A stretch of DNA of 28,845 bases from a virus (lineage: Duplodnaviria > Caudoviricetes): positions 1-28,845 of IMG/VR virus record IMGVR_UViG_3300022895_000023; one strand, given 5' to 3'. Shown piece after piece: positions 1 through 28,845 of this stretch; positions within the stretch are counted from its first letter, which is position 1, and each line of letters begins with the position of its first letter. The position numbers and the translations under genes are program-made. Under the pieces are notes generated by a model that had not been told where the DNA came from, ran no database searches, and was given only the letters and a program-made list of their open reading frames with translations.

Positions 1-131
1 CTTCGGTACTCCATCAAATCCGTGCCAGCCGCTTTGGGGGCCGGGATAACAGCGTGATACAAACCGTCCCCTCCCAACGTCAGCTCATAGGTAACGCCAT
101 CTATAATGGCTCTCGCATACTTTACCGACAT
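1..131 (-). CDS. Tail-associated protein, N-terminal part (runs off window)
   Basis: Hand translation MSVKYARAIIDGVTYELTLGGDGLYHAVIPAP...; GGAGG RBS upstream; start overlaps the end of the previous gene. Confidence 0.7.
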   Translation of the reverse strand, partial: MSVKYARAIIDGVTYELTLGGDGLYHAVIPAPKAAGTDLMEYR

Positions 132-529
132 ACTGCACACCTCCCCCGGCCAAGATGGAAGGTACATCGAGGGCGGCCCCTGGATTGTCCCATCAGGTTC
201 TCATACATTTTCAGGCAGCCCCCCTCAATACGATTTAAGGCTCGGTAATCTGGGAAGGGCTGATTCTCGTACCAGGTAACCGTCTCACCCTTCCAGAAAG
301 GGTATATCCCGTCACGTATCCGCCCCAGATTCTCTTCCATGATATTGATTTCATCCGCATAGAAACTATAGTCCTGATAGGTCTTATCAGGTCCCATTTC
401 TTTGATTGCAAAATCCGGATATAAGGTAACAGCCAGCGCCCGAAGCTCCTGAAGGTTATTCTTGATCCGGTTATAATCTTCTATATTAAAGTGATCATCT
501 TTCTTCCAGATCTTAGGTTGTATCCACAT
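122..529 (-). CDS. Tail/baseplate-associated protein (135 aa)
   Basis: Track ORF 122..592. The likely start is the ATG at 529 (MWIQPK), downstream of AAGGAGG. Follows the large tail protein. Confidence 0.7.
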   Translation of the reverse strand: MWIQPKIWKKDDHFNIEDYNRIKNNLQELRALAVTLYPDFAIKEMGPDKTYQDYSFYADEINIMEENLGRIRDGIYPFWKGETVTWYENQPFPDYRALNRIEGGCLKMYENLMGQSRGRPRCTFHLGRGRCAVCR

Positions 530-2738
530 CCATATACCTCCTTGCCTTGATCGATCCAGATAACGCTCCGTTAAATTTAAGGGTATGGTCATAAATCCGT
601 ATTAGCATATCGGGGACATAGCGATTCTCTAAGAAGGCCAGATCATTTGCATCGATACGGGGTTCCCCCCGGTATTGCAGTTCATACTCCCGGTCAGCTT
701 TCATGTAGTTACCGATCCAGTCGGCCAAGTCAGTAGCATGGATCATATCAGATACCAGGGGATTTTCCCAGGTCTCCAGGCTGCCAGCAGGGTTTAATTG
801 CCTGCTTACCTTTGCCTGGCTTGTCGTGTATTCCCTGCCTGATATAGAGACTTCAACGGCACCTGCAACCCCCGTGATCTCCACGGTTGCAAAGTAGTTA
901 CTACTTTCTACTATAGTCGCTGATTGTCCCACCCGTGGCTCCGTCAGTGCACATGTCAAATTGTAAACGGCGTTATAAAAGTAGAATGTATACCTGTTTT
1001 TTACGGGCGTGACTACAATTGTCTCTTTGGTAAGTTCTTTGTTCTCCCCGGCCTGATTGTAAATAGTTCGGATCACCTGCAGCTCCCTTACCTTGGCCTG
1101 CTGGATACCTTTCGGAGTCTTCGTCAGTTCATGGCCATATTCCAGGTGGTAGTCTGTCATGTCTCCAAAACCGATGTAGTCCAGCAAGATCCGGTTGTGC
1201 GGAGGCGCCTTTGTAAACTCAATCTCCATGCGATCAAAGGTATTAAACTCCCGGCTAACAATCGTTTCCTGGCTGATCTCCCGGATTGTAATATCTTCCA
1301 CCGGTTCTCCGAACAGGAATGTATGTATGACAAATTCTTCCGGAGGATTTCCTCCAAAAAGGAATTGCACTCCAAAGCAGGTAAAGGAAGCTTCTAACTG
1401 CACTGTAACACGGGGATTTTCTAAAAAAGTACCGTCCTCTCTGCTCATAGCCTGGCTAACATAGCCGGTATCCAGATAGGGGGCCTGTTCAGCGATAAAA
1501 TACTGACTGGCATCCGCCCTCGTAAAATCTGATGCGTAGGAAGCGTATTCCGCCTTCTTTCCCGGCTTTAAGACGTTCCCGGCCAGACTGTACTCCGCCC
1601 CATCTTCTGCATCGGCACCCATGTCTGGAATGAAACTGGATCGTAAAAAGATATTGCCACTCCTGTCCTGATAGAGGATACACCGGCCAGCATTTGCAAT
1701 CAGCTGCAGTGCTTCCTTGTGTGAGACAATCGGCATCGGGTTGGAAACCTTCACAGACTTTAGATAGGGATCGATCCAGTAGGTCCGGGAATCCACCTTG
1801 GCATCTGAAAACACATCAACCGCCAGATCATACAGGCTGATCCCTTCCGGTCGGTACAGGCCCTTATAATAGGTCCCGTCCATGCCGTCAAACCGATCTG
1901 TTGCTGAAAACTCCATCTGTTCATCATCTGCAGACCATTCCTTCAGCTGAACAGTCGCACCAGGAAGCCACTCGACGGATCCATCATCAAGCTCCTGTCC
2001 ATATAGAACAGTAATATCCTGGCCAATCTCCAGGAAGTTTACAGAGCTTTCGACGTTCTCCACATCAAAAGCCCGGTCCTTATTGTTTACGGTCAGATTA
2101 AAATCAATGGTCGGCAGCTCCTCCATGATAGGACTGACATGCTCCCTTTTAGTGGCTGAGAGGATCTTTCTATTATCAAAGTAAATACCAATCCCCATTG
2201 TGATCTTGTGGATCCGGAACCGGCTGTGGCCGTTTACCATAACTGAGGGAATGAGGCGCAGGAACGTAGCGCCGTTAAATATTTCCTCTGTGACAAAGTG
2301 GCCACCTGCATTCCCAGTGATCTCCACCGTATTATTATCGGATTCTATGACAAAATCCACCGGGTAGGCTTTTCCAAACTCAATCGTTAAGCCTTTGATG
2401 TCATACTCAATCGGAAACCGTATTTCAGTTGGGCCAAGTAGATTCTTTGAGACAAGGCCCTGATTGAGCACCACATCCGCTCTCTCCCTTGGAAGGAAGT
2501 ACATACTGCCGTCCACCGCCGTGTAGTCCTGGTCACAGGTGGCATATAGCTCCTTGACCTCATAATTGTCCAGGGGCATTTTGAAACTGCTGTAATACGT
2601 GTAGTTTTCTTTGTTTGGGACGTAGGCGTTGGCCTGGGCTTCCTGGTTGATTAAGCCGATAGTGACACGGAGATGGGAAAAAGGATCTCTGAATTCCCTT
2701 CGCATCAGTTCTTTATATTTCTGGCTTGCTGGCTGCAC
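513..2738 (-). CDS. Large tail tip/baseplate hub protein (741 aa) with an internal duplicated beta-rich domain
   Basis: Position two genes after the tape measure; YRGEPRIDANDL C-terminal motif typical of hub proteins; two internal repeats. Confidence 0.75.
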   Translation of the reverse strand: MQPASQKYKELMRREFRDPFSHLRVTIGLINQEAQANAYVPNKENYTYYSSFKMPLDNYEVKELYATCDQDYTAVDGSMYFLPRERADVVLNQGLVSKNLLGPTEIRFPIEYDIKGLTIEFGKAYPVDFVIESDNNTVEITGNAGGHFVTEEIFNGATFLRLIPSVMVNGHSRFRIHKITMGIGIYFDNRKILSATKREHVSPIMEELPTIDFNLTVNNKDRAFDVENVESSVNFLEIGQDITVLYGQELDDGSVEWLPGATVQLKEWSADDEQMEFSATDRFDGMDGTYYKGLYRPEGISLYDLAVDVFSDAKVDSRTYWIDPYLKSVKVSNPMPIVSHKEALQLIANAGRCILYQDRSGNIFLRSSFIPDMGADAEDGAEYSLAGNVLKPGKKAEYASYASDFTRADASQYFIAEQAPYLDTGYVSQAMSREDGTFLENPRVTVQLEASFTCFGVQFLFGGNPPEEFVIHTFLFGEPVEDITIREISQETIVSREFNTFDRMEIEFTKAPPHNRILLDYIGFGDMTDYHLEYGHELTKTPKGIQQAKVRELQVIRTIYNQAGENKELTKETIVVTPVKNRYTFYFYNAVYNLTCALTEPRVGQSATIVESSNYFATVEITGVAGAVEVSISGREYTTSQAKVSRQLNPAGSLETWENPLVSDMIHATDLADWIGNYMKADREYELQYRGEPRIDANDLAFLENRYVPDMLIRIYDHTLKFNGALSGSIKARRYMDVDTT

Positions 2739-3115
2739 TACTCAATCACCCCGCAATCAATGACGTTCACCTTACAGTCCATATAGCGCGTAGGGAGCCC
2801 GTCTTTATCAAATTCAATCGGTGTAGCCGTCCGGTTTCCCGGATACATGCGGATTGTCATCATGCGATTATGTACCATATCCGGGATTCTTGCTGTCACC
2901 ACAAATTTATCAAACTCCTGCAGCATGGCTGCCCAGGTGGTAGCGTCTAAAAACTTCCATTGTAGGTTCTCAAATTTATATTGATCTCTTCCCACTCTCT
3001 GGCCTATAAACTCCCCCAGAGCATTTTTTCCGTCACTTACATTCGTTGCCACCACCAGATTTCCGCCAATGTCGGGAGACGGAAACTCCCGGCCATTGAT
3101 TGTTATTACTGCCAT
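2738..3115 (-). CDS. Distal tail (Dit-like) protein
   Basis: 125 aa directly after the tape measure; AGGAGG RBS; MAVITINGREFPSP start and RMYPGNRTA motif. Confidence 0.7.
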   Translation of the reverse strand: MAVITINGREFPSPDIGGNLVVATNVSDGKNALGEFIGQRVGRDQYKFENLQWKFLDATTWAAMLQEFDKFVVTARIPDMVHNRMMTIRMYPGNRTATPIEFDKDGLPTRYMDCKVNVIDCGVIE

Positions 3116-3128
3116 GTGTACCGCCTCC

Positions 3129-6100
3129 TTAAGTTGTTCTTAGAGAGAAACCGCTTCTCTTGTCCAGATCGGATAATTTCTTTTTAATCTCCCTGATATC
3201 AATATTTACAGTCAAATCCATGGCCTCAATCAGTTCTATGATCTTCCGGAGAAGATCTACCATAATGGACAGATAATGATCCGACATGCCTTCTGTAGGC
3301 ATCGCCATAGCTCGGCCAGCCATAGCCTGGACCTGATCTGCCGTATTTACATTACGTCCGGTAGTGCCGACTAGGGACAGCTGCGGGGTTGCATTGCTGA
3401 CAATGGCGCTCATGCTGGAAGCCAGCGGAGCAATGGCGGATCTCATGCCATACTGCACTGCCCTGGTGATTCCCTCCGTAATCTGCATGTTATTGGCAAC
3501 CGCAGCCTTGCCTCCCCAGCTTCCTACCATTTCGGGATTACCATTTTCATTGGCTACGAAAAGGCTACCGGACTCTGGAAATCCACCGGTTGCACGGCCC
3601 TTTACACCTGGGCCGCTATTTACATACCCTTTACTACTTCCCGGACTGGAGGATCCTTTTTTATCTTCTTTTTCTTCTTCATTGTCCTTGGCGCCTTTAA
3701 TCAGGTTCTTTGCTCCGCTTACCACCTTGTCCCAGGCTTCTCCCACTGCTTTCACAACACCGTCGAGCCATTTGGTAACATCTTTCCATACCGCCTGCAT
3801 ACCGTCCCAAAGCTTATTCATTACCGCCTTACCGATTTCCAGCATTTCATCCAGCTTGAATACTTCCTTGATCTTCTGCCAGATTTCCCCGAACCATTCC
3901 TTTATAGTAGTCCACTTTTCCTCAATGGTGGCCTTTACACTGTCCCAAATTTCAGACAGCTTATCCCTGATCGCTTCGAAGACTTCGGCGGCTTTGCTTT
4001 TGATCGAATCCCAGATGTTTGACGCAAGGGTTTTAATACCATTCCAGATCAACTCCCAAATACCTTTTATAGCATCAAGCACAAGATTTACTTTTAAAGC
4101 CATGTACTCTAAGGCAACAGTTATGATGTCTTTTATGGTTTTCCAAATACCGTCAAAAAAAGATTTTATCCCTTCCCAAGCCCGTTCCCAGTCACCAGTG
4201 AATACACCGATGATAAAGTCCATAAGGCCACCTAAAGCCGTTAGGATGTCATCAATAACTCTGCTTACGCTCTCGAAAAAATGAAAAAATCTATCGATAG
4301 CATTTTTAATAAATTCCGCTATAATCGGAGCCGCCGTTTCCATAAACCAAAGGATAAAAGGCAGCAAAACATTTTCCCACAACACAGTTATGGCATCAGC
4401 CGTTTTCCCTGCAAACTCCATGAATTTATCAATCAGGGGAGACAAATATTGTTCTCTGAACTCTTGGAATTTCTCAGATAAATAGGTTAGCACTGGAAGG
4501 AAATGGGTATTATAAAGTTCCAAAAACTTTGTAGCAATCTCAGTAAAACCTTGCTTAAAAGAATCGAACATAGGCTTTACGTGGGCGTCATATGTTTCGC
4601 TTATTTTTGTGAAGACTTCTTCTACAATAGATTTTATTTCGGAGAAGATGGGCTCCACAGCAGAAAAGGTATCTTCCAGTGTCTGCTTAATTAAGTCCCT
4701 GTTCTGAATAAAAGGAGCTGTAATAGTATCAAGCAAATCCCTAGCCAGTTTGCCGACCAGCTCTGTAACGCCCGTAAAAGCTTCTGCAAAAACGCCTTGC
4801 AGATCAGCACTAATTTGCTTTGCACTATCACTTCGAAGAGATGAAAAAATCGTAGCAAATGCCACGCTGAAATTGCCGACGATATCAGCAATACTCCCTC
4901 CGATATCAAACATGGATATCAGATATTCTTTAATCCTACCGCTGTTCTGTTCCAGGAATTTATTAATCCCACCCAGCAGATTATCCGCTATCGTTGCACC
5001 TATAGATGCAAAACTTCCAGCAACCTTCCCCAGGTTTACCGCAATCCTGTTTCCGAATTCCTCTGCGGAGGCCAGGACGGCCGGATCAGTGAAAATGCCT
5101 TTCAGGCTCTCTCCGATGCCTTGTATCGACTGCTTTACACTATCCAGCACAGAAGTATCCCCAAAGCCAATACTGAAGCCTGTCTTAAATAATTCAGCTA
5201 ATTCTTTCGCTCTGTCGATTAGGCCCTGATACTTATTGCTAACTTCATCAACGCCAGAAGTATCAAGGGAACCCATGTCAAACTCATCTGCAGCATAGCC
5301 AGATCCACTACCTGATCCGCCGCCACTACCGGTATCCGGGCTAATGATGTTCAATTCATCGATTCCGGTAGACATTCCCTTGATATCCTTAGCCGCTTTC
5401 TTGGCAGCTCCGCCTGTTCCCCCGATAGCACCAGAAGCATTATCCGCTGCATCGGTGATAGCCTCCATGCCAGAAGCCGCTGCAGCCGATACACCCCCTC
5501 CGGAACCTTTCTTTCCTGTAACCAGCTCCGTAAACGCCTTGAATGCATTGGCAAGACTCATCAGCTTCCCGATGATAGTATTAATGACCTGAATTACCGG
5601 GGTTAGGACATTGATAAGCCCCTGCCCGATGGTAGCCTTTAGGGCATTAAACTGTTCACTTAAAATACGAACTTGGTTCGCCCAGCTCCCGGAAGTTCTG
5701 GCAAAGTCACCTTGGGCAAATCTAAGCTTTTCCTGAACGAAAGCATATCTTAAGGCCACTTTCTCAGCCTCAGACATGGACTTTGTTGTTTTTCCGTATC
5801 CGTTTGCCAATGCATAGGCGTCTAAGGCAGATTGGGTCATAACAACACCCAAATCCTTTAAGCTTTCTGTTTCACCCGTAAAAATGCTTTTCAGCTTGGT
5901 AAACGCTTCGGCCTGGCTTGTATCATAAAAAGATGCCACATCCGCCGCAAGACCTGTAAGGGAGGTTCCCATAGAAGCCGCTGACTTTTCAGTAAACCCA
6001 AAGCCACGAGCCATAGAAGCAAAAACACCGGTATAACGTTTAGCCGCTGTCTCGGACATACCAAATTGCTGGATTGCGTTTTTGGCAAACGAATCTATTT

Positions 6101-6329
6101 GTTTCTCCATGCTGGGTACGGCCTGCTGAATGACGTTATCCACCTCAGCCAGCTGTGAGCCCAACTCTATAGCACTTTTTCCAAAATCAATGATCTTCTT
6201 AACAGCAAAAGCGGCAGCCAGAGCCTTACCAGCTTTCATGGCAAGTCCCTGAATGCCAGCCATCTGCTTATCAAAACTGTTTTTATTTACTACAAGGTCG
6301 AGCCCGATCTGCCCCACGCTGTCAGCCAT
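3129..6329 (-). CDS. Tail tape measure protein (about 1066 aa)
   Basis: Long helical Ala/Gly-rich [18 protein letters not shown] motif, periodic W/F repeats. The likely start is ATG 6329 ([12 protein letters not shown]) after AAGGCAGGTG. Confidence 0.95.
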
Positions 6330-6334
6330 AATAT

Positions 6335-6369
6335 CACCTGCCTTTAGATAAGACAGGCACATCGGCACA
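6335..6369 (-). promoter_or_regulatory. RBS-sequestering hairpin plus tandem TGTGCC repeats in the tape-measure leader
   Basis: TGCCTGTCTT (6350-6359) pairs with AAGGCAGGTG (6335-6344), loop ATCTA. TGTGCC at 6364-6369 and 6356-6361. Confidence 0.65.
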
Positions 6370-6374
6370 GCGTC

Positions 6375-6518
6375 TTAGAGTTTCAACTCAAATTCTTTCT
6401 TACAATCCTTGTTTTTACATTTTAAAAAAATCCCTTTGCAGACCGCATCCTTAGTACGAAACACATTAACCGGATATCCGCAATAGGGGCATTTAACCTT
6501 TATCTTTTCTTTTTCAAT
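6375..6518 (-). CDS. Com-like zinc-ribbon microprotein (47 aa, probable ATT start)
   Basis: Hand translation (M)EKEKIKVKCPYCGYPVNVFRTKDAVCKGIFLKCKNKDCKKEFELKL. AGGAGG lies 9 nt before ATT. An alternative in-frame TTG is at 6551. Confidence 0.75.
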   Translation of the reverse strand: MEKEKIKVKCPYCGYPVNVFRTKDAVCKGIFLKCKNKDCKKEFELKL

Positions 6519-6531
6519 ATTGATCCCCCTC

Positions 6532-6879
6532 CTATCTACACAGCTGCGCAAACATCTGCTCCAGAGCTACCATTTCCTGTTCATAGGTTGCTGGAGCCAT
6601 GGCCTCTGCTTTCCGATTGCGCCATTCATTGTAAATGCGCCTTTGATCGCTATTAAAACTCTTGATAACATTCTTATCTGTCTCTGATCGGATTGCCACA
6701 ATCCGTCCCAGAGGGGTTTCTGGATCGATTCCAGAAAGCAAAATCTTAAATTCATCCCAGACTACTGATTCAAATTCTTTAGTCCGTATTCTCAACCCGT
6801 ACTGCGAAAGGAAACTGGAGACAATCAGATCCCAGTCCTCAAATAAATCGTAGTACGGGTCACAGCTCTCCCTGGCCGT
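6532..6879 (-). CDS. Gp15-like tail assembly chaperone extension (G-T type), probably reached by frameshift
   Basis: Frame is open from 6879 and encodes DPYYDLFEDWDLIVSSFLSQYGLRI...WDEFKILLSGIDPETPLGRIVAIRSE. No start codon precedes the conserved N-terminal part. Confidence 0.8.
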   Translation of the reverse strand, partial: TARESCDPYYDLFEDWDLIVSSFLSQYGLRIRTKEFESVVWDEFKILLSGIDPETPLGRIVAIRSETDKNVIKSFNSDQRRIYNEWRNRKAEAMAPATYEQEMVALEQMFAQLCR

Positions 6880-7159
6880 TTACATCTCCCACGATCAGGC
6901 CAACAGCTTCCTGCACCACCACGATCAGGTCATTAAAGCCAAGTCCCAACTTTTCAATCTCTTTTTTAGATTTCTCTGGAAACATCATGTCGTAAGCTTT
7001 AAGGATCTCATTAACACCTGGGTCCTCTGCACTCATGAGCCCCATAACCTTTAACATCGTGGGAGCGTCGGCATTTACTTCCAGCTTCTTGCCCTTGATC
7101 ATCAATGAGGGGTTCCCCTCAAAAGTCAGTTTCTCTGTAATATCAATTACTTTTGCCAT
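6860..7159 (-). CDS. Tail assembly chaperone (99 aa)
   Basis: Between the major tail gene and the tape measure; AGGAGG RBS. Confidence 0.8.
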   Translation of the reverse strand: MAKVIDITEKLTFEGNPSLMIKGKKLEVNADAPTMLKVMGLMSAEDPGVNEILKAYDMMFPEKSKKEIEKLGLGFNDLIVVVQEAVGLIVGDVNGQGEL

Positions 7160-7632
7160 AAGTTATTTCCTCCTTGTTCTCCTGAACCTGACGCCGCTGT
7201 AAAGATTGGCTTACCCTTACACTTAACTTCAAACTCCAAAGCATCTACTGCTGTACTTTCTCCACCTGCAGGAGTGGTCACGTTGATTATTGCATCAAAG
7301 CTCACTTTTGCACCAGAGGGCATTTCCCATTCAAATGGAGCTACCACATCATTTCCGGACTTCCAAGCAAGACCTGCAATGTAATCATTTCCTGGATCTC
7401 CATAGGTGCGCTTTCCCTGGAAGGAGAAGGACAGCTTCTTGCTGGTCATCATAGCATCACCCCAGCCTCCATGCTCCATGGCGTTCCATTCCTCTACACC
7501 ACCCTCAATGCTGGGGGCGAAGTTCGTTAAATTGGCTATCATGGCCATAGTGTCCTTAAGTCCACCCAAACCGACTTTAAATTTATTGTTATTAACCGGA
7601 TATACCTTTGCAGTACCGTCCATATCTTTCAC
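7147..7632 (-). CDS. Major tail (tube) protein
   Basis: Synteny; FQGKRTYGDPGNDY and LEFEVKCKGKP motifs. Alternative start ATG 7623. Confidence 0.85.
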   Translation of the reverse strand: MKDMDGTAKVYPVNNNKFKVGLGGLKDTMAMIANLTNFAPSIEGGVEEWNAMEHGGWGDAMMTSKKLSFSFQGKRTYGDPGNDYIAGLAWKSGNDVVAPFEWEMPSGAKVSFDAIINVTTPAGGESTAVDALEFEVKCKGKPIFTAASGSGEQGGNNLWQK

Positions 7633-8036
7633 CTGTTCCTTTCAAAAATAAAATCCAGCCAGATCACATATTCATATACCCCATCGTCATCAGTACCAAC
7701 GTCCTGCGGTTCAGGAACCATCAAGCGTAGGAAATTTATATGGGTATCTCCTATGGTCAGGCTGGATACACTTCTTAGTTTCTCAAATAAGCTGTAAGCC
7801 GCTCTCTCAGCTTCGTCTTTGCTTTTGCACCAGTGGACGAGCAGAGAAACTGGCTTTGTATCATAAGTGGTGCATTCGAGACCACCAATGGCAATATTGG
7901 CCGAACCGGTGGAGGGTCGACTATAAACCCCGATGGACTTTTGCTTTTTATTATCCAGCTTACCGATATAAACATTATCGTCTTCAGTAACGGCCAGACT
8001 TGAAATGTACTGGCGGATATCCTTTAAAGACAACAT
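7629..8036 (-). CDS. Tail terminator / minor capsid-3-like protein
   Basis: 135 aa, PQDVGTDDDGVYEYVI motif, immediately before the major tail gene. Confidence 0.75.
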   Translation of the reverse strand: MLSLKDIRQYISSLAVTEDDNVYIGKLDNKKQKSIGVYSRPSTGSANIAIGGLECTTYDTKPVSLLVHWCKSKDEAERAAYSLFEKLRSVSSLTIGDTHINFLRLMVPEPQDVGTDDDGVYEYVIWLDFIFERNR

Positions 8037-8416
8037 TACACACCACCTACTTTCTTATAAAAATTCTTATATATTTTGGGTGCAAAGCCAGCTTTGCTTC
8101 CTCCCAGCTCCCAATCTTCAAACCAGTGGCCTCTTGCATTGGGGTTCTCATCTGTTTGGAAGTTATATTCAGGGTGGAAATATAGACGCCTTGCATAAGG
8201 GGTGCTTAAAACGAGCTGTACCTTCCCTTTAGAGGAATCGGAATAGTCAGCAAAGAAGCTCTCCCCCTGAAGATATCCGGTATCAAAAGGCACGACCTGA
8301 GCCTGGATCACTTCTGTATGTAACGCCTCTACTGTCATTTCCAAAGCAGTTACCGTAGCCTGCGTCAGTTGCCGGATCCGGGGCATGTTCATTTTGACCG
8401 TTGATTTAACCTGCAT
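8036..8416 (-). CDS. Tail completion / minor capsid-2-like neck protein
   Basis: VPFDTGYL and TPYARRLY motifs; synteny. Confidence 0.75.
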   Translation of the reverse strand: MQVKSTVKMNMPRIRQLTQATVTALEMTVEALHTEVIQAQVVPFDTGYLQGESFFADYSDSSKGKVQLVLSTPYARRLYFHPEYNFQTDENPNARGHWFEDWELGGSKAGFAPKIYKNFYKKVGGV

Positions 8417-8754
8417 CAGACTACCTCTAAAGTACAGAAGTTCACTGTTCCATCCGGGTTCCGGTTTTTGGTCCCCTGCTCAATCCGCCTCTCTTCCCCA
8501 AACACATTAACTGTACCACCGCTTAAACTTGGGAAGTCTGGTGCAATATCACCAGGGAACATGGCCGTTCCGGTTATCTGGACCAGTTTCTTTTCTGCTG
8601 TAAGGATCGTCTTTGCCCGGTCCTGGAAGTTACATTTAAGGTCCAGATCGGCTACATACTTTGGTTCACTCAGGTTGTTGGTTTCCTCACTTTCCAAGTG
8701 AACGTGAATATCGATCTTACACAGCCGTTTCGGTACCAAACATGGATATTTCAT
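8416..8754 (-). CDS. Head closure protein
   Basis: 112 aa, RNPDGTV motif, synteny. Confidence 0.65.
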   Translation of the reverse strand: MKYPCLVPKRLCKIDIHVHLESEETNNLSEPKYVADLDLKCNFQDRAKTILTAEKKLVQITGTAMFPGDIAPDFPSLSGGTVNVFGEERRIEQGTKNRNPDGTVNFCTLEVV

Positions 8755-8758
8755 AGGC

Positions 8759-9145
8759 TCACCTCGCTAACCGGCAGCATAGACCTGTCTGGGACAGCTG
8801 GGCATATACGTCTCGCTTCATGGCAATACCCTTATCCGTGAAAACATTCCAGGAGCTCCCGAACTGAACCGATGCACCATTTAGACTGTAACTGGATAGG
8901 ATCGTGCCAATCTCGTCCGCATTCTCGTATTCAAAATCGGCCTGCTGACAGATCACTTCCTGAATGACTTCCTGTTGAAATTCAGTCAAATCGGAAAATC
9001 CCCTGCCCGCAATGCGATTGTAGGTCAGGGAATCAATGTGACGACTGGCTTGTCGGAGGTGCCTTTCCAGCTCTTCCTCTGGTACAGTGCTGCCTCTATA
9101 GGTCCCTTTGTAATAATCTGGTGTAACGTAGGGGACATAAGACAT
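8759..9145 (-). CDS. Head-tail adaptor protein (128 aa)
   Basis: Likely start ATG 9145 (MSYVPYV). ASRHIDSLTYNRI and LSQTGL motifs. Confidence 0.75.
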   Translation of the reverse strand: MSYVPYVTPDYYKGTYRGSTVPEEELERHLRQASRHIDSLTYNRIAGRGFSDLTEFQQEVIQEVICQQADFEYENADEIGTILSSYSLNGASVQFGSSWNVFTDKGIAMKRDVYAQLSQTGLCCRLAR

Positions 9146-9146
9146 C

Positions 9147-9389
9147 TTAGACACCCGCTTTCTGGTTTGCAGCTTTCCCCTTCTTTGCTTCCTTTTCAGT
9201 AGTTTCTTCTGGACCCTCGGGATTTTCTTCCGGAGGCTCTTCTTGGTTTCGTATCTGAGTCTCCACCTCATAACCATGACTGCGGAACCAATTAATCAGA
9301 CAGGGATCGTCTGTCTCTCCCACGCCATTGCAAAAAGATACACTGGCGGAAACACCAGTGTACTGCTTGTTTGGAGCATATACCTTCAT
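9147..9389 (-). CDS. Small head-associated protein (80 aa)
   Basis: Follows the major capsid gene with an AGGAGG RBS; acidic/basic low-complexity C-terminus. Confidence 0.65.
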   Translation of the reverse strand: MKVYAPNKQYTGVSASVSFCNGVGETDDPCLINWFRSHGYEVETQIRNQEEPPEENPEGPEETTEKEAKKGKAANQKAGV

Positions 9390-9400
9390 AAATAACCCTC

Positions 9401-10360
9401 CTATTTTACTTTGATATTGCGGAATGCACCGGCTGCCTTGGAAGCCTTTAATGCGATTGCAGCATTCATTTCCACCTCGCCAGTCTTTACTGCTCCTGCT
9501 GTGGTAAAATCAGGAAGCCAGGTCTGTACCGGTGCCACACCTGCAAAGGAAACTCCATGGAGTCCGTCAAGTGCCAGCCTTGCCGCAAAAAGGGATGTGG
9601 TTCCTTTGGTTGCATCAATGCCTACTACTTCATTATTGGTTCCAGGCTTCGCTCCCAAATCCACGAAAGGAATATTTCCATAGGCTTCCACATTGGTTCC
9701 CCAGTCGCTCTTTGTTACCTGATACATGGAAGCTCGTCTTGCACAGGCCCTAAGCTTAGAGATCAGCTTGGTATTTCCGGCAATAAAAGATGGCTCTCCA
9801 TCAAGCCCTCGGAGGAATTCGTCAAGCATATCCAGGAAGTACTGGAAATTATCCGTTACCAGCTGGGATGTGGATAAATCAATGACTGATTCTCCAGCAT
9901 TATACTCCGTGGAGCTTCCAGCCAGAGCTTTTTCCAAACCGTCAAAAGCATTACTGTCCACAGCACTGTCACCGTTGATAAATGTATCATTAAATAATGC
10001 CTGAGCTGCTTTGATTTTCTGGGACTGCTGTAGCTCTACCTCAGATACGATACCGCCCATATTGGCAATCACACGGTCAATCTGATAAGATCCACCAAAT
10101 ACCTTGATATCAACAGAATGACGTTCCTTGGTGACCTCATGGGGCGTATATTCCTTGTTGATCTCACGGAACTGCGCCGTAGGCTGTGTTTTTAGTCTGG
10201 TGTAGGAATAAGTAGGGGTTGCTCCGCCTCCGGTCGGGGAAACGGCATCGTCAAAGGTGATATGATCCAGAATCCAGTTGGATTTTCTGAACTCATCAAT
10301 CACCCCGATCTGCAGGTCGTCCTGCACATTTTTTCTTGCTTCTTCTAACGTAATAGCCAT
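9401..10360 (-). CDS. Major capsid protein (319 aa)
   Basis: Follows the scaffold; FGGSYQIDR and FINGD...FDGL motifs; AAGGAG RBS. Confidence 0.9.
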   Translation of the reverse strand: MAITLEEARKNVQDDLQIGVIDEFRKSNWILDHITFDDAVSPTGGGATPTYSYTRLKTQPTAQFREINKEYTPHEVTKERHSVDIKVFGGSYQIDRVIANMGGIVSEVELQQSQKIKAAQALFNDTFINGDSAVDSNAFDGLEKALAGSSTEYNAGESVIDLSTSQLVTDNFQYFLDMLDEFLRGLDGEPSFIAGNTKLISKLRACARRASMYQVTKSDWGTNVEAYGNIPFVDLGAKPGTNNEVVGIDATKGTTSLFAARLALDGLHGVSFAGVAPVQTWLPDFTTAGAVKTGEVEMNAAIALKASKAAGAFRNIKVK

Positions 10361-10382
10361 AGTTCATTCATCTCCTTAAAAT

Positions 10383-10988
10383 TTATTTGGAAGGCATCTG
10401 CGCCTGAAGCTTTGCTTCAATGGCTGCTTTCATATCCACCTTACCTTCATCGGTTTTTGTTGTTACCTGGGTCTGTTGACCAGGAGCACCCAGAGGACGG
10501 AAACCCGCATTCTTTGCTGGTTCTGTCTTCTGCTCTTTAAATAAAAATGGTTTGGATTCCTTTATGGACTTCAATTGCTCCTCCAGGCCAGTGATCTTCC
10601 CATCATCGGAAAGAATCAGTTTGGATTTATCAAACAAGCCAGATACCAGATCTGCATCCTGGGCAGACTCACCAAGGGCCAGCTTAATGGCAGTGGAAAG
10701 TTTCAGCTCCTTCATATCTGCTTCGTTCTTTTCCATCACGGCTTTGTTTTCCGCCTGCAGGGTTTCAATTTGCTTTTGCAGTTCTGCATTGTCTCCACTG
10801 TTCTTCTTTAAGTCTTCCAGTTGCTTATCCCGATCTTTGATATCCTTTTCCAGCTGCCCCTTTACCTGATTGGCAGCTTCGTAGTCTGCTTTGGGAACAT
10901 AAGACTCCAGCTCCTTTTTAGACGCCTCTGCAGCTTTTGCGGCCTGTTCCTCACTGATTCCCAATGCAACAAATTCTTCTTTTTTCAT
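10383..10988 (-). CDS. Capsid scaffolding protein (GP20-like)
   Basis: Coiled-coil KDRDKQLEDLKK, GLEEQLKSIKESKPFLF. Likely start ATG 10988. Confidence 0.85.
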   Translation of the reverse strand: MKKEEFVALGISEEQAAKAAEASKKELESYVPKADYEAANQVKGQLEKDIKDRDKQLEDLKKNSGDNAELQKQIETLQAENKAVMEKNEADMKELKLSTAIKLALGESAQDADLVSGLFDKSKLILSDDGKITGLEEQLKSIKESKPFLFKEQKTEPAKNAGFRPLGAPGQQTQVTTKTDEGKVDMKAAIEAKLQAQMPSK

Positions 10989-11007
10989 GATCTCATCCTT
11001 TCCTTGC

Positions 11008-11038
11008 AATAAAATAACGCCCAGGAAGTCCTGCGCGC
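11008..11038 (-). terminator. Terminator-like hairpin just upstream of the scaffold RBS
   Basis: GCGCGCAGG-ACTT-CCTGGGCGT followed by TATTTTATT. Confidence 0.5.
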
Positions 11039-11060
11039 TTGATAGCTGTATTATTCAGTA

Positions 11061-11107
11061 GGTAGCTTCACCCCGCCACCCGGAGGGAGATAATTGGATC
11101 ACCTCCT
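11061..11107 (-). ncRNA. Candidate structured cis-regulatory RNA upstream of the scaffold gene
   Basis: AGGAGGTGATCCA (13-nt complement of the 16S 3' tail), anti-SD tract ATCTCCCTCC, hairpin GGTGGC/GCTACC with a GGGG loop. Confidence 0.45.
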
Positions 11108-11108
11108 A

Positions 11109-11380
11109 TTATTCTGCCGGTTCATAAGTAGCTTCGAAGATATCAGGCTTGCAAGGATAAAGTTCTCCTTTTACGCCCTTGATGATGTAGTCACCGACAG
11201 AAGCAGCCATTATCCCCTCCAATGTTTAATGTAACACTGGACATCAGGACACCCGATATTCCTAAACGATACCTCTCCTTTTTTGATGGCTTCCACAATC
11301 CATACCGGATCCTCTTCCTGATCGGGTCCTCCTGTCCACTTAAAAGCCTCAATTACCACAGGTTTCTTTCGATATTTCAT
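11109..11380 (-). pseudogene. Frameshifted small phage protein of the MKYRKKPVVIEA...GDYIIKG...YPCKPDIF family
   Basis: Two halves in different frames. Adding one A at 11225-11227 restores a 90-aa protein containing [36 protein letters not shown]. Confidence 0.8.
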
Positions 11381-11420
11381 TCCGTTCTCCCTTCTGTTGC
11401 GATATCACAACTTTTGAATA

Positions 11421-11454
11421 TAAAAATACCACCGGCCATTTTACTGACTGGTGG
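11421..11454 (-). terminator. Intrinsic terminator after the MuF gene and the small ORF
   Basis: CCACCAGTCA-GTAAAA-TGGCCGGTGG followed by TATTTTTA. Confidence 0.7.
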
Positions 11455-11599
11455 ATTCCTTCTTTTTCACATACTCTTCTATTTCTTCCTTTGACGGCAG
11501 GGGAATAAATACATTATCTGATTGAACAAATACAGTACCTTTGGGATATTCACTAAACGGCTTATCAACTTCACCAAATCTTACTCTTTTCTCCTCCAC
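11441..11599 (-). CDS. 52-aa ORF, candidate immunity protein for the MuF toxin domain
   Basis: Hand translation MEEKRVRFGEVDKPFSEYPKGTVFVQSDNVFIPLPSKEEIEEYVKKKESTSQ. GTG start 2 nt after the MuF stop; AAGGAGG upstream. Confidence 0.65.
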   Translation of the reverse strand: MEEKRVRFGEVDKPFSEYPKGTVFVQSDNVFIPLPSKEEIEEYVKKKESTSQ

Positions 11600-11601
11600 T
11601 C

Positions 11602-13194
11602 CTACCTGTCCTCCTTAAAATAAGTCAATCCAAATTTATCTGTTAACTGCTCTACTATTCGTTTTTGATATTCGATGGAATAGTCTTGATTATTATTAAT
11701 TCTACCTGACAAATATTCTTCATGCATATCCTTTTCCAGTGCTTTCTGAGTGGCTTCATACTCCTTGTACATCTTCTCTAATGTATTAATAGCCTCCGGC
11801 CATTCTTTGGGTTGTTTCAGTACATATATACCATCACGCCCAATGGCTCTCAACTCTGAAAGTCCAGTATCGCCAAGCATGCTAATGTCATCAGGAGAGA
11901 AGGTTGCTCCGCCAGGATGATTATGAGTTAAAACTCCATCTCTCATCAATGCTGCTTCTTCCGGGGTATAAACGATTTCGTGTTTCCCTCCGTGCTTCTT
12001 AAATAGCTTATTTCCGTAAGCGTCGTACAATATTCCATACTCACTCTTATGTCCGGCGATAGAAGCCTCATCCAACCTTCGCAGCTCAATGGCTTCCTGC
12101 GTCCATCTCTCTGTTTCCATTATATCAGTATTCCGATACTTAGCAAGTCGCTGTTTCCACTCTTTTTCTTTCTTACCATAATTCTTTTTGTTTTCAGGAT
12201 TAAGGGAATACTCAGCCAGCCGTCCAAACTTATCAACCTGCCTCTGGACATATTGCTGATCTTGTTCTTTTTTATAGCCCTTTTCAATAGCCCTAAGTTC
12301 CTCTTTTGTCCAGGTATCATCTGCGGTAGAAATACCTGGGAAGTATGTACTGTGGCTATCCTTACACCGTGGATGATATAGGCCTCTTGCCATTGCCGTA
12401 CTCATCAGAGGATACCTTCCATCAGAAACCTTTCCCCCGCTCCATACATCATCAATCAGGACCTTTCCTACAAAGGGGAGGCATTTGGGGCATGGATTCC
12501 CATGCTTTGCTACGATAACCGTACTGATTCCCCACTCCTGGCGTTTCTCTCCTTCTCCCTGTAGGTAGGCCCGTTTACTAGCCGTCCGGATTGCCATGTC
12601 TGCATAATCAGGCAGAGTATGACGGGCTCCGTTTTTGTACTCAATACAGTTAAGACCTCGTGAAAGCATATCCTTGGTCGCCATATCCACTGCTTTTTCA
12701 TAAGTACCGGCTCCGGAATTTGCATATACCTGGGCACTAAAAATAGCCTTACGATACTGGTCGTTTGCCATTCGCAAGACCGCTGTTTCTGCTTTCTTCA
12801 TATCATTACTGGTTGCCTTGATCAGAGCCTCCAGTTTCCGGGTATTCAGTTTGAAAAACTCTGCCTGCATGGCTGCCGAAGCGGGCTTATAGTTTTTAAA
12901 GCCATTCTTAATAGCCCGGAGGATCTGCTCCTCCTGCTTCATGCTTCCCTGCTGTCTGGCCTGCCAGATCAACTCTCCTATTTGAGCATTGATGCTTTTA
13001 AACTGTTTGCTGTACTTCTTCTGATTTTCCAGTTTATATTTTTCCAGAGCCTTAAGCTGTTCAGTCTGCCACATGGACCACTCGTAACATTCTTTAAGTT
13101 CTTCAGCTCGATGCCGGTCCATATTACGGATCATGGAAGAGATCAGTTCCTGTTCTATGGCCTCAAAGGCAGCCGCGATATCATACTCATTCAT
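11602..13194 (-). CDS. MuF-type minor capsid protein with a C-terminal JAB/MPN-like domain
   Basis: Follows the portal region; CPKC and GLYHPRCKDSH motifs of minor capsid proteins; extension with E...THNHPGGATFSPDD. Confidence 0.85.
   Translation of the reverse strand: MNEYDIAAAFEAIEQELISSMIRNMDRHRAEELKECYEWSMWQTEQLKALEKYKLENQKKYSKQFKSINAQIGELIWQARQQGSMKQEEQILRAIKNGFKNYKPASAAMQAEFFKLNTRKLEALIKATSNDMKKAETAVLRMANDQYRKAIFSAQVYANSGAGTYEKAVDMATKDMLSRGLNCIEYKNGARHTLPDYADMAIRTASKRAYLQGEGEKRQEWGISTVIVAKHGNPCPKCLPFVGKVLIDDVWSGGKVSDGRYPLMSTAMARGLYHPRCKDSHSTYFPGISTADDTWTKEELRAIEKGYKKEQDQQYVQRQVDKFGRLAEYSLNPENKKNYGKKEKEWKQRLAKYRNTDIMETERWTQEAIELRRLDEASIAGHKSEYGILYDAYGNKLFKKHGGKHEIVYTPEEAALMRDGVLTHNHPGGATFSPDDISMLGDTGLSELRAIGRDGIYVLKQPKEWPEAINTLEKMYKEYEATQKALEKDMHEEYLSGRINNNQDYSIEYQKRIVEQLTDKFGLTYFKEDR
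12119..12146 (-). promoter_or_regulatory. Internal sigma-A-like promoter at the MuF/extension junction
   Basis: TTGCTA-16 nt-TATAAT with extended -10 TG (TGATATAAT). Confidence 0.55.
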
Positions 13195-13198
13195 GCCG

Positions 13199-13420
13199 TC
13201 ACCTGCCGTTTGCCAAAACTTTATACCCTTGAGCCTTGAACTGCCGAGTGAGCTCTTTCAGCTGCGTAATACTTTTGCATTTATCACAACGGAGCTCCGC
13301 GTATTCCTTTTTCTCCACGGCGTAAATACCGAAAGGAACCTGCTCACTTGCTACCTTCAGGAGCCCTTGATACTCCGGCTGGCTCATTTTGTAAAGGCGG
13401 TTCATTACCTTCACTTTCAA
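13199..13420 (-). CDS. Small hypothetical phage protein (73 aa) overlapping the portal 3' end
   Basis: Fills the portal-MuF gap; basic, with CDKC. Confidence 0.65.
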   Translation of the reverse strand: MKVKVMNRLYKMSQPEYQGLLKVASEQVPFGIYAVEKKEYAELRCDKCKSITQLKELTRQFKAQGYKVLANGR

Positions 13421-14900
13421 GAATCTTCACCCCTTTCGTGTTTAATTCAGGTTCTTCTGTTTCAAAGATACCCTGCTCCTTCTTGATCCGCTTGACTTCC
13501 TCTGCCTTTTCGTCTTCCGTCAGAGTATCACCGTACATCTCATCTATGGATTTTTCTATGCTCATAACTCCACTGGTTCTGGCCTTGCTGACTGTCTCTA
13601 CAACAGAATCAAAGCCCGGGGCGGCATATTCTCCAAACTTGATAGAAACCTCATACTCTCCAGGAGCCTTTTCCTGCATATGGTCATAAGTCATCATAAT
13701 TTTACTTATCAGTTCTGGCAGAACCTTGCATAGTACCTTAACCAGCGTTCCTCTGGTGTGTGTGGTGATTTTCTCCTTTTCTCTTTGGCTTTCTGCATTG
13801 TCTGTCTTTTTCAGGTCAATACCAAGAGTAGATGGGGAAATGATACCCTGCAGGACCAGATCTAGAAAGGAGGAATAGCTGTTTAGATACGCTTCGTAGG
13901 AGATCTGAGGTTGGACCACCTCAATTTTATCGCTGTACCCTTCTTTCTTTACTGCTCCGATGGCTATGTAATCATTGTCAAACTCATTCGGTTCTATGAG
14001 CTTCCCGGTGTTCGGATCCCTGGGAACCATATCCTCTGGAATATATCGGTTCACTCTCCCTTTTCTTACTGCATCAAGCCACTGGCTGATTACTTCGTCC
14101 AAAGCGTCCAGATCGTCCGTCTTTCCTTCAAAGAGGGCTTTGCCTCGTCCCTTCCACTTGCTTGACGTGAAGAAGATAAGGGGTACACCCATGATGTAGT
14201 CGCCATCATAGGCAGTGTCTTCATAAATTGCTGTTTCCGAGAGGGTATTGAGTGGGACCTCTCCTCCTCCATCATCAAAGAGTTTATAAGTCACATATCC
14301 TATTCCGTAAGTTTCCTCTAAGCGGTATTCCTTTTCCCTGTTATCTGGATATGAGTAATTTGTTGAGAAGACAATCTCAACTAACCTGCCCCGTTGGTAT
14401 TTATACTCCACCCGGTCCGCTTCGTAAAATTCTATAATCGGGTATTTACTGACCTCATCAAGACTTATTTTAAAAGCACCGTCTCCAACTGATAGCGCAC
14501 CAGCCACCGCTTCACCCAGGAGTCCTTCAAAGTCGTTGTCCTTTGCGATCTCCTCCCATAAATCCTTAAGCGGCTGCACTTCTCCATTTTCTCCGAAACT
14601 GATATCATTAAGATCAGCTGTGATAATATCTTTGAATCGATCCACCACAATTCCCACAATACCGGAATGGATTTTTCTCACTTTCCGAAATGGAACAGAG
14701 GCCCAAAACCTAGCTTTAAATACATCGCAGTAAGCTGTCTGCTTAAAGAACTGTTCCAGCTCTGATGGATCCCCGCGGTACCAAATTTTATTTTTTAGCA
14801 CATTCCCTTGAAAAGAAAGGGGTTCCTTTATAACCACCTGCCTCTCTTTTGCTCCGACAATCTTAAGTAACTTGAAATACATATCTTTAAACCAACCCAC
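13344..14900 (-). CDS. Portal protein (518 aa)
   Basis: Immediately after the large terminase; GIISPSTLGID motif; size. Confidence 0.9.
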   Translation of the reverse strand: MGWFKDMYFKLLKIVGAKERQVVIKEPLSFQGNVLKNKIWYRGDPSELEQFFKQTAYCDVFKARFWASVPFRKVRKIHSGIVGIVVDRFKDIITADLNDISFGENGEVQPLKDLWEEIAKDNDFEGLLGEAVAGALSVGDGAFKISLDEVSKYPIIEFYEADRVEYKYQRGRLVEIVFSTNYSYPDNREKEYRLEETYGIGYVTYKLFDDGGGEVPLNTLSETAIYEDTAYDGDYIMGVPLIFFTSSKWKGRGKALFEGKTDDLDALDEVISQWLDAVRKGRVNRYIPEDMVPRDPNTGKLIEPNEFDNDYIAIGAVKKEGYSDKIEVVQPQISYEAYLNSYSSFLDLVLQGIISPSTLGIDLKKTDNAESQREKEKITTHTRGTLVKVLCKVLPELISKIMMTYDHMQEKAPGEYEVSIKFGEYAAPGFDSVVETVSKARTSGVMSIEKSIDEMYGDTLTEDEKAEEVKRIKKEQGIFETEEPELNTKGVKILESEGNEPPLQNEPAGVSRAPEGSK

Positions 14901-16295
14901 TTATGAACTCCTCCTTCCTGTTCCAATTTTCACCTCGTAAGGCAGCCATGCATACTGCACACTGTTTACCATGTGATCGTTCTTATCCTCTGGCGTATTG
15001 TCCTTATCTTCCAGCCAGCTGTATACTTCAAGCTCTCGGATATAGTTGGAGCAAGTGTCCACGATGTAGAAACACGGCCTTGATCCTGCGTCAGCAAACC
15101 AGTTCAACTGATTAATTATACGGTCGATGATCTGCTCTTTCTTCCATGCATCATTAAAATTATAGACACTGCCATTCAATCGCTTGTATTTTAAGAACTC
15201 TGTTATGGTTGCCTGATCCGCGGAATCAATGAAGGTATCTCTTGCAAATCCCCATTCATTCCGGTTGCGATCAAGGAAATCAATATAATTACGTACCGTA
15301 TCCGTAGGGGCCAGAGGTGTTCCCAGATCTGCGTTGTTGTAAACCTTCTCATCAAGTACATAACAATTCCCACGGTTTGTAATACCTATAAAACTCATGG
15401 AAATGGTATCCGGGGACTTCTGGGAGTAGGAAGTATCCAGACCAGCAGAAAAGTGTACAAACCATTCTGCCTGATGGCGATCATTCGGATTCCGGATAAA
15501 CTGTTTCGCGTAGTCCTTAGTTACCACATGTTTCTTCCGGTCAAAGTTGCTGAAGATCAGGCCGGTTGCCTTACCTCTTAGGCCCTCAATTTTGTTTTTC
15601 CATATCTTCGTACCTTTCGGCGTATTCCGGATAATATTTTCCAGCTTCTCCTTGGATAGACCCAAATTATGGGTAAAAGAAAAGAACCAATGCACCCAGC
15701 CGGGCTTTGGTTCCTCTTGTAATTCTTCTAGTATTTCTTTCGGTGTCTCGTCCTTCCACTCAGTAAGTGGCCGGGAACAGTTAATATACTCCTTGTAGAC
15801 TGGCAGGTTCGGATCATCAGGGTTAAGCGTTCCCATCAGGTAATCACAACGCATAGCAGATTCCCGTACAAACTCTATATCAGCTGTGTTGATCTCATCA
15901 ATATACAGACAGCCGTACTGTCCTCCAAGGGCCTTCTGCCATTTCTTCTTATCTCCGTAACCCATTACATAGATAATCTTATCGCCACTGGAAGTATGGA
16001 AGAGAATGTGAGGGATCTTATCATCTTTGGTTCCGTTGCCGTTGTACTCAGCTAGAACGCCAAAATCATCTATGATTCCAAGATCCTTATTAATGATATT
16101 CTTCTCTGCGGTTCCAGTATCCTTTGCGGCTATGATGTGCAGCTTCTTAGGGCTCTCTGCTACCTTAAGCATGAACTTAAACAGGCCTACCGTAGTCTTG
16201 CCCGCAGCCGTTGTCCCCTCTAAAAACTCCACCGGAGCATTACACTTTAGAAAGGCTTTGTACTTCTCTGACAGAAGTAGGCGTTCGTCACTCAT
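14901..16295 (-). CDS. terL: Terminase large subunit
   Basis: Walker A EGTTAAGKT, Walker B LYIDE, nuclease residues GLD, IDSAD and PEDKNDH. Confidence 0.95.
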   Translation of the reverse strand: MSDERLLLSEKYKAFLKCNAPVEFLEGTTAAGKTTVGLFKFMLKVAESPKKLHIIAAKDTGTAEKNIINKDLGIIDDFGVLAEYNGNGTKDDKIPHILFHTSSGDKIIYVMGYGDKKKWQKALGGQYGCLYIDEINTADIEFVRESAMRCDYLMGTLNPDDPNLPVYKEYINCSRPLTEWKDETPKEILEELQEEPKPGWVHWFFSFTHNLGLSKEKLENIIRNTPKGTKIWKNKIEGLRGKATGLIFSNFDRKKHVVTKDYAKQFIRNPNDRHQAEWFVHFSAGLDTSYSQKSPDTISMSFIGITNRGNCYVLDEKVYNNADLGTPLAPTDTVRNYIDFLDRNRNEWGFARDTFIDSADQATITEFLKYKRLNGSVYNFNDAWKKEQIIDRIINQLNWFADAGSRPCFYIVDTCSNYIRELEVYSWLEDKDNTPEDKNDHMVNSVQYAWLPYEVKIGTGRRSS

Positions 16296-16822
16296 TACCC
16301 ATCACCACCACGCATTTGATTGACCAGATCGTCAAGCTTGGTTTTTTCAGTCTCAAGGGTACCGGATACTTCCAGCTTATCCTTAAACATACCCAAGTGC
16401 CTACCGATCAGTTCCAGGGCCTTGCCCTTATCGTTCAGTTTGATCTCTATCCCATTAGCACCTTCTTTAATACCGGCAATGGCACCCATCTTATCTCCAG
16501 GCATTTCATCAGTGGTTTTCACTTGAACCGCCCTACGGATACCTTTGTTCTCAATCGTCACAAAATCTGTAACATCCGCAAAGCCGATCTTTGCAAGCTC
16601 CTTTAAAACCATGTCCTGAGTGATCTCAGTACGCTTCTCTCGGTCTTTCATGCGCTTCCGGATATAATCCTCAACCTTAGCATTTCTTAGCATTCTACTG
16701 CTATTAGCAGCTGCCGTTTCATCTTTCTTGACATTGGGATATGCTACCTTATAAGCCCTGGTGGCATTAAGATCTATCAGGTACTCATCTGCAAATACTT
16801 TCTGTTTGGCCGTCAATGCCAT
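16295..16822 (-). CDS. terS: Terminase small subunit
   Basis: LTAKQKVFADEYLIDLNATRAY and KALELIGRHLGMF motifs. Likely start ATG 16822 after GAGGTG. Confidence 0.95.
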   Translation of the reverse strand: MALTAKQKVFADEYLIDLNATRAYKVAYPNVKKDETAAANSSRMLRNAKVEDYIRKRMKDREKRTEITQDMVLKELAKIGFADVTDFVTIENKGIRRAVQVKTTDEMPGDKMGAIAGIKEGANGIEIKLNDKGKALELIGRHLGMFKDKLEVSGTLETEKTKLDDLVNQMRGGDG

Positions 16823-16862
16823 CAGTCTCACCTCACCTTCCAATCTGACTGTTTTTTACATT

Positions 16863-16922
16863 AAAAAAGAGACGGGGTTGCCGTCTCTGTGGGAAAGAAA
16901 AGAGGCACCGAAGGGGTGCCTC
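16863..16922 (-). terminator. Two tandem intrinsic terminators between the moron and terS
   Basis: GAGGCACC/GGTGCCTC (16902-16922) plus TTTTCTTT; AGAGACGG/CCGTCTCT (16868-16888) plus a T run. Confidence 0.8.
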
Positions 16923-16927
16923 AAAAT

Positions 16928-17509
16928 TCATAAAGCTCTTTTTAGATAATTACTTCTATACGTCTTATAATCCTTATCTATATCTTTTATAACGCTTAAT
17001 TTTTTATTCATTTTTTTTATAGTATTAGTACCAATTATTGATAAACTTTCAAAAATCTCAAATGCTCTTAATGCACTACCCAATATGAAATGTAATGGTT
17101 TAATAACTATAAGATAAAAAACAAATAATCGTATGTTTAGGCTTTTATAGAAATGAATGCTACTAACATTCATTGACTTTTGCAAAACTTCATATTCATT
17201 AATTAATTTATATACAGAGTCATAGTAACTTTTTACTTTTTCAGGCCTCCGTATAATGTTATTAATAAGTATGGAAAAATCATAATTATTTTTTATATAA
17301 TAAATTTCAAAATTAATATGATTAATCACAAAATTGTACTCTTTTGAGTTTTGATCTACTTCTCCTAGTGTTGCTGCCATCGCTACGCTATCACGAGCTT
17401 CATACATGCAGAATAAACGTTTATCCTCATGTGGTAAAAGAAAACAGTATTTAATTATAAGGAGTAGAATACAAATAAATAGCCATCCACTAGTGCTTAT
17501 CATGTTCAC
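16928..17509 (-). CDS. AT-rich accessory membrane protein (193 aa)
   Basis: Hydrophobic segments at the N-terminus and near the C-terminus; AGGAG RBS; overlaps the upstream stop (GTGA). Confidence 0.75.
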   Translation of the reverse strand: MNMISTSGWLFICILLLIIKYCFLLPHEDKRLFCMYEARDSVAMAATLGEVDQNSKEYNFVINHINFEIYYIKNNYDFSILINNIIRRPEKVKSYYDSVYKLINEYEVLQKSMNVSSIHFYKSLNIRLFVFYLIVIKPLHFILGSALRAFEIFESLSIIGTNTIKKMNKKLSVIKDIDKDYKTYRSNYLKRAL

Positions 17510-17955
17510 ACCTCCTGTTTTAATTTCACCAAACTTTTAGACGTTTTATGTTCTATTATTGGTGTGAAATTATCATCTTGCATATTATGTATTAACAAAC
17601 TTCTTATTTCAGATAATCTATCAATTTCTTTTTTATATATAAATTTTATACTTAAAATCAATAGACAAACAACAATTAGTAATAAAGCAATAATAGAACC
17701 TAATATTATTATAGTATTACTATTTGATTCAAAGACTTTTTCTATTATTTTTGTATCAATTAAAAAACTTTGATAATCGGTACCTGGTGGTAATCTACGA
17801 ATAAAAATGAAATCTCGGTAAACAATATATAAAATAACAATGCTGATTACCTTTTCAACTTTTAATAAATTTGAAAAACCACTTCCAATAGACATTATAA
17901 AATCAAAAAAGTTTGTACTTTTGATTTCAGGTTTTTTACTTTTGTTCTTGTTCAT
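17506..17955 (-). CDS. AT-rich accessory membrane protein (149 aa)
   Basis: Hydrophobic stretches VISIVILYIVY and IIILGSIIALLLIVVCLLILSI. Confidence 0.75.
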   Translation of the reverse strand: MNKNKSKKPEIKSTNFFDFIMSIGSGFSNLLKVEKVISIVILYIVYRDFIFIRRLPPGTDYQSFLIDTKIIEKVFESNSNTIIILGSIIALLLIVVCLLILSIKFIYKKEIDRLSEIRSLLIHNMQDDNFTPIIEHKTSKSLVKLKQEV

Positions 17956-18156
17956 ACTATTATACGCCCCAATATAATAAAAAATACAACCTTATCAACG
18001 CAAATTCAGACAAAATTTGAAATAAATCACGTGCAAAGCTGTTATATTAAGTTCAGTTTAATACATACAATAAAAAATATCAACCACTTTTTGCATATAT
18101 TAGCGTTTTAAGCCTTCTTTTGTCATTCTTATCATTTTATATGCCAATGATTAAAG

Positions 18157-18196
18157 TTAAAACGGCTGCAAAGTATGTATTATACTCAACAGCCGT
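18157..18196 (-). terminator. Hairpin with a short U-tract in the late leader
   Basis: ACGGCTG...CAGCCGT outer stem with inner AGTAT/ATACT, followed by TTTAACTTT. Confidence 0.45.
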
Positions 18197-18246
18197 AAGG
18201 GGATGTTTTCCAATGGATTTATCTGTTTACAGACTTTCCAGTTTAA

Positions 18247-18288
18247 ATATTACCATAGAAAAAGCGTCAAAACCGTCAAAATCAAAAA
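18247..18288 (-). promoter_or_regulatory. Putative late promoter with activator-binding repeats
   Basis: TTTTGACG direct repeats at 9-bp spacing (18265-18281) at the 3' end of the activator gene, then extended -10 TGGTAATAT. Confidence 0.55.
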
Positions 18289-18773
18289 TTTTCCAAATAA
18301 TATTCATGTTTACGTCGGCAGCTATCGTCTGTGTAACATCTCATCTTCCCCTTGTAGATCTGATCCTTATACAAATCATTCATTCTATGAGCCACCTGCA
18401 CCCAGTTTAAACCTTCCACGTAGTACAGGGTCATGATGTTCCTGATCTCCACTTTATCAACCCCAGCTATGTACTCCTCCACCTGACTGATTAGTTCCAG
18501 AAGCTCCTGTTCCTCGTCCATCAGGATGGCATGGCTTCTTTCGTAGGCCCTCGCGGTTTTCTGGGATTCAGGAAATGGATACCCGACAATCACCGCCGTC
18601 CCTAGGGGCTTCTTGCCTCTCTTCCCCCTGGTCACTGTATCCGCCACCATATAGCCCTGTTCCTTAAGCCTATCCAGGTGATCCTGCTTCTTCTGCAGCT
18701 GCTCCCGAAGAAGTTTCACCCTCGCCAGTGCATCGGAATACTCAATCAAAATTTCTTTATCTATCCCTGTCAC
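18282..18773 (-). CDS. Late transcriptional activator (RinA/ArpU-like, sigma region-4-like HTH)
   Basis: IRNIMTLYYVEGLNWVQVAHRM HTH; last gene before the packaging module. Confidence 0.75.
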   Translation of the reverse strand: MTGIDKEILIEYSDALARVKLLREQLQKKQDHLDRLKEQGYMVADTVTRGKRGKKPLGTAVIVGYPFPESQKTARAYERSHAILMDEEQELLELISQVEEYIAGVDKVEIRNIMTLYYVEGLNWVQVAHRMNDLYKDQIYKGKMRCYTDDSCRRKHEYYLENF

Positions 18774-19231
18774 CTCCCTGCTGTCAATGCTTTCTTCCTT
18801 GCTCTGGCCTTTTTCTGCCTCAAAAGCTCTATGTATGTCATGGTCACTAACCGTTTAGGATCTTTCAGACTGACCAACTCCACGATATGAGGATATTTCC
18901 TCACTACAATAACCTTTTCAGATGCAATCCGTGTTCCCCTGACAAAGTCCTTGCGGAAACTCTCGTAGACAAATTTGGTCCCGACCTTCAATGACCGCTT
19001 AAATTCTGCCAGATCTAGTGCCGTAATTACCGCATTCACCTGCCGTTTATCCCCTACATCGTCCTCCTGTACCGCCTTGAACGTATACCGGCCTTTGTAG
19101 GCTCGTCCTTCACGGGCATAATCTCTTACAAGGTGTACAGATACATGTAGCATTTCCGCCCATTCCCTGGAGGTGCATTCCCCTTGAATCTCCCCGTTGT
19201 CATACATTGCATAAAGATATTTCAACTTCAT
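18770..19231 (-). CDS. Hypothetical phage protein with an N-terminal HTH-like segment
   Basis: 153 aa, AAAGGAG RBS, TSREWAEMLHVSVHLVRDY. Confidence 0.7.
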   Translation of the reverse strand: MKLKYLYAMYDNGEIQGECTSREWAEMLHVSVHLVRDYAREGRAYKGRYTFKAVQEDDVGDKRQVNAVITALDLAEFKRSLKVGTKFVYESFRKDFVRGTRIASEKVIVVRKYPHIVELVSLKDPKRLVTMTYIELLRQKKARARKKALTAGR

Positions 19232-19424
19232 GATCTGACTCCTTTCTATGCTCTGGCGGCTCCCGGCGTGCCGGATCCGGGCATAAGCTTGTATATGTAT
19301 AAGCCGGATGTGTTGCAGAGAAGGCCATGGCAGGCTGCGCCTTTACTGCTATAGCAGCCTCTGCCGTGGTTATACTCTGCGCTTGCACATACTGATCCCG
19401 GCGCTCTTTTGGTGATTTTCTCAA
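19200..19424 (-). CDS. Hypothetical phage protein (about 74 aa)
   Basis: Likely TTG start at 19424 after an AGGAGG RBS. Confidence 0.55.
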   Translation of the reverse strand: MRKSPKERRDQYVQAQSITTAEAAIAVKAQPAMAFSATHPAYTYTSLCPDPARREPPEHRKESDHEVEISLCNV

Positions 19425-19446
19425 TCTTTCCCTCCTTTTTCGCAAT

Positions 19447-19480
19447 AAAAAACCAACCATCGAATATTGATAGTTGGTTT
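19447..19480 (-). terminator. Intrinsic terminator of the NDT/TIR-like accessory gene
   Basis: AAACCAACTATCAA-TA-TTCGATGGTTGGTTT followed by TTT, 5 nt after the stop codon. Confidence 0.75.
19459..19477. repeat. Left copy of the 18/19-bp inverted repeat flanking the accessory gene
   Basis: ATCGAATATTGATAGTTGG; reverse complement of 20546-20563 apart from one extra T. Confidence 0.85.
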
Positions 19481-19485
19481 AAACT

Positions 19486-20517
19486 CTACTCTATTGTGGC
19501 TATTATTCTATTTTTTAATTTTAACGGAATATCTTCCTCATCTTTCCACATAATGGTGTTTTTTTGTGCTATGTCAAAATGTAAATCCACGCCTTTTTTG
19601 CATAGCTGTATTATTGGCTTTCCCAGCCCCATTGCATAACCTTCTTCAAAATATGCACCATTATTCTGATGTGATAAATCGACTACAAGGAACTTACTAT
19701 CTCTTATGTACTTTAATAACTCTGGCGTAATAAAATCATTATGTTCAACTTCGTCGATAAATATAGGGGTATGCTCTGAATCGGTTATTCCTTTTCTAAT
19801 AGACTCTCTAAGTTTTCTTGTTTCTTCTCCGAATTGCATTGCCACAAGTACACTTTTCCCATGTGTATTATGCTTTTCTAGTCTGTCTATTCTTGAGTAT
19901 GCTTCAGTTGTAAGTTGCATTGGTCTTCCATAAAAGCCGCCAGTCCAAGAAGTTAAAGGCTCAATTAGATTACTTTCAGTAAGATATTTATACATGTACA
20001 ATACTTGTTCCTTTAGTTCTTCAGTATATCTAGTACAATTACCAGACGAATCATATTTGTGCCTATCCAAAAAGAAGCAACCTAATATAATTTCTTTATT
20101 TAATATAATTGTTTCTCCAATATAACTTGACTTGTTATTCAAAAAAGAAACAATTAAATCGGTTTTATCTGTTAATCTTTTAGGGTACCAATTTTCAACA
20201 TTCTCCACTGAAAGATGTACAGGATGTCCTTTTTCCGTATTACCTTTATTGAATTCGGCTCTATACTCATCACACTTGTCTTTACTCATTGTTGTAAAAT
20301 ATCTATATTCAGTGTAATCCATACCACCATTTTTAAAACCATTATAGGTAAAATAAGATGCTAGATGATTCAAATTGAATCTAGTTAAACCCTCCTCCAT
20401 AGTATACTCAAATCTACCACAAACTGGACATTGAACAAATGTTCTGAACGGATCTCTGTTTGTAGTCCCATAAGCACTTGAGTCACAAACTGGACATATT
20501 ATTGATTCACTGCTCAT
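19486..20517 (-). CDS. Zinc-ribbon plus nucleoside 2-deoxyribosyltransferase/TIR-like protein (343 aa), candidate defence effector
   Basis: CPVC...CPVCG at the N-terminus. C-terminal VLVAMQF...IRDSKFLVVDLSHQNNGAYFEEGYAMGLGKPII...LHFDI. AT-rich. Confidence 0.75.
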   Translation of the reverse strand: MSSESIICPVCDSSAYGTTNRDPFRTFVQCPVCGRFEYTMEEGLTRFNLNHLASYFTYNGFKNGGMDYTEYRYFTTMSKDKCDEYRAEFNKGNTEKGHPVHLSVENVENWYPKRLTDKTDLIVSFLNNKSSYIGETIILNKEIILGCFFLDRHKYDSSGNCTRYTEELKEQVLYMYKYLTESNLIEPLTSWTGGFYGRPMQLTTEAYSRIDRLEKHNTHGKSVLVAMQFGEETRKLRESIRKGITDSEHTPIFIDEVEHNDFITPELLKYIRDSKFLVVDLSHQNNGAYFEEGYAMGLGKPIIQLCKKGVDLHFDIAQKNTIMWKDEEDIPLKLKNRIIATIE

Positions 20518-20540
20518 TTTCCCCTCCGTTTTTTCTTTTA

Positions 20541-20569
20541 ATTATCCAACTATCATATTCGATTGTCAA
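20541..20569 (-). promoter_or_regulatory. Sigma-A promoter of the accessory gene; its spacer is the right inverted-repeat copy (20546-20563)
   Basis: TTGACA-17 nt-GATAAT, followed by a GGAGG RBS. Confidence 0.75.
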
Positions 20570-20595
20570 TGTACTATTTACTTGTCTTTCTAATT

Positions 20596-20784
20596 TCAGT
20601 TTAAGTGCTTTGCACATTCAGGACAAATCCAAGTATCTTTATTCATCTGGACAAATCCGTAACTTTTAGCGATGCTTTTTATACTCTCTTTATTTCGCTC
20701 GGTTAATTCTCCAGCATAATCTTCTACTGGTGATTTACATTTGTTACACTCGATGGTGTAATACACAATCCTGCGTAAACCCAC
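20596..20784 (-). CDS. Small zinc-finger protein (62 aa)
   Basis: CNKC...CPEC. Likely GTG start at 20784 after AAGGGAG. Confidence 0.65.
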   Translation of the reverse strand: MGLRRIVYYTIECNKCKSPVEDYAGELTERNKESIKSIAKSYGFVQMNKDTWICPECAKHLN

Positions 20785-20824
20785 TGCTTTTCTCCCTTCT
20801 CCCGGTACTCCGGGAAATGCTAAT

Positions 20825-21973
20825 TTACACGATATACCAATCTTCATTTCTCACCTGGTAAGCATCACCCAAATGTATCATTTCTGGATAATTCTCACGG
20901 GCCGTCTGTATGGCGTACTTATCTATTTCCGTTGCATAATATTTGCCAACTCTCGCCCCCAGTTTATCCAAGGCTATATGTCCGCAGCTCATGCCGTCAT
21001 ACATTGACATTACGCTTACCTCTTCCGTTGTGATTCCCGGAACAAAGGAAAGAATATGGGCTATTACATCAACTGTCCAACCATTCCCCAGCATTTTATA
21101 AGCCTGTGTGTTGCTGACCGGGAAGATATACGAATCTGGAACGGTCTGCAATCTCATGCACTCTTTTACAGTCAATTTACGGATTATGTAATATCCATCG
21201 GGTAACTTTATCGGATACTGCTCACCTTTAATGGTTATTTGTCCATTTACCACCTCATAAACTGGATAATCCTTTCCACTGCATGGTATTGCAATGCTTT
21301 CCATGCAACCGCTTGCCCTTATTGCTACGGCTTTTGCATTTATATCGTATATCCTTTGTCCTTGGCCTCCTGTCTTACCAAATTCCGCTATTCTGTGAGG
21401 TATTGCATATAATCCAGTCTTTGCACCTACTCCTCCACCATTTCCGCAAAGAGTGACCGACTTACCATCTGGTGAATATACTCTATACTGCTGGCTATCA
21501 AAATCAGTATTCTGTGCTTCACTTTCGATCGTTCCAATGCGCACTGGTTCTGCCGCCATGTGCCTGGAATATGAATGCTGACTTTTTGGGTTGTAAGTGC
21601 CGGCAGTTTTATAATAATTTGCATCTAATGTATAACTTTTTTCCTTCCATGCCATTCCGGTTTCCAGAATATCTTTCAACAAAATCCCTTTATCTTCTGG
21701 CTGTGTCACGCCCGGAATATTAGTCCAGTACAGCCTATTACGGTTTTACGCTGATACTAAGGAGGAATTAATTAATATCGGTTCAACACCCAACTCCTTT
21801 GTGATCTGATCCCTGATTGCTGGTGACATGGATTTATTATTCTCGTAAAGGAAATAATCTGGCTGGTACTTTTCCAGCCCTATAATGTAATTCTCAAATA
21901 ACTCCCACCCTAATCCCGATGGCTCTGTTTCTCTGTTCTTGGTCTGTGCTATCGCTTTCTCGCTGCGCAGCAA
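20825..21973 (-). pseudogene. Circularly permuted C5-cytosine DNA methyltransferase, inactivated
   Basis: One frame interrupted by TAA at 21746-21748 (LVSA*NRNRLYW). Motifs VI, VIII, IX and X precede motifs I-III. No PC catalytic motif IV. Confidence 0.85.
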
Positions 21974-22058
21974 ACCTCTTACTCCTTTCCTGTTATTCAG
22001 TTAAATATGGGTCTTACGTAGCAGGCATCAGCACCGGCGCACTCGCTTCCCGGCCTGC

Positions 22059-22859
22059 CTATAACTCCAACCTCATCTGCTCCGCCGGTTCAAAGTTCAG
22101 CCACAACGTTTCCACTCGTCTAAGATTATTCTGCGCCCTGGCCGGCATCTGCAGTTTATGCCAGTCCTTCAGATACCGCTCATACAACTCACAATCATAT
22201 CCGGAAAGCATAACCTTAGCCCGGCTGCGGATTACCTTCTCCAGCAGCTCCTCATGATCCTGATCAGACATTTCATGCCGATACTGTTTCCGGCCCCGTG
22301 TGGATAATACATAAGGCGGATCCAGGTAGATCAGGACATTCTCATGGTCAAAGGCTCTGATCAGCTCCAATGCCGGTCTGTTTTCAATTTGAACACCTTT
22401 CAGTCTGGTTGCCATTTCTCCCAATGATTCCGGCAACTGATTCCAGTACTGTACCGCATAGTCCGCTTCCCTGCCTTGTACGTCTTTCTTCCAACCGCAA
22501 TCCCCATTCAGTCTAAATCCGTGGCTCTGCATGGATCTTACTGCAAAGTATCCTGCCTGCTCCACTGGGGACTGGGGCCCTTTCTGAAAGGTTTCCTCAT
22601 AGACTTGTCTGGAATACGGCGTATATGTAAGCCAGCGCTGCAACTCCTGACAGCTTTCCGGATCATGGATCACCCGGAAGAAATTAACCACATCACCGTC
22701 AAGATCATTCACTGTCTCAATCTTGGAAGGGGGCTTCTCGAAAAGGACAGCCCCTCCCCCAAAGTACGGATCTAAATAGCTGTGATGCTCGGGCATATTT
22801 CCGATTATCCAGGAAGCGATCCGTTTCTTGCCTCCGGGATAATGTAATAATGACTTCAT
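22059..22859 (-). CDS. DNA adenine methyltransferase (Dam/D12-class)
   Basis: YPGGK, DPYFGGGAV, VNDLD and YLDPPY motifs. Confidence 0.93.
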   Translation of the reverse strand: MKSLLHYPGGKKRIASWIIGNMPEHHSYLDPYFGGGAVLFEKPPSKIETVNDLDGDVVNFFRVIHDPESCQELQRWLTYTPYSRQVYEETFQKGPQSPVEQAGYFAVRSMQSHGFRLNGDCGWKKDVQGREADYAVQYWNQLPESLGEMATRLKGVQIENRPALELIRAFDHENVLIYLDPPYVLSTRGRKQYRHEMSDQDHEELLEKVIRSRAKVMLSGYDCELYERYLKDWHKLQMPARAQNNLRRVETLWLNFEPAEQMRLEL

Positions 22860-22863
22860 TAGC

Positions 22864-23028
22864 TCACCCTTTTCTGCTCAAAATCTTCTCGGCCAAACGC
22901 TGCCACCATGCTCTCTTTCTCCACATGAAGCATCTATGTGAGTGATAAAGCTGGTACACTCCGGTGCTGCACGGGTATCTTAAGCTACCCCGGTTTTTAT
23001 ATCTACAATTTCCACAAACTTCTTTCAT
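22864..23028 (-). CDS. Small Cys/His-rich basic protein (54 aa)
   Basis: Hand translation MKEVCGNCRYKNRGSLRYPCSTGVYQLYHSHRCFMWRKRAWWQRLAEKILSRKG; AAAGGAG RBS; fills the gap exactly. Confidence 0.7.
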   Translation of the reverse strand: MKEVCGNCRYKNRGSLRYPCSTGVYQLYHSHRCFMWRKRAWWQRLAEKILSRKG

Positions 23029-23038
23029 TGCTCTCCTT

Positions 23039-23254
23039 TCAAGCGTTTACTCTTTGTCTCATTCTCTGGTCAATCTCTGCCATCATTTCCGCTACCAGCT
23101 GCTCCATGAAGGGATATTTCTTCATCAGGACTACCGCCCAGGTATGGCACCTTTCCCACTCGTCAGACTGTTTCGGAATAGGCTTATTATGATAATTGAG
23201 CCAGAACTTGTTATACACCTCATCAAAGGCTTTCTGTACTTCCTGATCCGTCAT
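23039..23254 (-). CDS. Hypothetical phage protein (71 aa)
   Basis: ATGA overlap with the rusA stop codon. Confidence 0.7.
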   Translation of the reverse strand: MTDQEVQKAFDEVYNKFWLNYHNKPIPKQSDEWERCHTWAVVLMKKYPFMEQLVAEMMAEIDQRMRQRVNA

Positions 23255-23649
23255 AGGCTTTCCACCTTCACATAAATGCCAGGGAGATCCGCCCAGTACT
23301 TTTCAATCACTTCCGACGCCACCTGTGCATCATCTTTCCAGAAGTGTAGCTCTGTCATAACGTCCTTAAGAAGCTTTACCAGATTGTCTGTGTCAGGCTT
23401 GCTGGTTTTATACTCCCCGTTCTTATGTTTGCCAGTAACAGGGAAGCACCACCACGTTGTTAGCCTCACAGGTCCAGTGAACCTTTTTTCCGGGACATGC
23501 TGCCCCAGGTGTGCCTGTAGTTTCGCCCTGGCTGCTTTCAGTTCTTCTGGCTCATAAAAGACCGGCTTCCCATTTACCACATGAACTTGCTTTTCCTGGT
23601 GGGTCACAGTGGGGACCTTTTTCATGACCATGAAAAAATCAATCACCAT
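23251..23649 (-). CDS. rusA: RusA-family Holliday junction resolvase
   Basis: KPDTDNLVKLLKD and WKDDAQV catalytic motifs. Confidence 0.88.
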   Translation of the reverse strand: MVIDFFMVMKKVPTVTHQEKQVHVVNGKPVFYEPEELKAARAKLQAHLGQHVPEKRFTGPVRLTTWWCFPVTGKHKNGEYKTSKPDTDNLVKLLKDVMTELHFWKDDAQVASEVIEKYWADLPGIYVKVESL

Positions 23650-23708
23650 TAACTTTACCTCTCTAAATCTTTAACGTTTAAATTACTCTTGCTTTTGAAA
23701 TTCGCCCT

Positions 23709-23944
23709 GTCATGGGAAGGGGAAGGGAGGGGACGGGTGTCAACTTAGACCCGTCCTTTCCTACCCCATGACCACGTGCAACGGGGAAAAAATATATATT
23801 TATATATGTGTCTTCCCCGCACTCCGGGGATTCCTGATTTTAAGACTTCCCCGCACATTTAACCTTTTAACGGGGAAGTCTGTATTTAAGTATTCCCCGC
23901 AATTTATCTCCTGACGGGGATTCCTTATCATTCAGGCTTTCCCG
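23709..23944. repeat. Putative phage replication origin: alternating CGGGGA/TCCCCG repeats, AT-only tract and long hairpin
   Basis: Repeats at 23782, 23813, 23825, 23847, 23871, 23893, 23915 and a degenerate copy at 23938. AT tract about 23787-23807. Inverted repeat 23709-23772. Lies directly downstream of the primase gene. Confidence 0.75.
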
Positions 23945-26165
23945 TGCCTTGCTTTTCATCATTTTTCTGAATAAGACCATCTTCAATTATGTATCCACCA
24001 TGCTCTTTTACCCTGTCTCGGACCGTTCTCTCTGAAACTCCAAGATATTCCGCTACATCATTTACGGATGGTTTTTCTCCAAAATTGCTCCCCTCGATTG
24101 CTTCTTCGAGGGCTACTTTTCGATCTGTTTTTCGGCTTTTGGCGTTCTTTTTATTCTTTGCGCTTCCCCTTTGCCACGGCGCCTGCTCCGCCTCTGGCTG
24201 AATATCTCCCAGGACTCCAGAATGATCCAGCGTGTGAACCGGATAATTAAACCATAGATTCTGCGGATCGAACTTGGAAAACTCTCTTAGGGTCCCCTCG
24301 ATACGCCATGCGGTCATACCCTTTACCTTAGCCTTTGCTGCTTCGATATTACGCTCTAGGACCGCCATCTGCCACTTTTCCAACTTCTCTTTGCAGTACT
24401 CCAACATCTGATAGCTACTACATAAATCATCCTGAGAAAGGTCGTCCTCCCACTTGAAATGTGCATCAAGGTACTGCCTGCAGGCGTCACATATTGCCCG
24501 ATTCTCCTGTTGCTTCATCAGCTCTTCGGTTGTTTCTAGTTCAATAAGATCAATAAGCGCATCAGGATCCCTGGCGAATACACCAGACCCGCTGGCCCGG
24601 TCCATGGATTTCTTTCCGCCCTGGCTTCCCTTGCTGTGATGATGGCAGTAGATCACCGCCACTCCCAGCTCTGTACATACCTTGTCAAACTGATTGCAGA
24701 AATTAGACATCTGATCGGCGCTGTTTTCATCACCAGTGATAACCTTGTAGATCGGGTCAATGATAATAGCTATGTAATTCTTTTTCGCTGCTCTACGGAT
24801 CAGCATCGGAGCCAGCTTGTCCATGGGCCGGGACTTTCCTCTTAAGTTCCAGATATCAATATTTTTAAGGTTCTTAGGCTGCCACCCAAGCGCCTGATAT
24901 ACATCTTTAAAACGGTGGAGGCAGCTGGCCCGGTCAAGCTCCAGGTTTACATACATGATTTTCCCCTGCGTACAAGCCCAATTAAGCCACTGTTTTCCCT
25001 CAGCTATAGCAATACACATTTCAATCTGTAGAAACGATTTCCCTGCCTTGGAGGGGCCAGCAATCAGCATCTTATGCCCTTGCCGTAATAGGCCGTCAAT
25101 CAGGGTCGGTGCCAACTCCGGAAGGTTCTCCCATACATCGTCCAGGCTTTCCGGATCCGGAAGATCATCATTGATGGATTCGATCCATTCCTTCCACTCC
25201 GTCCAGCTCTCTTTACCAATATTAGTGTCAACGATAAACTGCTTCTGACCACCTCGCATGACGCCTGGCATTCTGGATAACCTGGAAGGATTCCGGTTCT
25301 GCTGATCAATAGCAAGTCCATTTTTCTTACAGATATCGTAGAGATAATCCACTCGCTTCCGGTACTCTGTGTAGTCTACGGCGTCAACCCTTACAATGGC
25401 GTGGAGACTCTTTCCTCCGCTGTGCACCAGACAGGCAACCGGTAATTCCAGTTCCCGGATAATGGCGTGCTGCTTTTCAATCTCCATGGAGTCCGATTCA
25501 ACCAGGGCATACTTAAAATCAGTTACATTCTCGTTTTTAGCCCCTTTTCCGTCCATGGGATTAAATCGGATCCACGCTCCACCTTCTGGATCATAGTCAC
25601 CAAGCACGCTGCCTATATCCCCATTGCACTGTGACAAGAGTTCAACAAGCTGACCTGCGGTTCTGTCACAAGTTCCACTGTCTGCTGGTACCCATTTGTT
25701 TTCTTCTTCCTTTTTCCAGCTCTTTACTACATAGCCGACATTTTCCCCTGCTTCGAAAAGGGCTTCCAGGTACTTAATGAGCTCCCTTGCCGGATCCCAT
25801 TGTTTCGGTTCTATAACTTCACGGCCCTCCACCCAATTCTTATCAACAACAACACCTTCAACGGAAATAGTGTCGTTCCAGTCAAGGGCAGTGCCGGGAT
25901 CATAGGGAGGTGTCCACCCCTGATCCCTGGCATACTGGACAATGGTTCCACCTGTAACCGGAGTACCGGCCCCGTGGAAGCCCCGCCATTTCTTCTCACA
26001 TTCCCCTGCGTGATAGCGCCGGTCATTCATGCTCCAACGGTCCCACACATCAACGGAATACCCTTCATGCTGCAGAGCCATGCCGACATTAATCCAGTCC
26101 TGATATGAAAGCTCTGAGGGGTCTATATGATTTAGGACCTCCATGAGGTCGTATGTACTATCCAT
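23928..26165 (-). CDS. Primase-helicase (PriCT-2-like N-terminus, primase core, AAA_25/RepA-like helicase, C-terminal HTH)
   Basis: YQDWINVGMAL, LVESD, HSGGKSLHA, GPSKAGKS, IIIDPIY, AEYLGVSERTV. Confidence 0.9.
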   Translation of the reverse strand: MDSTYDLMEVLNHIDPSELSYQDWINVGMALQHEGYSVDVWDRWSMNDRRYHAGECEKKWRGFHGAGTPVTGGTIVQYARDQGWTPPYDPGTALDWNDTISVEGVVVDKNWVEGREVIEPKQWDPARELIKYLEALFEAGENVGYVVKSWKKEEENKWVPADSGTCDRTAGQLVELLSQCNGDIGSVLGDYDPEGGAWIRFNPMDGKGAKNENVTDFKYALVESDSMEIEKQHAIIRELELPVACLVHSGGKSLHAIVRVDAVDYTEYRKRVDYLYDICKKNGLAIDQQNRNPSRLSRMPGVMRGGQKQFIVDTNIGKESWTEWKEWIESINDDLPDPESLDDVWENLPELAPTLIDGLLRQGHKMLIAGPSKAGKSFLQIEMCIAIAEGKQWLNWACTQGKIMYVNLELDRASCLHRFKDVYQALGWQPKNLKNIDIWNLRGKSRPMDKLAPMLIRRAAKKNYIAIIIDPIYKVITGDENSADQMSNFCNQFDKVCTELGVAVIYCHHHSKGSQGGKKSMDRASGSGVFARDPDALIDLIELETTEELMKQQENRAICDACRQYLDAHFKWEDDLSQDDLCSSYQMLEYCKEKLEKWQMAVLERNIEAAKAKVKGMTAWRIEGTLREFSKFDPQNLWFNYPVHTLDHSGVLGDIQPEAEQAPWQRGSAKNKKNAKSRKTDRKVALEEAIEGSNFGEKPSVNDVAEYLGVSERTVRDRVKEHGGYIIEDGLIQKNDEKQGTGKPE

Positions 26166-26178
26166 GTTTCAAGTCTCC

Positions 26179-27762
26179 TTATTCCGGTATATATTCCTGC
26201 GGATTCACGCCAGAGGGTGCGCCCCTCCAACCTGCCGCCGCTATACGGTCAATCATGTTTTTAGCAGAAACAAAGTTCCAAGTTCCAACATGCTGGAATC
26301 CGTATTTTTCCAGGCAGCGGATCTGCTTTGGTGTACTCAAATTTTCTTCCTGACGCTTGTGTAAACGGTCCAGGATGAGACTAGCCTTTCCTGCATTGTC
26401 GATCTGATCAGGGAGGATCCCACGCTTTTCAAGCTCTCTTTTCTGGCTGTCTGATGGTGGCGCCATTTCCCAGCCAAAGGCCGGTACATATCCTGACAAA
26501 TCCTCTGCCTGAATACTCATTTCAAATTGCAGCGGATCCACCAGCTTCTTTTTGCGGTTTCTCATTTCCTTAAGCTGCTTTGCAAGAGCTTCCTCTCTTT
26601 GAGCGACAACATCTTCTGCCGCCTGTTTTTCAGCCTCTTCAATATCCATAGGACAGCCGGCCTTTTCGATGTTCTCGGTCATTTTCCGGGCCACTTCCTC
26701 ATCCTGGCAGATCAGGCTTGCAGGATGGCATAGTTCATGGCGTTCCGTGTGCCATAGGAAGTCTAATAATAATAAATGGTCTTTCCCTGGGAATAATCTG
26801 GTACCACGCCCTACCATCTGGCTGTAAAGGCTACGGACCTTCGTCGGCCGTAGGACCACAATGCAATCTACACTTGGACAGTCCCAGCCTTCCGTAAGAA
26901 GCATCGAGTTGCAGAGAACGTTATAATCTCCTCGTTCATAGGCTGCCAGGACCTCCGCACGGTCTTTGCTGTCGCCGTTTACCTCGGCAGCCTTAAATCC
27001 CTTTTCATTCAAGATATCCCGGAATTTCTGGCTTGTTTTTACCAAAGGAAGGAATATAACGGTCTTCCGATCCCTGCAGTGTTTTTCCATTTCATCTGCA
27101 ATCTGATACAGATATGGATCCAGGGCCGTTGCGAGATCTCCGGATTTAAAGTCCCCGGACTGCATACCAACTCCTGAAAGATCAAGCTGCAGGGGAATGG
27201 TGAGGGCTTTGATTGGGGCTAAGAACCCGGCCTTAATTGCTTTGGGTAGCGTGTATTCATAGGCCAGACTGTCAAAGCATTCACCCAGGTTTCTCATATC
27301 GCCCCGGTCCGGTGTGGCTGTGACACCCAGTATATTGGCCCCTTTGAAATAATCCAGAATCTTTTGGTAACTGTCAGATAAACAATGATGTGCTTCGTCG
27401 ATAATGATGGTGTCGAAATAATCCACCGGGAACTGTTTTAATCTCTTTTCTCTCATTAGGCTCTGGACGGATCCGACTACAACCCGGAACCAACTCCCCA
27501 GGCAGGTTTCCTCTGCCTTCTCGGTAGCGCACCCAAGGCCCGTTGCTTTTCCGATCTTATCAGCAGCCTGATCCAATAGCTCCCCACGGTGAGCCAGGAT
27601 TAACACCCGGTTCCCCCTTCGGACACAATCCTCTGTAACTTTGGCAAATACGATTGTCTTACCGCACCCGGTGGGGAGGACCAGGAGCGTCCGTCTGACG
27701 CCCTTGTCCCATTCTTCAAAAACAGCAGCCTTTGCCTCTGACTGATATGGTCTAAGCTCCAT
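26179..27762 (-). CDS. SF2 DEAD/DEAH-box helicase
   Basis: LPTGCGKT, DEAHH, TAT and QMVGRGTR motifs. Confidence 0.95.
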   Translation of the reverse strand: MELRPYQSEAKAAVFEEWDKGVRRTLLVLPTGCGKTIVFAKVTEDCVRRGNRVLILAHRGELLDQAADKIGKATGLGCATEKAEETCLGSWFRVVVGSVQSLMREKRLKQFPVDYFDTIIIDEAHHCLSDSYQKILDYFKGANILGVTATPDRGDMRNLGECFDSLAYEYTLPKAIKAGFLAPIKALTIPLQLDLSGVGMQSGDFKSGDLATALDPYLYQIADEMEKHCRDRKTVIFLPLVKTSQKFRDILNEKGFKAAEVNGDSKDRAEVLAAYERGDYNVLCNSMLLTEGWDCPSVDCIVVLRPTKVRSLYSQMVGRGTRLFPGKDHLLLLDFLWHTERHELCHPASLICQDEEVARKMTENIEKAGCPMDIEEAEKQAAEDVVAQREEALAKQLKEMRNRKKKLVDPLQFEMSIQAEDLSGYVPAFGWEMAPPSDSQKRELEKRGILPDQIDNAGKASLILDRLHKRQEENLSTPKQIRCLEKYGFQHVGTWNFVSAKNMIDRIAAAGWRGAPSGVNPQEYIPE

Positions 27763-27764
27763 AG

Positions 27765-28217
27765 TTAAAATGTCCCCGCTTTAAATTGTTTAGGCTCATA
27801 AGGAAGGTATTTGGAAACCTTATTATTCTTCCTGGTCTTTCCCTCCTTGTCCTTATACTCATCTATGTACAGTTCCAGTTTTCCGGTAGAGCCAGGAACC
27901 GTATTCCAGTTAGGCTTTAAAGGCTCCCCTTTCTTCTTCTGACCAATACAAAGGAAGAACTGACTTAACTTCCATTCAGCCTTTGAATTAAGGTACAGGC
28001 TATCAAACATATGACGATCATTGCCATCTGCATCCTTAATCAGTAAATCGATGTTAGCCATATTGCAGGCTGCCATCTTGGCGCTTCCTGCGAATCTGCC
28101 CCGATCCATAGAGGCCACAGTAAACTCATATATTCCTTCTGGTAAGGGCTCGTACTCCTGACCTTCGTTTTCGATCTGATCGTCCCAGCCTATTTCTCTT
28201 CCAATTTCTTCACTCAT
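27765..28217 (-). CDS. DUF669-like putative ssDNA-binding protein
   Basis: YEPLPEGIYEFTV motif; position between the AAA ATPase and the helicase. Confidence 0.7.
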   Translation of the reverse strand: MSEEIGREIGWDDQIENEGQEYEPLPEGIYEFTVASMDRGRFAGSAKMAACNMANIDLLIKDADGNDRHMFDSLYLNSKAEWKLSQFFLCIGQKKKGEPLKPNWNTVPGSTGKLELYIDEYKDKEGKTRKNNKVSKYLPYEPKQFKAGTF

Positions 28218-28231
28218 AAATCGTTACCTCC

Positions 28232-28845
28232 TTAATTAAATACCAAGCTGTCAGTTTCTTTCATTTCTTTGATCATGCCAAACACCTGATCCCAGGCTCC
28301 CACCAATACTCCGGCAATAAAATCCGGAGGATAATCAGCGACCGCCATATCTGCGGGGAAGTATCCCCTGGCAGCCACAACATTCTGGATGTCCCACTCG
28401 TCAACCTGATTATTGATCATCAGATCCCGAAGGGCTTTCGGGATCCTCTCGTCAACCTTCACATCCGGAGGAGTCACAGGTTCTGACTTTGTTTCCATCG
28501 GTGGATCTGCCTTCTCTTCCTTTGGAGGCTCCTGAATGCTTTTACTTACTGTACTCCCGGATTCTTCCTGCCTCGTCTGTGAAGTGGATGGGGCTGCTTT
28601 TCGCTCTTCCTTTGCAGGTGTTGCTGGACCTGTTGATTCTTCAACAATGTGACGAACGGCATCATATTCAAATGGAACTTCATCAGGGAGCCCATACCGG
28701 TTCTTAGCATCCCAGCAAGAGTGATGGGTCGTGTACATAACACGTCTGCCGCCCTGAGCTTTGTTCTTGCCCTTCTGGGCGCCTTGTCCATCCACGTTGA
28801 CAACCATCGTCTTATAATTACAGAAGAGGACCATATCCGCCCATT
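28232..28845 (-). CDS. AAA_24/Sak4-like ATPase recombinase, C-terminal part (starts outside window)
   Basis: Frame is open to the window edge: WADMVLFCNYKT...RRVMYTTHHSCWDAKNRYGLP. Confidence 0.8.
   Translation of the reverse strand, partial: WADMVLFCNYKTMVVNVDGQGAQKGKNKAQGGRRVMYTTHHSCWDAKNRYGLPDEVPFEYDAVRHIVEESTGPATPAKEERKAAPSTSQTRQEESGSTVSKSIQEPPKEEKADPPMETKSEPVTPPDVKVDERIPKALRDLMINNQVDEWDIQNVVAARGYFPADMAVADYPPDFIAGVLVGAWDQVFGMIKEMKETDSLVFN

Follow-up and report, generated by a model that had tools for sequence, protein, structure and literature searches.

The tape-measure protein (TMP) gene of this tailed phage is preceded by what is probably (with a probability of about 0.7) a self-contained and optional cassette for its translational activation, similar in design to the system of phage Mu in which the Com protein switches on the translation of mom. 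By analogy with Com, the product of a small zinc-ribbon gene most likely binds the leader RNA of the TMP gene and switches on its translation. In the stretch of DNA analysed (28,845 nucleotides; hereafter the 28.8-kb window, or the window), every element of the switch locus is carried by the minus strand (Table 1), within a tail module whose order is of the siphovirus type: tail tube, chaperone G, chaperone T, small ORF and tape measure. The TMP is identified by its match to phrog_1535 (E 1.3e-128), and chaperone-like matches are found upstream (phrog_8300; phrog_8355 and phrog_706; and, weakly, Phage_Gp15). The unannotated 47-aa zinc ribbon that a preliminary description had placed between the chaperone and the tape measure is present, with its CPYC and CKNKDC motifs at codons 10-13 and 34-39, and the two TGTGCC repeats reported after its stop codon have been found as well.

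Table 1. Features of the switch locus in the window; ON and OFF denote the two alternative predicted folds of the leader RNA.
Feature	Position	Strand	Remark
Tail chaperone G-like gene	6860..7159	-	by position after tail tube gene
Tail chaperone T-like frame (Gp15-like)	6532..6861	-	directly upstream of zinc ribbon
AGGAGG, zinc-ribbon gene Shine-Dalgarno	6528..6533	-	9 nt before ATT; overlaps chaperone stop codon
Zinc-ribbon gene, 47 codons/47 aa, CCCC (C10, C13, C34, C39)	6375..6518	-	AUU (ATT) start
ON-hairpin outer stem P1, 5' arm UAAGACG	6371..6377	-	contains zinc-ribbon stop codon
Half-site 1, UGUGCC	6364..6369	-	seen in the sequence
Half-site 2, UGUGCC	6356..6361	-	inter-site junction CC-GAU-GUG
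P1 3' arm UGUCUUA	6349..6355	-	doubles as OFF-hairpin anti-SD strand
Tape-measure Shine-Dalgarno region AAGGCAGGUG	6335..6344	-	paired in predicted OFF state
Complete OFF hairpin	6315..6373	-	predicted fold; covers SD, AUG (6329-6327) and first TMP codons
TMP gene, 1066 aa from AUG at 6329	3129..6329	-	putatively gated gene

Other features of the window have also been observed. The chaperone T frame is +1/-2 relative to that of chaperone G (6872-6860, minus strand), and a GGGAGAG just before the G stop codon is kept in 33 of 35 distinct junctions, with GGGGGAG in the other two; this sequence is a candidate -2 frameshift site, a type of site known from phage Mu. The minor capsid protein (11602-13194, minus strand) matches Phage_min_cap2 over residues 6-352 and is extended at its C terminus by about 170 aa that include an HNHP motif. 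Adjacent cytosine (PF00145) and adenine (PF02086) DNA methyltransferase genes lie at 20825-22859 (minus strand), and tandem half-sites are absent near these methyltransferase genes of the window.

The zinc-ribbon gene is real and widespread. Three scans for relatives kept 80 of 86, 80 of at least 249 and 80 of 96, and the named hosts among the relatives kept are chiefly Lachnospiraceae and other Clostridia; a profile found 783 proteins (247 representatives at 50% identity), and a single metagenome scan gave 4 loci, for which parsing yielded no zinc-ribbon rows. RNA runs gave low-depth contigs only. Across 32 sequences, four Cys do not vary, nor do one Pro, Gly, Phe and Glu. The window protein is modelled by AlphaFold2 with a pLDDT of 90.1 and four beta strands, the four-strand ribbon appearing in both models run, and the predicted structure has the four-cysteine zinc-ribbon fold of the Com type. 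PDB sequence and fold searches with the zinc ribbon yielded nothing beyond generic zinc ribbons, Foldseek gave no match at E <= 0.001, and the window gene matches phrog_5602 weakly. Its neighbour in the ESM Atlas (0.93) is Cys_rich_KTR (PF14205; KTR below), a family of small zinc ribbons of Clostridia; PF14205 has no match to the window protein at E <= 1, and 4 of 129 distant members of the family match PF14205 over nearly the full length, under the cut-off. Across 58 dereplicated loci, the only start codon backed by a Shine-Dalgarno (SD) sequence is AUU, AUA or AUC in 21, a canonical candidate exists in 30, and 7 have none. In a separate observation, two zinc ribbons of the window's type stand in tandem within one frame of 110 codons (L510:1516-1780), without half-sites within 150 nt of the first ribbon.

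In the window, the 10-bp stem previously proposed to bury the TMP SD, TGCCTGTCTT (6359-6350) with AAGGCAGGTG (6344-6335), can form, with 3 G-U pairs. The minimum-energy fold is slightly shifted in register and longer, buries the AUG too and pairs half-site 1 with TMP codons. The 71-nt fold is predicted at -29 kcal/mol (z = -4.95, with none of 200 shuffles as low); for its 51-nt core by itself, z = -2.07. Opening the TMP leader from SD to start is computed to cost 17.3 kcal/mol, whereas 1.2-9.5 kcal/mol suffices at 19 other starts correctly placed in the window. A terminator role of the window hairpin was rejected: a U run is lacking, and no terminator-like site was found in 6000-8200. For comparison across loci, 236 of 239 records yielded a parsed zinc ribbon (the Mu control being among the misses) and, together, 125 distinct leaders; removal of those without a clear long downstream ORF and of three with mis-assigned starts left 114, and dereplication at 80% identity or less left 58. 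The start site is computed to be occluded in all 58, with a median opening cost of 15.7 kcal/mol, which falls to 7.8 with shuffled upstream arms and to 5.6 when the half-sites are kept single-stranded; every one of the 58 lies above its shuffled mean. In nine loci that have no cassette, TMP starts are predicted to be open (median 5.1 kcal/mol). All three frames occur among the gaps between stop and start (26, 21 and 11 of 58), and a zinc ribbon-TMP fusion by readthrough or frameshifting was rejected.

The conservation of this SD-hiding stem, a check named in the preliminary description, has thus been borne out for occlusion, whereas at the level of single pairs the covariation is weak because the register of the stem varies. 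The alignment consensus of the OFF stem holds only 3 invariant pairs, and the named lower stem is 75.6% paired, a value equalled or passed in 40 of 500 shuffles, with one slid control higher in covariation. When arms were swapped between leaders, the native combination was more stable than the additive expectation in 54 of 58 (46 of 58 for the inner stem), but the native partner came out on top in no more than 6 of 58; on the whole, this test speaks for the OFF stem. In addition, the central base of half-site 1 tracks its TMP-codon partner in the 20 informative leaders of the 58 (Fisher p 0.01, kinship ignored).

The repeats are conserved in homologous loci, as had been expected: under a loose pattern, all but one of the 125 distinct leaders (124) carry tandem half-sites, the exception being interrupted where its contig ends. 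The window has a single tandem GWGCC core, where chance alone would give 0.65 occurrences of the core and 0.035 with an enclosing stem of at least 5 pairs; therefore, the repeats by themselves are within chance in one genome, and the case rests on conservation across loci. Extra tandem cores elsewhere in the loci are at about chance level (9 in 698 kb). Both half-sites are enclosed by a hairpin, new here, that is predicted to free the SD as an alternative to the OFF fold, and the strongest covariation belongs to this ON hairpin rather than to the SD-hiding stem of the earlier proposal. Subtype A, the commoner one, is represented by 90 distinct instances with 37 different outer-stem combinations, and in it RNAalifold found, unaided, a five-pair stem P1 around both half-sites. 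Over the 37 rows, pairing in P1 amounts to 95.9% and double changes number 43; none of 500 shuffles, and none of 5000 in a separate shuffle test, does as well, and slid controls give 23-49%. These figures are inflated and are not probabilities, as the rows are kin and were chosen as distinct P1 combinations. All 37 rows share the closing C-G. The window is a case of subtype B, which comprises 41 distinct instances, has the same folding and is nearly invariant, with compensatory changes in two loci (L070, L229). R2, the subtype-A model, has no match in the window or in KTR or Com loci; Rfam gave only a chance match in window positions 5800-7300 (E 3.6), and one tRNA and nothing else in 12 related loci. 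Since the 3' arm of P1 is also the anti-SD strand, the ON and OFF folds would be mutually exclusive. Enforcing the ON hairpin lowers the computed opening cost of the window start from 17.3 to 2.6 kcal/mol; the OFF fold is nonetheless predicted to be about 20 kcal/mol more stable (-30.9 vs -11.3 kcal/mol). The apical junction GC[CT]-N1-5-G[AT]G is present in 57 of 58 leaders, at a median of 37 nt past the last Cys.

These features also bear on whether the repeats are a DNA site for a zinc-finger transcription factor of the Ogr/Delta kind. Of 32 family members, 7 do match Ogr_Delta weakly, the best at E 3.5e-5, one Foldseek row bears that label, and Com itself is termed 'DNA-binding' in NCBI-style labels. 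Such a DNA site is highly improbable, however, given that P1 covaries and employs G-U pairs, that the spacing of the half-sites is not fixed (1 to 5 nt), that the sites are located in SD-hiding stems or terminator bases, and that no promoter-like site was seen at the window repeats; the window protein scores 14.3 bits against PF04606, under the cut-off of 26.3. A second possibility is that the RNA-bound protein is a repressor or autoregulator, which would stabilise the OFF fold and cap the amount of TMP. The activating sign of the regulation is itself a putative one, and in one clade an identical tandem core lies over a chaperone-gene AUG (L073, L076, L078 and L497). We consider this reading improbable, because start sites are predicted to be open in cassette-less relatives, so that the default with the RNA would be OFF and would need relief, and because the half-sites are paired in the OFF fold and only the ON hairpin would show them in a Com-like loop; Com, according to passages of the study concerned, binds its motif weakly in duplex (PMC6483171). 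The core of that clade, GAGCCTATGAGCC, covers the AUG of a chaperone-position gene (DUF6673) at L073:355-367, L078:1980-1992 and L497:531-543, and also in L076, and the same protein might there block the chaperone start while opening the TMP start.

Gene and RNA have been gained or lost together. In a control set independent of the zinc ribbon, formed by chaperone-anchored loci (80 kept of 259), 47 of the 56 distinct rows have both the gene and the tandem sites, 9 have neither and none is discordant; a further locus outside these rows (L250) also lacks both. Six changes are needed on the tree of these rows, a single origin of the cassette-less rows is rejected (p-AU 8e-5), and, besides the repeated gain or loss, subtypes A and B have been swapped among close relatives. 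In close relatives without the cassette, the chaperone stop runs directly into the TMP SD, and such loci resemble clean joins of the two SD sequences. The cassette is therefore optional. Starting from the motif alone, a scan gave at least 120 stretches, 76 of them with a four-Cys frame upstream (one spurious); among the matches listed, the genuine loci are followed by TMP-like N-termini, as judged by eye, except for one cut by its contig end, and the remaining 44 stretches are chance-like, with no TMP behind. The cassette is not TMP-specific either, since in three loci (L481, 2540-2680; L482, 942-1105; L511) it is followed by a terminase large subunit with a Cys-rich N-terminus, the second half-site of L511 starting a terminator-like hairpin. 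In L480 and L484-486, unrelated genes intervene between the chaperone and the zinc ribbon, which thus stays with the gated gene, and the gated TMPs fall in different PHROG families. Another example is RG-TP1, an induced Ruminococcus gnavus phage, where an unannotated cassette precedes the annotated tape measure; its family member has 48 aa and the full RNA (L527:1477-1623; PQ571303.1, ~16977-17123). The earlier idea of a Com design gating a structural gene is supported by the conserved repeats, the occlusion and the 47/9/0 co-occurrence, and has to be amended in that the cassette is optional and also precedes terminase genes.

The same mobility would suit a near-neutral addiction cassette that locks the next gene, brings its own key and spreads by recombination without benefit to the phage: gain and loss recur, subtypes A and B are swapped among close relatives, and the cassette-less loci look like clean SD-to-SD joins. 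Its retention before unrelated TMP families and terminases, and nearly always before a few structural genes, makes this rather unlikely; it would be compatible with the same binding mechanism, only the purpose being different. Slightly less credible is translational coupling alone, in which terminating ribosomes would melt the OFF hairpin and the peptide would be irrelevant or a zinc- or cysteine-sensing leader. In most loci the stop codon does lie within the 5' arm of the hairpin, a modelled ribosome footprint reaching stop+15 cuts the median opening cost from 15.7 to 7.5 kcal/mol, and the KTR ORF extends into a terminator arm, as in classical attenuators. However, 9-10 kcal/mol would remain in the window after the modelled footprint, and weak AUU starts would bring little ribosome traffic. 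Moreover, the RNA is intact 26, ~56, 69 and ~120 nt past the stop in four loci (L355, L162, L409 and L067, respectively), two of which have their own intervening hairpin, so that coupling alone is insufficient; it also leaves unexplained the invariant half-sites, the covarying alternative hairpin and the conserved four-Cys fold.

For a Com-type activator, the following sequence of events can be proposed. In the late mRNA, the TMP start would be closed by default: the SD and AUG would be taken up by half-site 2 and the bases after it, the first TMP codons by half-site 1. The alternative hairpin could form first during transcription, because its 3' arm ends at 6349, before the SD is made, and its completion by then would favour co-transcriptional capture. 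Once formed, this hairpin, a putative structure supported by covariation, would sequester the anti-SD strand, display both GWGCC half-sites and carry CC-N-GWG in its apical loop. The zinc ribbon would then bind and hold it, and ribosomes could load on the TMP SD. Since the activator is encoded on the same mRNA, often with an AUU, AUA or AUC start, it would accumulate slowly, and TMP synthesis would lag behind that of the chaperones and the tail tube. RNA binding, the sign of the regulation and the timing role are what we infer by analogy with Com. The gap of about 20 kcal/mol between the folds is more than one small protein should supply at equilibrium, and thus kinetic capture, two copies of the protein or help from the ribosome would be needed.

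The Com target has been described, in passages of the corresponding study, as a SELEX core GAG(N)2CC in two copies, the site being proposed as CC(N)2-3GAG within the loop of a hairpin that has C-G as its closing pair and adjoins the mom start-codon stem (PMC6483171). Like Mu Com, the window protein is a small CCCC zinc ribbon encoded immediately before its putative target on one mRNA, and a bipartite G-W-G...CC site lies a few codons past the last Cys, with CC-N-G[A/U]G in a loop that is predicted to be closed by C-G and resembles that of Com; again as for Com, the site overlaps a stem predicted to hide the SD and start of the next gene. The window junction CC-GAU-GUG is one base off the Com CC(N)2-3GAG, and the junction is present in 7 of 9 Com loci, 22-71 nt past the last Cys. 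On the other hand, the Cys spacing differs (C-x2-C-x20-C-x4-C, against C-x2-C-x16-C-x2-C in Mu Com), there is no C-terminal tail, the site is at or after the stop codon instead of within the ORF, the GAG of Mu Com is replaced by GUG in 40 of the 57 leaders (GAG in the other 17), a covarying outer stem P1 surrounds both sites, and the target is structural (tape measure or terminase large subunit) and not mom or a DNA-modifying enzyme.

Regarding ancestry, PF10122 (Zn_ribbon_Com) has no match at E <= 1 in the window, where positive controls reach E of about 1e-9, and is absent from the 25 commonest families matched by 32 members. With hhalign, the family reaches 2% against Mu Com on its own, and 54% (E 1.3e-4) when an alignment of 7 Com sequences is used. 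The profile links, which are weak and built on shallow alignments, form a triangle whose other sides are 72% for family-KTR and 89% for KTR-Com. One family member (P0256) matches phrog_6417, a 'translational regulator' (E 1.9e-4). CxxC ribbons resemble each other generically and the fold is prone to generic matches. The Com-type design proposed earlier is to be amended in that the protein would work like Com and is at most a distant relative, with no Pfam Com match; common descent of the window family and Com appears likely. Genes similar to com have been reported, in parts of the works cited, before methyltransferases, tailocin cargo and lytic genes (PMC3299994, PMC6240691, PMC4684702). In the passages concerned, those of Pseudomonas (tailocin cargo, bacteriocin, lysis) are small, often unannotated and placed before non-mom genes, as in the window, and are PF10122 members, unlike the window protein; no RNA site is described there (PMC6240691, PMC4684702). 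Interruption of a com homologue by a stop codon left expression of the downstream lscB unchanged in Pseudomonas syringae, according to a passage of PMC3899960, which calls for caution in inferring function from position.

Half-sites have been found beside KTR genes as well. Of 301 genomes of the class, 33 gave matches to a profile built from distant members, which retrieved KTR genes, and two or more half-sites occur within 150 nt of the last Cys in 23 of 30 profile loci, several of them Cys_rich_KTR genes. As in the window, KTR genes precede two half-sites (GAGCC), AAGACGC-W-GWGCCGAT is common to both, and a P1-like stem of at least 5 pairs is found in 9 of 14 distinct instances. Unlike in the window, the second GAGCC is the base of a long terminator-like hairpin followed by a U run in 14 of 14 instances; because the half-site lies in the base of an apparent intrinsic terminator, the output would be antitermination. 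Among the KTR loci (L470-L478 and L514-L526), ABC transporters come next in L476 and L477, and a hexapeptide-repeat transferase follows the KTR-like gene of L517. Another family zinc ribbon is followed by four consecutive GAGCC half-sites and then a terminator-like hairpin (L501:1644-1720). Somewhat short of an even chance, in our estimation, is the wider view that a single superfamily of portable microprotein + GWGCC-hairpin positive-feedback switches unites the window family with Cys_rich_KTR and Mu Com. If this is true, the superfamily acting on an SD-hiding stem would time the translation of tape measures and terminases in clostridial phages, one clade also blocking a chaperone start, while acting on a terminator it would make KTR proteins antiterminators of accessory genes in gut Clostridia.

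Matching of tape measure and chaperones in tailed phages is usually credited to the G/GT frameshift. The cassette described here points to a second, protein-gated layer on tape-measure translation itself. In agreement with the preliminary description, no Com-type control of tape-measure or terminase translation was found in searches of open full texts, and the same searches yielded no function for Cys_rich_KTR, a Pfam family for which a possible function is now offered. Such genes escape annotation, being short and often starting with AUU; the one of phage RG-TP1 is unannotated. The pairs of close relatives with and without the cassette, together with the induced Ruminococcus gnavus phage, make the hypothesis directly testable. 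These loci also provide small protein-RNA pairs from nature that may serve as switches, with either translation or termination as the output.
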